Source of the DNA: a virus
Lineage: Duplodnaviria > Caudoviricetes
Reading direction: 5' to 3' (one strand)
IMG/VR virus record: IMGVR_UViG_3300012665_000962
Coordinates: 1-64,000 of that record
Length of the DNA stretch: 64,000 bases
The notes under the pieces are model-generated. The model saw only the letters and a program-made list of their open reading frames with translations. It was not told where the DNA came from and searched no databases. Below, one piece after another: positions 1-64,000 of this stretch (position 1 is the first letter of the stretch; each line of letters starts with the position of its first letter). A program made the translations under genes and the position numbers.

Positions 1-39
1 CCCAGAGATCAAGAACTTTATACATTTTTTTTACACCAA

Positions 40-45
40 TAAATA
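40..45 (+). promoter_or_regulatory. T4-type late promoter-like TAAATA, 4 nt before ATG 50
   Basis: ccaaTAAATAccccATG; no SD between motif and start. Confidence 0.6.
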
Positions 46-49
46 CCCC

Positions 50-865
50 ATGAACAGAAAAATTGCCGTAGTAACTACTTTTAATGATAACGGGCTGCAA
101 ACATATGCCCAACGAATGATTGATAGCTTTTGCCAAAATTGGCCAAAAGAAGTCGCCCTGTATCTTTACCCAGAAAATACAAATCCAAGGGTACCTGACC
201 ATGATCAAATACGATTAGTAGACATGGCCACTGGTGTTCCTGATCTAATGGCATTTAAAAACAAATGGCGAGATGTGCCAATGGCCAACGGAGATATATC
301 AGGTGTGCCAAGACTAGCGTCACGCAAGGATAGTCATAAACCTTTCAAGTGGGATGCTGTGAGATTTGCTCATAAAGTTTATGCTATCTTCCATTGTGCT
401 AAAAATTGTGATGCTGACGTGTTGATATGGATGGATGCTGATATGGTATGCCATAGTCCCATCACTATGGAAGAAATCAACAATCTAATACCCGAAGGCA
501 AAGATATCTGTTACCTTGGCAGGGTTGGAAAATTTTCAGAATGTGGTCTGTATTCTATGAATTTAAAATCATTACAGACAAAAAGTTTTTTATCAGAATT
601 TCAACGCATGTACGACCGTGCTGAAACTGGAATTTTCTATCTTGACGAGTGGCATGACAGTTTTGTGTTCGATGCTGTACGTAAAAAAATGCCATTTTTA
701 GAATTGCTTGATTGGAGTAATGGAGTAATTACTGGAGAAGGCCATCCATTGATCAACACACAGTGGGGTGCCTATCTCGATCACTTAAAAGGTGACAGAA
801 AATCCAGCGGAAAAAGTCATAGAAAAGATTTAAGAGTAAATCGGCCAGAAGCTTATTGGCAATAA
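50..865 (+). CDS. Putative GT-A type glycosyltransferase (nucleotide-diphospho-sugar transferase-like), 271 aa
   Basis: N-terminal IAVVTTF strand, WMDADMV DxD motif, C-terminal His (YLDHLKG); lies in a glycan gene cluster. Confidence 0.6.
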   Translation: MNRKIAVVTTFNDNGLQTYAQRMIDSFCQNWPKEVALYLYPENTNPRVPDHDQIRLVDMATGVPDLMAFKNKWRDVPMANGDISGVPRLASRKDSHKPFKWDAVRFAHKVYAIFHCAKNCDADVLIWMDADMVCHSPITMEEINNLIPEGKDICYLGRVGKFSECGLYSMNLKSLQTKSFLSEFQRMYDRAETGIFYLDEWHDSFVFDAVRKKMPFLELLDWSNGVITGEGHPLINTQWGAYLDHLKGDRKSSGKSHRKDLRVNRPEAYWQ

Positions 866-1797
866 TTTCTCATATGAGCCCACGCTTCGCCTGATCGTAG
901 CTCGTCAAAATTCCAATGGCTCATTGATATTTTTTCTATCCATGTTTGCCTGTCTGGAAGATTAGGATTTTCAATTTTTGATAGATCAGTATTAGCAATA
1001 ATACGACATTGACTACGTTCAGGGTCTGATACAAATACAGGATACCCTTCAATTGCTGCTCCTACCGTTGGACTAGAATTATGATTTACCACAGCCCAGC
1101 AATTAATTAGATCTTGTTCCAATGACCTACCAAACTCACTAAAAAATACATTAGTAAACCCTCTTATTTTACATTCTGGGTTCTTTGGGTCGAGATATCG
1201 TTTGGCATTACTGTCGTTTGGATGACCTCGAATAATTATTGGTCGGTCAGTTACTGCTCTTAATTTTTTTATAGTATCTATAGTCCAAGTTTGTACGTCA
1301 TATCCGTCCATAGACCAGCCACCGTTTCTTTGTAGACACAATAATATGTGATTTCCAGTGATTCTGTAGTCTTTTAATGTTAAATTAAGATTTTTAGAAA
1401 TAGATTGCCATCTATCAGGATTTGTTTCAGCGTCAAAATAAATCCCCGTGTTAGGAAAGACACCATTGAAACTATATCTTAGATAATGTAGTGGGTTAGC
1501 AGTGTTTTTATAAAGAAAAAGATTGCTGTCAACCACTAACACATGTCTATTATGTTTTAATTGTTCTTTTACTACACGATTCCTTAGTTCTAAGTGATTA
1601 GAAGTTTTTGACCCGGTATGGACCCATCCTTGTATTACACCAACATCTGAATAGTGAAATTTATTATCTCTAACACTAATCAACTGGTCATTATTTTTGA
1701 TAACACCTTCACTAAAATTTTGTAAAATTAACGGTTTTTCTGGATTTTTGTTATTTGGTGGAACGCTGGCATGATACACAGCTACAATTTTTTTCAT
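853..1797 (-). CDS. Capsule polysaccharide synthesis (KpsS/KpsC-like, GT-B) protein, 314 aa
   Basis: IIIRGHP and VVNHNSSPTVGAAIEGYPVF resemble the RxHP and T-x-N-S...A...GxPV motifs of KpsS/KpsC-like proteins. Confidence 0.5.
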   Translation of the reverse strand: MKKIVAVYHASVPPNNKNPEKPLILQNFSEGVIKNNDQLISVRDNKFHYSDVGVIQGWVHTGSKTSNHLELRNRVVKEQLKHNRHVLVVDSNLFLYKNTANPLHYLRYSFNGVFPNTGIYFDAETNPDRWQSISKNLNLTLKDYRITGNHILLCLQRNGGWSMDGYDVQTWTIDTIKKLRAVTDRPIIIRGHPNDSNAKRYLDPKNPECKIRGFTNVFFSEFGRSLEQDLINCWAVVNHNSSPTVGAAIEGYPVFVSDPERSQCRIIANTDLSKIENPNLPDRQTWIEKISMSHWNFDELRSGEAWAHMRNYCQ

Positions 1798-2594
1798 TGT
1801 GTCAACATCCGGTAAGCCGAGCCATCACGCATTTCGGAAATATGAAATTGACCATAGGCTAGATGGCAAGCCCACATAAATCTTTTGTCGTCTTCTGGAT
1901 AATATGGTGTTTCTATTTTAGAAAGATCCTGTAAACTAACAGGGCTAGCAGCATTACATGGAGCTAGAGTAAATGTTGGTATACCATAGAAATTTGCTTC
2001 AGTAGCAGCATTAGAATTGAAGGTCACAAGGGCAAACACATCGTCGTCTAGTGCTTGTTGTAGTGTAGAATTTTTAATTCTGTCAATTCTATTAGGTGCC
2101 CTTTCTCTAATTTCTACAGGTCTATCTGTGTAATTTTTAATAACATTTACAGTTTGATCTAACCATTCTTGTTTATCTATACCGTAAAATTTACATGGTT
2201 TTTCATCGGGTGCCGCGACTAAAATTTTTCGTCCAGTCTTTTTCCATGAATGTATTGGCTTTTTAAATTTGTCAAATCTGTCCGATGGACGTGGAATAAT
2301 TTCTCCGTGTTGTAGATTATTCTTTACAATACGATGCCAATACTTCCAGCCATTGGGATTTGTGTTAGTGCGCTCATTACCAAAGTAACCTGTGTCTATG
2401 TAGAAGAAATCACGACCGATATCCCAACACTTTTTCATTATTTTATGTTTTAGAATGCCTCTCAGGACAATAGGATCACTGCTGTTTTCAAAAACAAAAT
2501 CATCGATGCGAACAGTAGTACGACCGCACCCTCTAGCAAAGATATTAATGTATTCGTCGGTGCCGTCTTTGGTCAAAAATATCCAATTATTCAT
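1794..2594 (-). CDS. Capsule polysaccharide synthesis (KpsS/KpsC-like) protein, paralog of 853-1797, 266 aa
   Basis: LVTFNSNAATEANFYGIPTF motif; same C-terminal LAY/ISM-x-Q/H-F/W...E.R.G.A pattern as neighbour; ATGA overlap. Confidence 0.5.
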   Translation of the reverse strand: MNNWIFLTKDGTDEYINIFARGCGRTTVRIDDFVFENSSDPIVLRGILKHKIMKKCWDIGRDFFYIDTGYFGNERTNTNPNGWKYWHRIVKNNLQHGEIIPRPSDRFDKFKKPIHSWKKTGRKILVAAPDEKPCKFYGIDKQEWLDQTVNVIKNYTDRPVEIRERAPNRIDRIKNSTLQQALDDDVFALVTFNSNAATEANFYGIPTFTLAPCNAASPVSLQDLSKIETPYYPEDDKRFMWACHLAYGQFHISEMRDGSAYRMLTQ

Positions 2595-4719
2595 TTTTAA
2601 AGCCTTCCCAGAATGTTGTTCTAGTCAGACTCTTTTTGCCATCTTCGTCAACAAGAGCACGGCCCATGAGATGTGTAGTAATTTCCATTTTTATATGATA
2701 ACCATTAATAGCATTGTCTGCTGGCAAGTAGGTATTTTTGTATACTTCTAATAATTTTTTAGCAGCATGTGGTTTTATAGCATATCCCATTGCTCCCGGC
2801 ATTGAAGATTTTGGCCAAGTCTCTACAAAAGGTCTTCCATCGACGGCGTTTAGATAATCCCAATAGTCTGCGCTTTTGGTAGGATGTCCTATGGCTACAA
2901 TTAACACATCGTCAAATGTCACAGGCGTATACCCCCTAGATAACACAACATCGTCTTCAAAAATCATTATAGGTTTGTCGAGTTCTACACACTTCTTCCA
3001 TAGATTATAGTGACTCAAGAAGCAACCTTTTACTCCGGGAGTTTGTGCTTTTAATACACTCTTATCTTCTGGATTAAACAAACTATCTGGGCCTTTTATT
3101 CCCCACGGGTGTACAGTCCTGCCCTCTTGTTCCATTATTTTAACAGCATCTGTGCCATACACACCATCTGATAAATGTGCGGCAATCCCGTAAGATTCTA
3201 ACGAAGCTTTTAGATTGGTGGCGGTCTTTAGACTATGCTCAATCTTTGGAAGATGTATGATATATGCTTCCATATCTGTTTCTTTTTCCTTAACTATGTC
3301 GTTGTATTCGTTCATCCAGTTATCGCTGTACTCACAGTTGCGATAATTCTTAAACCAAGGGCCGCCTTCGGTATAATGTATGGCCTTGGGTTTGCCGTTG
3401 TTAGGCTCACGATACCAATTCACTAGCCAATTCCATTCAAGGTTTATTTTTCCAATTAAATTGTCTGACAGCCACATGAATCTATGTAAAAATTGACCAG
3501 ACTCAGTGTTAACCAGTTCCGGAGTTAACGCACGATTGGCAGGATGACCACAGTTCCAAAGAATCATTGAACTCCAATTCTTTCGTGGATAAGGTCTTTG
3601 TTTTGCTCCGTCCATTTTTTCACCCTCTGGCGGAGTATAGTCATGATGTACGCACATCACAGCGTATTTGTCATCTGCTTGGGCAAATAATTTTTCTATG
3701 TCATCTACAAATAAAAAATCACAGTCACAGAATATTGCCCAACCTTGATAGTTAGAAAGATACGGAACTAAAAAGCGACTAAAAGTAAATTCTGTACTAG
3801 AATATTTGTCAGGTGTGCGCCAATACAGGTTTTTATCTTTTAGTTCTTGTTGCTTAATAGGAACAACTTCAACAGATTTATTGTACTTTTTGATACTGTG
3901 TTTACACACTTGATAGGCAATGTCTTCTCGGCTATCCCAACCAACAAAAACTGTTTTCTTTTCAATACGTTCTATATCTTCTTCTACACATCGTTCGCCG
4001 TATTGTACTTCGACAATTTTACAAGGAACATTGTAAGGATTATACAAACGATGCCAGTTATGTTGTGGTATTACAATCTGTTCTAAGGTATCTAGTGTCT
4101 TATCTGGCATTCTATATCCAGATGGCATTAGTTGTTCTACTACACACTTGCCTTCACTAACTATCCAGTACTCGGCTCTGTGTTGGTGTCTTTGCATAGA
4201 TAGACTTTGCCCAGGCTCAACTGTAAGCTCTTTTACTTTGACATTTGGAGTGTCGTGTAATACACGGTAATATCCCCATACTCTGCCAGTTTTAGGAGCC
4301 TTCCATTCTTGTAAAATCCATGAACTTGAATTTGCTTTGTTATCACCGCCTACAGCAAATTCAAAAAATACGTTATCATCATTAATATCCATTTCTGGAA
4401 TATTTTTCTTTGTTCGATCACCACCGTTGGCAAATATTATAGTATCGTTAGGAAACAATGCTCTAACTTGACGAATACAGTCTTTGGCTGATCCGTCTTG
4501 GTCGTCAAACTCAAGTACTTCATCTACTTGTTTGAGATTTTGTATTACCAAAGATCGCTCTGTCCAAGGCATGAATGATCTGCCTTTTTTCTTTGCTAAC
4601 CAATTGTCTGAGTTTAGCCCTACAATTAGTTTATCGCCTAATTGCTTTGCTGCGTCAAAATATGCTATATGGCCTGAATGGATTGGGTCAAAGCCGCCCG
4701 TAACTATTACTATTTTCAT
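2587..4719 (-). CDS. Four-domain fusion: HldE/TagD-like nucleotidyltransferase + cupin (mannose-6-P isomerase C-terminal-like) + GT8-like + GT25 glycosyltransferase, 710 aa
   Basis: GGFDPIHSGH (HIGH-type); WGYYRVL...SMQRHQHRAEYW...HNWHRLYN (cupin); VFVGWDSRE...STEFTFSRF...FCDCDF...RKNWSS...IHYTEGGPW (GT8-like); AYIIHL...CFLSHYNLW...IFEDD (GT25). Confidence 0.8.
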   Translation of the reverse strand: MKIVIVTGGFDPIHSGHIAYFDAAKQLGDKLIVGLNSDNWLAKKKGRSFMPWTERSLVIQNLKQVDEVLEFDDQDGSAKDCIRQVRALFPNDTIIFANGGDRTKKNIPEMDINDDNVFFEFAVGGDNKANSSSWILQEWKAPKTGRVWGYYRVLHDTPNVKVKELTVEPGQSLSMQRHQHRAEYWIVSEGKCVVEQLMPSGYRMPDKTLDTLEQIVIPQHNWHRLYNPYNVPCKIVEVQYGERCVEEDIERIEKKTVFVGWDSREDIAYQVCKHSIKKYNKSVEVVPIKQQELKDKNLYWRTPDKYSSTEFTFSRFLVPYLSNYQGWAIFCDCDFLFVDDIEKLFAQADDKYAVMCVHHDYTPPEGEKMDGAKQRPYPRKNWSSMILWNCGHPANRALTPELVNTESGQFLHRFMWLSDNLIGKINLEWNWLVNWYREPNNGKPKAIHYTEGGPWFKNYRNCEYSDNWMNEYNDIVKEKETDMEAYIIHLPKIEHSLKTATNLKASLESYGIAAHLSDGVYGTDAVKIMEQEGRTVHPWGIKGPDSLFNPEDKSVLKAQTPGVKGCFLSHYNLWKKCVELDKPIMIFEDDVVLSRGYTPVTFDDVLIVAIGHPTKSADYWDYLNAVDGRPFVETWPKSSMPGAMGYAIKPHAAKKLLEVYKNTYLPADNAINGYHIKMEITTHLMGRALVDEDGKKSLTRTTFWEGFKNE

Positions 4720-4724
4720 GTTGA

Positions 4725-4730
4725 TATTTA
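4725..4730 (-). promoter_or_regulatory. Late promoter-like TAAATA, 5 nt before ATG 4719
   Basis: minus strand caTAAATAtcaacATG. Confidence 0.65.
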
Positions 4731-4748
4731 TGTGGTCAGTTTAATCGG

Positions 4749-4754
4749 TAAATA
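4749..4754 (+). promoter_or_regulatory. Late promoter-like TAAATA, back-to-back with 4725-4730
   Basis: ggTAAATAttaaaaAGGAacaattATG (SD present). Confidence 0.6.
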
Positions 4755-4770
4755 TTAAAAAGGAACAATT

Positions 4771-5340
4771 ATGGGACAAGAATACGTAGTAGATAAATTA
4801 AAACCTCATCTAGGAGGAAATTTTGCTGAGATTGACATAGCGTGTTGGTGTCCGAATGTTTGGGCATATATTATTGCTACATACCATATAAAAACAGCAA
4901 TGGATGTTGGATCAGGTAATGGTCGAGCAGCAGAATGGTTTGCCAAACAAGGGTTAACAGTTACAGCAATAGAAGGGTTAGAAAAAAATGTTGAAAACTC
5001 TGCTCACCCTGCTGTACTTCATGATATAACAACAGGCCCTTACATTAATCCTGTTGATTTTGTAAATTGTATCGAAGTAGTAGAACACATAGAAGAAACA
5101 TTTTTAGATAATTTATTAACAACATTGTGTCAAGGCAACTATATTTTAATAACTCACGCACTACCAGGACAAAAAGGCTGGCACCATGTAAATTGCCAAC
5201 CTAGTAATTACTGGATCGATCATATAGAATCCAAAGGTTTTGAATTCCTATTAGAAGAAAGCAATAAGATAAGAAAAATAGCCGAAGACGAGTCTGCTAT
5301 ACATATTGCTAAAAACGGATTATTTTTTAAAAAGAAATGA
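4771..5340 (+). CDS. Class I SAM-dependent methyltransferase, 189 aa
   Basis: MDVGSGNG motif I, TAIEG motif II, CIEVVEHI motif IV. Confidence 0.8.
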   Translation: MGQEYVVDKLKPHLGGNFAEIDIACWCPNVWAYIIATYHIKTAMDVGSGNGRAAEWFAKQGLTVTAIEGLEKNVENSAHPAVLHDITTGPYINPVDFVNCIEVVEHIEETFLDNLLTTLCQGNYILITHALPGQKGWHHVNCQPSNYWIDHIESKGFEFLLEESNKIRKIAEDESAIHIAKNGLFFKKK

Positions 5341-6122
5341 ATAATCTAATATTAGGAACTGCGTTTGGTTATGGTCCAAATCAAATAGAAGTGTTTGTAA
5401 AGTCTCTAAGAAAATATTCAAACAGTCAAGTAATGTTAGTTGTAGATTCATTATCTGAAGAATTAACTAATTTTCTTACTGACTATAATATATCTACATA
5501 TCTACATTCAGTAGATTTAACTAATATAAGAGTTTCTGAAATTTTTAACATAAGACACAAATGTTATAGAAATATTTTAGAATATAATTTTTTAGATGTT
5601 GACCGAGTGTTTATTTCAGATGTGAGAGATGTGGTATTTCAAGGCGATCCTTTTGCTCACGTTACTGATACTGATTTAGAATTTTTTTTAGAACCAAAAC
5701 AAATTAAAGATTGCGAGTTCAATTCGAAAAAAATTAAAAAATTGTACGGTAATAAATTCTTATCAGAAATTGGTGATAAAGAAATTTCTTGTGCCGGAAC
5801 AACAATTGGTACTAGAGAAGGAATTTTAAAATATCTAGATAAAATGTTATCAGAACTCAACAGATTAAAAATTCAAAATAATGCGTTTGCGGACGATCAG
5901 GCTGTTCATAATTATCTAATCTACAATAATTATTTTCCAAATCATAAAAAATATAATACAGGGTATGGGCCAGTGTCAACATTACATCATTTACGTGAAG
6001 GTATATTTAACAATCAAGGCCAAGTAATAAATATTGACGGGACCGTAGTTCCTATTGTTCATCAATGGGATCGATTATCTAAAGACAGACAACAAGTATT
6101 ATATCAAACAGCAGTATTATGA
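5337..6122 (+). CDS. Putative GT-A glycosyltransferase-like protein, 261 aa
   Basis: FISDVRDVVFQGDPF DxxD motif, ISCAGT, DDQAVHNY, VHQWDR. Confidence 0.55.
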   Translation: MNNLILGTAFGYGPNQIEVFVKSLRKYSNSQVMLVVDSLSEELTNFLTDYNISTYLHSVDLTNIRVSEIFNIRHKCYRNILEYNFLDVDRVFISDVRDVVFQGDPFAHVTDTDLEFFLEPKQIKDCEFNSKKIKKLYGNKFLSEIGDKEISCAGTTIGTREGILKYLDKMLSELNRLKIQNNAFADDQAVHNYLIYNNYFPNHKKYNTGYGPVSTLHHLREGIFNNQGQVINIDGTVVPIVHQWDRLSKDRQQVLYQTAVL

Positions 6123-6772
6123 GATCATTTATTATACATTTACCTAACGTAAAATCTTCGTTAGACAGCGCATTAGAAACTAAAAAACAATTAGAAAATA
6201 TAGGCATAACGCCTGAAATGTTTGTAGGCAGTTATGGACCAGAAATAGAAAAAATATTTGAAAAAGAAGGCAAGTTTGTACATCCAGTGGAAGGTATTGT
6301 ACTAGAACGAAGAAAAGTTTCAGGCACTGGGGCTAAAGGAGTTTTTCACAGTCATTTTAGATTATGGTCGCTATGCGTAGAGATCAATGAACCTATAATG
6401 GTATTTGAAGATGACGTAGTTGTATATCGCCCTCTCAAAGAAATGAACTTTGACGAAGTATTGATTATATCAATTAATTATGATTGGGATATGTCATTAC
6501 AATGGAAAGATTACTTAGAAAAAGATAATGAGTTGACAACAGCTCAGCCCTATACCGAAAGATTTATTCCAGGAACTTCGGGATATATTATTAAACCTGT
6601 AGCTGCTAAAAAATTAATAGAAACATACAAAAATTCTTATATAATTTCAGATGTTGCTATGAACTCAGAAATAATAAAAATGGAAATACATCCGCAAGTA
6701 ATTGGTAGATCAAAAACAATGGATGAAAAAGAATCATTAGTTAGACGCATAAATTGGGACACATTAAAATGA
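6119..6772 (+). CDS. GT25 (LPS/LOS biosynthesis-type) glycosyltransferase, 217 aa
   Basis: FIIHL, GVFHSHFRLW, IMVFEDD, GTSGYIIKP..AKKL; paralog of the last domain of 2587-4719. Confidence 0.75.
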   Translation: MRSFIIHLPNVKSSLDSALETKKQLENIGITPEMFVGSYGPEIEKIFEKEGKFVHPVEGIVLERRKVSGTGAKGVFHSHFRLWSLCVEINEPIMVFEDDVVVYRPLKEMNFDEVLIISINYDWDMSLQWKDYLEKDNELTTAQPYTERFIPGTSGYIIKPVAAKKLIETYKNSYIISDVAMNSEIIKMEIHPQVIGRSKTMDEKESLVRRINWDTLK

Positions 6773-7683
6773 AATCATTAGTAACCGGAGGAGCTGGGTT
6801 TATTGGCTCACATATTGTAGATCGCTTAATAGACCTAGGACACGAAGTTGTTGTCCTTGATACAGAAACAGCAGAAACACACGATCAATTTTATTATAAT
6901 AACAGAGCTTGGTATTACAAATACGATATTGCTGACTATGAATTAACAAGAGAATTATACGAAGGTGTTGATTACGTATTCCATTGTGCTGCTGAATCTA
7001 GAATACAGCCTACAATTTTAAACCCACTGCGAACTGTTAAAACCAATGTACTAGGCACAGCAACAGTATTACAATGTAGTAGGGAAGCCGGTGTCAAAAA
7101 AGTGATGTATAGTTCCACATCATCTGGTTACGGTTTAAAAAATGAACCACCTTTAAGTGAAGACATGCCAGACGATTGTCTTAATCCTTATTCAGTATCA
7201 AAAGTATCCGGCGAAAAACTATGTAAAATGTACACGGATTTATTTAAATTACCAACTGTGATTTTTAGATATTTTAATGTCTACGGCGATAGAGAACCAT
7301 TACGTGGTCCATATGCTCCGGTAGTGGGGTTGTTTCTAAGACAACACAAAGCAGGCGAATCATTAACCATAGTTCCGGACGGAACACAACGTAGAGATTT
7401 TACTCACGTCAGCGATATTGTAAATGCCAATATATTAGCAATGTCTGTAGATCACGAACGCTACGGTGAAGTGTTTAATGTTGGCACAGGTACAAATCAT
7501 TCTGTGCTAGAACTTGCTGAGATGATTTCAGAGAATACAAAAATGATAGCCCCGCGATTGGGCGAGGCTTATATTACATTGGCCAACAACGAAAAAATCA
7601 AAACTGTACTAGGCTGGCAACCTACTAAACGTATAGAAGATTACGTAGAAGAAAAACTCAAAGAGCTCGATGCTTCTTGTTAA
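6769..7683 (+). CDS. NAD-dependent epimerase/dehydratase (GalE/WcaG-like)
   Basis: VTGGAGFIGSH, YSSTSS, YSVSK (YxxxK), FRYFNVYG, RDFTHV; start moved from TTG 6754 to ATG 6769 (ATGA overlap with upstream stop). Confidence 0.9.
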   Translation: MKSLVTGGAGFIGSHIVDRLIDLGHEVVVLDTETAETHDQFYYNNRAWYYKYDIADYELTRELYEGVDYVFHCAAESRIQPTILNPLRTVKTNVLGTATVLQCSREAGVKKVMYSSTSSGYGLKNEPPLSEDMPDDCLNPYSVSKVSGEKLCKMYTDLFKLPTVIFRYFNVYGDREPLRGPYAPVVGLFLRQHKAGESLTIVPDGTQRRDFTHVSDIVNANILAMSVDHERYGEVFNVGTGTNHSVLELAEMISENTKMIAPRLGEAYITLANNEKIKTVLGWQPTKRIEDYVEEKLKELDASC

Positions 7684-8446
7684 TATCTTCAACTCGGCCT
7701 AGTAGTTCAAGATCAACTCCTAGGTCTAGTCCTTCCATTATTATCGCAGCAACATCTTTAGGAAAACAAGCGCCACCCCAACCATAATGGCCATCGGGTC
7801 CTGGTACTTCCATATGCGTTGTACCAATTCGATCATCATAGGCCGCCAAGTATGCTAGGTCTTTGATATCGACTCCTTCTGCGTCAGCAAGTTTTTTAAA
7901 GTCATTCATGAATGTTACTTTAGCAGCAAGATAACTATTCATCATATACTTGTACATTGAAGCAGTTTCAATTGGGACAATAATATGTTTGTTGTGGGTT
8001 AATTTACGACCGTAGACAAGGACTTCTCGAGCTCTAACTGCCCAATCATAATCTCCGCCAATAACACAGTAGTCAGCATTAGCATAATCAGCATTGGCGT
8101 TTGCCTGTGTTAAAAATTCCGGTACATGAATAAGATTTGGATATTCTTGTTGAAGTCGTTTATAGATGCTCGGTGGCGCCGTAGATTTACTAATCAATAC
8201 AACCTTGGGATTTTGAATTGTTACAAACAACAATTCTTTTAGTACTTGTTCAAGGATAGAAGTATCGCAGTGGCCGTCTTCAGTTGAAGGACTAGGCACA
8301 CAGATAAAAATAGCGTCTCTATCTATAAACTTATCTAAACTTGCTGAGTCTTGTAGTTTAGGATCTCTAATAATGAGATCAGCATTTCTATATGCCCAAC
8401 CTACTGCTCCACCTACAAAACCAAAACCAATAATACCTATTTTCAT
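7658..8446 (-). CDS. ugd: UDP-glucose/GDP-mannose 6-dehydrogenase family protein, short form, 262 aa
   Basis: GIIGFGFVG, FICVPSP, KSTAPP, PEFL, catalytic GGACFPKD. Confidence 0.8.
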   Translation of the reverse strand: MKIGIIGFGFVGGAVGWAYRNADLIIRDPKLQDSASLDKFIDRDAIFICVPSPSTEDGHCDTSILEQVLKELLFVTIQNPKVVLISKSTAPPSIYKRLQQEYPNLIHVPEFLTQANANADYANADYCVIGGDYDWAVRAREVLVYGRKLTHNKHIIVPIETASMYKYMMNSYLAAKVTFMNDFKKLADAEGVDIKDLAYLAAYDDRIGTTHMEVPGPDGHYGWGGACFPKDVAAIIMEGLDLGVDLELLGRVEDINKKHRAL

Positions 8447-8898
8447 AGAGTTGCGTCTTCCATACCAGCAACACGCAGTTTAACTATGTTAGTTAATTGC
8501 CATTGTTTCTGATCAAGTGCTTTGATAATGCCCAACCACTTGTTGCGTAGTAAGGCAAATTCGTTGATAATTTTTTCAAAATCTACAACGTCTGCTTCGC
8601 CGTCTACAAACTTTTCACAGTCTCTTGACGACAAAGCACGTTGATAGTTTTCTAAGTACTTACGAAAATGCTGACTTTTTAGTCGACGTAGTTCAATGTT
8701 AAGATACTCGAGAACTGCTTCAATCTCTTGTAGTTGATTAAAGCGATGCTCGATAATTCCAGGCATATTTGCTGCTGCTTTTTCAACATTCCCGTAGATT
8801 TTAACTTCAATCTTTGCTGCTTGTAATTCTGATTCGTAGTACACAGCAGCGTCTGGGATATGTGAAATATCCTTGGAAATTTTATCGTACCAGTTCAT
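8443..8898 (-). CDS. uvsY: UvsY-like recombination mediator, 151 aa
   Basis: Helical protein beside uvsX; LSSRDCEKFVDGE and GIIKALDQKQWQLTNIVKLR match the UvsY C-terminal pattern. Confidence 0.7.
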   Translation of the reverse strand: MNWYDKISKDISHIPDAAVYYESELQAAKIEVKIYGNVEKAAANMPGIIEHRFNQLQEIEAVLEYLNIELRRLKSQHFRKYLENYQRALSSRDCEKFVDGEADVVDFEKIINEFALLRNKWLGIIKALDQKQWQLTNIVKLRVAGMEDATL

Positions 8899-9131
8899 TG
8901 GTCTCCGTCATCATAACTATCCTCTTCGTCACTGTAGTCTTCTCCGTCTAAGGAATATTCTATAGCTTCGTCAAGGAAAGGGTCAATTCCTAAAAGATTG
9001 TCGAGCACTGATTCTTTTACACCGTAGTCTAACAGAGTACTAACAAAGTCTGCGGCTACGTCTTTTTTGAATTTTTCTGGAATATGTTCGCTCATAACAT
9101 TCCAAATATCGGCAATCAAATCATCTTTCAT
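8895..9131 (-). CDS. Hypothetical acidic protein, 78 aa
   Basis: ATGA overlaps with both uvsX and uvsY; Asp/Glu-rich tail. Confidence 0.7.
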   Translation of the reverse strand: MKDDLIADIWNVMSEHIPEKFKKDVAADFVSTLLDYGVKESVLDNLLGIDPFLDEAIEYSLDGEDYSDEEDSYDDGDQ

Positions 9132-10207
9132 TCTTGGGTCTCCGTTTCAGGTTCAACAATTGTAGTTATCTCTGATACGGAATTTTCGCCATGTTTAGAA
9201 ATGTCTGCCATCATAATGGTAAGACCGTCCTTCTCATTTTTCTCCCAAGCCTTGCGGAACTGCTTGATAATTTCACCGTCTTTGGTTACATATACAAGAC
9301 TGTTTCCTTCTTTCTTGAGCATACCTTTAGCTTCAAACAAGTCGACTAATCCACTATATGGACTCATACCTGTTTCATAAGGAATTTCGACTTGTACACT
9401 TTCAAATGGTTTTGCGTAACGTGTTTTCATAATCTTACAAGCAGCACGGATTCCGTTTACTGTTGTAGTCTTATTACCATCGGCATCTGTTTTAAGTTTA
9501 AGTTTACGCATAGCAACAACAATTGAACTTGCGTAAATGAAACCTTGACCGCCTGAAATTTTATCGTCTGGATCAAACATATCTTGGCTTGCGTATGTGT
9601 GATTAGTTGCTACTAAACCAACGTTAGCAGCACCAAACATATTAACACAATTACGAACCAGTGCTGTTAGTGCTTTAGGCTTACGGCCCATGTCACCTTT
9701 TAAGTCACCTGCTTCAAACTGATTAACGTCTGTTGGGGTTAACAACATGCCTAGTGAATCGATCACAAACAACACCTTAGGGCGATCTTCATCAGCCATT
9801 GCTTTGTATTCGCCCATGAATTCGTGAATAGTTTTTGCTACATCATCGATCATCGCCATGTTAAGTTTTAACAACTTACCTTCGCTGGTGTCAACACCTA
9901 GTGCGTGTAACCATTTCTCGTCAAGTGCGTTTTCACTATCAATTAAGATAGGATAAATGCCTTGTTCTTGTGCTGCCTTAATAAGGTTACCTGAACAGAT
10001 GTATGATTTACCTGCGCCAGACTCACCAGCAAATACTGTTACTTTGCCTAGCGGAACTCCGCGATTAAAGTTGCCGCTGATCAAATAGTTTAAGGCATAA
10101 TTGCCTGTTGAGATCCAGTCTGTTGGATCGTTAAAACCAATACTAAGACCTTCAATAGATTTAGTTATTGATTTTCTAAATTTAGAAATATCGAATGCTT
10201 TTGTCAT
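9128..10207 (-). CDS. uvsX: RecA/UvsX recombinase, 359 aa
   Basis: Walker A GESGAGKS, LIDSE, VIDSLG Walker B, SGGQG loop. Confidence 0.95.
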   Translation of the reverse strand: MTKAFDISKFRKSITKSIEGLSIGFNDPTDWISTGNYALNYLISGNFNRGVPLGKVTVFAGESGAGKSYICSGNLIKAAQEQGIYPILIDSENALDEKWLHALGVDTSEGKLLKLNMAMIDDVAKTIHEFMGEYKAMADEDRPKVLFVIDSLGMLLTPTDVNQFEAGDLKGDMGRKPKALTALVRNCVNMFGAANVGLVATNHTYASQDMFDPDDKISGGQGFIYASSIVVAMRKLKLKTDADGNKTTTVNGIRAACKIMKTRYAKPFESVQVEIPYETGMSPYSGLVDLFEAKGMLKKEGNSLVYVTKDGEIIKQFRKAWEKNEKDGLTIMMADISKHGENSVSEITTIVEPETETQE

Positions 10208-10227
10208 TATTATAGCCCTGTTGAGAA

Positions 10228-10256
10228 ATAGAGCGTGGCATTACGCCACACTCTAT
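10228..10256 (-). terminator. 12-bp hairpin between gp32 and uvsX
   Basis: minus ATAGAGTGTGGC-GTAAT-GCCACGCTCTAT followed by TTCTC; weak U-tract, so it may be a partial terminator or stabilising hairpin. Confidence 0.5.
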
Positions 10257-10267
10257 GTTTAGTCATA

Positions 10268-11245
10268 TTACTTCTGACGGTTACGAATCATGGCAAGGAT
10301 GTCTTGCGCACGACTGTTATTTTCAGAAGCAGGGGCTGCTGATTGAGCATCTGCTACTGGAGCAGGACGACTTACTGCTGGAGCAGGTTCGTCATCAACA
10401 ACATCGTCAGCAACAGCCGCTGGACGTGATGATGCCTTTAAAGGATCACCAGTTGCTTGGCTCATGCCTGCTGGTTTGAAGTATTGACCCCAACGATCCA
10501 TGTCAAAAGCTTCGCCATCAACAGATGCTTCAAACATCTCTTTGATAACTTTAAGTTCAACATCGGTTGGTTTCTTAGGTAAGAAATCTTTGAGATTAAA
10601 CAAGCCATGTGTTTCAATTGCTGCTGCTTCTTCGGCTGATAGAGCACGTTCGTTACGTGACCATTTGCTTGTAGAATAATCAGCATAGCCACCTTTAGAT
10701 GTCTTAGCAATACGGAAATCTACACCGTGTAAGAAATCTGTTGGCAACTCATTGAGTTCTGGATCCATTAATGCTGAACGGATAATCTGATAGATCTGAG
10801 GACCAATGATAAATCTACGAATTGGGTTTTCTGGTGTCGTATCTTCAGCGATAGGACTTTTCACTACGTAGCCTTGGAAAATGTATGAACGCTTTTTCCA
10901 GTATCTACGGCCCATGTCTTCTAACGACTTGTCTTTGAACCAGCCACGTACTTCTGAAAGAATTGGACATGTCTCATTCCACATTTCCATACATGGGACT
11001 TGTACTTGTACTGGCTTGCTGCCTGTGTCGCCTTTGATTCCAGCGAATGGCAATTTGATCATCGCACGTTCTGCCCAGAAGAATGTGTTAGACGAATCAC
11101 CGTCTGGCAAGAAACGAATAGTTGCTTCTTTACCTTCTTCCATGTTCCAGTGTGGATAAATTGCGTTGTCGCCGCCGCTTGATTTGCCGCTTGGGCCTGT
11201 TTGTGCTTCTTGAAGTTTCGCACGAATTTCTGCTAATGTTGCCAT
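10268..11245 (-). CDS. Single-stranded DNA-binding protein, T4 gp32-like, 325 aa
   Basis: IRFLPD, CMEMW...CPI, YWKKRSYI, KGGYADYSTSKW, low-complexity C-terminal tail; adjacent to uvsX. Confidence 0.85.
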   Translation of the reverse strand: MATLAEIRAKLQEAQTGPSGKSSGGDNAIYPHWNMEEGKEATIRFLPDGDSSNTFFWAERAMIKLPFAGIKGDTGSKPVQVQVPCMEMWNETCPILSEVRGWFKDKSLEDMGRRYWKKRSYIFQGYVVKSPIAEDTTPENPIRRFIIGPQIYQIIRSALMDPELNELPTDFLHGVDFRIAKTSKGGYADYSTSKWSRNERALSAEEAAAIETHGLFNLKDFLPKKPTDVELKVIKEMFEASVDGEAFDMDRWGQYFKPAGMSQATGDPLKASSRPAAVADDVVDDEPAPAVSRPAPVADAQSAAPASENNSRAQDILAMIRNRQK

Positions 11246-11301
11246 TTTAAATGCCTCCTTGTGTTATGCCTAAAATGTTATGCCTTGTACGCATATGTTA
11301 T

Positions 11302-11330
11302 ATTATGCGCTTTTTATTTAGCAAGGTCAA
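11302..11330 (-). promoter_or_regulatory. Sigma70-type promoter for gp32 with a nested TAAATA (11315-11320)
   Basis: minus TTGACC-17 nt (ttgcTAAATAaaaagcg)-CATAAT. Confidence 0.7.
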
Positions 11331-11355
11331 GTATATATCAAGATATTTTTTCACC

Positions 11356-11389
11356 AAACAAAAAACCTGGATTTTTAAGCCCAGGTTTT
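11356..11389 (-). terminator. Intrinsic terminator-like hairpin
   Basis: aaaacctgg (11362-11370) / ccaggtttt (11381-11389), with U-run on the minus strand. Confidence 0.6.
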
Positions 11390-11551
11390 GTTGTATTTTT
11401 TTAAAGCTAACTGCCTAGCTAGCCATAATCTAAATTTTATGTAATCTGATAAATCATCGTGTATGACTTTTCCAAACTTGTGAATATTTCGATTACGGCC
11501 AAAAGTAACTTCGTCGTCGACAACAATATCACTGTCGTCTAGGTCGTTTTT
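11375..11551 (-). other. Protein-like open frame with no start codon of its own after the upstream stop (frameshift extension or gene remnant)
   Basis: KNDLDDSDIVVDDEVTFGRNR...LSDYIKFRLWLARQLALKKYNKTWA; no in-frame ATG/GTG/TTG downstream of stop 11550-11552; ends inside the terminator. Confidence 0.4.
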
Positions 11552-11777
11552 ACTTAGCGGCTGGAGCTGCGGCTTTGCTAGCTTCAGCGGCTGCTTTAGC
11601 TGGCTCTTTCTTTGCAGGCTCACTTTTAGCGGCTGGGGCTTTAGCGTCTTTAGCTGGCGCTGCTGGAGCGGCTGCTGCTGGCTTAGCTTCTACCTTCTTT
11701 TCTTCTTTCTTAGCTGGTTCTGCTGCGAAAGCTGATACTGCGAACAATGATGCTACTAGAGTTGCGATTAATTTCAT
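11550..11777 (-). CDS. Small exported Ala/Lys/Pro-rich protein with signal peptide, 75 aa
   Basis: MKLIATLVASLFAVSAFA|AE Sec signal with A-x-A site; SD AAGGA upstream. Confidence 0.8.
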   Translation of the reverse strand: MKLIATLVASLFAVSAFAAEPAKKEEKKVEAKPAAAAPAAPAKDAKAPAAKSEPAKKEPAKAAAEASKAAAPAAK

Positions 11778-11867
11778 TTGAAATTTTTCCTTTTAAAATA
11801 CACAGAAATATTCCTGTGTTATATATTAAACGCCTATCTTGACAAAATCGTTTACTTTAATTTAGCC

Positions 11868-11895
11868 AAAAAAATAGGGCACCGAAGTGCCCTAT
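11868..11895 (-). terminator. Intrinsic terminator with cUUCGg tetraloop
   Basis: minus ATAGGGCAC-TTCG-GTGCCCTAT-TTTTTT. Confidence 0.85.
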
Positions 11896-11909
11896 ATTTA
11901 CATTACATG

Positions 11910-13799
11910 TTATAAGCCTGATAATTTTTTGATTCTTTCTAAATCACTGTTTGATGAGTTTTGAAGTACCTGTTGATTACCAGCTAGTTTTCGTTGATCT
12001 AATCTACCAATCATTTCCTGAGCTAGTATCGCTGCCTTGTCACCATATTTTTTACCACACATGGTTACGATTGCTGTTTGGCCTTTTGGAAATTCTTCGT
12101 TTTGTTTATCATAGAATGAGCCTATAAATGCTGCCAATTCAGTAATATTCAAAGATTCTTCTTGACCTGTGCGCTTACGGAAATCTCTAGCATGACGGTC
12201 GTCATGTTTTTTAGGATCTGGTAAGCGATATTTGTCTGTGCCTTTACCACGTTGTGCTGGCGATAAATCGTAGTCATCTTGTTTGTCATACTCTGGATGA
12301 TTTGGATCGCTGGCTTCGTATTGATCGTTGCCATAGTCGCCGTAGTCTTCATCTGAGCCATAGCCTGCCGATGCTAGTGCGTAACCGTCGTCAGTTTCGC
12401 CGCCTTCATCGCTGCCGTTTGGCATGTCCATGTCGCCAAAATCTAATTCATCAATAACTTCTGGTGCGTTGTCCTGTAACCATTGGTATACTAATGGACG
12501 TACACAAGTGTCTGAATCTTCTTTGGCTGCTTGTTTTATTTCTTGGTGTAATTGTGGATCGTCAATAATGCCTTTGAGACTGCCAATAGCATTTGAGCCA
12601 TCTACGCCTGCTGAAAAATGTTCGTCTACTAATTTTTGTAATTCTTCAATAGCAGCGGTTTTTTCTTCTTCATCACCGCTGAGTATTGCTGATTCTTCGC
12701 CTAAATTCAAAACCCAAGATTCGAAGTTTTCAAAATCATTTTCAAATGTGTATGTTGTGCTTAGGTCTTGTTCTTCTACAGCTTCTTGTGTCATTGCGAC
12801 TATGTCGTCATAGCCTAATCCGTTGTCTTCCTCTCTCATTAGATTATAAATCAATGGGAATACACTCTTGATATCTTCTTTGAAGTTTTTAACCGTAAAT
12901 TTGTTTGTAAGATCTTCTATTACATCTTGTGGTACTTCGGCTTGTGTTTGACTTTGAAAAGTTTCTTTAAATTGATGATAATAATTTTGTCTAGCAAGTT
13001 TTTTAATTTCTTCTCTAAGAGAGTTAAGTGCCTGTCCGCTTTTTTCAACAATATTATTTGTATCGGAATTCATTAAATCGTTACGAACAACATAGTTTCC
13101 AAAATTCTTTAACTGAGCAATTTGTTCACTCATGTTAATGATATGTCGACCAATGTCGTCGTAGGGCAATCCACCTTCCTGTACGTGTCTTTGCATAGCA
13201 CGAGCACCAGCTAGATGAATAAATGGATATTTGAAACGTTCGCCTTGGCCATTTTCGATGAACATCGCGCTGATGTTTCTTGTTCTTGCTCCCGGGCTGT
13301 TTTCGTCAACTGTTTGGTTGTGCTTGATTATCAGCGTTGTGTTTTCTAATTTTTGATAGCTGGTTTTTGTGCTACCATACATGCCTTCTTTCATAATTGC
13401 TTCTCCAATGGGCGAATTGTTTGCGTACTGTGTGAGGAAAGCGTAATCTCTTTTATCAAGATTGTCTTTAGATATATCGCGAGTATCAAAACTCATTAAA
13501 CGTCTTTTAGCGAATTCTCTTAGTCCTCGTAGGAAATCGTACCAGTTAGTTTTTTGAACACTGTCCATGCCTTCGGCAATGCCGGTGCTGTAATAAACCT
13601 TCATATTAGAAGGTTCAGCAAGGCTGATACTTACATGGCCTATAGGGTTTTCACCTTCCATGTAATCAAAATCAAAAAACACAGCTTCTTCTGGGTTTAT
13701 GGTTACTTCGCCAGTTTCTGAGCCTAATTTTAAGCCAGAAAAGCGGCTTCTTATTTTATAAAATAAGTCTGTGCTTACACTTTTAAGATTATCTTCCAT
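11910..13799 (-). CDS. Large acidic hypothetical protein downstream of TerL, possibly head-associated, 629 aa
   Basis: Long ORF; start moved from TTG 13814 to ATG 13799, which lies 5 nt after TAAATA. Confidence 0.75.
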   Translation of the reverse strand: MEDNLKSVSTDLFYKIRSRFSGLKLGSETGEVTINPEEAVFFDFDYMEGENPIGHVSISLAEPSNMKVYYSTGIAEGMDSVQKTNWYDFLRGLREFAKRRLMSFDTRDISKDNLDKRDYAFLTQYANNSPIGEAIMKEGMYGSTKTSYQKLENTTLIIKHNQTVDENSPGARTRNISAMFIENGQGERFKYPFIHLAGARAMQRHVQEGGLPYDDIGRHIINMSEQIAQLKNFGNYVVRNDLMNSDTNNIVEKSGQALNSLREEIKKLARQNYYHQFKETFQSQTQAEVPQDVIEDLTNKFTVKNFKEDIKSVFPLIYNLMREEDNGLGYDDIVAMTQEAVEEQDLSTTYTFENDFENFESWVLNLGEESAILSGDEEEKTAAIEELQKLVDEHFSAGVDGSNAIGSLKGIIDDPQLHQEIKQAAKEDSDTCVRPLVYQWLQDNAPEVIDELDFGDMDMPNGSDEGGETDDGYALASAGYGSDEDYGDYGNDQYEASDPNHPEYDKQDDYDLSPAQRGKGTDKYRLPDPKKHDDRHARDFRKRTGQEESLNITELAAFIGSFYDKQNEEFPKGQTAIVTMCGKKYGDKAAILAQEMIGRLDQRKLAGNQQVLQNSSNSDLERIKKLSGL

Positions 13800-13804
13800 G
13801 TTAA

Positions 13805-13810
13805 TATTTA
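13805..13810 (-). promoter_or_regulatory. Late promoter-like TAAATA, 5 nt before ATG 13799
   Basis: minus tgaTAAATAttaacATG, abutting the TerL stop. Confidence 0.65.
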
Positions 13811-15397
13811 TCAAAATCCTGAACTGACGAAGATTGGCATAGGCATTTGATCTTCGCTTAATTTTTCTGTCATTTTATCGTAGATTTGAGGATCCCAATC
13901 ACTTAATACTCCTGCCATGCGTACAATTAACAATGTTGAGCTAACTAAATCGTCGTGCTCACCTGTTTTTGCCCCAAACCCAACTCCGTGTGCTATGAAT
14001 GTTTTAAGTTCAGAAATCAAAGGTTTTGAACTGATCTTCATTCTGTAATTTTCTAACATATTTTTTAATATGCTACAAGATGTTATTTTAGATCTGTGTG
14101 TAGTGTTGAATCCTTTGCGGAATTTTCGTATATGCCCTTTTCTTATAGGTTCGCTTAAGAATAGTCCTGGGAAGTTTTCCTCGCCAATGTCACTGATTAC
14201 AATAAGAGCCGCTTCACCTAAAGTATTGTTTTCTACCGAATAATAAATCTGTGGATTCCCGCCTAATTCTTCACCTCGAGTTTGTATATACTTACAAATT
14301 TCTCTAAGATGTTTGACCTGCGATTGTATAGGGGTTAAATTATGATGCCATTCTGCTACCTGAGTCATTGATGGCATTTCAAAAACTTGTATAGCGCCAT
14401 AGTCACCGCCTGTGCCTAGGCTAGGATCAAGTGCTACCAAATATGTGCAGCGAGGATCGATGTCTTTATACCAGCGTGTTTGTCCCATAGACATTATAGG
14501 ATCTTTGCCTTCTAATTCAGCTAGTTTTACAGCATTGATTAGAGTCTCGTCAAAGATTAAGAATTCGCAATCGAACTCACGGCGAAAACGTTCCTCGCCA
14601 ATTTTACTACGTTCAACTGCTGCCCACGCTTCGTCACGATCTGGGTGTTCGTTCCAATGAGCAAAGTAAGAGAAAAATCCGTTTACACCTAATTCTTGTT
14701 CGTTGCCATACTCGTCGAACTTTTTATTAGCTTCAGTCCAGATCATAGCAAATTGATCTTCGTCTGAGTTAGGTGTTGATGTTATAATAGCACGACCACC
14801 TGTTGACAACGTAGGACTTAACGCAGTCCAGAATTCTTTGGCTTTTTCTGGCGGTTGTACAAACGCAAACTCATCACAGTAAATCAATGAAAGAGATTTA
14901 CCACGACCAGTATTTTCTGTTGTTGTGGTTGCTTGTATTCGAGCACCGTTGTCAAATTCAATAGTATTCCTATTGTAGCTAATAACGCCAGCACGAATAA
15001 AATCTGGTAGGTTTTCGTACCCATACCTATAACGATTCATAATGTCCTGCGCACCTTCGTACTTGTGAGCAGCAATTAGTACCTGTGCTTCAGGAACAAA
15101 TTGTGTAAACCAAAGCAAATAGCCACACGCACAGGTTGTTTTGCCCATCTGTCGCGGTAACATCGCAATCACATCTTTGTGTGAATGGTATGCTTCGATT
15201 AATCTAACCTGATAGTCATACGGTTCAAAGTCAATAGCACCTCTAACAGGATGCTGTATTTTTAAAAAGTTACGCATGAAATACAATGGACCTGTAACAG
15301 GATCCATACATGCTTCTAGATGTTTTACTTCTTCAAGGGTATACCGTTCAGGTTTATGTGCCTTCTTGATTAATACGCCGTCTAGTGATTTTGCCAT
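13811..15397 (-). CDS. terL: Terminase large subunit (T4 gp17-like), 528 aa
   Basis: LPRQMGKTT Walker A, IYCDEFAF Walker B, ITSTPN coupling motif, VALDPSLG and HDDLV nuclease motifs. Confidence 0.95.
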   Translation of the reverse strand: MAKSLDGVLIKKAHKPERYTLEEVKHLEACMDPVTGPLYFMRNFLKIQHPVRGAIDFEPYDYQVRLIEAYHSHKDVIAMLPRQMGKTTCACGYLLWFTQFVPEAQVLIAAHKYEGAQDIMNRYRYGYENLPDFIRAGVISYNRNTIEFDNGARIQATTTTENTGRGKSLSLIYCDEFAFVQPPEKAKEFWTALSPTLSTGGRAIITSTPNSDEDQFAMIWTEANKKFDEYGNEQELGVNGFFSYFAHWNEHPDRDEAWAAVERSKIGEERFRREFDCEFLIFDETLINAVKLAELEGKDPIMSMGQTRWYKDIDPRCTYLVALDPSLGTGGDYGAIQVFEMPSMTQVAEWHHNLTPIQSQVKHLREICKYIQTRGEELGGNPQIYYSVENNTLGEAALIVISDIGEENFPGLFLSEPIRKGHIRKFRKGFNTTHRSKITSCSILKNMLENYRMKISSKPLISELKTFIAHGVGFGAKTGEHDDLVSSTLLIVRMAGVLSDWDPQIYDKMTEKLSEDQMPMPIFVSSGF

Positions 15398-15402
15398 ACT
15401 AA

Positions 15403-15408
15403 TATTTA
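15403..15408 (-). promoter_or_regulatory. Late promoter-like TAAATA, 5 nt before terL ATG
   Basis: minus agTAAATAttagtATG. Confidence 0.65.
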
Positions 15409-15411
15409 CTG

Positions 15412-15439
15412 AAAAAAATAGGCTCCGTAGAGCCTATTT
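15412..15439 (-). terminator. Intrinsic terminator with cUACGg tetraloop
   Basis: minus AAATAGGCTC-TACG-GAGCCTATTT-TTTT. Confidence 0.85.
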
Positions 15440-15454
15440 GGATCTTATAATGTG

Positions 15455-15961
15455 TTATTGTTTTTTATGTTCAGCTAGTTGAGCTAGTAATTGTGCTTTG
15501 ATACTGCTGACTAGGTTGCTGTTTTCGCCAACGTTCATTGGGTTATCACCGCCAGCAGTTGCTGGAAATGCTCGTTTGCGTTTATGAATATCATTGCCGT
15601 CAGGAATAGAAGCAGAAATATCTTTGTATTCTGGATTAGGCGCAGTAGTGGCTGTGTCAAACCCGTCTTCTAATTCAACGTCGTCACCTGGTTTTTTAGC
15701 CATAGCCAATTTCATTACCGGGTCGCTCATGCTAGGCATTGGCTCTGCTGTCTTTGGCATCATGTCAGGATTAACCTTAGTCATCAATTTAAATAGACTT
15801 TCTATGTTATCCATGCCCTGCGCATTTAGGTTGATACTTACACTTGGTGGAGGTGTTGTTGGTGTCGAGTCCATGCTAGGCGCCATGCCGCATTCTTCGT
15901 TAACCTGTGCTTTGGGCTGATCTAACTCAGCTATTTTTTTGTAGATATCATGAAAGTTCAT
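15455..15961 (-). CDS. Hypothetical protein, possibly head-associated, 168 aa
   Basis: SD GGAG; TAATG coupling to upstream gene; low-complexity Pro/Thr/Met sequence. Confidence 0.7.
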   Translation of the reverse strand: MNFHDIYKKIAELDQPKAQVNEECGMAPSMDSTPTTPPPSVSINLNAQGMDNIESLFKLMTKVNPDMMPKTAEPMPSMSDPVMKLAMAKKPGDDVELEDGFDTATTAPNPEYKDISASIPDGNDIHKRKRAFPATAGGDNPMNVGENSNLVSSIKAQLLAQLAEHKKQ

Positions 15962-16527
15962 TATTTGCTCCCGACAGCACTGTTAGTACCTGCCTTGTCT
16001 TCTTTGTGTTTAGGTAATTTGTATTCTACGTTTTGCCCTTCATCTTTTTTACGAGCTTTAGCTTCTTTGGCAATGTCTTTTAAAAAGTTTGTTACGTGGT
16101 CGTCGCCAAAATAATCCTTATGACGGATTTTTTCTGGGTCTGTTAAATCTGTGTTTAGCAAGGCTTTGCCGCTGGGCTGTGCTGGATCAAAATAACTTTC
16201 TTCTGCAGGGTCATTTAAATTTCTAACACGGAAATGGCTTTCTGGCATTCCTGTGAATTCACGAATCTGTATAGATATTTGTTGTGGTGTTACAGGGTAT
16301 TCGCATTCAGCTTCAAACATTGTTACTTCGATGTTTTTTAATTCTGGAAAATCTAATGCTGTAGGACGAATAGGTGTTGTAGTTGATTTTTCAACTTTCA
16401 TACAACTGTACTTTGCCAACCCTGATTTGACTTTATCGGCAAACCCTTCCGCTAGATTACCGGCTACCTTGATACGGAAACCATATGTTTTCTTGCTTTC
16501 GGTAAGATATTCATTAAATGTTTTCAT
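15961..16527 (-). CDS. Hypothetical protein with T4 capsid-targeting-like N-terminus (MKTFNEYLTE), candidate internal head protein
   Basis: Start moved to the second ATG (16527), 5 nt after TAAATA at 16533-16538. Confidence 0.7.
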   Translation of the reverse strand: MKTFNEYLTESKKTYGFRIKVAGNLAEGFADKVKSGLAKYSCMKVEKSTTTPIRPTALDFPELKNIEVTMFEAECEYPVTPQQISIQIREFTGMPESHFRVRNLNDPAEESYFDPAQPSGKALLNTDLTDPEKIRHKDYFGDDHVTNFLKDIAKEAKARKKDEGQNVEYKLPKHKEDKAGTNSAVGSK

Positions 16528-16532
16528 ACTCA

Positions 16533-16538
16533 TATTTA
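16533..16538 (-). promoter_or_regulatory. Late promoter-like TAAATA overlapping the upstream TAA stop
   Basis: minus caTAAATAtgagtATG. Confidence 0.65.
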
Positions 16539-17015
16539 TGCTTTTCCTGAAAGTTTTTTAAGAAGCTCGTTACGATCAGTAATAACGTACCCTTGCCCGT
16601 TAAGCATATTTCCGTCATCTTCTCCCGCATCTTTATCTATTTTGAGCTTTCTAAGTTTTAATTCTACTGACTTTAATTTTTTGTCAATTTTTGCTGACTT
16701 AGCATCTATAGCATTTTTCATCATAGTGCCAGCTACTTCAAAAATACGGCCACTGTATCGAACTTCTACGTTCATACCTAAATCCATTAAATCGTCGTAG
16801 GCTAATTCTGCTTTTTTTGCTAAATCGTCTAGATCTTTTTCATCTAAATTCTCAAGGTCGTCGATAGCTGGCAATGTTCCGGCTATATTTTCAATTTCCT
16901 TGTAGCTGCGTTCAAGACTGCGTACTTGATCTTTTGACTCCTCGGTATCTGCTATAGGCGCGACTTCCGGAGTTGGAGTATCAAGATTAAAAAGTTCTTC
17001 TAATTTTTTAGTCAT
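16536..17015 (-). CDS. Probable terminase small subunit (T4-like gp16 family), 159 aa
   Basis: RIFEVAGTMMKNAID resembles the R.YEV.GQL.K motif I recall from T4-like TerS; coiled-coil middle; VITDRNELLKKL tail. Confidence 0.55.
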   Translation of the reverse strand: MTKKLEELFNLDTPTPEVAPIADTEESKDQVRSLERSYKEIENIAGTLPAIDDLENLDEKDLDDLAKKAELAYDDLMDLGMNVEVRYSGRIFEVAGTMMKNAIDAKSAKIDKKLKSVELKLRKLKIDKDAGEDDGNMLNGQGYVITDRNELLKKLSGKA

Positions 17016-17019
17016 ACTT

Positions 17020-17025
17020 TACTTA
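17020..17025 (-). promoter_or_regulatory. Late promoter variant TAAGTA, 4 nt before ATG 17015
   Basis: minus gaTAAGTAaagtATG. Confidence 0.5.
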
Positions 17026-17463
17026 TCTGCGTTTTGTGCCTTTATGAAAAATATCATCTTCGTTGACTACTCGAAAACGAATTCCCTGCTGTTTACACCA
17101 AGCATTAGCAGCTTCCCATTTGGCTATATTTTTTACATATTGTTCTTGATTATACAAACTTTTTCCAACACGTTCTTTTAACATGTGGTTACTGGGTTTT
17201 ACTTCAACCACTTCAGCATGTTTGTTTTTATCTTTGTCTACATACACAACAAAAAAATCTGGAACATAAATTGTACTTTTTCCTGTTAATGGGTCTTTAT
17301 AGGGAATTTGTATACTTTCACTGGCCCAATTTTGAACTCCAGGATGTTCGTCTAACATTCGCATAAAAACAAATTCCCAACTGCTGCGAGCTAAAGGAGT
17401 TCGTTTCCCGATATATTTGTCAGGATTTTTCATTTCAAATCTTCCCTGAGCAAATTTACCCAT
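17023..17463 (-). CDS. Head completion nuclease (T4 gp4 / TnsA N-terminal-like), 146 aa
   Basis: NPDKYIG, RSSWE, WASE.I.IPY, YVPDF, EVKP, N.AKWEAA..WC. Confidence 0.9.
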   Translation of the reverse strand: MGKFAQGRFEMKNPDKYIGKRTPLARSSWEFVFMRMLDEHPGVQNWASESIQIPYKDPLTGKSTIYVPDFFVVYVDKDKNKHAEVVEVKPSNHMLKERVGKSLYNQEQYVKNIAKWEAANAWCKQQGIRFRVVNEDDIFHKGTKRR

Positions 17464-17855
17464 TACGCTACTACATTTCTAATTTGAAATTGATTTACAG
17501 CCTGATTTACTCTGTAACCTAATTTTGACGTTGCTGATCTATTTTGATTTAAAATAGTACTGACAATAGATGATAGTTCTAGACTTTCTAAACCCCTAAG
17601 AGTATCTAACAAAGAATTAACTGAAATATTTTCAATTTTTGCTTGTTTTAAAAGAATAATTGCTGTGACTATTGATGCTTGCTGCCCAAATCCTTTTTGT
17701 TCTAAAAACCCAACTGCCGAATCAACATCGCCGGATTTATATTCTTCGCCGGGGTTAGCATAGTTGTTAAAATATACTTTGGCAAAATCTGCGCTGTCAA
17801 CACTTTCAGATTGAGCTGGTAGATTTGATTTGATTTGTGATGGGAAATTATTCAA
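17463..17855 (-). CDS. Hypothetical protein in tail gene cluster, 130 aa
   Basis: ORF coupled to both neighbours. Confidence 0.65.
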   Translation of the reverse strand: MNNFPSQIKSNLPAQSESVDSADFAKVYFNNYANPGEEYKSGDVDSAVGFLEQKGFGQQASIVTAIILLKQAKIENISVNSLLDTLRGLESLELSSIVSTILNQNRSATSKLGYRVNQAVNQFQIRNVVA

Positions 17856-18960
17856 TTAATTTAACTCCAATATTAGAGTTAGTAAAACTAGTCCCAGATG
17901 GACTGCCAAAACTAACACCAGGAAGGCCGCTTGTAACATTGCTGACAGCATTTGGCGATAGCAAAATATTTGTAGCATCTGCTATTAAACTTTGTTCACT
18001 GATACTAGCCACACTCTTGTAAAAATTAACAGCTTTAATTGCTGTTTGTAATATGCCTCGATCAGCGCCTGCTGCGTCGCCGCCTTCATAATAGTCTTTA
18101 AAAATTGTTGCCGAATCAGCAAGAATTTCATCAGCTTGCCCAAACACTCCAGTAAGACCAAAAATACTTGGATTTACACCACCACCGAGACTTAATGGGC
18201 TTGGAGTTTTGTCGTAGTGTATTGTTCCAAATTGTGGCGGAAATTTGCCATTTTTAGTGACTACTCCCTGTCCATACATCACGCTTTCGTAGGCAACGGT
18301 CATGTTGCTTTCAAGGGTGCCATTGCTGGCAGATTGATCTACGCTGCCGTGACTCCAATTAACTATTCTTGGATTAATTAATTTGTATCCATTCCATGAT
18401 TTTCTAGCCAATGTGTAAATTTGTATAGAATTAAAAAAACTTTGATCGCTACCGTTTTGATCTAGGCCGTATCTAGGCCCTCCCCGTGCTATCCAATAAG
18501 GGCTTCCCGCTGTTGACCCAGGGTCGGCATGAGCACTGGCGGTTTCTAAGAATCGTTCTGGAGAATGATATCCGTAGTATAACGCATATAACGAATTAGT
18601 AATACCTAAATTGTCATCGTGAAATGTAAGATTTAACGGCTCAAATTTTATATCTTTATATACAACTTTCTTTTTGTTGTACATGTTTTTAATTTCGTGT
18701 TCCATGGTAACTTTAGGCAAATCTGCTGACTTGACTAAAAGTCCGGCTTCTAACTGATGTCTAAGTTTCCACGATGCTGATCGAACTGCTGAGGGATTTA
18801 GTTCAAAATACACATAGTACATGAACTTTGTTCGAGGAGCTCGAGCAAAGGTATGATCAGTATAAAGGCGAGCAGCGTGGCGGGCGTCGCCAAGGTTTCC
18901 CTTGGGATTTAATACCCCTTCGCCAACGCCTTGTAAAAATCTAGTGAATTTATCTGACAT
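17848..18960 (-). CDS. Tail-tube-fold baseplate/tube initiator protein (gp54/gp48-like), 370 aa
   Basis: SADLPKVTMEHEIKNMYNKKKVV..DIKFEPLNLTFHDD parallels the tube protein motif; directly downstream of the tube gene. Confidence 0.65.
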   Translation of the reverse strand: MSDKFTRFLQGVGEGVLNPKGNLGDARHAARLYTDHTFARAPRTKFMYYVYFELNPSAVRSASWKLRHQLEAGLLVKSADLPKVTMEHEIKNMYNKKKVVYKDIKFEPLNLTFHDDNLGITNSLYALYYGYHSPERFLETASAHADPGSTAGSPYWIARGGPRYGLDQNGSDQSFFNSIQIYTLARKSWNGYKLINPRIVNWSHGSVDQSASNGTLESNMTVAYESVMYGQGVVTKNGKFPPQFGTIHYDKTPSPLSLGGGVNPSIFGLTGVFGQADEILADSATIFKDYYEGGDAAGADRGILQTAIKAVNFYKSVASISEQSLIADATNILLSPNAVSNVTSGLPGVSFGSPSGTSFTNSNIGVKLIE

Positions 18961-18965
18961 GCAAT

Positions 18966-18971
18966 TATTTA
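18966..18971 (-). promoter_or_regulatory. Late promoter-like TAAATA, 5 nt before ATG 18960
   Basis: minus acTAAATAattgcATG. Confidence 0.65.
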
Positions 18972-18976
18972 GTCGT

Positions 18977-19007
18977 AAAAAAAGCCCGACTTTAAATCGG
19001 GCTTTTT
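18977..19007. terminator. Bidirectional intrinsic terminator after the tail tube gene
   Basis: aaaaaaagcccga-ctttaaa-tcgggcttttt. Confidence 0.8.
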
Positions 19008-19023
19008 AATTACTAGGTAACTA

Positions 19024-19665
19024 TTACAGACCGCCACCACCAGTTGATAGTGCGCCAATTGTTCTAGCACCAATATTACGGCCAATACCATCAACGCCGC
19101 CGCCTTTGTACTGAATAGCATTATCGTATCTAATAGCTAATGCTATACTAGCTGCTTCGTTAGTTGTGTAGTTTAGATCGCCGTAGTCAATGTTTTGTAC
19201 AAAACAACCGTAGCATTCAAATGTTTCTAATGTGTTTGGTGTTTGTGTTCCATTGCCGCCGTCTAACACTTCAATAACTGTGGTAAACTTATAATCTTGT
19301 CCAGATGCTGCGCCAGACTGTTCGAAGAAGTCAAATTGTTTCTGAATTTGTTCTCCGCACAATCTTTGGATTGCGCCAGTAGCGTCATCTCTAACGTTGA
19401 GTGTTAACGGCTCCCAATTGTGTCTACCAGCTAGATATACTCTAGAATTGTAAACTGGAAGTTCGATTTCTTCAAAGTTAATCTTAGGACGAGTAATGTC
19501 CATAACTTGTTTTGTTAGCTCTGTGGGCACCGTACCGTTAGCACCGAAGCCCTGTAGTGTGACCCTAAATCTATACTTTAGCTTAGGCATCAACAAGCCT
19601 TGACTTGACGATGAAGCATCAGTTGCTAAGGGTACTGATAATTTTGATAGTGTTGAAATTGCCAT
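19024..19665 (-). CDS. Tail tube protein (T4 gp19-like), 213 aa
   Basis: PKLKYRFRV, RPKINFEEIELPVYNSRVYLAGRHNWEPLTLNVRDD, DYGDLNY; follows sheath. Confidence 0.85.
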   Translation of the reverse strand: MAISTLSKLSVPLATDASSSSQGLLMPKLKYRFRVTLQGFGANGTVPTELTKQVMDITRPKINFEEIELPVYNSRVYLAGRHNWEPLTLNVRDDATGAIQRLCGEQIQKQFDFFEQSGAASGQDYKFTTVIEVLDGGNGTQTPNTLETFECYGCFVQNIDYGDLNYTTNEAASIALAIRYDNAIQYKGGGVDGIGRNIGARTIGALSTGGGGL

Positions 19666-19687
19666 ATCTGTTTGCTCCGGGTAATGT

Positions 19688-19693
19688 TATTTA
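19688..19693 (-). promoter_or_regulatory. Late promoter-like TAAATA for the tube gene
   Basis: minus gaTAAATA, 22-nt leader with GGAG SD. Confidence 0.6.
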
Positions 19694-19702
19694 TCACGAA
19701 TC

Positions 19703-19722
19703 AAAAGGGGTATAAACCCCTT
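19703..19722 (-). terminator. Hairpin between sheath and tube genes
   Basis: aaggggt-ataa-acccctt with a short U-run on the minus strand. Confidence 0.45.
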
Positions 19723-19726
19723 CTAA

Positions 19727-22700
19727 TTACGATGCTCTTGCGCCCTGAATCTCTCCTGTATTCTTAAGTCTTAATGGTATGTAGATAAATTCAATAGCTT
19801 TTACAGGTTCTATTGCAATATCAACATACAACTCGTTTCTGTCTATTCTTGCTGGTGTATTGTTTGTTTCATCACAAACAACAGCATAGTCATAGATTGC
19901 TCGTAAACCAGTCAACTCTAACAATAGACTTTCAATTGCCTGTTTGATTTCGTCTCTAGTGATCTTATCGTTAGGTTCAAAAACAAACGGTTTAGCTAGT
20001 TTATTCAACTGTGTTCTTAGATAAACTACTAGACGTGCTACGTTAATACGATCAAGTGCTGAACTTCCAGCTGATCGTGTTCTTTGTCCATAGTTAACTA
20101 GACCAACACCGTTAAAGAATGTTAATGGATTAACTTTAACATTGTACAGCGCATCACGTTGCCCTTCTGTTAAGCTCACTGATTTAAACTCTCCTGAAGT
20201 TGTGTCGATGTAACCAACTGCTGTTGCGTTGGTAATAGCACCTCTACGAATACCTGCTGGAGCAAACCATGGATAAGCAACCTGGTCACTTAGGGCAATA
20301 GTTTTTAACATCATATGACTTGCTGGAACTACAATGCTATTTCCAGTGTTGTCATTAGTTAATCCGCTTGGATAAAACACCGCTGCGTATGGATCATAAG
20401 TTACTAATCCAGCATCACCGTTGTCAGTAGCGCCGTTGGCGTTGCTGCCCCAGTTAGTTACTGAGGTAGTATCTGCTGCTAGGCGCATTGGAGTATCACC
20501 AACAACAAACGCAGTAGCGCCGCGGTCGTTGTTTAAATCAACTAGATTTTGTAAAACTTCTGGGTAACCTGGGCAAGCAATCAAATTAAAGCTACGAACT
20601 TCGTCTTCTCTAATTTGTTGGTTAGTTGTAATAGTTGCTTTTAGAGCAGCTACGATAACTTGACGCTGTGCTTTGCGACCAAATGTTGATCCAGATACTG
20701 TGACCCATCGTGCTGGCTGATAATCAGCCATTGATTGATCGCCTTGTCTTGCGTTGTCATCTTCTGTGTTAACATAATCTGCGCGATATGCTTTGACATT
20801 AAATCCACTTCTACGTGTGTTCCACAATAGCATACCTTGTGGATATAATTCTGGATCTGGTGCGTCAAAGTCTATAAAATCTGACACTAACAAATCAGCA
20901 ATATCAGCTGGCTCAGTGCTTTCTGTTCCAACGCCAGGGCCAGTAGTCCAACGAGCGTCAGCAAACAATATTCCTTCTTCGGAAGTATTGTCGCCAATGT
21001 CAATCTGAACCCATTTTAATGTATCTGTATTCCAACGATATACAGTTGGATAGTTTTCAGTATCACTGCTGTCAATCCATAAATCGCCGGCAGCAAGACT
21101 TGATGCGCCGTCGCTTTGTTTTACTGGTTTTGTAGCAGAAATTATCGGGCCTGCTGGATCAGCTGACGGAAATTCGTTTAGGTAACCTACCCAAGTATTG
21201 CCGTCGTGTACCATGATATCAATTTGATTTAATGAACTTGAATACCATAATTGACCATCTGTTGGGTCATTTAATGGAGGATCCATATCAGCTACATATC
21301 CTGTAGCAGAGCCTGCCATTGGTAACCAGTTGCTGGCAATAAAGTCGTATGATTCGCCAGCTGGAGCATCATATAAGTCAACTGTGCCGTCACCGTTTGT
21401 GATGTTAAAACCTGTGTAGCCAATGTCTGCTAGAGCATCGTTGGTGTCTAATAGTCTAAACTCGCCACCAAGTTTGTGGCTGATTACTAGTTTACTGTTA
21501 GAAACAGACGCTTCAATGTTAACTAAAGTCGAAGCATTGATTGCTTCAGCAATAGCGTTTGCGTCAGTGGCATTGCCAGCAGCAGTAAATGTTATAACTA
21601 CTGGAGCAGGAGCACTAATTCCTAACGGATCTGGTGTTCCTAGTAGTCTGCTGCCTAACACACTTTCTCTAATTGTAAATGATTTAGAACCAGCAGTTAA
21701 TGTACCTAGGCCAATTTGATCTGAAACAATAGATGTTGCTCCAGTTGTTCGTCTTACAAAAATTTTGAAACTGGCTGTTTGTGGCGTATCATCGTAGCCG
21801 GTGTCTTCTGAATAGTTATACTGAACATAAACAGCATCTTTGGAAATTTTTTCTCCACCGCTGGCTTTGTCTAGACCATAGATAGATGTGTGGCCTGTGC
21901 TGTATAGCGGAGCTACTGTTTCAATCCATGCTTTAGATGAACTATTCCATTTCTTAATTCTCCAACGAGCACCGCTGTTTGGTTCTGTTGATTTGACCCA
22001 AACTGAACCAGTTGGGCGAGGCTCTTGTGTGCCATCTTTCCATTGTGGAACTGTAGTGTGCGGAGCAATAGACAAGTCAGGAGCAAAATACTGGCCTGCT
22101 GCGAATCCAAAAATACTAGCAATAGTAATTGCTGGATTTTCTGGGCTTGTTTGGAATGTGATTGAAGCACCTTCTGTGTCAGTAGAATCACCTGATTCGT
22201 CAGTGTTGCTGGTTACAAAGAAACCAACTTTACCGTTTACTACGCCTGCTCTAACACCTTGAATAGCATAACCGTTAATAAGGCCAACCATCTCAGTAGC
22301 AAGATCGTTTCCTGAACCAACAGTAATTGAAACACCGTTAATTATAAATTTGTAACCAGTAGTAGATAGGCCTGATGACGCATATCCTGCTGTTGTAGTA
22401 ACGATTGTAGGAGATGTTCCTCTCCAATCTTTCGAACCAACTAATGTCCACGCTGCTGAAGTAGCAAGACCTGTGTAGTCTTTGCCTTTGTAAAAATATC
22501 TAATAACGTCTGATTTAGCAACTACCGCGTAGTCACCTACTTTACCAACACCGCTTGCTGGCTCGTTGCCGTCAATTTTGTCAGCATCGGCTTCTGATAA
22601 CACAATAGGAGTTTTAGCAACAAACTTTTGGCCACCGAGAGAAGCTGGAGAAGCGTCCCATTCGAAAATACCCCATTTAGTGCTTTGGGTGTCTAACCAC

Positions 22701-23104
22701 CACTGGCCGTCTGATGCTTCTGATCCTGGAACCGTTGAAGTTCCAGACAGATCATTTAAATTAATATCTGCTCTTGCGATATACGCTGTATTTGAAATTC
22801 CTAAGAAGCTGTAAGCTGCTTGGAGACCGTATTCATTTTGTTCGTCTCCATTTCTAGAACTTCCTGAAATTGTTCTTTTAAAAGTTGGAGTTCCGTAAAA
22901 GTCTACAAGTTCTCTCTGACTTGAAACTCTATATACTGTTCCAATGTTTGCTGCGAGTGTGCCTCTTGCGATGCCAGTTCCGCTAGCGTTTGATTTGTTC
23001 TGGGCTGTAGCTACGATAATGAGAGGGGTTGTCCCTGCTTCTGCTGGGGTATAAAAACTCTCGTCATTTACTGTAACTTGTACGCCTGGTGATGTTAGGG
23101 CCAT
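19727..23104 (-). CDS. Tail sheath protein (T4 gp18-like) with large insertions, 1125 aa
   Basis: MALTSPGVQV start; YPWFAPAG..RG, RINVARL, FVFEPND...TR, RNELYVDIAIEPVKAIEFIYI. Confidence 0.95.
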   Translation of the reverse strand: MALTSPGVQVTVNDESFYTPAEAGTTPLIIVATAQNKSNASGTGIARGTLAANIGTVYRVSSQRELVDFYGTPTFKRTISGSSRNGDEQNEYGLQAAYSFLGISNTAYIARADINLNDLSGTSTVPGSEASDGQWWLDTQSTKWGIFEWDASPASLGGQKFVAKTPIVLSEADADKIDGNEPASGVGKVGDYAVVAKSDVIRYFYKGKDYTGLATSAAWTLVGSKDWRGTSPTIVTTTAGYASSGLSTTGYKFIINGVSITVGSGNDLATEMVGLINGYAIQGVRAGVVNGKVGFFVTSNTDESGDSTDTEGASITFQTSPENPAITIASIFGFAAGQYFAPDLSIAPHTTVPQWKDGTQEPRPTGSVWVKSTEPNSGARWRIKKWNSSSKAWIETVAPLYSTGHTSIYGLDKASGGEKISKDAVYVQYNYSEDTGYDDTPQTASFKIFVRRTTGATSIVSDQIGLGTLTAGSKSFTIRESVLGSRLLGTPDPLGISAPAPVVITFTAAGNATDANAIAEAINASTLVNIEASVSNSKLVISHKLGGEFRLLDTNDALADIGYTGFNITNGDGTVDLYDAPAGESYDFIASNWLPMAGSATGYVADMDPPLNDPTDGQLWYSSSLNQIDIMVHDGNTWVGYLNEFPSADPAGPIISATKPVKQSDGASSLAAGDLWIDSSDTENYPTVYRWNTDTLKWVQIDIGDNTSEEGILFADARWTTGPGVGTESTEPADIADLLVSDFIDFDAPDPELYPQGMLLWNTRRSGFNVKAYRADYVNTEDDNARQGDQSMADYQPARWVTVSGSTFGRKAQRQVIVAALKATITTNQQIREDEVRSFNLIACPGYPEVLQNLVDLNNDRGATAFVVGDTPMRLAADTTSVTNWGSNANGATDNGDAGLVTYDPYAAVFYPSGLTNDNTGNSIVVPASHMMLKTIALSDQVAYPWFAPAGIRRGAITNATAVGYIDTTSGEFKSVSLTEGQRDALYNVKVNPLTFFNGVGLVNYGQRTRSAGSSALDRINVARLVVYLRTQLNKLAKPFVFEPNDKITRDEIKQAIESLLLELTGLRAIYDYAVVCDETNNTPARIDRNELYVDIAIEPVKAIEFIYIPLRLKNTGEIQGARAS

Positions 23105-23139
23105 GCCGTTCTCTCCTGATGGTTAAAACTTTGTATAGA

Positions 23140-23145
23140 TATTTA
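23140..23145 (-). promoter_or_regulatory. Late promoter-like TAAATA for the sheath gene
   Basis: minus gcTAAATA, 35-nt leader with AGGAGA SD. Confidence 0.6.
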
Positions 23146-23200
23146 GCGCCGTTTGCCAAAAATACACTGTTATAACCCTCAGGAAAGGGATGAAAAAGGG

Positions 23201-23206
23201 TAAGTA
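23201..23206 (+). promoter_or_regulatory. Late promoter variant TAAGTA, 5 nt before ATG 23212
   Basis: ggTAAGTAtttgtATG. Confidence 0.55.
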
Positions 23207-23211
23207 TTTGT

Positions 23212-23547
23212 ATGAGACCTTTATGCGAATGCGGTTTAAGACCGTCTGCGGTTAACTACCACAAAAATGGTAAAACTTTCTACAGGTCTATGTGTGAAAC
23301 TTGCTTAAAAAAAGGCAAATGCTTTGGTATACCTAAATGGCACAGAGCTGGTTATCGAAAAAAATCACAATGCGACAAATGCGGTTTTAAATCTCAACAC
23401 AAAGAAGTGTTTACGGTATATCATGCCGATGAAAATCTTAACAATTGTCGCCCTAGCAATCTTAAAACAGTCTGTGCTAACTGTCAACGAGTGTTAGCTA
23501 AAGAAGGTGTTAAATGGAAGCAAGGAGATCTAGCTGCTGATTTTTAG
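23212..23547 (+). CDS. Zn-finger HNH-like protein, 111 aa
   Basis: CEC, CETC, CDKC and CANC cysteine pairs; YHADENLNNCRPSNL HNH-like segment. Confidence 0.6.
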   Translation: MRPLCECGLRPSAVNYHKNGKTFYRSMCETCLKKGKCFGIPKWHRAGYRKKSQCDKCGFKSQHKEVFTVYHADENLNNCRPSNLKTVCANCQRVLAKEGVKWKQGDLAADF

Positions 23548-24157
23548 CTAACATTTCGCTTTGTTTAAACAGATCATTAATAGTTCCGTTATTATCGACA
23601 ACTACATCAAAGTCGGTGTTTGTCCAAGCCCATTCAGATGCGTGAATGCGGTGTATCGTTGACATTTCTTCTAACGCTGTTTTATCGCCCTGACATGCTA
23701 GTCTAGCAGTGTTAAACCAAATAGGTTCATCACCACGAACTACTCGTATTACCATGCCGCCGGCACGTTTTATAGCCGCTACTTCGTTAGGAAATCTTAC
23801 GTCACTGATTACAATGTTATCTTGGCTTTTACTGAGTTTATTTTCTAAACTAGCAATCCAAATATCGTCATTAAACCCTTTGCGGCATACTTCAGTGCCC
23901 CAATATTGTAGTACCCAACGTGGAGTTAAATTGGGCATACCTAGTCGATCTGCCCACCACGGGTCTACTTGTTCGCGCCATTCACGTGCTTCTTTAGTAC
24001 GTCCTTCTAGCATAACTCGATCCCAGCCAAACACCGCACTTACAGCATCTTTAAGTGTGTTAGCAAAACTATCCCTACGAAACTCATGAAAGTTTACCAG
24101 ATAGTCAGCAATGGTGTCTTTGCCAGTGCCAATAAAACCGCAGATTCCTATGATCAT
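23510..24157 (-). CDS. Deoxynucleoside monophosphate kinase (T4 gp1-like), 215 aa
   Basis: GFIGTGKDT P-loop, SFANTLKD, TPRWVLQYWGTE, ISDVRFPNE, HASE. Confidence 0.9.
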   Translation of the reverse strand: MIIGICGFIGTGKDTIADYLVNFHEFRRDSFANTLKDAVSAVFGWDRVMLEGRTKEAREWREQVDPWWADRLGMPNLTPRWVLQYWGTEVCRKGFNDDIWIASLENKLSKSQDNIVISDVRFPNEVAAIKRAGGMVIRVVRGDEPIWFNTARLACQGDKTALEEMSTIHRIHASEWAWTNTDFDVVVDNNGTINDLFKQSEMLAKNQQLDLLASI

Positions 24158-24196
24158 AAAAAAGCCCTCTATTTGTTATATAATAAAGGGCTTTTT
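24158..24196. terminator. Terminator-like inverted repeat overlapping the dNMP kinase promoter and RBS
   Basis: aaaaagccct-18 nt-agggcttttt. Confidence 0.6.
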
Positions 24197-24208
24197 GTTC
24201 TGTGTCAA
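24180..24208 (-). promoter_or_regulatory. Sigma70-type promoter for dNMP kinase
   Basis: minus TTGACA-17 nt-TATTAT. Confidence 0.75.
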
Positions 24209-24215
24209 GTGTGGC

Positions 24216-24980
24216 TTAGCCAATTACAAATGTATATCCTGCGTTGGCGTGTCCTGGAACATAGTTAACTAATTCCGCAGTTAATCTTTCGATGTCCGCA
24301 GCAGCTTCTTGTTTGAGGGCCGCTCCGTTTAGCTGTGTGCCTCCCTGTGGACCAGCTATGCCAGCAAATTTTTCACGAGCTTGACCTAACATCATCTTAC
24401 AATTAGCCAAAGTATAATCTTTGATCCAGATATTAGCGTAAGTGTCTGTAAGTATAGCGTGGTCTGGGCGTGTGTTGTATACCCAAAGCATTAGTTCCTC
24501 GTCGGATCTTGGTCTTTGATGTATTGTTAATTTACGACTTTGCGCATGCCAAGTAAATTGAATAAAGCTACCAAACATTTTACCCACACGTTCTTGATAT
24601 TGCGCAAATAATTCGTAGGTTAAAAGCCCGCCCATGTTTGTTGATGATAACAAATAGGTGTTTGTGTAGGCTAAGTTAAATGGTTCAAAAACAGTACCGC
24701 CGTTGCCGCCACCCGATCTTGACCCTATGCTTCTTCGATATATTTCACGTACTACCTGTATTTCTTTGGGCAGTATGTATTCGTTTTGGTCAAGTTGAAG
24801 TGTTAAAAAAGCAAAGCTCTCTTCTACGGAATTATCGCTGCGCTGCCTAAAAATAGCAAGGGCACGATCCAGTGCTGTTTCGTAGTGTTTTGGGTCTAGT
24901 TCAACATCAACCATGCCGTCGCCCAGCATAGTTTTACAGTAATCGTAGACTTTTTGTTTTTCTTGATCTAATTGGCTCAT
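24216..24980 (-). CDS. Neck protein (T4 gp13-like), 254 aa
   Basis: LGDGMVDVEL...HY..ALD.AL, WIKDYTLA..K.MLGQAREKF....GPQGG..LNG. Confidence 0.85.
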   Translation of the reverse strand: MSQLDQEKQKVYDYCKTMLGDGMVDVELDPKHYETALDRALAIFRQRSDNSVEESFAFLTLQLDQNEYILPKEIQVVREIYRRSIGSRSGGGNGGTVFEPFNLAYTNTYLLSSTNMGGLLTYELFAQYQERVGKMFGSFIQFTWHAQSRKLTIHQRPRSDEELMLWVYNTRPDHAILTDTYANIWIKDYTLANCKMMLGQAREKFAGIAGPQGGTQLNGAALKQEAAADIERLTAELVNYVPGHANAGYTFVIG

Positions 24981-24985
24981 GCTAG

Positions 24986-24991
24986 TATTTA
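24986..24991 (-). promoter_or_regulatory. Late promoter-like TAAATA, 5 nt before ATG 24980
   Basis: minus aaTAAATActagcATG. Confidence 0.65.
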
Positions 24992-25000
24992 TTGCTGCGG

Positions 25001-25006
25001 TAAATA
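25001..25006 (+). promoter_or_regulatory. Late promoter-like TAAATA, divergent from 24986-24991
   Basis: ggTAAATAtATGactATG. Confidence 0.6.
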
Positions 25007-25013
25007 TATGACT

Positions 25014-26330
25014 ATGCCAAGACTTTCATTATACAAGCCCGAAAAGGGCAACGATTACAGGTTCTTTGATCGCAATATTTGGGAAATGTTCCAAGTAGGC
25101 GGAACCGACGTTTTAATTCACAAATACGTAGGACCAGGTGCTCCGCTGCCCGGGGAAAGTACCCCAACGATCCCGCAATATACCGGTGGTATCCCTGAAC
25201 TTCAAATACAAGATCTATTATTTTTAGAAAATAGAGATCGTAAGTATGATCCTGATGTTTATGTAATGAGAGGCATATACAATATACAAGACATAGATTT
25301 TAACCTAAGTCAATTTGGTTTATTTTTACAAAACGATACAATTTTTATCACATTCCATATCAACGATACTGTAGAAAAATTAGGTCGTAAAATTATGGCA
25401 GGCGATGTATTAGAACTACCGCATCTCAAAGATGAGTATGCCCTTAATGATCTTAAGTTTGCTCTTAAAAGATTTTATGTCATACAAGAAGTTAATAGAG
25501 CAGCTGAAGGTTTTTCAGCAACATGGTATCCTCATTTATATCGAGCAAAATGTAAACCTTTGGTAGACAGTCAAGAGTTTAAACAAATTTTAGACGGTAT
25601 TGCTGACACTGAAAATTACAAAGGCGGGTGGTCATCTACAACTACCTATTATCCAGACGATGTAGTAACAGGACCAGACGGTAGAAAATACACAGTGATA
25701 TCAGAAGTCACTGGTATTACTCCTCCAAATACAACCTACTATCGAGATGCTGATACTCTTAGAGATATCATGAGTACCTATGAAACTGAAATGCAGATAA
25801 CGCAGGCAGTTTTAGATCAAGCAGAAGCCGATGCTCCAAAAAGTGGTTATGATACTTCTATGTTTTATACTGTTCCGTTAGATGACAATGGAAAAATAAA
25901 ATTAGTAACCGCCGATGGCGAAGCAGTCACAGTCGACAACAATGATCCAAACGCAGGCGTAGATGCTAGTTATGTAGTAGCACATCCAGTTAAAGATGGG
26001 TATGATAGCTATCACCAAGAGGCACTGCCGCCAAACGGTGCTCCTTTTACCAGTGGTATAGCATTTCCTTTATCTCCAGTAGAAGGTCAATTTTGTCTAC
26101 GAACAGATTATTTTCCTAAACGATTGTTTAGATATGATGGCAAACGTTGGGTCAAGTACGAAGATAATGTGCGTATGACCATGAGCAATAACGGTTCTGA
26201 TTCAGCTGAGCCAAGATTAAATCAGCGAGGAACATTTATTAACAATACCAAAGTCAATACCATTGACGGTAAACAAGTACCAGAGAAGCAAAGCCTTAGC
26301 AAGGCTTTAAGACCTAAGGCAGACGAATAA
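25014..26330 (+). CDS. Neck/head-closure protein (T4 gp14-like) with C-terminal extension
   Basis: LLFLENRDRKY, SQFGLFL.ND...ITFH, GD.LELPH; start moved from TTG 24972 to ATG 25014 (25008 also possible). Confidence 0.7.
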   Translation: MPRLSLYKPEKGNDYRFFDRNIWEMFQVGGTDVLIHKYVGPGAPLPGESTPTIPQYTGGIPELQIQDLLFLENRDRKYDPDVYVMRGIYNIQDIDFNLSQFGLFLQNDTIFITFHINDTVEKLGRKIMAGDVLELPHLKDEYALNDLKFALKRFYVIQEVNRAAEGFSATWYPHLYRAKCKPLVDSQEFKQILDGIADTENYKGGWSSTTTYYPDDVVTGPDGRKYTVISEVTGITPPNTTYYRDADTLRDIMSTYETEMQITQAVLDQAEADAPKSGYDTSMFYTVPLDDNGKIKLVTADGEAVTVDNNDPNAGVDASYVVAHPVKDGYDSYHQEALPPNGAPFTSGIAFPLSPVEGQFCLRTDYFPKRLFRYDGKRWVKYEDNVRMTMSNNGSDSAEPRLNQRGTFINNTKVNTIDGKQVPEKQSLSKALRPKADE

Positions 26331-27772
26331 TGGATTTTTTCTACGACGGACAGATAAGACGATACGTTACACAGTTCATGCGTATCTTTATAGGTTTTAA
26401 TTACAAGTCGGGCGACGGCACCTTACGCCAAGTGCCTGTGCTGTACGGTGACCTTAGTAGACAAGTTGGCAGTGTTATTGCTGAAAATTCCAGCAACAAA
26501 TTACCATCTGTGCCACGTGTAGCATGTTACATCACAAGTCTAGAAATAGACAGATCAAGATTAGCTGATCCTAGCTTTGTATCAAAAGTCAATATAAGAG
26601 AAAGAGCGTTTAGTGAATATGACGAAAACGGAAAACCTCTTTATGAAAATTATCAAGGTGGTGGGTATACTGTAGAACGTTTGATGCCTACACCGTTTAA
26701 GTTGAGTATGAGAGCTGACATTTGGTCTTCAAATACAGATCAAAAGTTACAACTGTTAGAACAAATTCTAGTACTGTTTAATCCTAGCCTTGAAGTACAG
26801 ACCACAGACAACTATATTGATTGGACCAGTTTAAGTGTAATTGATTTAGTAAGTTCAACATTTAGTTCGAGAACAATACCTGCTGGTACTGAAGACGAAA
26901 TAGATATTTGTACTTTAGATTTTGAAATGCCTATATACATTAGTCCGCCTGCTAAAGTTAAAAAACTTGGTGTTATACAAAATATTATTATGAATATGTT
27001 TAATGCTGACGGAGAGTTAAGACCTGTAAATGAACTAGCATTTAATCTTGATATCACAGATGGGCCCGGTGCTAACTTATACGCATCAATAGTAACTCCT
27101 GGTCAATACGGAGTGTTGTTGGTTGCTGATAAATCAATAACAGGTGTTGACATGAATACCTATTATGTGTCTGTGTTAGATCCTAACGAAGCCATTAAAG
27201 AAATGGGTTTAGAAATGGGCATCAAACAAGGCGAACGCATAGACTGGAATAAAGTATTGTTACAATATGTAGGTTATAAAGCTGACATTAGTAGAATTAG
27301 ATTTTTACAACCAAATGGCAGCGAAATCATAGGCACATTCTCAGTCAACGAATTAGATCCAACCTACTTGGTTGTGTCATTTGATTCTGGAACATTGCCA
27401 ACTAATACACTAACTCATGTTACATCAATAATTAATCCACAGACATTTAACCCGTTAATCGCATTTGAATCTAAAGCAAATATCCCTGTAGGAACTAGAT
27501 ATTTGATCTTAGAAGACATTGGCAATGAAAATAACGCAGATGGTGCTGATGGTTGGAAAGGCGTTACCAACGTTGATCTTGTGGCAAAAGCCAACGACAT
27601 AATTGAGTGGAACGGTACAAATTGGGTAGTGTCGTTTAACTCGACAAGCATTGATACTGTTTCTTATGTTACTAATTTAAGAACTAAAATTCAATATAAG
27701 TGGGACGGAGAACAGTGGCTCAAGTCATTCGAAGGCGAGTACACTGCCGGATATTGGAGTTTTGATCTCTAA
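26330..27772 (+). CDS. Tail sheath stabiliser/terminator (T4 gp15-like) with C-terminal extension, 480 aa
   Basis: FFYD.QIRRY, VPVLYG, LPSVPR, MPTPFKL, QKLQLLEQILVLFNP; TAATG coupling. Confidence 0.75.
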   Translation: MDFFYDGQIRRYVTQFMRIFIGFNYKSGDGTLRQVPVLYGDLSRQVGSVIAENSSNKLPSVPRVACYITSLEIDRSRLADPSFVSKVNIRERAFSEYDENGKPLYENYQGGGYTVERLMPTPFKLSMRADIWSSNTDQKLQLLEQILVLFNPSLEVQTTDNYIDWTSLSVIDLVSSTFSSRTIPAGTEDEIDICTLDFEMPIYISPPAKVKKLGVIQNIIMNMFNADGELRPVNELAFNLDITDGPGANLYASIVTPGQYGVLLVADKSITGVDMNTYYVSVLDPNEAIKEMGLEMGIKQGERIDWNKVLLQYVGYKADISRIRFLQPNGSEIIGTFSVNELDPTYLVVSFDSGTLPTNTLTHVTSIINPQTFNPLIAFESKANIPVGTRYLILEDIGNENNADGADGWKGVTNVDLVAKANDIIEWNGTNWVVSFNSTSIDTVSYVTNLRTKIQYKWDGEQWLKSFEGEYTAGYWSFDL

Positions 27773-27778
27773 GGTTGA

Positions 27779-27784
27779 TACATA
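27779..27784 (+). promoter_or_regulatory. Late promoter variant TACATA, 5 nt before ATG 27790
   Basis: gaTACATAttagcATG. Confidence 0.5.
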
Positions 27785-27789
27785 TTAGC

Positions 27790-28176
27790 ATGCAGAAACA
27801 TGCCGGTATACTTTTTATTTCAAAAAAATCTTCTAGGATTTTCCTTCTTTTGAATGACGGAAAATGGATTGTGCCTACATTTATTCGGTCGCAGTCTGTT
27901 ATAGAAGATGCTACTCCAGTTATCAAATCATATTGCGATAAAGAATCAAAATTAATCCCAATTGAATTGTATCTAAGTCAAGACCAAGGGTTTGAATTTT
28001 CTACATATATCTGTTTAATTGATGACGATTTTACGGCTAGCAACGATGCTTCTTATTGTTGGGCTGCGTTAACTAACCTTCCAAAAAATCTACATAGCGG
28101 GTTGAAGTCGACACTGGCAAATAAAATAATTCAAACTAAAATAAACACAATATTATTAATGGGGAAAGACCTATGA
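27790..28176 (+). CDS. NUDIX-fold-like protein with degenerate Nudix box
   Basis: AGILF.S....RIFLLL..GKW.VP and Y.W...NLPKNLH.GL resemble NUDIX flanks, but GX5EX7REUXEEXGU is absent; start moved from TTG 27775. Confidence 0.45.
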   Translation: MQKHAGILFISKKSSRIFLLLNDGKWIVPTFIRSQSVIEDATPVIKSYCDKESKLIPIELYLSQDQGFEFSTYICLIDDDFTASNDASYCWAALTNLPKNLHSGLKSTLANKIIQTKINTILLMGKDL

Positions 28177-28430
28177 CATTCTTAACTATTAAAAATAATG
28201 CTCAGTTTAAAAAAGATTTTGATCGATTTAAAGAAGTTATAGATCAATTAGACGGTGACAAAAAAGCTCAAGCTGAAAAACTTTTTCGTCGATTTACAGA
28301 TGCTGTAAAAAGAATTGACGACACGTTGGAAAACGTTGCTTGGGCTCCAATTAATTATTCTTTTCATGTTGACGCCCGAGCCGAACTCAACAAACTTAGA
28401 GTCGATCTAGAAAATCTTTTACCGAAATAA
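28173..28430 (+). CDS. Hypothetical helical protein, 85 aa
   Basis: ATGA overlap with upstream gene; convergent overlap with hldD. Confidence 0.6.
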   Translation: MTFLTIKNNAQFKKDFDRFKEVIDQLDGDKKAQAEKLFRRFTDAVKRIDDTLENVAWAPINYSFHVDARAELNKLRVDLENLLPK

Positions 28431-29268
28431 ATTGGTAATTCCCAATTACTGATTTTAATTTTTCTATATCAGCACAGGTGTATGTTTGATACTGACCTTC
28501 CAATTCAGCAGGAAATTCAATTTCTTTTATTGAAGCATTATATTTTTTAGCAACAAGATCGGCTACATCCTTAAAAGAAATAACTGTGCCTGTACCTAAA
28601 TTGAATATACCGCTGTGCCAATGACCTACTGACAATTTAATATTAACAATATCTTCAACACAGACAAAGTCTCTTAGAAAATTCTCACTGTCTTTGAATA
28701 CAAATACAGTTCCTTCTATCTGAGCCTGTTGAGAAAACTTGTGTATAGGACTTGCCTGCGATCCTTTTTGTTGTTCGCCACTACCGTATACATTAAAATA
28801 TCTCCAGCCTTGTAACTTAGCTCTGGGATTTTCTAATAGCTTAATAGCTGTGTAGTAATCTATATCGGCTTTGCTTTGTGCGTACAGCGATCTAGGATCA
28901 AGAGGTTGATTTTCTTTAAACACTGGCCCTGCTCCATACACACTAGCAGAGCTAGCATATGATAAAAGAAAATCATGTTCAATTGCCTTATCTATAAGAA
29001 AAACTGTAGGATTTTTATTTTTTCTTTGTATTAGATTTTTATCACGTTCTGTTGTACTAGATATTGCGCCTTCGTGATAAACAACTTCAACTTTATTCCA
29101 CTCGTTAAATTTGTCATAGAACTCGTCAATGGTAAGCCATTTAGCATAAGACAACTCTGTATTAGCACGAGCATTGTCAACACAGATAATGTCAGTACGA
29201 CCTAGTTTGTTTAGGCCATGGACTATATTAGATCCTATAAATCCTGCTGCGCCAGTGACTACAATCAT
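28396..29268 (-). CDS. hldD: ADP-L-glycero-D-manno-heptose 6-epimerase
   Basis: VTGAAGFIGSNI, HEGAISSTTE, YASSASVYG, YAQSK, RYFNVYG, RDFVCVED, YQTYTCAD; start moved to ATG 29268 (ATGA overlap). Confidence 0.85.
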   Translation of the reverse strand: MIVVTGAAGFIGSNIVHGLNKLGRTDIICVDNARANTELSYAKWLTIDEFYDKFNEWNKVEVVYHEGAISSTTERDKNLIQRKNKNPTVFLIDKAIEHDFLLSYASSASVYGAGPVFKENQPLDPRSLYAQSKADIDYYTAIKLLENPRAKLQGWRYFNVYGSGEQQKGSQASPIHKFSQQAQIEGTVFVFKDSENFLRDFVCVEDIVNIKLSVGHWHSGIFNLGTGTVISFKDVADLVAKKYNASIKEIEFPAELEGQYQTYTCADIEKLKSVIGNYQFISVKDFLDRL

Positions 29269-29756
29269 CCTAGTGTCTTCTCCAGCCAAGTTTTACAATT
29301 AGGCCAATCTCTATAAATGTGTGCCTGACCACCAGCTTGGATCCATTCCTCGCAATTTGAGGTTCTGTCGTCGATTAAAATGTCACCTGCGTTACGGCAG
29401 TGCATGTGTTTTTCATAACTGTAAGGGCCAAGAAATACTGGAATGTGTGGAAAATTTTCAAATGCCCAAAATACTTTATCCTGTGGAGCCCACGGCATGT
29501 CATTGCCTTTGGGAATAGCACTTAAAAAATACAATCCACAGTTTGTTTTTGTTTTGTAATCAGTAACCCATTCTACTAGTTCGTGGGCTCCTTCCTTTAT
29601 TGGCAGCTTACTATACATTCGTTGATCATCTTTAAGTCTGCGCCAAGTTGTTTCGGGCAGCATATCGCCATCTTTAAACAACGGTTCTTTAAGGTATGCT
29701 CTAGCATATCCAAACCAGTCAGCTACTACATCGTCCATGTCTAGGTAAATGTTCAT
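29265..29756 (-). CDS. HAD phosphatase, 5'(3')-deoxyribonucleotidase-like, 163 aa
   Basis: IYLDMDDVVADW motif I, QDKVFW, ILIDDR motif IV. Confidence 0.8.
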   Translation of the reverse strand: MNIYLDMDDVVADWFGYARAYLKEPLFKDGDMLPETTWRRLKDDQRMYSKLPIKEGAHELVEWVTDYKTKTNCGLYFLSAIPKGNDMPWAPQDKVFWAFENFPHIPVFLGPYSYEKHMHCRNAGDILIDDRTSNCEEWIQAGGQAHIYRDWPNCKTWLEKTLG

Positions 29757-30151
29757 GACAGCGTACCTTCACCGTCTGGTGGTAACACTACCTGACTGTC
29801 ACCAGGAATAATTCTGTAATTGTCTTCAACAGAATCTGCGGTACTCACTTCAAAAATCATTGCGTTCGGTGTCAATGCTTCTAGTTGGTGTGGTTGTAAT
29901 GGAGCATTATGCCAAGTGTCACCGGTGTTGAGTTCTTTTTCAAAAAGAATTGCGTTGCTGGTATCTATCCATCTAACTTTAAACTTTCCAGTATTAACAA
30001 ACCAAGTTTCTACTTTGTTTTTGTGAAAGTGCATGCTAAACTTGGCACCTACTTTTGTGAAGCATAAAATTTTTCCTGTATAATGCTCGTTGGTGGCAAA
30101 TATTAATTCGTAGCCCCACCCTTTTTCTTGATAACCTTGTAATTGTGTCAT
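29753..30151 (-). CDS. Cupin sugar isomerase-like protein
   Basis: EKGWGYE, FSMHFH..K.ETW, P.QPHQLEA, FEVST.DS.EDNYR..PGD; start moved to ATG 30151 (ATGA overlap). Confidence 0.75.
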   Translation of the reverse strand: MTQLQGYQEKGWGYELIFATNEHYTGKILCFTKVGAKFSMHFHKNKVETWFVNTGKFKVRWIDTSNAILFEKELNTGDTWHNAPLQPHQLEALTPNAMIFEVSTADSVEDNYRIIPGDSQVVLPPDGEGTLS

Positions 30152-30897
30152 TTTATTTCCTTTAAATTTGGAGCATAACAACCTACGTGTTGTACTGTTA
30201 TTGACGCAGCTTTGTTAGAAAAATCTACAGCAGATGTAATTTGTTTTGTTTCTAGATACATATACGCCAACGCAGCTAGAAATGTGTCTCCAGCTCCAGT
30301 AACATCTACTACTTCTACCGCAGGAGCAGAAGAAGAAAATTCATGATGTGGTATTACTGCGCCTTTAGCACCTTTGGTAACTATTAATCCTGTGCACTCA
30401 GATTTAATTTTGCTGTATTCTAATTCATTAATTTTAACCCAAGCACCTTGAAGTCGTTCTAGATCTGTTTTCTTTGTGTCAACAAACACAGGAATTCTAG
30501 TAGCAATAGCTTCTTCAATAATATCGTAAGACACTGTGCCTTTATCGTAGTCGCTGATAACAATAGCATCATAGACTTTAGGTATTGCTGTTTCAAACTC
30601 AATAGGCTGTGAAACAACATCATTGTCTATTCTAACAATCTGTTGCTTACTGCGAATATCTACCAGTCTAGTCTTTGTACTAGTTTCTCCATGTAGGTAG
30701 TTTACGTCACAGCCTAGTGCTTCTAAATTACAAGCAACATTACCAGCCATACCCGGACTGTGTTCTTCGTGGCTAAACTTAAACACTGGCACAGGTGCTT
30801 CCGGACTGATTCTATCTACGGTGCCGTATTGATATATGTCAAGGCAGTTGTCACCGATCAATAATATCTTGAATTTTTTCTGTTGTTGAATATCCAT
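30148..30897 (-). CDS. HldE/RfaE kinase domain (PfkB family), heptose-7-phosphate kinase-like
   Basis: IGD..LD.Y.YG.V.RISPEAPVPV, GMAGNVA.NL, TKTR, VISDY.KG, DVTGAGDTF; start taken at ATG 30897. Confidence 0.85.
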   Translation of the reverse strand: MDIQQQKKFKILLIGDNCLDIYQYGTVDRISPEAPVPVFKFSHEEHSPGMAGNVACNLEALGCDVNYLHGETSTKTRLVDIRSKQQIVRIDNDVVSQPIEFETAIPKVYDAIVISDYDKGTVSYDIIEEAIATRIPVFVDTKKTDLERLQGAWVKINELEYSKIKSECTGLIVTKGAKGAVIPHHEFSSSAPAVEVVDVTGAGDTFLAALAYMYLETKQITSAVDFSNKAASITVQHVGCYAPNLKEIK

Positions 30898-31243
30898 TGA
30901 TTCTTTCAAAAAATACTAATTGCTTACTAACATGTGCGCCTACAATAGGCTTTCCTTGATAGTCGCTGCCTTTAACCATAATATCCGAATTGGCAATAAG
31001 ATCAACAAGTTCTTGTTCTGTATCAAAAACTACCACATTGTCAACTGATCGTAGATGCTGTAACATTGCTACTCGTTCTTGTTGATTGTTTATTGGGCGA
31101 GTTGGGCCTTTGAGTCTGGCTACTCTAGAGTCAGAGTCGATGCCAACAGTGAGATGGTCACCTAAACTGCGAGCATATTTCAGCAGTTCTAAGTGTCCAA
31201 TATGTAAAATATCAAAGGTGCCGTTAACAAATATTCGGGTCAT
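30851..31243 (-). CDS. HldE/RfaE nucleotidyltransferase domain (heptose-1-P adenylyltransferase-like), 130 aa
   Basis: NGTFDILHIGH, VGIDSD.RV..LKGPTRPIN...ER, VKGSDY, GYSTT. Confidence 0.85.
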   Translation of the reverse strand: MTRIFVNGTFDILHIGHLELLKYARSLGDHLTVGIDSDSRVARLKGPTRPINNQQERVAMLQHLRSVDNVVVFDTEQELVDLIANSDIMVKGSDYQGKPIVGAHVSKQLVFFERINGYSTTEKIQDIIDR

Positions 31244-31248
31244 ACTAT

Positions 31249-31278
31249 ATTTTATACGGTATGACCCTAAGATGTCAA
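31249..31278 (-). promoter_or_regulatory. Sigma70-type promoter for the heptose operon, likely leaderless
   Basis: minus TTGACA-16 nt-TATAAA or 18 nt-TAAAAT, then 5 nt to ATG 31243 with no SD. Confidence 0.65.
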
Positions 31279-31282
31279 CAGT

Positions 31283-34200
31283 TTAGGCTTGAGCTTCAGA
31301 CCAACGTAAAATAATATTTGCCGGAACTGCTGTTCCTGAAACTTTATACACGTTAATGGCCAAAACGTCAGGGCCATTTGGGAATGTGCCACGACCACCA
31401 AGTGCGGTAGTTGTCAATTCTTTTAAACTACTTAAACTCAGTGCGTCTGTAGATCCTGGATTGGTAATAAACGAAAATATAGTTTCACCTGGTAACGCAA
31501 ATGGTGGTAAACCAAATTGGAATTGTACAGTATTCCCGCCTGCTATAACCGCGTTTGTTGTCTGTGTAAATGTCACAGTATAATACGTGGTGCTGGCAAA
31601 CGTTTGTAAAGTGCTTACTGATTGTACACGAGTACCAGCTGGAAACTTAGTTTCTGTTGTGGCAATTTCAGTGTTTGACGATGCTCCTGACGCTTCCCAA
31701 CTTGCTTGTGTAAAGTAAATTGTAGAAGTGTTAGCTGTAGATTGTGCCAACGAAAACGTAATATTATTGGTGTTGTTGACCGCAGATGTTGATGCTCTAC
31801 TAAACGACAGAGTGTAATACAATGTTGTGTTAAACGTTACAGTGCCACTAGCAGAAACTAGAGCAGTATTTCCTGCGTTGAAAGTCACAGCATAATAGCT
31901 AGTTCCGGCAAATGTTCTTAGTGCGCTCACAGAGCTAATTTGAGTTCCTCCGCCAAACTTACCATCGTTAGTTGTTTGCCCCGCAATGATGTCAACTGGA
32001 AGAGCTGCCCAACTTGCCTGTTGGAAGAAATGTATGGTATTTCCTATTGCTCTATTACCAGCAAATCTAAAAGAATTAAACTCGTTATTATTACTAAATC
32101 TTAGTGTAGCAGTACTAAAAGAAACAGTATAATAGCCGCCGGTTGGACCGGATACGGCTGTTACATATGTACCGTCAACAAATAAACTAGTATCATTGGT
32201 GAAAATATCTGTAGCAATTGTAGAACCTTGTAAAGTTGCCCAACTTGCTTGATAATAATACAACACAAAACTTCCAGAGTTTACATTAAATACCCGCTGT
32301 GTTGAAGATGACAGTTGCGGCAACGTTGTTGCTGTAGGTGTTGGACTAAATGCTCTATTAGTTACCGTGGTTCCTGATGGAAATTTAGCATCAGACACTG
32401 TTTGTCCTACTACCGCGCCAATACTATCCCAGCTAGTTCTTGTAACATATGCTATAGATGTTCCTGAGCCTCTATTAAAAGCAGCACCTGTTGGCACAGT
32501 TGCGTTACCAGTTACGGTGTTAAGAGCAGTGGCTGTGGTAAATGTATACGATCCGCCACCGGCCCAGTTAACAGATCCGCCCGGAGCAATTTGAGCAAAA
32601 CTTGGTTGGCCTCCTTGAGCTAGTCCACTTAATCTACCCCAGGTAATATCGCCTGGGTTTAAAGGATAATTTTGTGGGTTTAATACACCCTCAACAACAA
32701 TTCCACCTGTGCCGGTGTCTGACGCAATAGAAATTTCGTTAAGCAATAATTGAGCTCTGTTTAACAGTTCTCTTTCACCAAGGTCTCCAACTACTGCGTT
32801 TGAAACAGACGGTGCTAGTCGAATTAAAAACACTGTTCTCTTTGTGGTAGAAATTGAGTTACCAGTTGAAGTGTAACTGAACAGATATCCACGGTCTTCG
32901 TCAAATCTTCCGTCAGTTAAAAACGCACTACCCCAGTGGCTAATCAACGGTGTTGTAGTATTTGTTAATAAAATAACTCCGGTTTTTTGAGTGTGGCTAG
33001 TAGCAATACCTGCTCTGTAACTTCTTAATGCGCCCGATTGAAAATTACTTAATTGAGAGCTTCTTACTGCTCCAGTTAATGATGTAGATGTTTTTCCTGT
33101 ATACGATATAAGTTCGTTATCTACATACACTACACCCGAGTCTGGAAAAAATTCAGTCGATTCTAAAGGAACTGTTGTTACTGTTGATGAAATATCGCTA
33201 GTAAGTCTTGATACAGCACCGTAGTTGGCAACTTCATATCTCACTGGCAAGTTACCAGTACGCATGAACGCTTCCGAATTAACGTTGGAATTTCTCATAC
33301 GATGAGCAAACACAAAATTACCGTCACTGCCACGCAGCATAAAATCAATAAATCCAGCACCATACCATGTATATTGAATGCCGATCATCTGCATCTTTGT
33401 GATATCAACTTTGTAGCCACTGGGCCCGGTACCGTCTAATCGATCTCGATTAAACTCGCGTTGCGGTACTCGTTTGTCTGTGACCAAACATATTTTACTG
33501 CCTGTTACTGTGCTTACTCCACGGAAATCTGGGTTAACAGTTATAGAGGTATCTGATGCTACTGTAGTGATCACATGAGTCATACCTTTGACTACCACAA
33601 AGTCGCCAGCTTTAAGTTGATCTAAGAAACGACTGTTTGTTCCTACGATTGTGTTACTGCCCGGAACAGCAGTGATTGTACCAGCTAGCTGTTTGGTTGA
33701 TGAGCGTTGTACTACTGCTAGTTCGTCGCCGTTATATTCCCAAAACATACCGTTCTGATCATCAAATGCTCCTGCCCTTACTACCGCGCCCTTCCAATTT
33801 AATGTAGATACTTGGCAACTAAATCCTAATGTTGGGATTTTTGATCCTAATCTTCTTAGCGCAGTTACTCTAAATACTCGCTCGCTGACAACTTCAGTAA
33901 CTGTGTAGTCTTCATCTGGATAGTATTCAGTGTTACTGTCGTATCCTGGCGTCACAACACCAGTAATTCTTACCTTTGCGCCAGTTTGGAAACCGTGGTC
34001 GTTTTCGTCTAATGTAATAGTAATTACTGAACCGACTTCAACACCTTCGGCAACAATATTTTGTATATCGTAACTTGGAGCAAATAACGCACCAGTAGTA
34101 TACATAATACCTTTACCAGACTGGTAACGAATATATTTTTTACTTTGACGTACTGCTTGAACCCCATGTTGCGGACCACCTGTGCCCAATTGTACTCCGC

Positions 34201-37200
34201 CGTCAAATGGTCGATGTGTAAAGAATGAATCTGGTCTTGCGTAAATTCTTCCTGTGATTGTTCCTGATATTGTACCAGCTGCTCTAGCCTGATAACTCAA
34301 AGACGTAGCAGTTGGTATAGATGTTGCTGTGTACGAACCGCCAGCTAGTGTATGATTGTTGATACCGTTATCTGATGTTGGAACTACAATAAATGCTCCA
34401 CCTGGTGGTATTCCGTGTGCTGCTAAAAAGTCTACTCGAATAGTAGCTAGGGCAGCAAACGCCAATGATGTAGATTGCGGTATTACTGCTGTGGTGAATT
34501 CACTGACTGTAATTGAAGAATATAACGCAAAAGTAAATCCAGCAGACGCAGTATGTGTACCTATAGTAACAGGATCTACGATAGCACCAGTTAACACTGT
34601 GCCAACAGTTATTTCGACATCATTGGCTGGAGTTGCTCCGCCAAGCGATGCTCCGCTGAGTAATATTTTATTACCGGCTCGATAATTTGTACCACCATTA
34701 CTGACTGTGATTGCGCTGTATGCGCCTCCTGACCTAGTAACAGTAAATTCTGCCGATGTGCCTAGTGCTTGAACATTTGTTACTGGCACGTTAGTATATG
34801 TAATTTGAAATGCGCCTGTTCCTGTTACACCAACTTCGGTAATCGCACCCGATATATTACTAGCAGTTCCCGAGGTTGTGAATGTAGATATGCCACCAGT
34901 GATAGTTGTAGAACCTATGGTAATTGTTAAATCATTGGCAGGCGATGCTCCGCCAAGCTGTGTACCAAATATTGTCAGTGCTTCGGAGTTAATATATCCC
35001 GAACCCGGATTAGTTAATGTAACTGAATATGTAGTACCATCTCTTGATATTGAAAATACAGCAGCACTACCTGCTCCGGTTGTAGAGTCTTGGATTATGC
35101 TGGTATAAGAATTTGCTACCGTTGACACAGTTATAGTGACATTGTTCGCAGGACTTGCGCCAAAAGTAAACACAGTTCCAGGAACTGTAAAAGTTTCACC
35201 GTTTGAATAATTTGAACCTGCGGTGGTTACACCAGCAGTATACGCACCACCTGCTCGTGTTACTTGGAATACAGCACCAGTGCCTGCGGCTGATGTAGTA
35301 TAGACTGAGCTGTCAACGCCTGTTACTGTTTGATTAGCCACAGGGTTTGCTACACCTTCAACAATAGCAACACCTACTATAGATCCGCCGCCGCCAATTG
35401 CTTCAACGTTTAAATAAAGGTCATTGGCTGTGCTGGCGCCGCCAAGAGCAGTGCCTAATATTTTAAAAGTATCACCTACGGCATAGCCAGTGCCTGGTGT
35501 ATTAAGAACTACTGACGCATATGTAGTTGTATTGTCTCTTGTAACATCAAATGATGCGCTGCTGCCTGAGCCTACAACATTAGTCCCAGATATGCCACTG
35601 TATGTAACAGTATTTCCTTTAATATTTGCAGCCAACGGTCTTGATAATGTAAGATCTAGGCCGTTAATTTCTGTAACAAACGTTGCTGTACCAGCACCAT
35701 CGCTGACACCAAAACCAACTTGAATACTGCTTGTACTGGACACAGTTACTACTGTTGTGCCTATTGGATAATCAGTGGTTAACAAAGGTGTTACAACTAC
35801 ACCACCAGTGCCTAATATTGAAGTTACCTGTGAGCCAGTCGCTATACCCGAACCTGTTATTGGTGCTCCTAGTTCCGGGGCGGTACCTGTAAATGCTATT
35901 CTGTTAGAGCTGGTAGCTATGTTCAAGGCTGCGGACAATGTTCCACTAGTACCGTTACTGGTTACAGTAAACACAGGAGTTCCAATTTCAGCACCTGTAT
36001 AAAATCCGCCTTGTCTAACTTGAGCAAATGTAGTGGTTAACTCGGTAGGATTTGCAGTTCCTACTCTTGCTTTAGCATAGTACGAGAATGATCTATTTGT
36101 GGGAACTGCTGTTATAACAAAAGAGCCTTCTGCTCTTGATACACTGGCTATTGCCTGTGTTAGACCCCTAACAGTAATAGGAGTTCCTACACTGAAACCG
36201 TGTGCTGAATTAGTTGTAACAGTGATTAATGAGCCACCAACGCCGCTGGTGCCTGCTGAAGCATCTGTTGAAATACTAAGTACATCTTGGTCAGTTCCGG
36301 GAATTTCATATATACTTGGATAGCCGCGGGCTACAGCAATTGCTTGCCATTTAGTTGGTTGAAGACCGTACTCAAAGTCAGCGTCCAACATACTTTGTGG
36401 TGGAGCTACACGTTGACGTTCAATGGCGTCAGTGCCAAAATCATAAGGTCTTACTATCTGTTCTGAATTTTCAACAAAAATTTGTATGTCATCATTACTG
36501 GACATAGATGACGTGTCGTAGTTAAGTTTGATTGAAGTAACGCCGTCAGTTGTTTGTAAAAATTTAACAAAATCATCATCTTCAAAATCTTCTACTTCGA
36601 CTGTTCCACCAGTTTCATTATTACTAAAATTGTAGATAATCTTATTTGTTGTGGTGTTAGTAATTAATAAAAAGTCATCAGAACTGTATCTGCCTTGAAT
36701 TTTAAGGCGGCCATATGTACTAGCCGTTGGAGCAGCTAACACACTAAGTCCTCCGGGAATCAATGTTAGTAAAATATTTGACAATTCAACTATTTTTGCT
36801 GCCGCACCTGTTTCTGGTGTAGCACCAGTTGTTACTACTTGAGGTGTTAGGATCTGGTATGGTACAGTTCTATATGATATTGCCGGCAGTGAGCCAGTTC
36901 CATTTAATAGTAAATTAATCAACACATTAGACAATGTGGTAATTCTTGAAGTAGCACCACTTTCGGCTGATGGTGAAGTTGTTATTTGCGGATATACATT
37001 TTGAAAAGAAGGAGCAGCTACACGAGGTAATATGTAGTTGTTAATAGTGTTTCTTAAAAATGTATGAGCATACGCTTCCGGGTATCGGTCACCGTCAACT
37101 TGTATTTCATTGCCGTAATAGTATTTTGTAGTAACTCGATAAGTTTCTTCGTTACCATTATATTGTAAATCGTAGATATACGCATCTATTACATAACCAG

Positions 37201-39115
37201 CATCTCGAATACATTTGGCCTGATCATAGGTAAACCCGTTGAAGTCTACAACACTGTTTACAATAGATGTTTTGGCTGTAGAAATTGCCAACCTAGCATT
37301 TTGTAACGCGGTCGGTGCCCATGTCACACTTGGCAATGTTCTTGGTATGCTGGCCAATATTAAATTTGCTGCTGTTTGCGTCGTAGCATTAACAACATCG
37401 GCGGTAATTTGTACCAATGTCTGTATAGTAGTAGCATCACCAGAGCTGGCATTAGCGCCAGATAGTGTTTGTGTTAATGTATTTGGAGTTGAACCAGTGG
37501 TTGTTTTAATTACTGGCACACCTTGTACCACCTGTGCTATGATTGCTTTTAATCGCCCGTAGGCTGCTACAGTTTGTAATCTATGTGTTGGATCAATCCC
37601 AGGTGCGCCGTCAGCAAATCCGTAAAAGAAAAATTTAGCCTGATCGTATGTAGCCGAATTGCCGCCGTATAGTATGTCGTAACAAATAGCATCAATTGCG
37701 TACTTGACATCTCGTGTACACTTTGCTTCATCGTGATCGTGTAAAGGATATGTATCAGCCACCCACGCATTAACTTCAGCAGCTAGGAAATTTTTATTTG
37801 CTGTTAATTTATCCTTGGCAGCAATTTGACTAGCAGTAGCGGACGTTGGGTTTGTGAAAGTTACTATATCGGCCGAGGTTCTTCCATTGGTAGCAATGTC
37901 ACGAACTTCATTAAAAAACGAAGCTGCTCTAGTTGTAGCAGCAGTACTGGCAACAACTTCCGACAAAGCTGCTACTTCTAAGCCTGCTCGTCGAATAGTG
38001 TCTAATACAATAAAATCGTTGTCTAAAGAATTATACTCAGCTAATCCTAAAAAGACTGCGTTGTAATTTGTACCAAGAGCTACATCATATTGAACACCGT
38101 CTATTAGGTATCCAATGTCTCGAACGCATTTAGTAGCAGTATCTATTTGATCTTGAATCCAAGCAGTGACTTCGTATTGAAGATACGTTTTGTTTTCGGT
38201 TAACAATCGCACAGCTTCTGTGTAATCTTCTGTGCCTACTACGTTTTGTATAATATTTGAATTTATTCTTTCACGAATAAATCGGTGTGCTTCAACTTCT
38301 GCTTGGCCACTACCGTCAACTTGAAGGGTATCGCCGTCGTAATATAGTTTAACAACACGAGTAGTGTCTTCAGTGCCGTCATATCGTAGGTCATTTAAGT
38401 ATGCGTCAATAACAAAGCCAAAGTCTCTTTCGCATTTTTCTGCGCTGTATGTGTAATTTTCATACGTAGAAGCTTTATACTGAATAGCTGGTAAAGAGCT
38501 AAGACCGTTAGTTATTACATCAATGGTTAGTTGTGTTAATGCCGTGACCTTTGAAGCAACTTGAGATTCTGCCGAAGGGCCATTGGTATACTGAGGATAT
38601 GTTCCTTGAAATGACGAAGCTATTGTTCTAGTTAAAATGTAGTTGTTGATTAACGATCTTAAAAATGTGTATGCTGCGACTTCTGGAGTTCGTGGACCAT
38701 CAATTTGTGGTGCCGAACCAATCCAATAAAAACCTGCTATTCGTCTTGTCTCTTCGTTGCCACCATAACGCAAATCATGAATATAGGCATCAATGTTGTA
38801 TAGTGTGTCTCTTAGACACTTGGCGCTGTCATAGGTATACCCGACAAACGGAGCAATATTATTAGCAACTTGATATTGTATCCACGCAACAACTTCGTAT
38901 TGCATGTAGGTTCTGTTATTGGTTAGTAACCGAACTGCTTCTGGATAATATTGAAACGCAGTATCAACAATAACACGACGATTAATGAACCCTGACAGTT
39001 CCTTTTTTAAGTGTTCTCTATTTGCTAATATACTAGCATAGGCGTTTGGTTTTAAGTTACCTGAGTAACTCATCCCTGGTCTAAATACGTAATTATTAAT
39101 CTTTTTCTTTGCCAT
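31283..39115 (-). CDS. Giant virion structural protein, 2610 aa, with N-terminal helical C-x-R-D repeats and Ser/Thr/Gly-rich beta repeats
   Basis: Uninterrupted 7.8 kb ORF with internal repeats, among fibre genes. Confidence 0.8.
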   Translation of the reverse strand: MAKKKINNYVFRPGMSYSGNLKPNAYASILANREHLKKELSGFINRRVIVDTAFQYYPEAVRLLTNNRTYMQYEVVAWIQYQVANNIAPFVGYTYDSAKCLRDTLYNIDAYIHDLRYGGNEETRRIAGFYWIGSAPQIDGPRTPEVAAYTFLRSLINNYILTRTIASSFQGTYPQYTNGPSAESQVASKVTALTQLTIDVITNGLSSLPAIQYKASTYENYTYSAEKCERDFGFVIDAYLNDLRYDGTEDTTRVVKLYYDGDTLQVDGSGQAEVEAHRFIRERINSNIIQNVVGTEDYTEAVRLLTENKTYLQYEVTAWIQDQIDTATKCVRDIGYLIDGVQYDVALGTNYNAVFLGLAEYNSLDNDFIVLDTIRRAGLEVAALSEVVASTAATTRAASFFNEVRDIATNGRTSADIVTFTNPTSATASQIAAKDKLTANKNFLAAEVNAWVADTYPLHDHDEAKCTRDVKYAIDAICYDILYGGNSATYDQAKFFFYGFADGAPGIDPTHRLQTVAAYGRLKAIIAQVVQGVPVIKTTTGSTPNTLTQTLSGANASSGDATTIQTLVQITADVVNATTQTAANLILASIPRTLPSVTWAPTALQNARLAISTAKTSIVNSVVDFNGFTYDQAKCIRDAGYVIDAYIYDLQYNGNEETYRVTTKYYYGNEIQVDGDRYPEAYAHTFLRNTINNYILPRVAAPSFQNVYPQITTSPSAESGATSRITTLSNVLINLLLNGTGSLPAISYRTVPYQILTPQVVTTGATPETGAAAKIVELSNILLTLIPGGLSVLAAPTASTYGRLKIQGRYSSDDFLLITNTTTNKIIYNFSNNETGGTVEVEDFEDDDFVKFLQTTDGVTSIKLNYDTSSMSSNDDIQIFVENSEQIVRPYDFGTDAIERQRVAPPQSMLDADFEYGLQPTKWQAIAVARGYPSIYEIPGTDQDVLSISTDASAGTSGVGGSLITVTTNSAHGFSVGTPITVRGLTQAIASVSRAEGSFVITAVPTNRSFSYYAKARVGTANPTELTTTFAQVRQGGFYTGAEIGTPVFTVTSNGTSGTLSAALNIATSSNRIAFTGTAPELGAPITGSGIATGSQVTSILGTGGVVVTPLLTTDYPIGTTVVTVSSTSSIQVGFGVSDGAGTATFVTEINGLDLTLSRPLAANIKGNTVTYSGISGTNVVGSGSSASFDVTRDNTTTYASVVLNTPGTGYAVGDTFKILGTALGGASTANDLYLNVEAIGGGGSIVGVAIVEGVANPVANQTVTGVDSSVYTTSAAGTGAVFQVTRAGGAYTAGVTTAGSNYSNGETFTVPGTVFTFGASPANNVTITVSTVANSYTSIIQDSTTGAGSAAVFSISRDGTTYSVTLTNPGSGYINSEALTIFGTQLGGASPANDLTITIGSTTITGGISTFTTSGTASNISGAITEVGVTGTGAFQITYTNVPVTNVQALGTSAEFTVTRSGGAYSAITVSNGGTNYRAGNKILLSGASLGGATPANDVEITVGTVLTGAIVDPVTIGTHTASAGFTFALYSSITVSEFTTAVIPQSTSLAFAALATIRVDFLAAHGIPPGGAFIVVPTSDNGINNHTLAGGSYTATSIPTATSLSYQARAAGTISGTITGRIYARPDSFFTHRPFDGGVQLGTGGPQHGVQAVRQSKKYIRYQSGKGIMYTTGALFAPSYDIQNIVAEGVEVGSVITITLDENDHGFQTGAKVRITGVVTPGYDSNTEYYPDEDYTVTEVVSERVFRVTALRRLGSKIPTLGFSCQVSTLNWKGAVVRAGAFDDQNGMFWEYNGDELAVVQRSSTKQLAGTITAVPGSNTIVGTNSRFLDQLKAGDFVVVKGMTHVITTVASDTSITVNPDFRGVSTVTGSKICLVTDKRVPQREFNRDRLDGTGPSGYKVDITKMQMIGIQYTWYGAGFIDFMLRGSDGNFVFAHRMRNSNVNSEAFMRTGNLPVRYEVANYGAVSRLTSDISSTVTTVPLESTEFFPDSGVVYVDNELISYTGKTSTSLTGAVRSSQLSNFQSGALRSYRAGIATSHTQKTGVILLTNTTTPLISHWGSAFLTDGRFDEDRGYLFSYTSTGNSISTTKRTVFLIRLAPSVSNAVVGDLGERELLNRAQLLLNEISIASDTGTGGIVVEGVLNPQNYPLNPGDITWGRLSGLAQGGQPSFAQIAPGGSVNWAGGGSYTFTTATALNTVTGNATVPTGAAFNRGSGTSIAYVTRTSWDSIGAVVGQTVSDAKFPSGTTVTNRAFSPTPTATTLPQLSSSTQRVFNVNSGSFVLYYYQASWATLQGSTIATDIFTNDTSLFVDGTYVTAVSGPTGGYYTVSFSTATLRFSNNNEFNSFRFAGNRAIGNTIHFFQQASWAALPVDIIAGQTTNDGKFGGGTQISSVSALRTFAGTSYYAVTFNAGNTALVSASGTVTFNTTLYYTLSFSRASTSAVNNTNNITFSLAQSTANTSTIYFTQASWEASGASSNTEIATTETKFPAGTRVQSVSTLQTFASTTYYTVTFTQTTNAVIAGGNTVQFQFGLPPFALPGETIFSFITNPGSTDALSLSSLKELTTTALGGRGTFPNGPDVLAINVYKVSGTAVPANIILRWSEAQA

Positions 39116-39124
39116 GTTTCTCTC

Positions 39125-39676
39125 TTAGGCTCCAAATGCTACCGCAAAAGCGATAACTGAGTTGTCTACATAATCTTTTCTTACTGCTTGTGCTGCTGAT
39201 GTTGGTATTGGTACTAATAGTCCGTCGACAAATGTCATAATTCCATTAACTTCTGCGCCTGACGCAGATATTTCGGCATTGTCCATATTTAAACCGGCTG
39301 GGCTAACACCGTTACTTACCAAATTTACTTGATATGCGGACACAGTCCCGGGAACTATTGAACCAATGTTTACATTATCAACTGTACCAACTGTTTGGCT
39401 GTTGATAACCACTCGACCTGATACAATTGATATTCTGTTTACATTGCTGCTTTTAAGATATACATCACCATTAACCTGTAATTGTGTTAGTGTACCTAGT
39501 GTTCTTAGACTGCTGTTTACTACAATGCTGTTTAAGGCCGTGCCGCCTGATGAAAACAATGAGCCAGAACCACTGAGAATAAAATCGTTGGCAATTAGAT
39601 TCCCTTGATCGTCAACAGAAAATCCTGGGCTTTGATACCCAAAATCACTTTTTAATGCTTTTTGTCCTACAGTCAT
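39125..39676 (-). CDS. Hypothetical structural (fibre-like) protein, 183 aa
   Basis: SSLRTLGTLTQLQV and AVRKDYVD fibre-type motifs. Confidence 0.65.
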   Translation of the reverse strand: MTVGQKALKSDFGYQSPGFSVDDQGNLIANDFILSGSGSLFSSGGTALNSIVVNSSLRTLGTLTQLQVNGDVYLKSSNVNRISIVSGRVVINSQTVGTVDNVNIGSIVPGTVSAYQVNLVSNGVSPAGLNMDNAEISASGAEVNGIMTFVDGLLVPIPTSAAQAVRKDYVDNSVIAFAVAFGA

Positions 39677-39689
39677 AATTTATCCAGAG

Positions 39690-39697
39690 TATTTATA
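39690..39697 (-). promoter_or_regulatory. Late promoter TATAAATA overlapping upstream stop
   Basis: Exact T4 late consensus on the minus strand. Confidence 0.7.
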
Positions 39698-41258
39698 GCC
39701 TGCCCACTACCACTTCTATAACACCGTCACTGCCGTTAAAGTCTTCTAAAGACTTTCCAATAATTGTACCAATTTTAGGGTCTTGTGTTGGTCTTGCGTA
39801 GCCGTTGCCGCCGCTGACTAACATGTCTCCCTTTTTAATATTTCCACGAACTTTACAAGGAACACGACCTTGAAGTGCTATGGCAACAACATTATTTCCA
39901 ATCAATTTACTATTCATTAAATGTGCTGGGCTAGTAGATACTACTCCGGCTACTCGTCGTGTTTCGTCTGTGGCTTCAGTTACTTCATATTTGCCACCAA
40001 ATTCTAACACAGTCCCAGGGGCATAGTTAAAATCTGCTTGATAATTTTCTGCCAAGTCCGCCCATTGTGCTGCTGTAGCGGTTACAGTTAACACATTTGT
40101 AGCAGTGTTTAATGTAACAGCAGTGTCGGCATATAAAGATTGGCCTGACACTGAATCAACTCCGGTCGATACTACTAACGGAAATATTCCTGTTGTAATT
40201 TCTTGAACAAGTACGGATGTTGCTGTGCCGCCGCCACTACCTCCACTGCCGCCAGTAGATGAAAATGTGATAGTATCAGCAGCAGCATTGGTAGATATTG
40301 TCATTCCGCTGCCGGCCACTAATGTTAATGTATCAGAGGGGGTGTCAGCAACTACGTTTGATTGGCCAAGAACAGCTACAGTTGTGAATGAATTCGATGT
40401 TGGTGTACTGCCACCGCCACCACTAGACCCGCTACCAGTTCCACTGCCTGTATTTGTAATTACTATCGAATCAGTTAGTGGATCAGTGGCTATGCTAATG
40501 CCAGTTCCTGCCACTAATGTAACTGTGTCGTTTGGTGTTTCGGCAACAACGTTGCTCTCTCCAGCTACTGCTAGTCTAGAAAAGAAATTTATTGCTGAGC
40601 CACCAATAGTAGAACCAGCCGGTAATTCAATAGCGTTTGTTCCAGTGCTAGATATAACAGCACCGTTTAACACTATAGAATTTTGTAGATACAAGTCATT
40701 CCAATTATTTGCTAAAGACCCTAAATTTACAGATCCAGCAGTTGAAGGAACAATGTCTTGTGTAACTGATCCTAAATCTACACTCGATCCGCCACCGCCA
40801 CCAGTTCCTGGCGTTGAAGGCACTGTCGAAGGAACTAAAAATGTTGGAGTAGCTGGCCGTTCAATTTCGTTTAATACGCCTGAATAGTTTGCTTTATAAA
40901 TTGCTTTCATTCCACGATATTCTGGAATTTTAGGAGATAGTTTTAAACTAAGATAACTGTTGTTAACACTAACTGAAATATCAACAAGCTCGTCGTCAAT
41001 AGCAACTCGGCCAATAATAGAATAGTTTGCGTAATCTGGTCTAGCTACTACTAATACTTGTAAAGTTTCTTTTTTATTTGAATTAAACTCGATAGAGAGT
41101 TGATAGCTCGCACTGGCAAAATCACCGACATACCATCTGTCAATTTCAGTATCATCGAAAATCTGTATCCACGGACCTTTGTGAAGAAAATTAACCCCAT
41201 TTTTTACTTGTAGGGTGTTTTTTACATTAGGTACAAAATACTTGTTAAAGGTTGTCAT
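39693..41258 (-). CDS. Tail fibre-like protein with C-terminal intramolecular chaperone/peptidase G2-like domain, 521 aa
   Basis: WADLAENY...GTVLEFGG, VAGVVST.PA.LMN, ALQGRVPCKV, GTIIGKSLE; two internal ~45-aa repeats. Confidence 0.7.
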   Translation of the reverse strand: MTTFNKYFVPNVKNTLQVKNGVNFLHKGPWIQIFDDTEIDRWYVGDFASASYQLSIEFNSNKKETLQVLVVARPDYANYSIIGRVAIDDELVDISVSVNNSYLSLKLSPKIPEYRGMKAIYKANYSGVLNEIERPATPTFLVPSTVPSTPGTGGGGGSSVDLGSVTQDIVPSTAGSVNLGSLANNWNDLYLQNSIVLNGAVISSTGTNAIELPAGSTIGGSAINFFSRLAVAGESNVVAETPNDTVTLVAGTGISIATDPLTDSIVITNTGSGTGSGSSGGGGSTPTSNSFTTVAVLGQSNVVADTPSDTLTLVAGSGMTISTNAAADTITFSSTGGSGGSGGGTATSVLVQEITTGIFPLVVSTGVDSVSGQSLYADTAVTLNTATNVLTVTATAAQWADLAENYQADFNYAPGTVLEFGGKYEVTEATDETRRVAGVVSTSPAHLMNSKLIGNNVVAIALQGRVPCKVRGNIKKGDMLVSGGNGYARPTQDPKIGTIIGKSLEDFNGSDGVIEVVVGRL

Positions 41259-41279
41259 AGCTCGCTCGAAGTTATTATG

Positions 41280-41285
41280 TATTTA
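41280..41285 (-). promoter_or_regulatory. Late promoter-like TAAATA
   Basis: minus gtTAAATA, 21 nt upstream of ATG 41258, just after a terminator. Confidence 0.55.
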
Positions 41286-41303
41286 ACAGATTTTGAATAT
41301 AAT

Positions 41304-41325
41304 AAAAAACCCCCTTGCGGGGGTG
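41304..41325 (-). terminator. Intrinsic terminator with GCAA tetraloop after the carbamoyltransferase
   Basis: minus ACCCCC-GCAA-GGGGGT-TTTTT. Confidence 0.85.
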
Positions 41326-41328
41326 TTT

Positions 41329-43158
41329 TTAGCTGTTTTCTATTTTTATTAGCTTGCCATATTCGGGCAAATACAAATATTCAATATCACTGCGCATGAG
41401 CGTATCTATAGCATCGTCTAGAGTTTCGACTAACGGGTCGCCGCCCAAATTAAAGCTGGTATTAAACAAAATAGGAATTCCTGTTTCATCTTTAAACGCT
41501 TTAATTAAATCATAATAGTGTTTATTTTGCTCAGGGTTAACTGTTTGGATACGACAAGTATGATCTTCGTGAATAATACTTGGAATTTTTTCTTCAATTC
41601 CGGGCTGACAATTTACAGCATACATCATGTGTGGGCTATTTTTCATACCACGCAAATCAAACCACTCGTGTACATCCTCTTCTAAAATACTGCCCGCAAA
41701 CGGACGGAAGTATTCGCGATGTTTTACTTGATTTACATAATCTTTTCCATCTGGAAATGTAGGATCAAACAGCACACTACGATTGCCCAATGCTCTTGGA
41801 CCGTTTTCTGAACGCCCCTGGAATATTGTAACAATATTCTTTTCACGTAAGAGCTTAACAACATCTTTGTGTGTGGCATCAGTCAGCTGGCCGCTGGCAA
41901 ATTTAACTTTTTCTTCAATTTCAGTTTGCGTGTACGTATGAACTGGGCCAAGATATAATGTATCAAGTTTTTGGATTGTGTTGTTATCATCTAGAGCATG
42001 CCAGAACATCAATGCTGCTCCCATGGCTGTACCAGCATCGTTTGAAATTGGTTCTACATAAATTTCAATGCCTTCTTTTTTAAGATGTTCCAAATAATAA
42101 TAATTGGCTACACAATTTAAACCATACCCGCCGCTGATTACTACACGCTTTTTGCCGCTCATTTCAACAGCTTTTCGAATCAAGGTTAACACCTGTTCTT
42201 GTGTTTCAGTCTGTACAGCATAGGCCATGTCTCTACGATTTTGTAAAGTAGTAACATCAGTTTTTTCATCTTCTGGATTTTCATTTAAAAAATCAAAAAG
42301 ATTTGCGTTAACTGTTGAACTTGACGGATACATCGGAACAATCAAGTTTCTGTTTGACACAGGAAACTTTGAGTTAGATTCAAATAACTTAGGTATCTTG
42401 TCGTTGGGCTTACCGTATGGGAATAATCCCATAGTTTTTCCTGCTTCGATTGCTGTGAACCCGCAATACTCAGTAACACCTTCGTAGGTTTTAACAATGC
42501 CAGCTCTGTCAGTAACCCATGCTTGGTGAAATTCTCCAGCTTCGCCAAATTGCTCAGACGAAAGTTTGTCATAATATTGCGCTGGAATTCCTTCGCGGAC
42601 TCCGTAATGTTTATACAAAGTAGTAAACTGCGAAGGATACGAACAATTAATAATCGACTCTACTTCATAACTCCATATTTGTTGATTGTCATAGGACAAT
42701 GGAATAAATGTTCCAGCGCCGTCAACAATCAACGCAACCGCTTCTTCCCATCCTGAACGATAAAATGCGCAGGCAGCGTGTAGTTTGTGATGTAAGAAAC
42801 TAAGATCAATAACCTGCGGGTGATTATACAAATTAGCTTTACGATCAATCAAACCCATTTTACGAGCAAGGCCTGTATATACATCGTCACCGGTATAGTC
42901 AACTCGACCGGCAGTATCGTTTAATTTTTGTGTATGAGCAATTACTAGATAATCTAATTTATTAGTATACTCTAAAATTTTCATTATAGAAGCATAGGGA
43001 CCACCGTCGTACTTGTGACGTGTTAGTCTTTCTTCTTCTATAGAAAATACAATTTCTCCGTCTTTTAATAAACACACCCCAGAATTGTGGCCACGTGCTA
43101 TGGCTGCTATCCAGCCTGTTTTTAATTTAGGAGTTAAGTCTTGTTGTTCACTATTCAT
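41329..43158 (-). CDS. O-carbamoyltransferase, NodU/CmcH/TobZ family, 609 aa
   Basis: HNSG..L, EEERLTR.K, HH..HA, DGAG, AGKTMGL.PYG, SGG..LNC.AN, DAG.A.GAA, E.GPRALGNRS, K.RE.FRPFA, NTSFN. Confidence 0.92.
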   Translation of the reverse strand: MNSEQQDLTPKLKTGWIAAIARGHNSGVCLLKDGEIVFSIEEERLTRHKYDGGPYASIMKILEYTNKLDYLVIAHTQKLNDTAGRVDYTGDDVYTGLARKMGLIDRKANLYNHPQVIDLSFLHHKLHAACAFYRSGWEEAVALIVDGAGTFIPLSYDNQQIWSYEVESIINCSYPSQFTTLYKHYGVREGIPAQYYDKLSSEQFGEAGEFHQAWVTDRAGIVKTYEGVTEYCGFTAIEAGKTMGLFPYGKPNDKIPKLFESNSKFPVSNRNLIVPMYPSSSTVNANLFDFLNENPEDEKTDVTTLQNRRDMAYAVQTETQEQVLTLIRKAVEMSGKKRVVISGGYGLNCVANYYYLEHLKKEGIEIYVEPISNDAGTAMGAALMFWHALDDNNTIQKLDTLYLGPVHTYTQTEIEEKVKFASGQLTDATHKDVVKLLREKNIVTIFQGRSENGPRALGNRSVLFDPTFPDGKDYVNQVKHREYFRPFAGSILEEDVHEWFDLRGMKNSPHMMYAVNCQPGIEEKIPSIIHEDHTCRIQTVNPEQNKHYYDLIKAFKDETGIPILFNTSFNLGGDPLVETLDDAIDTLMRSDIEYLYLPEYGKLIKIENS

Positions 43159-44099
43159 TTTTTATGTTTTCCTATAACGGCGTCGACTACATAGTCGACA
43201 ATTTCGGGAGTCATTGTCATAAGACTTTCGTGTTTTCTATCAATGCGTTCGTCCATGGTAATTCTAATAGGACTGTATTCTCGTAATTCTTCGCCCATGT
43301 CTAAAATATTAAAGGTTTTAGCATTTGGATAAGAAACGTTTATTGGGTATGTAGACCCAAATACAACCGTAGACTGCTTGTCCATGGCATAGGCAAGATG
43401 CTGCCCTAAGCTGTCGCAGCCTAAAAAATGATCAGCGTATTTTATTACAGCAGCCCATTGTCTAATTCCTACATTTTCTGGGAAAGCAATTTCGTCTTTG
43501 ATATTTTTTTCTTGGGTTAAATCAAGTTTTATTTCGCTCATCATTATCACAGCAAAACCTTTTTCTTGAAGTTTTTGAATTATTTTTTTAACATCTTTAT
43601 ATTCAATACTTCTAGAAGTTCTATCTACAAAAGATTCGTCGAGATATTCAATGCCGCGGCCAAATGGCTGAAACACTATTACTTTTTCTTTTTTTAGTTT
43701 CTTTTTAACTTCGCTGATTAACTGACGGCCAGCAATTAATTCATCTTTGCTTAGGCGTAATGTAGGCTTTGGCAGTTCTCTAACACCTTGTTTATTGATT
43801 TCAATATCAATTGCTTGAGCAATACTACATTTTTGATTGTAATATTCCCAAACACGATAAGGTTCTATGGTGTAGATATCTTTGTCTTTGAGTTTTTCTA
43901 CAAAAAGATTTTTGTGCCAAACATCATATGTCCTAGAATCTAAGGTCGGATGACCTTTGAATACATCCGTGCCGCCTTCGCAGACTATGATAAAATCTTT
44001 ATCACCGGATTCTTGTTCATATTTTTCAAATGCGGGTACTGAACATAACATACGGCCCGCACCGCCGTTGATAAAAAATGCTTTAGAGCGTTTCTCCAT
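43155..44099 (-). CDS. GT9-like (ADP-heptose heptosyltransferase-like) GT-B glycosyltransferase, 314 aa
   Basis: GGAGRMLCSVPA resembles GT9 G.GD....P; AAVIKYADHFLGCDSLGQHLAYA...STVVFGST resembles GT9 DSG..H.A.A......LFG.T. Confidence 0.6.
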   Translation of the reverse strand: MEKRSKAFFINGGAGRMLCSVPAFEKYEQESGDKDFIIVCEGGTDVFKGHPTLDSRTYDVWHKNLFVEKLKDKDIYTIEPYRVWEYYNQKCSIAQAIDIEINKQGVRELPKPTLRLSKDELIAGRQLISEVKKKLKKEKVIVFQPFGRGIEYLDESFVDRTSRSIEYKDVKKIIQKLQEKGFAVIMMSEIKLDLTQEKNIKDEIAFPENVGIRQWAAVIKYADHFLGCDSLGQHLAYAMDKQSTVVFGSTYPINVSYPNAKTFNILDMGEELREYSPIRITMDERIDRKHESLMTMTPEIVDYVVDAVIGKHKK

Positions 44100-44115
44100 T
44101 TATACTCCAAGAAAA

Positions 44116-44161
44116 TAGGTTCTGTGTTACTATGTATCAAACAATAATAACACAGAACCTA
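44116..44161 (-). terminator. Perfect 14-bp inverted repeat with a TACATA promoter-like motif in the loop
   Basis: TAGGTTCTGTGTTA-18 nt-TAACACAGAACCTA followed by TTTTCTT on the minus strand; TACATA at 44131-44136. Confidence 0.65.
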
Positions 44162-44179
44162 ATCTTGGTTCAAGTATTT

Positions 44180-44824
44180 TTAATAATAATTTGGCAAATC
44201 GCTTGGGAAAGGAATTTTCCAGTGATCAACATCTGCGTATGTTGTTTCAATATTTTTTAAAAAATCCAAATGATCTTCTAATTTTTGAACATCTTCTTCT
44301 GTGTAAAGATTTTCAACTTTATTTGCGATAGCATTTTCGATAGCAGGTATTACATTTTGCATACTAGCAAAAAAACTTGTTCTAGAGTTAGCGTGTTCAC
44401 GGAATCTTGGGCCTACATAATTTCCGTCTATGTACTTTAGATCATTGACCCAACGGCACTGTCCTAACGCACCTTGCTTTTCATCATAGTGATATGTATA
44501 TGTACCGCCAGGAACTTCTTCTTCGTAGTCCGGAATTACCTGAGCATACTGATAATCGTTAGTCAAATATGCTGCTTGATATGTGTGTACATCGGCATCT
44601 AACTTAACAAAAGTAGTAGCTGGATCATCGTCAACTAACGCTTCAAAATTTAATTCTGCTTCAGTATCAGCACGTTTAGCAACGTATTTGATCTCGCCGG
44701 TAGCATCAATTACGCACAGGGCAAGATATCTTGGACCAGTATAAACAGCAGTCACTGTGTTATTGTTAACAGTGGTAGTTTTATATGGTTCATCTGGTAA
44801 TAAAAAAGTAAATGCTTTTCTCAT
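44180..44824 (-). CDS. Hypothetical protein downstream of the Cys-rich triplet, 214 aa
   Basis: ORF with GAGG SD and its own TAAATA; ends WKIPFP. Confidence 0.7.
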   Translation of the reverse strand: MRKAFTFLLPDEPYKTTTVNNNTVTAVYTGPRYLALCVIDATGEIKYVAKRADTEAELNFEALVDDDPATTFVKLDADVHTYQAAYLTNDYQYAQVIPDYEEEVPGGTYTYHYDEKQGALGQCRWVNDLKYIDGNYVGPRFREHANSRTSFFASMQNVIPAIENAIANKVENLYTEEDVQKLEDHLDFLKNIETTYADVDHWKIPFPSDLPNYY

Positions 44825-44840
44825 AATTATCCTCTAAATC

Positions 44841-44846
44841 TATTTA
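44841..44846 (-). promoter_or_regulatory. Late promoter-like TAAATA
   Basis: minus tgaTAAATAgatttaGAGGataattATG. Confidence 0.6.
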
Positions 44847-45809
44847 TCAAAAGAATTTAATGCGTACAGCGCCGTGACCGCCACGGCCTGCGTGATCTCT
44901 ATGATCTGGACACGGTCTTGGTGCCCATCCGCCCATGCCTGGTGGAATGTAAGGTGTACAACCCTGCATTTCATAACAGCCGCATGAACGATCTGAACGC
45001 CAGCAATAGCTATGTGGCATTCCAACTACTGGACTACGGCTTAGTGATGCTACTGCGTTCATAGACTGCATTTTGCCCTGTCCGTTCATACCGTTAGTAT
45101 GTCTATTATCATCTTCTGTTTGGTAAGCTGCTGCTCCACCGCAACAACTATAAAAGTTTGCGGGACTAGCTAGGTGGTAAGCAAAACAACAGGTACATGT
45201 TGGCTGACATCCGTTAAATGAAGTACAAGAAAATTGACCGCAACAGTTAACATCACCGCCGTAACCACAGGCAATCCAAATACCACTGAAGTAATTACAG
45301 ATCAAACCGCAGTTATCATTGTATGGTCCGCGAGCACAATATCCGTTAGCAGCAAAACAACAGTACAATGATGTGCCAGTTGAGCAGAATGAACGACCAC
45401 CTGCTCCGCCCTGAGAACACATACATCCGTTGGCACTAGCAGCACCTTGCCAGCATAAGCCTGATGGGTCTGAGCAACCACGGAAACAAATAGCATCTGC
45501 GTTACCGCAGCTAAGTCCTATAGTGCCGCAGACTGTTTTTCCTGCGCAAACCTGAATAGTACGTTTTGAGTATGCCCCGGCGTTACCAGGAAGTCCACCT
45601 CCACAGCAACACATACGGCCGCCGCTACCACCAGCACCCCACATTTCAATTACGGCTGTACCAGTTCCTGGTGCCACCCAGCAAAACCCGTTATGTAACG
45701 GAGTGTAAAATGTACCGGGAGTATATACCCAAATGCGACCTTTTTCAATATTTTCTTCTTGTCGAGCTATTGATCTTGATCTAACTAGTAATTGTAACGA
45801 CGTTGGCAT
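44847..45809 (-). CDS. Cys/Gly-rich protein, paralog 3 of 3, 320 aa (33 Cys by manual count)
   Basis: E.WGAGGS...MCCCG.G.PGN.GAYSK; C-terminal RGGHGAVRIKF. Confidence 0.8.
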   Translation of the reverse strand: MPTSLQLLVRSRSIARQEENIEKGRIWVYTPGTFYTPLHNGFCWVAPGTGTAVIEMWGAGGSGGRMCCCGGGLPGNAGAYSKRTIQVCAGKTVCGTIGLSCGNADAICFRGCSDPSGLCWQGAASANGCMCSQGGAGGRSFCSTGTSLYCCFAANGYCARGPYNDNCGLICNYFSGIWIACGYGGDVNCCGQFSCTSFNGCQPTCTCCFAYHLASPANFYSCCGGAAAYQTEDDNRHTNGMNGQGKMQSMNAVASLSRSPVVGMPHSYCWRSDRSCGCYEMQGCTPYIPPGMGGWAPRPCPDHRDHAGRGGHGAVRIKFF

Positions 45810-45822
45810 CTGTATTCTCTCT

Positions 45823-46821
45823 TTATTCTAAAAAGTTGTTTAATGTTCCAGCTGCGACAAATCGAATACGCACAGCACCATGGCCCCCACGACCCCCGTG
45901 GTCACGAACATCTGGACAGCCTTTGCCTGGTCTTCCAGGAAACCCGGGCGGCACAAATACTATACAGCCTTGGCCGTCATAGCAACCACAAGATCGTCCA
46001 CCGGTCCAGCAGTTATGTCCCATATAACCATGAGACGGGCTTTTTCCAGCAACGCCTAAACCAACTAAAAATCCATTTAACCCAGTTCCTGACCAGTTTT
46101 CAGCACCGTTGTCAGCGTCGGTGGTGTAGGTAATAACTCCGCCATCGGCAGCATATCGACCTGCTGGTATAGCATGATGATATTGGAACAAACAAGGACA
46201 TGTTGGTAAACATCCAAAAAAGCTCACGCAACTAAATCCACCAAAGCAATTGATGTCACCGCCATACGCTTGAGCACAGCAAGTACCTGTGCCTGGACCA
46301 TAATTACATATAATACCACAGCCAGCGCCGCCAATTTGTGTACCACAGAAGCTACCGTTAAGAAAACAACAGTACAACGGGGTACCAGTAGAGCAATAAC
46401 TGGTGCCACCACGGCCACCTTGAGCGCACATACAGCCGTTGGTTGTTGAACTAAACCAGCAGACCTGCGTAGATTCGGAACAGCCACGGAAGCAAAGGTC
46501 GTTGGCGTTGCCGCAGCTAAATCCCACATCACCACAGATTTTACAACCTGTAGCAGTTAAAAATGATCTTTTAGAATACGCACCTGGATTACCAGGAAGG
46601 CCAGCTCCACAACAGCACATTTTAGCACCACTTCCGCCTGCTCCCCAAAGTTCTAATGTCACGCAACCTGCGCTAGGAGCAGTCCAGCAAAATCCTGTAC
46701 AGTGTTTTGTTCTTACATTACCGTGTGTAAACGCCCAAATTCTACCCTGTTCAAGATTTTCTTCTTCGTCAGCAATAAAGTTTAATTTTGTTCTTGTTAG
46801 TGATCTAAACGACGTTGGCAT
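45823..46821 (-). CDS. Cys/Gly-rich protein, paralog 2 of 3, 332 aa (32 Cys by manual count)
   Basis: Same motif series as both neighbours. Confidence 0.8.
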   Translation of the reverse strand: MPTSFRSLTRTKLNFIADEEENLEQGRIWAFTHGNVRTKHCTGFCWTAPSAGCVTLELWGAGGSGAKMCCCGAGLPGNPGAYSKRSFLTATGCKICGDVGFSCGNANDLCFRGCSESTQVCWFSSTTNGCMCAQGGRGGTSYCSTGTPLYCCFLNGSFCGTQIGGAGCGIICNYGPGTGTCCAQAYGGDINCFGGFSCVSFFGCLPTCPCLFQYHHAIPAGRYAADGGVITYTTDADNGAENWSGTGLNGFLVGLGVAGKSPSHGYMGHNCWTGGRSCGCYDGQGCIVFVPPGFPGRPGKGCPDVRDHGGRGGHGAVRIRFVAAGTLNNFLE

Positions 46822-46822
46822 A

Positions 46823-47797
46823 TTAAATTCCTTCGATAAACTTAATTCTTATTGCGCCGTGACCACCGCGGTTACCGTTGTCTCTAACGCCTGGACATGG
46901 ATGAACAGCCATTCCTGGATGTCCTGGAGGTACGTTTGTTGAACAACCTTGGTTTTCATAACAGCCGCAACCTACACCAGCACCCCAACAGTATGCCCAT
47001 GGCACACCGCCATTGGGTTTTTTAGATAATCCATTCAGTCCTGCTTGATGTTGATGCGGTCCTTGACCTGACCAGTTTGAAAATTCATTACCGTCTTCAA
47101 CACCAAATTGAACAACACCTCCGCATTTGGCAAATTGCCCTGCTGGCGTTGCCATAAAGTATTGGAATGAGCAAGGACACTGTGGTGAGCAGCCAACAAA
47201 CAATGAACATGAAAAATGTCCGCAGCGATTAACATCGCCACCGTAGGCACAGGCAATCCAAATGCCACCAAAATAATTACAGATCAATCCGCAGTTGTCG
47301 TTGTATGGTCCAGAGAAACAGTGACTTTGGTTCACAAAGCAACAGAATAATGATGTACCGGTAGAGCACATGCTTCTACCACCAGCGCCGCCTTGAGCGC
47401 ACATACATCCGCTGGCACCGCAATTACCGTACCAATATAACCCTGTTGGATCAGAACAACCACGGAAACACATAGCATCGTTTCCACAGCTATAACCTAC
47501 CGAGCCACAGATAAAGCAACCGGCTTCCATTTTAATTGTTTTTTTAGAGTATGCTCCAGCATTGCCAGGAGTTCCACCGCCACAACAGCACATGCGACCA
47601 GTACTACCGCCAGCACCCCAAATTTCAATCACAGCAGTACCGCGGGATGGGGCAACCCAGCACATACTAAACTGTGAAAAATCGTTGCCCGGAGTATAGC
47701 TCCATACTCGACCTCTTTCTAAATTTTGTTCATCACCGTCAGTGGTGTAGAAACTATTTGTTTTGGTCCCTATCAGGCTTTTAAATGATACAGGCAT
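46823..47797 (-). CDS. Cys/Gly-rich protein, paralog 1 of 3, 324 aa (30 Cys by manual count)
   Basis: Same motif series as both neighbours. Confidence 0.8.
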   Translation of the reverse strand: MPVSFKSLIGTKTNSFYTTDGDEQNLERGRVWSYTPGNDFSQFSMCWVAPSRGTAVIEIWGAGGSTGRMCCCGGGTPGNAGAYSKKTIKMEAGCFICGSVGYSCGNDAMCFRGCSDPTGLYWYGNCGASGCMCAQGGAGGRSMCSTGTSLFCCFVNQSHCFSGPYNDNCGLICNYFGGIWIACAYGGDVNRCGHFSCSLFVGCSPQCPCSFQYFMATPAGQFAKCGGVVQFGVEDGNEFSNWSGQGPHQHQAGLNGLSKKPNGGVPWAYCWGAGVGCGCYENQGCSTNVPPGHPGMAVHPCPGVRDNGNRGGHGAIRIKFIEGI

Positions 47798-47839
47798 AGT
47801 TTTCTCGCTTCCTATTTGTTGTAAACATTAGTTTCATCA

Positions 47840-48172
47840 TTAAGCCGATGATACAATCCATCCGTAACTTGAACCTGTATATGTTAAAGTAATAATAGAT
47901 CCGTTAATGTCAATTGTTAGATCGTCAGCTACGTTTTGTATTTTTGCTCCGTTTCGAGCAACAGTAATATTATTGGTCGACGAAACACCGCCAATGTCAA
48001 TAATTTGAATTGTGTCATTCAAAAATAACGTCGATGACGACGGCAGCGTAATTGTAAACGCAGCGCCTGCCGAATTTGCTAAAATTCGATCATTAACTGA
48101 AGCATTAAAAGCACTGCTAACTTCACGTATGGTAGTGCCTGCTGTGCCAGTTGTTGTAATATATCTTCCCAT
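47840..48172 (-). CDS. Small structural-type beta protein, 110 aa
   Basis: AFTITLP, NDTIQIID, NNITVARNG.KI, TLTY.G..YGW fibre-associated pattern. Confidence 0.65.
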   Translation of the reverse strand: MGRYITTTGTAGTTIREVSSAFNASVNDRILANSAGAAFTITLPSSSTLFLNDTIQIIDIGGVSSTNNITVARNGAKIQNVADDLTIDINGSIITLTYTGSSYGWIVSSA

Positions 48173-48189
48173 TTATGTCCCCTATGGAA

Positions 48190-48195
48190 TATTTA
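48190..48195 (-). promoter_or_regulatory. Late promoter-like TAAATA
   Basis: minus aaTAAATAttccataGGGGacataaATG. Confidence 0.55.
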
Positions 48196-48197
48196 TT

Positions 48198-48518
48198 TTA
48201 AATCGTAGATGTTTCAAGTCCGAACGCCACTGCGCTAATGTTGGCTTGGTTACTATAAACCACCAAAATTTTGCCTGCGTCCATGACAATACCAGTTCTT
48301 TCAAGCACACCTTTACCTAAAAGTTCTGTGTCAAATTCTATCCATTCAGCATTTGTTGGCGTAGCAGCATTTGCCACTGCCATACGTATGTTACATGCTT
48401 GGTTAGCCCTGTTACATAGCGATACTGAAATAACCGCAAATGTATCTGAGGGGCAAGTGTATAGCGACGTGTTTGTCGCTGCTGAAAGGTCTGCTGCTCC
48501 TAATCTTCCTGTTGCCAT
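48198..48518 (-). CDS. Small structural-type protein, 106 aa, paralog of 61370-61699
   Basis: SVSLCNR...A..IR.AV...; GGAG SD. Confidence 0.7.
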   Translation of the reverse strand: MATGRLGAADLSAATNTSLYTCPSDTFAVISVSLCNRANQACNIRMAVANAATPTNAEWIEFDTELLGKGVLERTGIVMDAGKILVVYSNQANISAVAFGLETSTI

Positions 48519-48529
48519 TTAAATCTCCA

Positions 48530-51500
48530 TTATCCTTGTAAGAACAAATTCATTGCTACTGGGTATCCGTCAATTCCACGGGTAAATTCAAATTTAGTGT
48601 TAACTGTAATTTTGAATCCAGTAGTTGTTGTAATAGTTGACCCAGACACAAATACCGAACCTGCGGTAAGTGTATTTACGTTCAAAGTACTAGAACCTGA
48701 ACCAATCTGAGACGCAATATACGCCTTGATTGCTCGTTGTGTTGGAATTACACCGTCTGAATCAGCTGTAAAGAACGGATCTGTACTAAATTCAGTAATT
48801 GTTGCTCCACCAGTACCTAATTCTACAGAACCTAACTGAAGTTCTTGTAATCCAGCCAAATTAAATGCTGAAGCATTTAAACTAGCAGTACCTGTTGCTT
48901 GTTCAATAGTAAACAGATCTCCAACACGGAAGTTACCATCTTGGTCTGTTGACGTAAAGAACACACGACCCCCGCCACCCTCTACAGTTTCTGATGCTTG
49001 CACAGGATTTTGTAAAGGCAATCCAGGGTAATTAGTATTAGAAAAATTACCAGTTCCAATATCTAAAAAGTCATGTCCAGTTAAACGACATTGTGAATAA
49101 CGAATTCTTGCTTCAAGAGATTCATTATGTGCCGGAGCTTCGGATATTGTTAATGGTGGGCTAACTTGTAATCTAGCAGTATACGGGCCCGTGCCTGCTA
49201 AATTTGTAACTGTAACTAATTTGTAATAGTTATTTGGCAAGCTGGAAAATACCACATTTGAGCCTGCTACTGGTATACTAAACAAATCTTTAACATCTAC
49301 ATAACTGCCAGGTTGGAAGAAATCAGCAAAACCGTTGCCAGTAATTGTTGATGTAGCAGTTACCCATAAAGTTCCTCTATTACTAAAGGACGGATTTGCC
49401 AAAGCACCACGGCCTGTTCTTACTGTAAACGGTGCCTCAAGTGTGTTGTTAGGATCAGTGATAGTCATAGTAGGAGCACTTGCGTAACCACTACCAGGTT
49501 CTACAATTCTAATTTCTGTAATTTTTCCGTCAGTTACTGTACATCTTGCCTGTGTTGTAGCACCAGCAACTACGTATCTTCCTGTAGTGCCTGTGGTATT
49601 GCTGATCAATGCCCAACGAGGCGTCCAATTTGAATTTCCTAACGCAGGTTTAGCATAGCGTCCACTGGTTACAGTTCGTGTAGTCCACACGATACCATCG
49701 GATGAAGTCCATATTGATGTACCAGCAGAGTCAATTCTTGTGCCAAGGAATACTCCTTGACCGTAAGATACTCTGTTTGCTCCTGGAGGACTTGATACAG
49801 TGGTCCACGATGTGCCATTTGTACTGTACGCTGCTGCTGTACCTGTTGAGTTTACCGCAACAAATCTGTTGTTACCATATGCTACATTTGACCATGTAGT
49901 ACTAGCTGGTAATGTAGCAGACGCCCATGTTATACCGTCTAAACTATATGCGGCTGTGTTAGTGCCTGTTGATACAGCAACAAATTTTCCGCCGCCGTAC
50001 GTAATCGAAGTCCAACTAGTAGCAGTTGGCAAAGCGTTAGAACCGTTAGCCCATGTTGTGCCATTTATTGATACTACCGGAGTAGCAGAATCGCTGCGTA
50101 CTCCAACAAATCTTGAATTACCAAATGCTACGGCTGTGTATGTGCCAGTTTGTGGCAATGTTGCTAATGCCCATGATTCGCCGCCGTTGGTACTCGATGC
50201 TGCCGAAGTTGAACCTGAACTTGGCAATGCTACTACATATTCTGTAGAGCCAATTGTGCCAAATGCTGCGCTTGACCATGCTTGTGTTGCTGGCAAAGTA
50301 CTTGAAGTCCAGGTTTCCGCATCTCGTGAATACATTCCAGCTGCGCCACTAATCGGAACAGCTACATAATTGCCACCACGAGCAGTACCACTAACTGTAA
50401 ATCCGGTAATAGCTCCACCAGGCAAAGGTGTTGTTGTAACATTTGTTACTGTTATTGTAATATTATTAGTAGGAGCAGCACCGTTTACACTGGTGCCTGC
50501 GATTGTTAAAGTATTTCCTACAACGTATCCCGAACCACCTGAATTTAGAGTCACAGTGTACACTAAACCAATTCTTATAACATCAAACGTTGCTAAAGTT
50601 CCTGCGCCACCTGTAGCAGAAGTTGCCGGATGCGCTGATCTTGTTGGGGCATATATTACTTCATTAATTCCTACGGTTACTGGCAGTGTACTAGTAACTG
50701 TGTCAGTAAATGCCGGAGCCGTAAATGTCAATCTTGGTTCAATAACATATTGAGTCGAAGCATCTGGGGCAGTAATTGTAGTACCTGGTACACTGTGATC
50801 CCAGCCTGCTGTGCCTGTTGATTCTCTGTAAACTTGTGCTACCTTAGTACCACTGTTGTAAGAGTTAATGTAGCCAAATTGTGATTGGCCTGTGCCGCCA
50901 GTTAAAAAGATTCTCATTCCAACATACGCAGAACTTGTGTTTGCGTCCGTTGCTGCTAGAGTGATTGCTGTGCTAGATCCTGTTTGTGCTACGTTTTCAA
51001 CACTGACATAATCCTGTCCACCGAACTGTCCAGAACTATCATCTAGGTCTAACAGTCTTACTTCAAAAACTGCGTTGTCACGAACTTCGTTTCCAACTGC
51101 TTCAGCATTAATACCTGCGCCGTTAAACGTAAATGTACCTGATGTGTAGTCACTGCCCGCATTTAAAAATTCAAGACGTTGAATAGCACTGTTATTTGTT
51201 ATAACTTTTGATACGGCTGCTTCTTCAAATCTATTATTTACAGTACCAGTAATAGGAGTTTCTGTTGGATCAACCCCTTCAGACACTGTACCAAATGTAC
51301 CATATGAGCTGTTACCGTTGGTAGCACGAATCTTACCACCATTTTCTGCTAGGTAACCAATGTGTCCATAGTATGAGAACACAGAAACAAGCTCAGTTCT
51401 TGCTAAGTTTGTACACCATACACCAATACCATCTGATAATACCTGTGTAAAGTCGTTGGCAACTACAGATCTATTACCGCCAGCATGTAGATTCCCGTCA

Positions 51501-54500
51501 ATCATAAGTCCAACGCAGGCTGTACCAAATGTTGTTACGTTTTGTACATAACATGATCTTGTGGTAATCCAAGCTCGCACGTCTGCTGTGCCCCAACCTG
51601 GATCTAGAGAAACATACGCACCAGCAGTTGGTCGTCTAGTTCCGTAGGCGTTAGGAGCTCCTAGTGTTCCTGTGAGTCCTTGTACAGTACAGTTACGAAG
51701 ACCAGTACTGTTTCTTACAAAGAACATATTTTCTGATATTGAGCCAGTTACACCGTTTTTATATAATTGAGCTGTAATTAGCGTTGCGTAATTGCCTGTG
51801 TAAATTAAGTCGTATTTGAAAGCGTTTATGTATTCGCTGACATCTCTAGCACACGCAGCTAATGTATATGTGTAAGAAGGATATGTTAATGCTATGTAAG
51901 CGTGAACTTCAGCAATGATAAAGTCTTTATTAAGTTCTAATTGTCGCACAGCCGCATACACGTCATATGCTGTTACTGGAGTGTTAGTTCCAGTCATAGC
52001 AGGAGCAGATCCAATTGCGTTGATATAAAAATTAATATATGCTGTTGCGTTGGTTATTAATCCAGTTAACAGTGTTCCTTGAGTAGCAGTAGCAAACGGT
52101 TTAGTTTGACTTTGAGCCACTGTGTTAGGATTTGATCCTGTTGTTGTTTTTGCTACTGTATTACCTTGTACAATATCACTGATTATTGCGCTGATTCGTG
52201 ACAGAGCATCGAGGCTCTTAGCCACATCGCCAGTTCCAATTTGTGCTGCTGCTGGTCTAATGTTTGTTGATCGCAGTTCGTCGCCAACTACTGCTGTGTT
52301 AATAGGCACAACAATTGGCAATGTTTCGTAATATACACCAGTTTTAGCTAGAATAGTTCTTTGTGGTAGTACTTCTAATGGTAAATTTGTTGTTGTGCCA
52401 GCTAGTACGTTAACATACACTATGTCTTTTAGATCGGCTAATTGATTCAACGCATCTTGTTCAGTAGCATCAAGACCTGTTATTTGTAAAATTCTATTAC
52501 CAACTGAAATACCGTTTAATGTTTGATAATTAGCAGCAGGAGGAGTACCAGTTAACACAGCAGCAATTGCCAATGTGTTGATAGCATACTGAAGAGCCGC
52601 TACAGTTTCTTGTTGTTGTCCTAACAAATACACGTTTGGAGCATTATTAATATATTCTAATGTTGCTCTACGTGTGTTAGCATTACCGCCTTGGCGTACA
52701 TCTTTGATCAAGGCATCTAAAATATAACCAACATCTCGTTCGCATTTGGTCTTGTCGTAGGTAAAGCCAGAAACAAACGGAGAAATGTTATTTGTTCGTT
52801 GATAATCAATCCATTCAACAGTTTCTCGTTGAATAAATTGTCTATTAATTTCTAAAGCATAGGCAGCATTGGGATTTCGTGCGCCTTTTTCAATTTGCTG
52901 ACAAGCATATTGTATGGTGTTCCATGGTTTGTCTAATGTGATTCCCCATGTTGGTGCTGGACTGTCTGTACCGTTAATATCAACATAATATAATTGATCA
53001 ATAAGTCCCCAATATTTCCATTGAGGTGCCGCAGCATTGTTGACTACTAATACTTGTCCATCTGCGCCAATTGGTAATCTTGTGGGGCCTGCGCCGCCAT
53101 AATAGACTATATCGCCCTGTGTGGTTAGAACATTTGTTTCGCTACCAACTGTTAATACATTCCAGTAGGTACCAGAAATATCAACGTCCGGTCTGGTAGT
53201 TAGAGTTCCTACAGTTAATGTAGACCCGTCGTCGCCTTCTGAATGATGTGGGTTTATACAGATATAGCTGTTAGGCCCATAGCTAACAGCATCACCTAAC
53301 ACATAATCATAGTCGTCTTGCCATTGGCCAAACCAGCGGATGCCGCTGTTTAATCTTGACCAATAACTAGCATTTGGTGGTTGCGGTGTTACTGTAACAG
53401 TCATCGAACCTGTCGATGATTGAACATCAACTGGCGTTGATCCGGATTCTGTTACACGTACTGTAAATTGTGTCAGTGACGGTATTGAATTTACATAGTA
53501 AGTAACGTTGTTTTGTAAATTTCCAAATAGAGTTCCGCTGAATCGCACACTCATGCCTACTACAAATTCTGTAGTATCTGTTACTGTAATACGTTTTGTA
53601 GCAACATCTGTTGCTGTTGCTGTAGTGACTATATTTGGAACGTCAACAATGGCAGTATACGTGTATCCATTGAGTCTTACTACGTCGCCAATCTTATAAT
53701 CTAAAGAATAATTCCAATCGTTTTGTAATTTAAAACCAGTTGTAAATAAATCCCAGTTTACAGCACCAGTAGTTGGCGTTGTAGGAGCAATGCCGCTATG
53801 ATTCGTTTTAGAAATATAAGCAAAGCCGCCATAAGTGATCACATCACCTGGTTGATAGATTGTTAGTGTATTCCAAGAACTTTCAAATTCTAAACCTTCA
53901 ACAAATCTATCCCAACGTCCAGCATCTTCATCGTCTTCAAATGTGGTTGTTACACTAGAAGTATGTTTGGCTGTACATATCCAAAGACTTGCGCCATATT
54001 TTACTACATCGTTGATTTTATAATCAACATTAAAGTTATCCCAATCGCTTAGATATTCAATACCTTGATTGAAATAATCCCATTTAGATTGATCGTTTTC
54101 TAAGCCAAGAAGGAATGTTGCGGCAGAGGTATGGCCTAATTTACAAACGTATGTAGTGCCGCCAAACTTAACAACGTCATTGATTTTATATCTAGTTGAT
54201 ACAGCCCAGTCAGTTTTCCAATCAAATGCTTCGGAGTAGACATCCCATTTGGCAATATCTTCTTGAACGCCTGGTGTTATTCGACCTAGTCCTTCAAGAC
54301 CTTGAGCAACAGTAGACGCAGAAGTGTGTCCAACATTACAAAGATAGAGATTACCACCGTATTTTACAATATCGTTTTCTTTGTATCGTGTCGCTGTTGA
54401 CCAATCATTTTTCCAGTCAAAACTTTCAGCAAATTGATCCCATTTAGATAATGTACTATCACCTAAATTTAAATCAGTTTCTAGACCAAGTGTAATTGTT

Positions 54501-54802
54501 GCCGCAGAAGTATGGCCAACGGTACAGATATAAATCTGACCGCCATATTTTACTATGTCATTTTTATAGTAAACTTCGTTGGTTACCCAATCTCCGCGCC
54601 ATTCTGAACCGTCAGCAATTTGATTCCATCTTGTTGGAATATTTTCAGAATCTACATAGAAATCAGTATTGGCAGTGTGACCAATAACGCAAATAAAGAC
54701 TTTACCGTTTACTCGAACCACGTCGTCCTTGACGTAGGTGGTCCCGGCTGTCCAATTGCCTTTCCAAATAAATCGTATTCTACCTAATTTAAACTCAGCC
54801 AT
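48530..54802 (-). CDS. Giant virion/fibre protein A (~2090 aa): Trp-rich CBM-like repeats, C-x-R-D helical inserts, beta-helix-like core, Asp-box propeller
   Basis: About ten W..ST.Y..ND.V.YGG..Y.C...H.S repeats; YSLDGITW Asp-box repeats; start at ATG 54802 with GGAG SD. Confidence 0.8.
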   Translation of the reverse strand: MAEFKLGRIRFIWKGNWTAGTTYVKDDVVRVNGKVFICVIGHTANTDFYVDSENIPTRWNQIADGSEWRGDWVTNEVYYKNDIVKYGGQIYICTVGHTSAATITLGLETDLNLGDSTLSKWDQFAESFDWKNDWSTATRYKENDIVKYGGNLYLCNVGHTSASTVAQGLEGLGRITPGVQEDIAKWDVYSEAFDWKTDWAVSTRYKINDVVKFGGTTYVCKLGHTSAATFLLGLENDQSKWDYFNQGIEYLSDWDNFNVDYKINDVVKYGASLWICTAKHTSSVTTTFEDDEDAGRWDRFVEGLEFESSWNTLTIYQPGDVITYGGFAYISKTNHSGIAPTTPTTGAVNWDLFTTGFKLQNDWNYSLDYKIGDVVRLNGYTYTAIVDVPNIVTTATATDVATKRITVTDTTEFVVGMSVRFSGTLFGNLQNNVTYYVNSIPSLTQFTVRVTESGSTPVDVQSSTGSMTVTVTPQPPNASYWSRLNSGIRWFGQWQDDYDYVLGDAVSYGPNSYICINPHHSEGDDGSTLTVGTLTTRPDVDISGTYWNVLTVGSETNVLTTQGDIVYYGGAGPTRLPIGADGQVLVVNNAAAPQWKYWGLIDQLYYVDINGTDSPAPTWGITLDKPWNTIQYACQQIEKGARNPNAAYALEINRQFIQRETVEWIDYQRTNNISPFVSGFTYDKTKCERDVGYILDALIKDVRQGGNANTRRATLEYINNAPNVYLLGQQQETVAALQYAINTLAIAAVLTGTPPAANYQTLNGISVGNRILQITGLDATEQDALNQLADLKDIVYVNVLAGTTTNLPLEVLPQRTILAKTGVYYETLPIVVPINTAVVGDELRSTNIRPAAAQIGTGDVAKSLDALSRISAIISDIVQGNTVAKTTTGSNPNTVAQSQTKPFATATQGTLLTGLITNATAYINFYINAIGSAPAMTGTNTPVTAYDVYAAVRQLELNKDFIIAEVHAYIALTYPSYTYTLAACARDVSEYINAFKYDLIYTGNYATLITAQLYKNGVTGSISENMFFVRNSTGLRNCTVQGLTGTLGAPNAYGTRRPTAGAYVSLDPGWGTADVRAWITTRSCYVQNVTTFGTACVGLMIDGNLHAGGNRSVVANDFTQVLSDGIGVWCTNLARTELVSVFSYYGHIGYLAENGGKIRATNGNSSYGTFGTVSEGVDPTETPITGTVNNRFEEAAVSKVITNNSAIQRLEFLNAGSDYTSGTFTFNGAGINAEAVGNEVRDNAVFEVRLLDLDDSSGQFGGQDYVSVENVAQTGSSTAITLAATDANTSSAYVGMRIFLTGGTGQSQFGYINSYNSGTKVAQVYRESTGTAGWDHSVPGTTITAPDASTQYVIEPRLTFTAPAFTDTVTSTLPVTVGINEVIYAPTRSAHPATSATGGAGTLATFDVIRIGLVYTVTLNSGGSGYVVGNTLTIAGTSVNGAAPTNNITITVTNVTTTPLPGGAITGFTVSGTARGGNYVAVPISGAAGMYSRDAETWTSSTLPATQAWSSAAFGTIGSTEYVVALPSSGSTSAASSTNGGESWALATLPQTGTYTAVAFGNSRFVGVRSDSATPVVSINGTTWANGSNALPTATSWTSITYGGGKFVAVSTGTNTAAYSLDGITWASATLPASTTWSNVAYGNNRFVAVNSTGTAAAYSTNGTSWTTVSSPPGANRVSYGQGVFLGTRIDSAGTSIWTSSDGIVWTTRTVTSGRYAKPALGNSNWTPRWALISNTTGTTGRYVVAGATTQARCTVTDGKITEIRIVEPGSGYASAPTMTITDPNNTLEAPFTVRTGRGALANPSFSNRGTLWVTATSTITGNGFADFFQPGSYVDVKDLFSIPVAGSNVVFSSLPNNYYKLVTVTNLAGTGPYTARLQVSPPLTISEAPAHNESLEARIRYSQCRLTGHDFLDIGTGNFSNTNYPGLPLQNPVQASETVEGGGGRVFFTSTDQDGNFRVGDLFTIEQATGTASLNASAFNLAGLQELQLGSVELGTGGATITEFSTDPFFTADSDGVIPTQRAIKAYIASQIGSGSSTLNVNTLTAGSVFVSGSTITTTTGFKITVNTKFEFTRGIDGYPVAMNLFLQG
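51295..51634. repeat. Near-identical DNA blocks shared with 58755-59094 (constant offset 7460)
   Basis: 169 nt with 14 mismatches, plus a 29-nt identical block and a 34-nt block with 1 mismatch (manual alignment). Confidence 0.85.
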
Positions 54803-54828
54803 CAATCACTCCGCTTATGATGTTAGTA

Positions 54829-54834
54829 TATTTA
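54829..54834 (-). promoter_or_regulatory. Late promoter-like TAAATA
   Basis: minus gaTAAATA upstream of gene A. Confidence 0.55.
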
Positions 54835-54855
54835 TCCATACCCTAAAACTGCCCT

Positions 54856-57800
54856 TTATCCTAAATCTCTACCTATATCCTGCCAATCTAACTGTGAATT
54901 AAAGCTGTCTGCAAACATACTCCACGCAGTCATATACCCGCCCTGCCCCTTTTTAAATACCATGGGCACAGTTATTTGATTTCTAATGCCTGTGGTATTT
55001 CCAATGCTGTCAGGACCAATAGATACTGTACCAGCAATAAGTCTACCTGTAGCAGCATCTGATCCACCGCCTGAAATGCGTCGACCAATATATGCTTTAA
55101 TTGCTTTTTGTGTCGGCACAATATTATTTGAATCTGCGGTAAACGTAGCATCTGTGGAAAATTCACGAATAACAACACCAGTTCCGCCAACTCTAATACC
55201 GCCCAACCTAATTTCTGACAACCCACTTAAATCAAAATAATCGGCGCTAATTGTAATAACACCTGTTGCCTGTTCAACCGCAAATAATTCACCAACTCGG
55301 AAGTTACCGTCTTGGTCAGTACTGGTGTAGAACACACGACCTCCACCACGATAATACACTTCTTTATCTGGTTGGAAATTGTTAACTGAGGTTAACGGGT
55401 AGTTTGTGTCAACAAAATTTCCAGTACCAATTTCTAAGAAGTCGTGACCAGTTAAACGAACCTGGCTGTATTTTTCTCTTATAACTACATCAACTCCGTT
55501 AATTGGAGCATTTGTTCTAGTAAAAGCTGGGCTTATTCTTATAGCAACTCTCGCTGTCGGCGGTGTTCCACTGAGTAAAGCGATAGTTAAAACTCTATAA
55601 ACAATATCAGTAGATCCGTCAGGTGCTACTGCTGCCAATGGCCCTGTGCCCACTGCTACAAACACGTTTGCGCCAGCAGCAAATGATTTTACTGATGATA
55701 ACGCAATTGAACGAGTTTTCCATATTAGCCCGTCAGATGATGTTATAAAGGTTCCAACACTGCTGGCTAGGAGATATTTTCCGTTTGCGTGTATTAACGT
55801 TGACCAAGTAGCACTTACTGGCAGTGTTATTTCGTTCCATGATGTTCCATCGTCTGTGGTATAGGCAAGTTTGTCTGAACCTGCTGCTACTGTTATAAAC
55901 TGACCAGCATAAAATGACACTAAACTCCACGAGGCCGAGCTAGGTAATGCTTTGCCGTTCCAATCAATGCCGTTACTTGAAGTTGCTGCCACGGTACCAC
56001 CAGAGGCCACTGCCATAAACAATCCGTTGCCAATGCCAAGACCGGTCCAGTCTGCGTTAGCAGGCATATTTGATTCTAACCAAGTTTGCCCATCTAAAGA
56101 ATAAGCAGCTTTATTAGTTCCAGACGCAATGGCTACAAATACGCCACTACCAAAAATTACTGTTTTCCAACTTCGTGCTGCTGGCAATGCTGCTGAAAAC
56201 CATGTGATTCCATTTGTAGAATATGCTGCTTCAGTTGATAATGTTGATATTGCTACATATTTTCCATTTCCATACGCTATACCGCACCATGCTGCTGATG
56301 CTGGAAGTGTTGCTGAGCTCCACGAAGACCCGTTTACAGAATATGCTGCGCCGGTTGTGGGTGAGCCAGATACTCCTGCTACCGCAACAAACTTATCTCC
56401 ATACACAACACTAGACCATAAATTAGTAACAGGCATATTGCTGTTTTCCCAAGCTATAAGATCTAGTGTAAGATTCGCACCTGTTCTTGGAATTCTAGTA
56501 ACATTATCAAGAATTAAATTTTGACCAACTGGCAGTATATCAGCAAAACCGTCACCTGACACTGTTACTATTGTCGTAGAGGTCTTGTATCCAATGCCTC
56601 GATTAATAAATGTTGGATTTCCAAGGACACCGTTAGCTAAACGGCATTCAAAATCTGCGGACGAGGTTATGTTAGGGTCTGTTAAGGTCAATGTTGGTTC
56701 TGTGCCTGTATATCCGCTGCCTGGATCCCATAATTTTACTAGAGAAATTCTTCCACCGTTGACTTCAACACGACCTCTAGCCTGTGAACCATATGTTATA
56801 AGATTTGCGCTGTTACCGTTAACTGGTAAAGTTATCCATGATCCTATGTTATTGGGGTTTCCAAATGCTAATGCGCTTCGTCCAACGTTCCCTGATACTG
56901 TTTTAACTTCCCAATAAAAACCATCGTCTGAGAATGCTACTGAAGACGTAGTAGATGACGATATTGCTAAAAACTTTCCTTGGCCGTAGGCTACTTTAGC
57001 CCAATTAGACGATACTGGTATTTGTGTATCGCTCCCAACCCAATCAATACCGTTAAAACTAATAGCCACTCTAGTGTCACCAGAAGCAACGGCAACAAAT
57101 CTACCATTTCCGTAAGTAACCGAAGTCCATGTTAGCGATCTTGGTAATGTTGCTGTGTTCCAAGCAATACCGTCTAAACTGTATGCGGCTGCTGAACTAG
57201 TAGTTCTGATTGCTACAAATTTTCCACCACCGTAAGCCACAGATGCCCAAATCCCTGGAGATGGTAAAGTTGCGCTAGACCATGTTATCCCGTCTAAGCT
57301 GTACGCTGCGGTAGTTCCTGACGTTGCCGATATCGCTACAAATTTTCCGCCGCCGTAAGTGATGTCGGCCCAGTTTGAAACTGTTCCGGCCATTGTTCCA
57401 GAAGTCCAACTAGCACCAGTTGACGAATATGCTGTTACTGCCGGATTTCCTATACTATCAACGTTAGTAGCTATGGCTACAAATTTATCGTTGCCGTAAT
57501 GTATTGCTGAATATGTTCCGCCTGTAGGTATTGGTAGTGTAACTGTTGAAAACACGTCACCGTCATATGTTAATAGTGTTCCAGATTGCGATAATAAGGC
57601 CCATTTTCCTGCGCCATACGCAGCATCGACCCAGGTTAACCCGCCACCTGCTACTGATAATCCTGATTCGGAATAAGGTGGCAAACTAAATGTTGGTCTT
57701 GGTTCTATACGATAGACCGACGTTGTATCTAATAACGGAATATTAGTAGTACCGGCATTAACATGACTCCACCCTGCTCGATCAATATACATCAAACCTA

Positions 57801-60800
57801 TTTGAGTAGTTAATGTCTCTGGGGTCCCGAGTACGCCGCTAGTACTAACTGAGAATTGTGTAGATGAAAAATTCTCAGTGGTCACCCAATACAATTGACC
57901 ATGACTTAATCCTCCTAACATTCCACCTGCTGTACCGTTAATAGTAGCAACCGCGTTAGTTAAAGGAAACACTCCGCCGCCATTAGTTGTGCTTATGGTG
58001 ATTTGTGTGCCATTTGAAATTATTGACTGAACATAATATACAGTAGTGCCTGAGATTACTCCAATTGGGCCTTCAAATTGTATAGGCATGCCAACAACGA
58101 GCCCAGCATTGCTGTTTAATGTTACACGATTAGTGCCTATAGATGTAGCAGTAATAACAACATTTATAGTTTCGTAACTAAGATAAACCGGCATACCTGG
58201 ATATAACCCTGTGGTATCGGCTAATATTCGATTATTTGTTGAACTAGTAGATGTAGAAGTTATTGTTTGAAGGTGTTCGCTGGCTACGCTTATGACTTTA
58301 GATACAGTATTGTAGGAAACTACTTTACCGTATTGGCCAGTTCCGGTACCACTTTGTATTATAATTCTACAGCCGTAGTAGGTAGTGATATCGTTTTGAT
58401 CACCTGTAGCAATAGTCACAGTATACTCGTTGCCTGCTTGAGCATTATTTCCTGTTGATATATATCCACCGCCACCTATACTACCGGTAGAATCAACAGG
58501 ATCTAAAATCCTTGCTTCAAAAATTGCGTTATCTCTGATTTCATCGCCAATTACTTGAGCGTTAACACCTGATCCAGTAAAGGCAAAATTAGCAGAAGTG
58601 TAATTCTGACCAGCATTTGAAAATTCTAATTTTAATATTTCATCATTGGCTTCACCTGAAAACGCAGCTCGAATTTGTGCTTCTTGTGTTTGATTATTGA
58701 TAACTCCGCTGATTGGTAATTCATCTTCTGCTACGCCTTCAGCAACACAGCCATATGTACCATATGAGCTGTTACCGTTGGTAGCACGAATTTTACCGCC
58801 ATTTTCTGCTAGGTAACCAATGTGTCCATAATAAGAGAACACAGACACGAGCTCAGTTAACCCTTTATTTGTACACCATACACCAATACCGTCTGATAAT
58901 ACCTGTGTAAAGTCGTTGGCAACAATTGACCTATTGCCGCCATTATGTATTGCGCCATCAATTTTAAGACCAGTACAGCCATTGCCAAATGTTGTTACGT
59001 TTTGTACATAACAAGATTTGTTGACAATCCATACTGAAGTGTCATCGGGTCCTAGACCCGGATCTAAAGAAACATACGCACCAGCAGTTGGTCGCTGAGT
59101 TAGGTATTGGTTGAATGGGCCTAAAGTTCCGTTCAAACCACGTAGGGTCATATTTCTTATACCCGTTCCGTTGTTAACGTAAAACATATTAGAAAGAGCA
59201 TAACCTTGTGCTGGTTCAATTATAGTACTGCGTAGTTCTTCTCCAACAAGAGCAACATCTCTAGGCACCTTGATCGGCAATTCTTCAGAGTATACTCCAA
59301 CTTTAATAAAAATAGTTGCTGGTCCTATAATACTATCACAGGCATACTTAACTGTGCGCCACGGAGCATTAATTGTTGTACCATAAGTTGGTTGATCGAC
59401 CCCATCAAGACTAACATAATATACTTTTTCTACTAACTGAAATGAAGCCCAGTCTGGTTCATTAGAGGAAGTTACCTGTAGTGCTTGGCCATCGATGCCA
59501 ATTGGAAGATTAGTGTTTCCAATACTTGAGCCGTCTTCAGTAACTCCGTAAAATTTTAAATCGCCTTGCTCTCTTAGGGAATTAAATTCATCGCCTTCAT
59601 TGACCAATGTCCATAATCCGCTAGCATCAACATCAGGTCTTGTTGCTAAATTAGAAGTATGTTTAACTAAACATCGATATGTGTTACTTTGAAAAGTTAA
59701 CATATCTCCAATAACATAGTTGGTACCAGTTTGCCAACGAGTTTGCCATTTTTCGCCAGGAATAACTAATTCCCAATTAACAGCATCGTCGTTAGGATCT
59801 GTCGTAGTATCGTTTACTGCTACGTATAGTTGACCGCTTCGGCGCAGTACGTCTCCTACTCTGTACGCTGTTGCTGTGGCCCATTCGCCTTGGATTTTAA
59901 ACCCTTTAGTCAGCAACTCCCAATTATCTAAAGTACTGTCACCAAGAGCTGTAGATGGTATTGAATTTATGTTATTTCGAAGGGCATAATAAGAATACCC
60001 TCCGTACTTAACCACATCACCCTTTTGATATATTGTTGTAGAATCCCAAGTATTATCATATTCAAATCCTGGTACATAGATAATCCACTTAGTAAGGTCA
60101 AATGTATCTTCTGAAGTATGACCTTCAGAACAAATCCAAATGCCTGCTCCCCATTTTACAATATCATTTAATTTATATCTATATCCTGGTGAGGGTGTGA
60201 TGCCTGTAATCTCAGGAACCCAATCTCCTAGATATTCTATTCCTTCTTGAACAATTTCCCATTTAGTTAATGTGCTGTCAAGCAAATCTAAATCAATTTC
60301 AAGACCAATACTAACAGTTGCCGCAGATGTATGAGCAATACTGCAACGATAAACAATTCCGCCGTATTTTACTATATCGTTAACTTTGTATTTTGTACTG
60401 ACTGCCCAGTTTCCTTTCCATTGCTCGGAAGGAACTACAACTTCCCAAGATCCTTGATTCCCCTCGAGCCCAGATGTCAGAGAAGCACTGATATGATCAA
60501 ATATACAGCGATAAACTATGCCGCCCCATTTTACTATATCATTGAGTGAATATTTGGTGTTAGGTGTCCAATCGCCAGTCCATTCTTCGGTTCTAGCATA
60601 CGGAGCCCAATTAACAAAACTGCCTTCAAGACCAACTGTACTGCTTAAAGATGTGTGTCGATTAACACAGATGTAAACAATGCCTCGGTATTTTACTAGA
60701 TCGCCGTTGTTATAAAAAGTAAGAGGGGTCCAATCACCTTGCCATTCGTATCCGTCAAACATTAATTGCCATTGCGGATCGGCAGTTATTGGAACTGTAG

Positions 60801-60972
60801 TTGTGTTTTGTTTTTCTAAGTCAGTGTAAAAATTTGGTGATGATGTGTGTCCATGTAAACATACAAAGGATTTTGCTCCGTATCTAACAATATCATCTTT
60901 GACATAGTTAAAACTAGGTGCCCAATCACCTAACCAGGTAAATTTTATTCTACTTATTTTAAATTCGGCCAT
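54856..60972 (-). CDS. Giant virion/fibre protein B (2038 aa), paralog of 48530-54802, with two Asp-box propeller blocks
   Basis: Same N-terminus (MAEFK...I.F.W.G.W), shared core and C-terminal RLTGHDFL.IGTGNF...TSTDQDGNFRVG.LF. Confidence 0.8.
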   Translation of the reverse strand: MAEFKISRIKFTWLGDWAPSFNYVKDDIVRYGAKSFVCLHGHTSSPNFYTDLEKQNTTTVPITADPQWQLMFDGYEWQGDWTPLTFYNNGDLVKYRGIVYICVNRHTSLSSTVGLEGSFVNWAPYARTEEWTGDWTPNTKYSLNDIVKWGGIVYRCIFDHISASLTSGLEGNQGSWEVVVPSEQWKGNWAVSTKYKVNDIVKYGGIVYRCSIAHTSAATVSIGLEIDLDLLDSTLTKWEIVQEGIEYLGDWVPEITGITPSPGYRYKLNDIVKWGAGIWICSEGHTSEDTFDLTKWIIYVPGFEYDNTWDSTTIYQKGDVVKYGGYSYYALRNNINSIPSTALGDSTLDNWELLTKGFKIQGEWATATAYRVGDVLRRSGQLYVAVNDTTTDPNDDAVNWELVIPGEKWQTRWQTGTNYVIGDMLTFQSNTYRCLVKHTSNLATRPDVDASGLWTLVNEGDEFNSLREQGDLKFYGVTEDGSSIGNTNLPIGIDGQALQVTSSNEPDWASFQLVEKVYYVSLDGVDQPTYGTTINAPWRTVKYACDSIIGPATIFIKVGVYSEELPIKVPRDVALVGEELRSTIIEPAQGYALSNMFYVNNGTGIRNMTLRGLNGTLGPFNQYLTQRPTAGAYVSLDPGLGPDDTSVWIVNKSCYVQNVTTFGNGCTGLKIDGAIHNGGNRSIVANDFTQVLSDGIGVWCTNKGLTELVSVFSYYGHIGYLAENGGKIRATNGNSSYGTYGCVAEGVAEDELPISGVINNQTQEAQIRAAFSGEANDEILKLEFSNAGQNYTSANFAFTGSGVNAQVIGDEIRDNAIFEARILDPVDSTGSIGGGGYISTGNNAQAGNEYTVTIATGDQNDITTYYGCRIIIQSGTGTGQYGKVVSYNTVSKVISVASEHLQTITSTSTSSTNNRILADTTGLYPGMPVYLSYETINVVITATSIGTNRVTLNSNAGLVVGMPIQFEGPIGVISGTTVYYVQSIISNGTQITISTTNGGGVFPLTNAVATINGTAGGMLGGLSHGQLYWVTTENFSSTQFSVSTSGVLGTPETLTTQIGLMYIDRAGWSHVNAGTTNIPLLDTTSVYRIEPRPTFSLPPYSESGLSVAGGGLTWVDAAYGAGKWALLSQSGTLLTYDGDVFSTVTLPIPTGGTYSAIHYGNDKFVAIATNVDSIGNPAVTAYSSTGASWTSGTMAGTVSNWADITYGGGKFVAISATSGTTAAYSLDGITWSSATLPSPGIWASVAYGGGKFVAIRTTSSAAAYSLDGIAWNTATLPRSLTWTSVTYGNGRFVAVASGDTRVAISFNGIDWVGSDTQIPVSSNWAKVAYGQGKFLAISSSTTSSVAFSDDGFYWEVKTVSGNVGRSALAFGNPNNIGSWITLPVNGNSANLITYGSQARGRVEVNGGRISLVKLWDPGSGYTGTEPTLTLTDPNITSSADFECRLANGVLGNPTFINRGIGYKTSTTIVTVSGDGFADILPVGQNLILDNVTRIPRTGANLTLDLIAWENSNMPVTNLWSSVVYGDKFVAVAGVSGSPTTGAAYSVNGSSWSSATLPASAAWCGIAYGNGKYVAISTLSTEAAYSTNGITWFSAALPAARSWKTVIFGSGVFVAIASGTNKAAYSLDGQTWLESNMPANADWTGLGIGNGLFMAVASGGTVAATSSNGIDWNGKALPSSASWSLVSFYAGQFITVAAGSDKLAYTTDDGTSWNEITLPVSATWSTLIHANGKYLLASSVGTFITSSDGLIWKTRSIALSSVKSFAAGANVFVAVGTGPLAAVAPDGSTDIVYRVLTIALLSGTPPTARVAIRISPAFTRTNAPINGVDVVIREKYSQVRLTGHDFLEIGTGNFVDTNYPLTSVNNFQPDKEVYYRGGGRVFYTSTDQDGNFRVGELFAVEQATGVITISADYFDLSGLSEIRLGGIRVGGTGVVIREFSTDATFTADSNNIVPTQKAIKAYIGRRISGGGSDAATGRLIAGTVSIGPDSIGNTTGIRNQITVPMVFKKGQGGYMTAWSMFADSFNSQLDWQDIGRDLG

Positions 60973-60994
60973 TGTTTATCTCTTAAATTTCAAA

Positions 60995-61002
60995 TATTTA
61001 TA
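60995..61002 (-). promoter_or_regulatory. Late promoter TATAAATA overlapping upstream stop
   Basis: Exact T4 late consensus on the minus strand. Confidence 0.7.
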
Positions 61003-61360
61003 TACCTGCTGGGTACGTGTAATTTTCGTTAATTCTTATAACTAGCTGTCCATCGTCGTCAATGTAATAAAACACGTCTCTACCGTCCCAACGATATTGT
61101 TCGTATTTGATGTTAGCGTACACTAACTGATGTGTTACATCTCTTCCTTCAGTAAAATCTATGCCCAATTCAAAATCGTTGTAGTTGTCTTCTGAGGATC
61201 CTGGGTTATTAACTGTGATAACATCGTCAGCTCGTAATTGATCTAATTTTCCCATATACAGCTCACCGTCGTCGGTTCTTCTTAAACCATAAAAATATCG
61301 CTGAACACCCTCACCTAAAAGATTTTGTAGATTAACATCACCAACATAATATGTAGACAT
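60998..61360 (-). CDS. Hypothetical protein, 120 aa
   Basis: ORF with AAGGA SD; ends YIDDDGQLVIRINENYTYPAGI. Confidence 0.7.
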   Translation of the reverse strand: MSTYYVGDVNLQNLLGEGVQRYFYGLRRTDDGELYMGKLDQLRADDVITVNNPGSSEDNYNDFELGIDFTEGRDVTHQLVYANIKYEQYRWDGRDVFYYIDDDGQLVIRINENYTYPAGI

Positions 61361-61369
61361 GATTTTTCC

Positions 61370-61699
61370 TTATACTAACTCAACGTAACTGACAACAACA
61401 TCAATAGCATTATCTGTATCCGACTCTGCGTAGATAGCATTATTCTCTGCTAAAACTAATTTTTCACCACCGTTAACAATACGAGCACTCTGATATGGCG
61501 GTAAAGTTATATCTTTTATGTAATACCCCATGACTGAACTAGCGTCTTCAATTAACACACTGACTCTTACAGTGGCTGTGGTCAAATTACAAAGACTAAA
61601 TCCAATAACTGTAATACGACTAGCTGGCTGAGTTTCAATCAACCGAGTCCTTGTGGTTCCTAATTCGTTTACAATTTTATTTCTAAAAAATGTTGCCAT
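61370..61699 (-). CDS. Small structural-type protein, 109 aa, paralog of 48198-48518
   Basis: VIGFSLCNLT...VRVSV, GGEKLVL, DVVVSYVE. Confidence 0.7.
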   Translation of the reverse strand: MATFFRNKIVNELGTTRTRLIETQPASRITVIGFSLCNLTTATVRVSVLIEDASSVMGYYIKDITLPPYQSARIVNGGEKLVLAENNAIYAESDTDNAIDVVVSYVELV

Positions 61700-61704
61700 G
61701 AGTA

Positions 61705-64000
61705 TTATCCAAAAATAAGTGCGTTTCTAATTGCGATATCTTCTGCTTCTGTTATTGTTACGCCGCCGCCTGCGCCAGCAGCTGAAATCCATTGTGTTCC
61801 ATCATAAATTTCAACACGATTATCAGTGGTGTTGAAACGTATCATACCTGTTTCTACGTAAGCACCACGTTGACTGTCTTCACCGCTTGGTATTACAAAT
61901 CCAGTGGTACCTGAGATTTTAAAATAACCAAGGCCTGTTTGATTGAAAAAAGTAACACTATCAGCTACTGTATTAGTTATCGTATTTTGTTTAAAGGCAA
62001 AATTACCAATAACTGTGGATCCAGTGCCGTTTGGAGCAAATATTATATCAGCGTCAGGCGCTGTAGTTGATATAGTTGTGCCGCTGATATTAATATTGTC
62101 AACTTGGACTTCTGGTACATCTAACCTGCTAGCAGTCAACGACGCAGTCAGCGAACCGTTATTATAAAATCGTATAGTATTGTCGTTTGCCCCTGGAGTA
62201 AGCTCGGCAGTGATATATGTGTTTCTATCAACATCCCATACTCCGTCTAATCTACGCCAGTAAGTTCCGTCAAAGCCTTCGTAGCCACCAATATCTGTGT
62301 TGAAACGCACCATACCAGCTTGGCCAACAGGGCGTTGTAATTCAGTGCCCGCTGGTAATCTTAAACTCTGTGTAGAGTTTATGGTTACTATTCCAGTGCC
62401 GTTTGGCTGTAACACTAAATCCTCATTGTTTTCAGTACTGATAATATTTTGATTAACAAATACCTGTTCAATTTCAATAGCGCCAGTTCCGTTGGCACGT
62501 AATTCTAAATTAGCGTTGGATACTGTGGTTTCTATCAAATTACCATTTATTCTAATGGCATTGGTTCGTAGAGTTGGTGCTGATACTTGATTACTAGCTG
62601 TAAGATTTGCGGTAGTAGTGTTTTCAGTTACAGATAAATTTTGTGTAATTTCAACATTATTGTTTGGAATTAAAACTACTCCAGTACCTGCTGCTTGGAA
62701 TAGTAAATCGTTACTGCCTATTGTAGTAGTAATTACATTATTTTCAACACGGATATCTTTAAATTGTGCTGCGCCGTCAACAGTTAAAATTCCTGTAAGA
62801 TTGTAAGCACCAGTTTGATTTACTGTACCTGTTTGTGTAGTATTACCTGTTTGTGTTAGTGTGCCTACGAGTGTGGTGTTTGCCAGCACAGTTGAGTTTG
62901 TCACTGTTAGGTTTTGGCCTAGTGTGACATTATTGTTAGGAATTAATACTGTACCTGCGCCGTGCGCTCTAAGTTCTAGATTACTATTGCTTAGAGTAGT
63001 CTGTATTAAGTTACCTTCGATAACTATGTCGCCATCGCTGAACGCATCAGTGTTTAGTGTTTGATTTACTGTAAGTGTGCCAGCAGTAATATTACCTAAG
63101 ACTGTTAAATTTTGTTCAACTAATACATTATTGCTCGGAACGTAGACTCTACCAGTACCAGCAGCTTCTAATGTAAGATCATTATTGCCAATAGTAGTAG
63201 TAATAACATTGTTATCTATGTTAATGTCATAGAATTGTGTTTCACCTGTTACTGATAAGTTTCCGTTAAGTGTAAAATTACCAGTCTGTGTAAATGTGCC
63301 AGTTTGATTAAAGTCACCGACTTGGGTTATTGTTCCAGTTACTGTAGAATTATTAAGATACGTAGTTCCGTCAACGGTAAGATTATTGTTTATCTGTACA
63401 TTGTTAGTTGGAACTAGAACTTGTCCTGTGCCGTTAGCACGTAATTCTAAATCACTGTTGCTAACTGTAGTTCTAATTAAGTTTCCAGCTAGCTCTATAT
63501 CGCCATTGCTCAACACAGGAGCAGTCATGGTGCCTATAGTATTGATGTTGTAGGCTGTGAGGTCACCTAGCACAGTAAGATTTTGATCTATCTGTACATT
63601 ATTATTTGGTATGTATATCTTGCCAGTGCCACTGGCATCTAATACTAGATCAGTACCTAACGTAGTGCTGACTGTATTGTCGTTAATTCTTACATCTTTA
63701 AACTGCGCTACTTCACTGATGTTGATTGAGCCAGTTAGTGTATAGTCGCCAGTTTGATTTGTGTCGCCAGTTTGATTTAACGTTCCAGTGTGTGTTAATG
63801 TGCCATCAATTTGTGTATCATCTAGAGTAGTGTTGCCTAACACTGTAAGGTTGTTGGCAATCTGTAGATTGTTTGATGGTATGTTAACAACACCAGTACC
63901 ATTAGCAGACAATTCTAAATCACTGTTGCTCAGCGTTGTTTTTATTAAGTTTCCAGAAACAACAATGTCGCCTGTGCCAAATTCCGGAGCAGTAATCGAA
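61705..64000 (-). CDS. Long repetitive tail-fibre-like protein, 5' truncated by the window edge
   Basis: Frame stays open from TTG 63912 to 63999 (SITAPEFGTGDIVVSGNLIKTTLSNSDLEL); ~157-aa repeats; C-terminal GMIRFNT....E.YDG..W motifs. Confidence 0.8.
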   Translation of the reverse strand, partial: SITAPEFGTGDIVVSGNLIKTTLSNSDLELSANGTGVVNIPSNNLQIANNLTVLGNTTLDDTQIDGTLTHTGTLNQTGDTNQTGDYTLTGSINISEVAQFKDVRINDNTVSTTLGTDLVLDASGTGKIYIPNNNVQIDQNLTVLGDLTAYNINTIGTMTAPVLSNGDIELAGNLIRTTVSNSDLELRANGTGQVLVPTNNVQINNNLTVDGTTYLNNSTVTGTITQVGDFNQTGTFTQTGNFTLNGNLSVTGETQFYDINIDNNVITTTIGNNDLTLEAAGTGRVYVPSNNVLVEQNLTVLGNITAGTLTVNQTLNTDAFSDGDIVIEGNLIQTTLSNSNLELRAHGAGTVLIPNNNVTLGQNLTVTNSTVLANTTLVGTLTQTGNTTQTGTVNQTGAYNLTGILTVDGAAQFKDIRVENNVITTTIGSNDLLFQAAGTGVVLIPNNNVEITQNLSVTENTTTANLTASNQVSAPTLRTNAIRINGNLIETTVSNANLELRANGTGAIEIEQVFVNQNIISTENNEDLVLQPNGTGIVTINSTQSLRLPAGTELQRPVGQAGMVRFNTDIGGYEGFDGTYWRRLDGVWDVDRNTYITAELTPGANDNTIRFYNNGSLTASLTASRLDVPEVQVDNINISGTTISTTAPDADIIFAPNGTGSTVIGNFAFKQNTITNTVADSVTFFNQTGLGYFKISGTTGFVIPSGEDSQRGAYVETGMIRFNTTDNRVEIYDGTQWISAAGAGGGVTITEAEDIAIRNALIFG

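What the first reader, a model, noticed from the sequence alone, without database searches (positions are those of the whole stretch)
28396..31278. Five-gene heptose operon in which a cupin and a HAD may replace GmhA and GmhB
ADP-L,D-heptose synthesis needs five steps: isomerase (GmhA), kinase, phosphatase (GmhB), nucleotidyltransferase and epimerase (HldD). This operon has exactly five overlapping genes under one sigma70 promoter: nucleotidyltransferase, kinase, cupin, HAD phosphatase and hldD, three junctions being ATGA. No SIS-fold gmhA or canonical gmhB is present in the window. Cupin aldose-ketose isomerases and HAD phosphatases perform the same chemistry as the two missing enzymes. The inference is a complete, non-orthologous NDP-heptose pathway. 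NDP-heptoses are also ALPK1 agonists in animals.
Basis: partly seen in the sequence, partly recalled or inferred. Interest (0 to 1): 0.8.

Follow-up and report, generated by a model that had tools for sequence, protein, structure and literature searches.

The report
Phage heptose operon with cupin isomerase
A large T4-like phage carries a five-gene operon for the activated sugar ADP-heptose in which a small metal-binding cupin most likely does the first step in place of the usual enzyme GmhA; the claim that the neighbouring phosphatase replaces GmhB is weaker, and nothing has been assayed.

Summary
Five co-oriented, overlapping minus-strand genes (28396-31243) follow the best sigma-70-like site in the region. 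They encode an RfaE-II nucleotidyltransferase, an RfaE-I kinase, a 132-aa cupin, a 163-aa HAD and an HldD-like epimerase. No SIS/GmhA or GmhB gene is present in the 76-kb record, nor in a complete 364-kb relative with the same operon.

The cupin reading is well supported by comparison:
- In 75 of the 80 closest viral loci the cupin lies beside heptose kinase genes, and none of the 80 has GmhA.
- It occurs fused to the heptose nucleotidyltransferase and to HAD phosphatases.
- In two bacterial orders where 88-95% of sampled genomes have GmhA, the few cupin carriers are among those that lack it. The two carriers tested still have the heptose kinase.
- Family members weakly match mannose-6-P and lyxose isomerase cupins.

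The HAD reading is weaker. The protein is a 5'(3')-deoxyribonucleotidase-type HAD. Most close relatives lie outside heptose operons, often next to dNMP kinase. It does occupy the slot that GmhB-like or mini-HAD genes fill in other phages.

No enzyme assay exists. This scan has reached the same reading before on many other genomes. I rate it a new variant of a known pathway.

The parts
31249..31278 (-). sigma-70-like promoter TTGACA-18-TAAAAT, 5 nt upstream of the NT start codon
   Evidence: 11 of 12 matches, the best site in 28100-31500; a consensus match only
30851..31243 (-). heptose-1-phosphate nucleotidyltransferase (HldC / RfaE domain II type), 130 aa
   Evidence: PF01467 E 4.7e-19; TIGR02199 E 2.4e-34 (118 bits, below the 181.5 equivalog cut-off); phrog_7878 E 1.1e-42. 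HIGH and GYSTT motifs read.
30148..30897 (-). heptose-7-phosphate kinase (HldA / RfaE domain I type, shortened PfkB), 249 aa from the ATG
   Evidence: PF00294 E 3.1e-22; TIGR02198 E 6.4e-48 (163 bits, cut-off 345); phrog_8133 E 4e-90. GAGD motif read.
29753..30151 (-). 132-aa metal-type cupin, proposed sedoheptulose-7-phosphate isomerase (GmhA analogue)
   Evidence: Conserved H41, H43, E48, H88. AF2 pLDDT 93.7. Neighbourhood, fusions and phyletic pattern.
29265..29756 (-). 163-aa NT5C-type HAD phosphatase, possible heptose-1,7-bisphosphate 7-phosphatase (weakly supported)
   Evidence: DxDxV motif. PF06941 21.8 bits, phrog_2643 E 2.1e-19. Fold nearest 3bwv (Z 15.8) and human cdN (Z 14.5). Context survey.
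28396..29268 (-). ADP-glycero-manno-heptose 6-epimerase-like SDR (HldD type), 290 aa
   Evidence: TIGR02197 E 7.5e-73 (245 bits, cut-off 274.6); PF01370 E 7.1e-26. GAAGFIGS and YAQSK motifs read.
43155..44099 (-). GT9 (heptosyltransferase family)-like glycosyltransferase, likely consumer of the product (inferred)
   Evidence: PF01075 29 bits (cut-off 22). GT9 plus carbamoyltransferase lie within 8 kb of the cupin in 5 of 80 related loci.
41329..43158 (-). NodU/CmcH-type O-carbamoyltransferase overlapping the GT9 gene (inferred partner)
   Evidence: PF16861 196 bits, PF02543 104 bits. P-SSM2 has a carbamoyltransferase directly upstream of its heptose genes.

Best explanation
The operon is a phage-borne pathway for ADP-glycero-manno-heptose that does not depend on host GmhA.

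Proposed steps:
1. The cupin, using a His/His/Glu/His-bound metal, isomerises sedoheptulose-7-P to D-glycero-D-manno-heptose-7-P. This is the same aldose-ketose chemistry as cupin phosphomannose and lyxose/mannose isomerases (inferred).
2. The shortened PfkB kinase phosphorylates O1 (homology).
3. A phosphatase removes the 7-phosphate. The in-operon NT5C-type HAD is the candidate, but this step may also fall to non-specific phosphatases (weak inference).
4. The small nucleotidyltransferase makes the NDP-heptose, probably ADP-heptose (homology).
5. The HldD-like SDR epimerises C6'' (homology).

The product is probably used by the phage's own GT9-like transferase and carbamoyltransferase 10 kb away (inferred).
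For: - Gene identities.
- Neighbourhood: the cupin has 575 relatives in viral contigs. In the best 80 loci, 75 have a heptose kinase or HldE beside it, 74 have the epimerase and 0 have GmhA. The cupin is 66-81% identical to the window's across all but the two nearest loci, whereas in most loci the kinase is only about 30-37% identical.
- No SIS_2 match in 40 whole records. These include three near-complete phages (G002, G013, G017) and the cultured cyanophages P-SSM2 and Sf-CH8.
- The gene annotated 'phosphoheptose isomerase' in P-SSM2 is in fact a mini-HAD.
- Natural fusions: cupin with NT (P0208, P0238, P0271-P0277 and P0280; clusters of up to 93 sequences, seen on up to 28 contigs), mini-HAD with cupin (P0134, P0147, P0156, P0268), and NT5C-type HAD with cupin (P0132, on 3 contigs). 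The cupin+NT form mirrors bifunctional PMI-GMP enzymes.
- Reverse survey: of 80 GmhA-centred viral loci, 26 have heptose kinase, NT or GmhB genes, and 24 of those lack the cupin.
- Cellular genomes: 8 of 8 CPR genomes with the cupin (the heptose kinase within 7 kb in all eight, the NT beside it in three) lack GmhA. In the order of G053, 144 of 151 sampled genomes have GmhA, and the only two cupin carriers are among the 7 without (nominal p 0.0019). In the order of G039, 106 of 121 have GmhA, and the sole cupin carrier lacks it. G039 and G053 keep RfaE-I kinases of 315 and 350 bits.
- Affinities: 32 of 77 family members hit PF01050 MannoseP_isomer, 28 hit Lyx_isomer and none hits RmlC-type models.
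- HAD slot: it is filled by GmhB-like (25 loci), mini-HAD (12) or NT5C-HAD (2) genes. Of three near-complete genomes, G002 has the NT5C-HAD in the operon and no GmhB, and G013 has GmhB beside the cupin and no NT5C-HAD.
Against: - There is no biochemical evidence.
- The best structural neighbour of the cupin is the CapF cupin domain, a UDP-keto-sugar epimerase (Z 16.0). The isomerases score lower: TkPMI Z 14.1, lyxose isomerase Z 13.6. 25 of 77 members also hit the CapF-type Pfam model.
- Two viral loci (L176, L217) carry both GmhA and a cupin.
- Cupin-type clusters almost always contain the SDR, while GmhA-type clusters rarely do. That could instead mean the cupin works with the SDR.
- In Terriglobia-type genomes the cupin follows a wecB-like gene, not heptose genes. 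G053 and G054 share synteny, so they count as one lineage.
- HAD: its fold is deoxyribonucleotidase-like, and GmhB ranks only 29th (Z 10.4). 69 of 80 close relatives show no heptose gene within 6 kb. 25 lie in the order neck gene, HAD, dNMP kinase. One group lies beside ribonucleotide reductase. 36 of the 75 kinase-linked cupin clusters (41 of all 80 loci) show no HAD at all.
Confidence: 0.6

Rival explanations
1. The cupin is a nucleotide-sugar epimerase or modifier of the CapF/WbuC type. It would act on a keto-intermediate made by the SDR and yield a modified heptose. The isomerase step would be supplied by the host or be missing.
For: CapF's cupin domain is the top structural match (Z 16.0). 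There are weak TIGR04366 WbuC and PF14667 hits. The cupin co-occurs with the SDR in 74 of 80 loci, whereas GmhA-type clusters mostly lack an SDR.
Against: CPR clusters keep cupin and kinase (with the NT in three) without an adjacent SDR in most cases. Fusion partners are the NT and phosphatases, never an SDR. The SDR is HldD-like, an enzyme type that by established knowledge does not release its keto-intermediate. This reading leaves complete phage genomes and GmhA-less bacteria with a kinase but no source of heptose-7-P. No RmlC-type match was found in 77 members.
Confidence: 0.12
2. The HAD is an ordinary phage 5'(3')-deoxyribonucleotidase of nucleotide metabolism that merely lodged in the operon. 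In this reading, dephosphorylation of heptose-1,7-bisphosphate is done by host or non-specific phosphatases. This rival concerns the HAD only and is compatible with the cupin being the isomerase.
For: The fold is nearest to deoxyribonucleotidases. phrog_2643 matches. 25 of 80 relatives sit between the neck gene and dNMP kinase, and others sit beside RNR. On the tree the operon copies form a sub-lineage of this wider family. 36 of the 75 kinase-linked cupin clusters have no HAD.
Against: ATGA coupling on both sides of the HAD. The slot is the same one used by GmhB-like and mini-HAD genes. An NT5C-type HAD fused to the cupin exists on three independent contigs. G002 has the NT5C-HAD and no GmhB, while G013 has GmhB and no NT5C-HAD.
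Confidence: 0.4
3. The operon is an incomplete auxiliary set that boosts a host ADP-heptose pathway and relies on host GmhA and GmhB. The cupin and HAD would have unrelated roles.
For: The host is unknown and the record is only 22% complete. Many phage GmhA genes also stand alone, without other heptose genes nearby (50 of 80 loci).
Against: The same gene set occurs in cyanophages, and cyanobacterial LPS is reported to lack heptose (PMC4515613 abstract). The cupin is the best-conserved member of the cluster. The fusions and the phyletic complementarity also argue against this.
Confidence: 0.08

Closest known systems
Bacterial ADP-L-glycero-beta-D-manno-heptose pathway (GmhA, HldE or HldA+HldC, GmhB, HldD)
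   Same: It has the same three recognisable enzymes (PfkB kinase, cytidylyltransferase-fold NT, SDR 6-epimerase), the same five-step logic, and a GT9-type transferase nearby.
   Different: There is no SIS isomerase and no HAD-IIIA GmhB. A cupin and an NT5C-type HAD stand in their places. The kinase is about 65 residues shorter than RfaE domain I. All three homologues score below NCBIfam's equivalog cut-offs.
Type II phosphomannose isomerase cupin domain (PF01050) of bifunctional PMI-GMP enzymes, and small archaeal cupin PMIs (PDB 7zvy)
   Same: A metal cupin of similar size. The proposed reaction is an aldose-ketose isomerisation giving the manno configuration. Natural fusion to a sugar-1-P nucleotidyltransferase exists. 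32 of 77 family members hit PF01050. 7zvy scores Z 14.1.
   Different: The window protein itself does not reach PF01050 at E 0.01. The first metal ligand is His rather than the Gln recalled for PMIs. The substrate would be a C7 sugar phosphate. The NT partner is of the cytidylyltransferase fold, not the GMP fold.
Cyanomyovirus heptose gene set (P-SSM2 PSSM2_308-313, T4-GC 303-308; also S-SSM7, S-CAM1, S-SM2, P-TIM68)
   Same: NT, kinase, small HAD, cupin and SDR sit in one cluster, with a carbamoyltransferase alongside.
   Different: The cyanophage cupins are only 33-41% identical to the window's. Their HAD is a 114-116-aa mini-HAD, annotated 'phosphoheptose isomerase'. Their cupin is annotated 'cysteine dioxygenase' or 'nucleotidyltransferase'.
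5'(3')-deoxyribonucleotidase family (NT5C, PF06941; PDB 3bwv, 6g2n)
   Same: Best fold matches for the HAD (Z 15.8 and 14.5). It has the DxDxV motif, and relatives lie in nucleotide-metabolism contexts.
   Different: It scores below Pfam's cut-off (21.8 against 24.8 bits). Here it is translationally coupled inside a sugar-nucleotide operon.
CapF C-terminal cupin domain (UDP-4-keto-6-deoxy-HexNAc 3-epimerase; PF14667)
   Same: Top structural neighbour (Z 16.0, rmsd 2.8 over 114 residues). It is a metal cupin working in a sugar-nucleotide pathway next to an SDR.
   Different: 15% identity. The PF14667 score is 19.3 bits against a cut-off of 28.7. The cupin here is never found fused to an SDR. 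Its distribution is complementary to GmhA, which an epimerase role does not explain.

Membership tests
ADP-heptose pathway: HldC / RfaE domain II nucleotidyltransferase | Full-length match to TIGR02199, with the HxGH and ISTT-type motifs | tested here: met
   E 2.4e-34 over model positions 14-142 of 144, but 118 bits is below the 181.5 equivalog cut-off. HIGH and GYSTT motifs read.
ADP-heptose pathway: HldA / RfaE domain I kinase | Match to TIGR02198 over its length, with the PfkB GAGD motif | tested here: inconclusive
   E 6.4e-48, but in 3 stretches and 163 bits against a cut-off of 345. The protein is 249 aa and the model 315 positions. The GAGD motif is present.
ADP-heptose pathway: GmhA | SIS-fold isomerase (PF13580, PF01380, TIGR00441) present | tested here: not met
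   no match in G000, G001 or the complete G002, while the control genomes did match.
ADP-heptose pathway: GmhB | HAD-IIIA heptose-1,7-bisphosphate phosphatase (NF006506, TIGR00213) present | tested here: not met
   no match in G000, G001 or G002. The operon's HAD has no NCBIfam hit, and GmhB ranks only 29th by fold.
ADP-heptose pathway: HldD | Match to TIGR02197, with the GxxGxxG and YxxxK motifs | tested here: met
   E 7.5e-73 over positions 1-304 of 316; 245 bits, slightly below the 274.6 cut-off. Motifs read.
Type II PMI cupin (PF01050) | Significant match to the PF01050 profile | tested here: inconclusive
   no hit for the window protein.: 32 of 77 family members hit, best E 3.1e-6.: a weak precomputed hit on P0132.
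Metal-dependent cupin | Two-motif His/His/Glu...His ligand set on a jelly-roll fold | tested here: met
   H41, H43, E48 and H88 are conserved.: all-beta model, pLDDT 93.7.: cupin matches with Z 12-16.
RmlC-like sugar-nucleotide 3,5-epimerase cupins (PF00908) | Match to the dTDP_sugar_isom profile | tested here: not met
   not among the families hit by any of the 77 members at E 0.01.
CapF / WbuC cupins (PF14667, TIGR04366) | Profile match above cut-off; fusion or pairing with an SDR reductase | tested here: inconclusive
   19.3 and 20.8 bits, both below cut-off.: top fold match, Z 16.0.: no SDR fusions found.
NT5C 5'(3')-deoxyribonucleotidase (PF06941) | Profile match, DxDxV nucleophile motif and a capped HAD fold like cdN/mdN | tested here: inconclusive
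   21.8 bits against a cut-off of 24.8.: best folds 3bwv (Z 15.8) and 6g2n (Z 14.5). Substrate preference was not testable here.

The most novel reading that the evidence does not exclude
This cupin family is a previously unrecognised class of sedoheptulose-7-phosphate isomerase that has displaced GmhA in hundreds of marine and freshwater phages, in CPR bacteria and sporadically in other bacteria. In this phage lineage a nucleotidase-type HAD has additionally been recruited as the heptose bisphosphate phosphatase. Two of the five steps would then be run by non-orthologous enzymes, and the product would feed a phage GT9 and carbamoyltransferase that decorate virion or host surface molecules.
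Probability: 0.3. Interest if true: 0.75.

Novelty: new variant of a known kind. Interest (0 to 1): 0.6.

Why it matters
If the cupin is the isomerase, a missing first step of heptose synthesis is explained for a very large set of phages and for bacteria that have the kinase but no GmhA. Routine annotations ('cysteine dioxygenase', 'nucleotidyltransferase', and 'phosphoheptose isomerase' placed on the mini-HAD) would need correcting. Pathway-presence calls based on gmhA would be shown to miss real heptose producers. It would also give a compact, easily assayed enzyme and a clear case of non-orthologous displacement. What these phages do with heptose (virion glycosylation or host surface remodelling) would become directly testable.

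Tried and rejected
- Sequence and profile searches of the PDB with the cupin returned only generic cupins such as oxalate decarboxylase and quercetinase. Foldseek was likewise generic. None of these assigns a function.
- A PDB sequence search with the HAD found nothing meaningful.
- A DNA-level search of cultured phages found only two short matches.
- The search for related loci with the 77-sequence alignment failed for lack of a conserved stretch. A 16-sequence alignment worked.
- I tried to learn whether picocyanobacterial hosts have GmhA by sampling a phylum. I fell back on a review abstract stating that cyanobacterial LPS lacks heptose.
- Pfam scans of longer cupin-containing proteins added little beyond the cupin itself.
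- Literature searches for cupin with heptose, GmhA or sedoheptulose-7-phosphate isomerase found no paper proposing this function.
- A pure PMI role (fructose-6-P to mannose-6-P) was considered and set aside, because the epimerase is HldD-like and needs a C6 secondary alcohol.
- RmlC-type and FdtA-type roles were set aside for lack of any profile match.
Full report
**What is there.** The window is part of a 76,383-bp IMG/VR virus record that CheckV rates about 22% complete. It is a T4-like myophage. It has a gp15-like tail sheath stabiliser, a tail sheath, a large terminase, UvsX and a gp32-type SSB. Close relatives reach 345-364 kb.

On the minus strand, between a 2610-aa virion gene and a convergent plus-strand block, lie five ORFs:
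- NT, 30851-31243
- kinase, 30148-30897
- cupin, 29753-30151
- HAD, 29265-29756
- epimerase, 28396-29268

The last three junctions are ATGA overlaps. NT and kinase overlap by 47 nt out of frame. TTGACA-18-TAAAAT at 31278-31249 is the best sigma-70-like site in the region.

Profile matches make three genes clear homologues of heptose enzymes. These are RfaE domain II (E 2.4e-34), RfaE domain I (E 6.4e-48; the protein is about 65 residues shorter than the model) and HldD (E 7.5e-73). All three fall below NCBIfam's equivalog cut-offs, so they are relatives rather than certified orthologues. The other two genes are a generic cupin and an NT5C-like HAD.

**No GmhA or GmhB.** SIS_2, SIS and the GmhB model find nothing in the window's record. 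They also find nothing in G002, a 363,943-bp relative rated 100% complete that holds the same five genes at 69-88% protein identity.

**The cupin travels with heptose genes.** It has 575 relatives in IMG/VR. In the 80 best loci, 75 have a heptose kinase or a fused HldE beside it, 74 have the SDR, and none has GmhA. The cupin is the best-conserved member of the cluster. Outside the two nearest loci it is 66-81% identical to the window's, while in most loci the kinase is only about 30-37% identical. No SIS_2 gene occurs in 40 whole records, including three near-complete jumbo phages and the cultured cyanophages P-SSM2 and Sf-CH8.

In cultured cyanomyophages a 33-41% identical cupin sits in the known heptose gene set. 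There the gene annotated 'phosphoheptose isomerase' (114-116 aa) is actually a mini-HAD of the EcbF/BcbF type with no SIS match. Those genomes therefore have no recognised isomerase either. A review abstract states that cyanobacterial LPS lacks heptose (PMC4515613), so a host supply is doubtful. That last step is inference.

**Fusions.** Cluster representatives and a search for longer forms show three kinds of fusion:
- cupin with NT: P0208, P0238, P0271-P0277 and P0280, in clusters of up to 93 sequences seen on up to 28 contigs;
- mini-HAD with cupin: P0134, P0147, P0156, P0268;
- NT5C-type HAD with cupin: P0132.

P0132 and P0208 each recur on independent assemblies. The NT+cupin form parallels bifunctional PMI-GMP enzymes, where a cupin isomerase is joined to the pathway's nucleotidyltransferase. 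That parallel rests on my own knowledge of the family. No fusion to an SDR was seen.

**Complementarity with GmhA in viruses.** Of 80 GmhA-centred viral loci, 26 also have a kinase, NT or GmhB, and 24 of those lack the cupin. The two exceptions are L176 and L217. In them, GmhA sits next to a GHMP (HddA-like) kinase, while the cupin sits next to a small NT about 5 kb away, and there is no RfaE-I kinase.

**Complementarity with GmhA in cells.**
- Eight CPR genomes have the cupin with the heptose kinase within 7 kb, and the NT beside it in three. None has a real GmhA.
- In the order of G053, 144 of 151 sampled genomes have GmhA at E 1e-25. The only two cupin carriers are among the seven without it (Fisher p 0.0019). 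The two carriers share synteny, so they count as one lineage.
- In the order of G039 (an isolate genome), 106 of 121 have GmhA, and the sole cupin carrier lacks it.
- G039 and G053 retain RfaE-I kinases of 315 and 350 bits.

These are two independent lineages in which the kinase is present, GmhA is absent and the cupin is present.

**Fold and family of the cupin.** The AF2 model is confident (pLDDT 93.7). H41, H43, E48 and H88 form the usual cupin metal set, and several Lys/Arg residues are conserved. Structural neighbours are generic metal cupins. CapF's cupin domain is first (Z 16.0), followed by quercetinase, KdgF, Thermococcus PMI (Z 14.1), lyxose isomerase (Z 13.6) and cupin PGI (Z 13.1).

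Among function-specific Pfam models, family members hit MannoseP_isomer (32 of 77), Lyx_isomer (28) and the CapF-type domain (25). None hits RmlC-type models. Fold alone therefore does not decide between an isomerase and a CapF-like epimerase. The genomic evidence favours the isomerase.

**The HAD.** Its model (pLDDT 92.7) is nearest to a deoxyribonucleotidase-like protein (3bwv, Z 15.8) and to human cdN (Z 14.5). GmhB ranks 29th (Z 10.4).

Of its 80 closest viral relatives (57-96% identical):
- 8 are beside the kinase and cupin, and 3 more are beside an SDR only;
- 25 lie in the order neck gene, HAD, dNMP kinase, usually followed by the tail sheath gene;
- one group lies beside ribonucleotide reductase.

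On a tree, seven of the nine operon-linked copies (the window's included) fall in one supported clade of 11 rows inside this wider family. The family as a whole is therefore not heptose-specific.

Three things favour a pathway role. The slot between cupin and epimerase is filled by GmhB-like genes (133-141 bits to PRK08942) or mini-HADs in sister operons. G002 has the NT5C-HAD and no GmhB, while G013 has GmhB and no NT5C-HAD. P0132 is a fusion of an NT5C-type HAD with the cupin. Against it, 36 of the 75 kinase-linked cupin clusters have no HAD nearby, so the step seems dispensable in cis. I put the HAD's role as the pathway phosphatase at roughly even odds.

**Use of the product.** A GT9-like transferase overlapping a NodU-type carbamoyltransferase lies 10 kb away. 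The same pair is within 8 kb of the cupin in 5 of 80 loci. P-SSM2 has a carbamoyltransferase next to its heptose genes. The acceptor is unknown.

By the STTR5 rule described in PMC11573728, position 5 of the NT's motif is Tyr rather than Arg, so the mark of NTP promiscuity is absent. This is a weak hint that the product is ADP-heptose.

**Novelty.** Phage heptose genes and viral heptose enzymes are known (PMC7029224, PMC7378029, PMC11573728). I found no paper assigning this cupin an isomerase role. This scan has noted the same reading on many other genomes. Those are unchecked AI notes and I did not count them as evidence.

**Verdict.** The cupin as a GmhA analogue is probable (about 0.6-0.65). 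The HAD as a GmhB analogue is possible (about 0.45). Both await assay.

Noticed in passing
window 2587-4719 (-): A 710-aa protein whose first 120 residues are a second RfaE-II-like nucleotidyltransferase domain (phrog_7878, E 1.5e-30). It is joined to phrog_28018 and a piece of 2OG-Fe(II) oxygenase. It may be a second sugar-nucleotide enzyme.
   Followed up: no
window 41329-44099 (-): A GT9 heptosyltransferase-like gene overlaps a NodU/CmcH carbamoyltransferase gene. The pair recurs near the cupin in 5 of 80 related loci, and a carbamoyltransferase abuts the P-SSM2 heptose genes.
   Followed up: partly
L082:4646-4990 (P-SSM2 PSSM2_311) and L081:4652-5002 (Sf-CH8): Genes annotated 'phosphoheptose isomerase' are 114-116-aa mini-HAD phosphatases (TIGR01689 EcbF-BcbF) with no SIS match. 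The neighbouring cupin is annotated 'cysteine dioxygenase' or 'putative nucleotidyltransferase'.
   Followed up: yes
L169-L248 (viral contigs): 50 of 80 phage GmhA genes stand without any recognisable heptose kinase, NT or GmhB within 8 kb. What a lone phage GmhA does is unclear.
   Followed up: no
L176:5751-8471 and L217:5748-8471: A GHMP (HddA-like) kinase, NifU/IscA-like Fe-S assembly genes and GmhA sit in a row in two phage contigs. The same contigs also carry an NT-cupin pair about 5 kb away.
   Followed up: partly
L252, L288 and 23 other loci; L321: Close relatives of the HAD sit between the neck-protein gene and the dNMP kinase gene, upstream of the tail sheath gene. In one group they sit beside ribonucleotide reductase and glutaredoxin.
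   Followed up: yes
L096:6788-8339 and L097:6568-8342: In Terriglobia-type genomes the cupin directly follows a UDP-GlcNAc 2-epimerase-like gene, recognised by motif only, and is not next to heptose genes.
   Followed up: no
G380:C1:22424-22786: A cupin copy inside a heptose cluster has one in-frame TGA. This could be a broken gene, a sequencing error or recoding.
   Followed up: no
L330:2539-5602: Some clusters carry two SDR genes flanking kinase, NT and cupin. This hints at further modification of the heptose in those phages.
   Followed up: no
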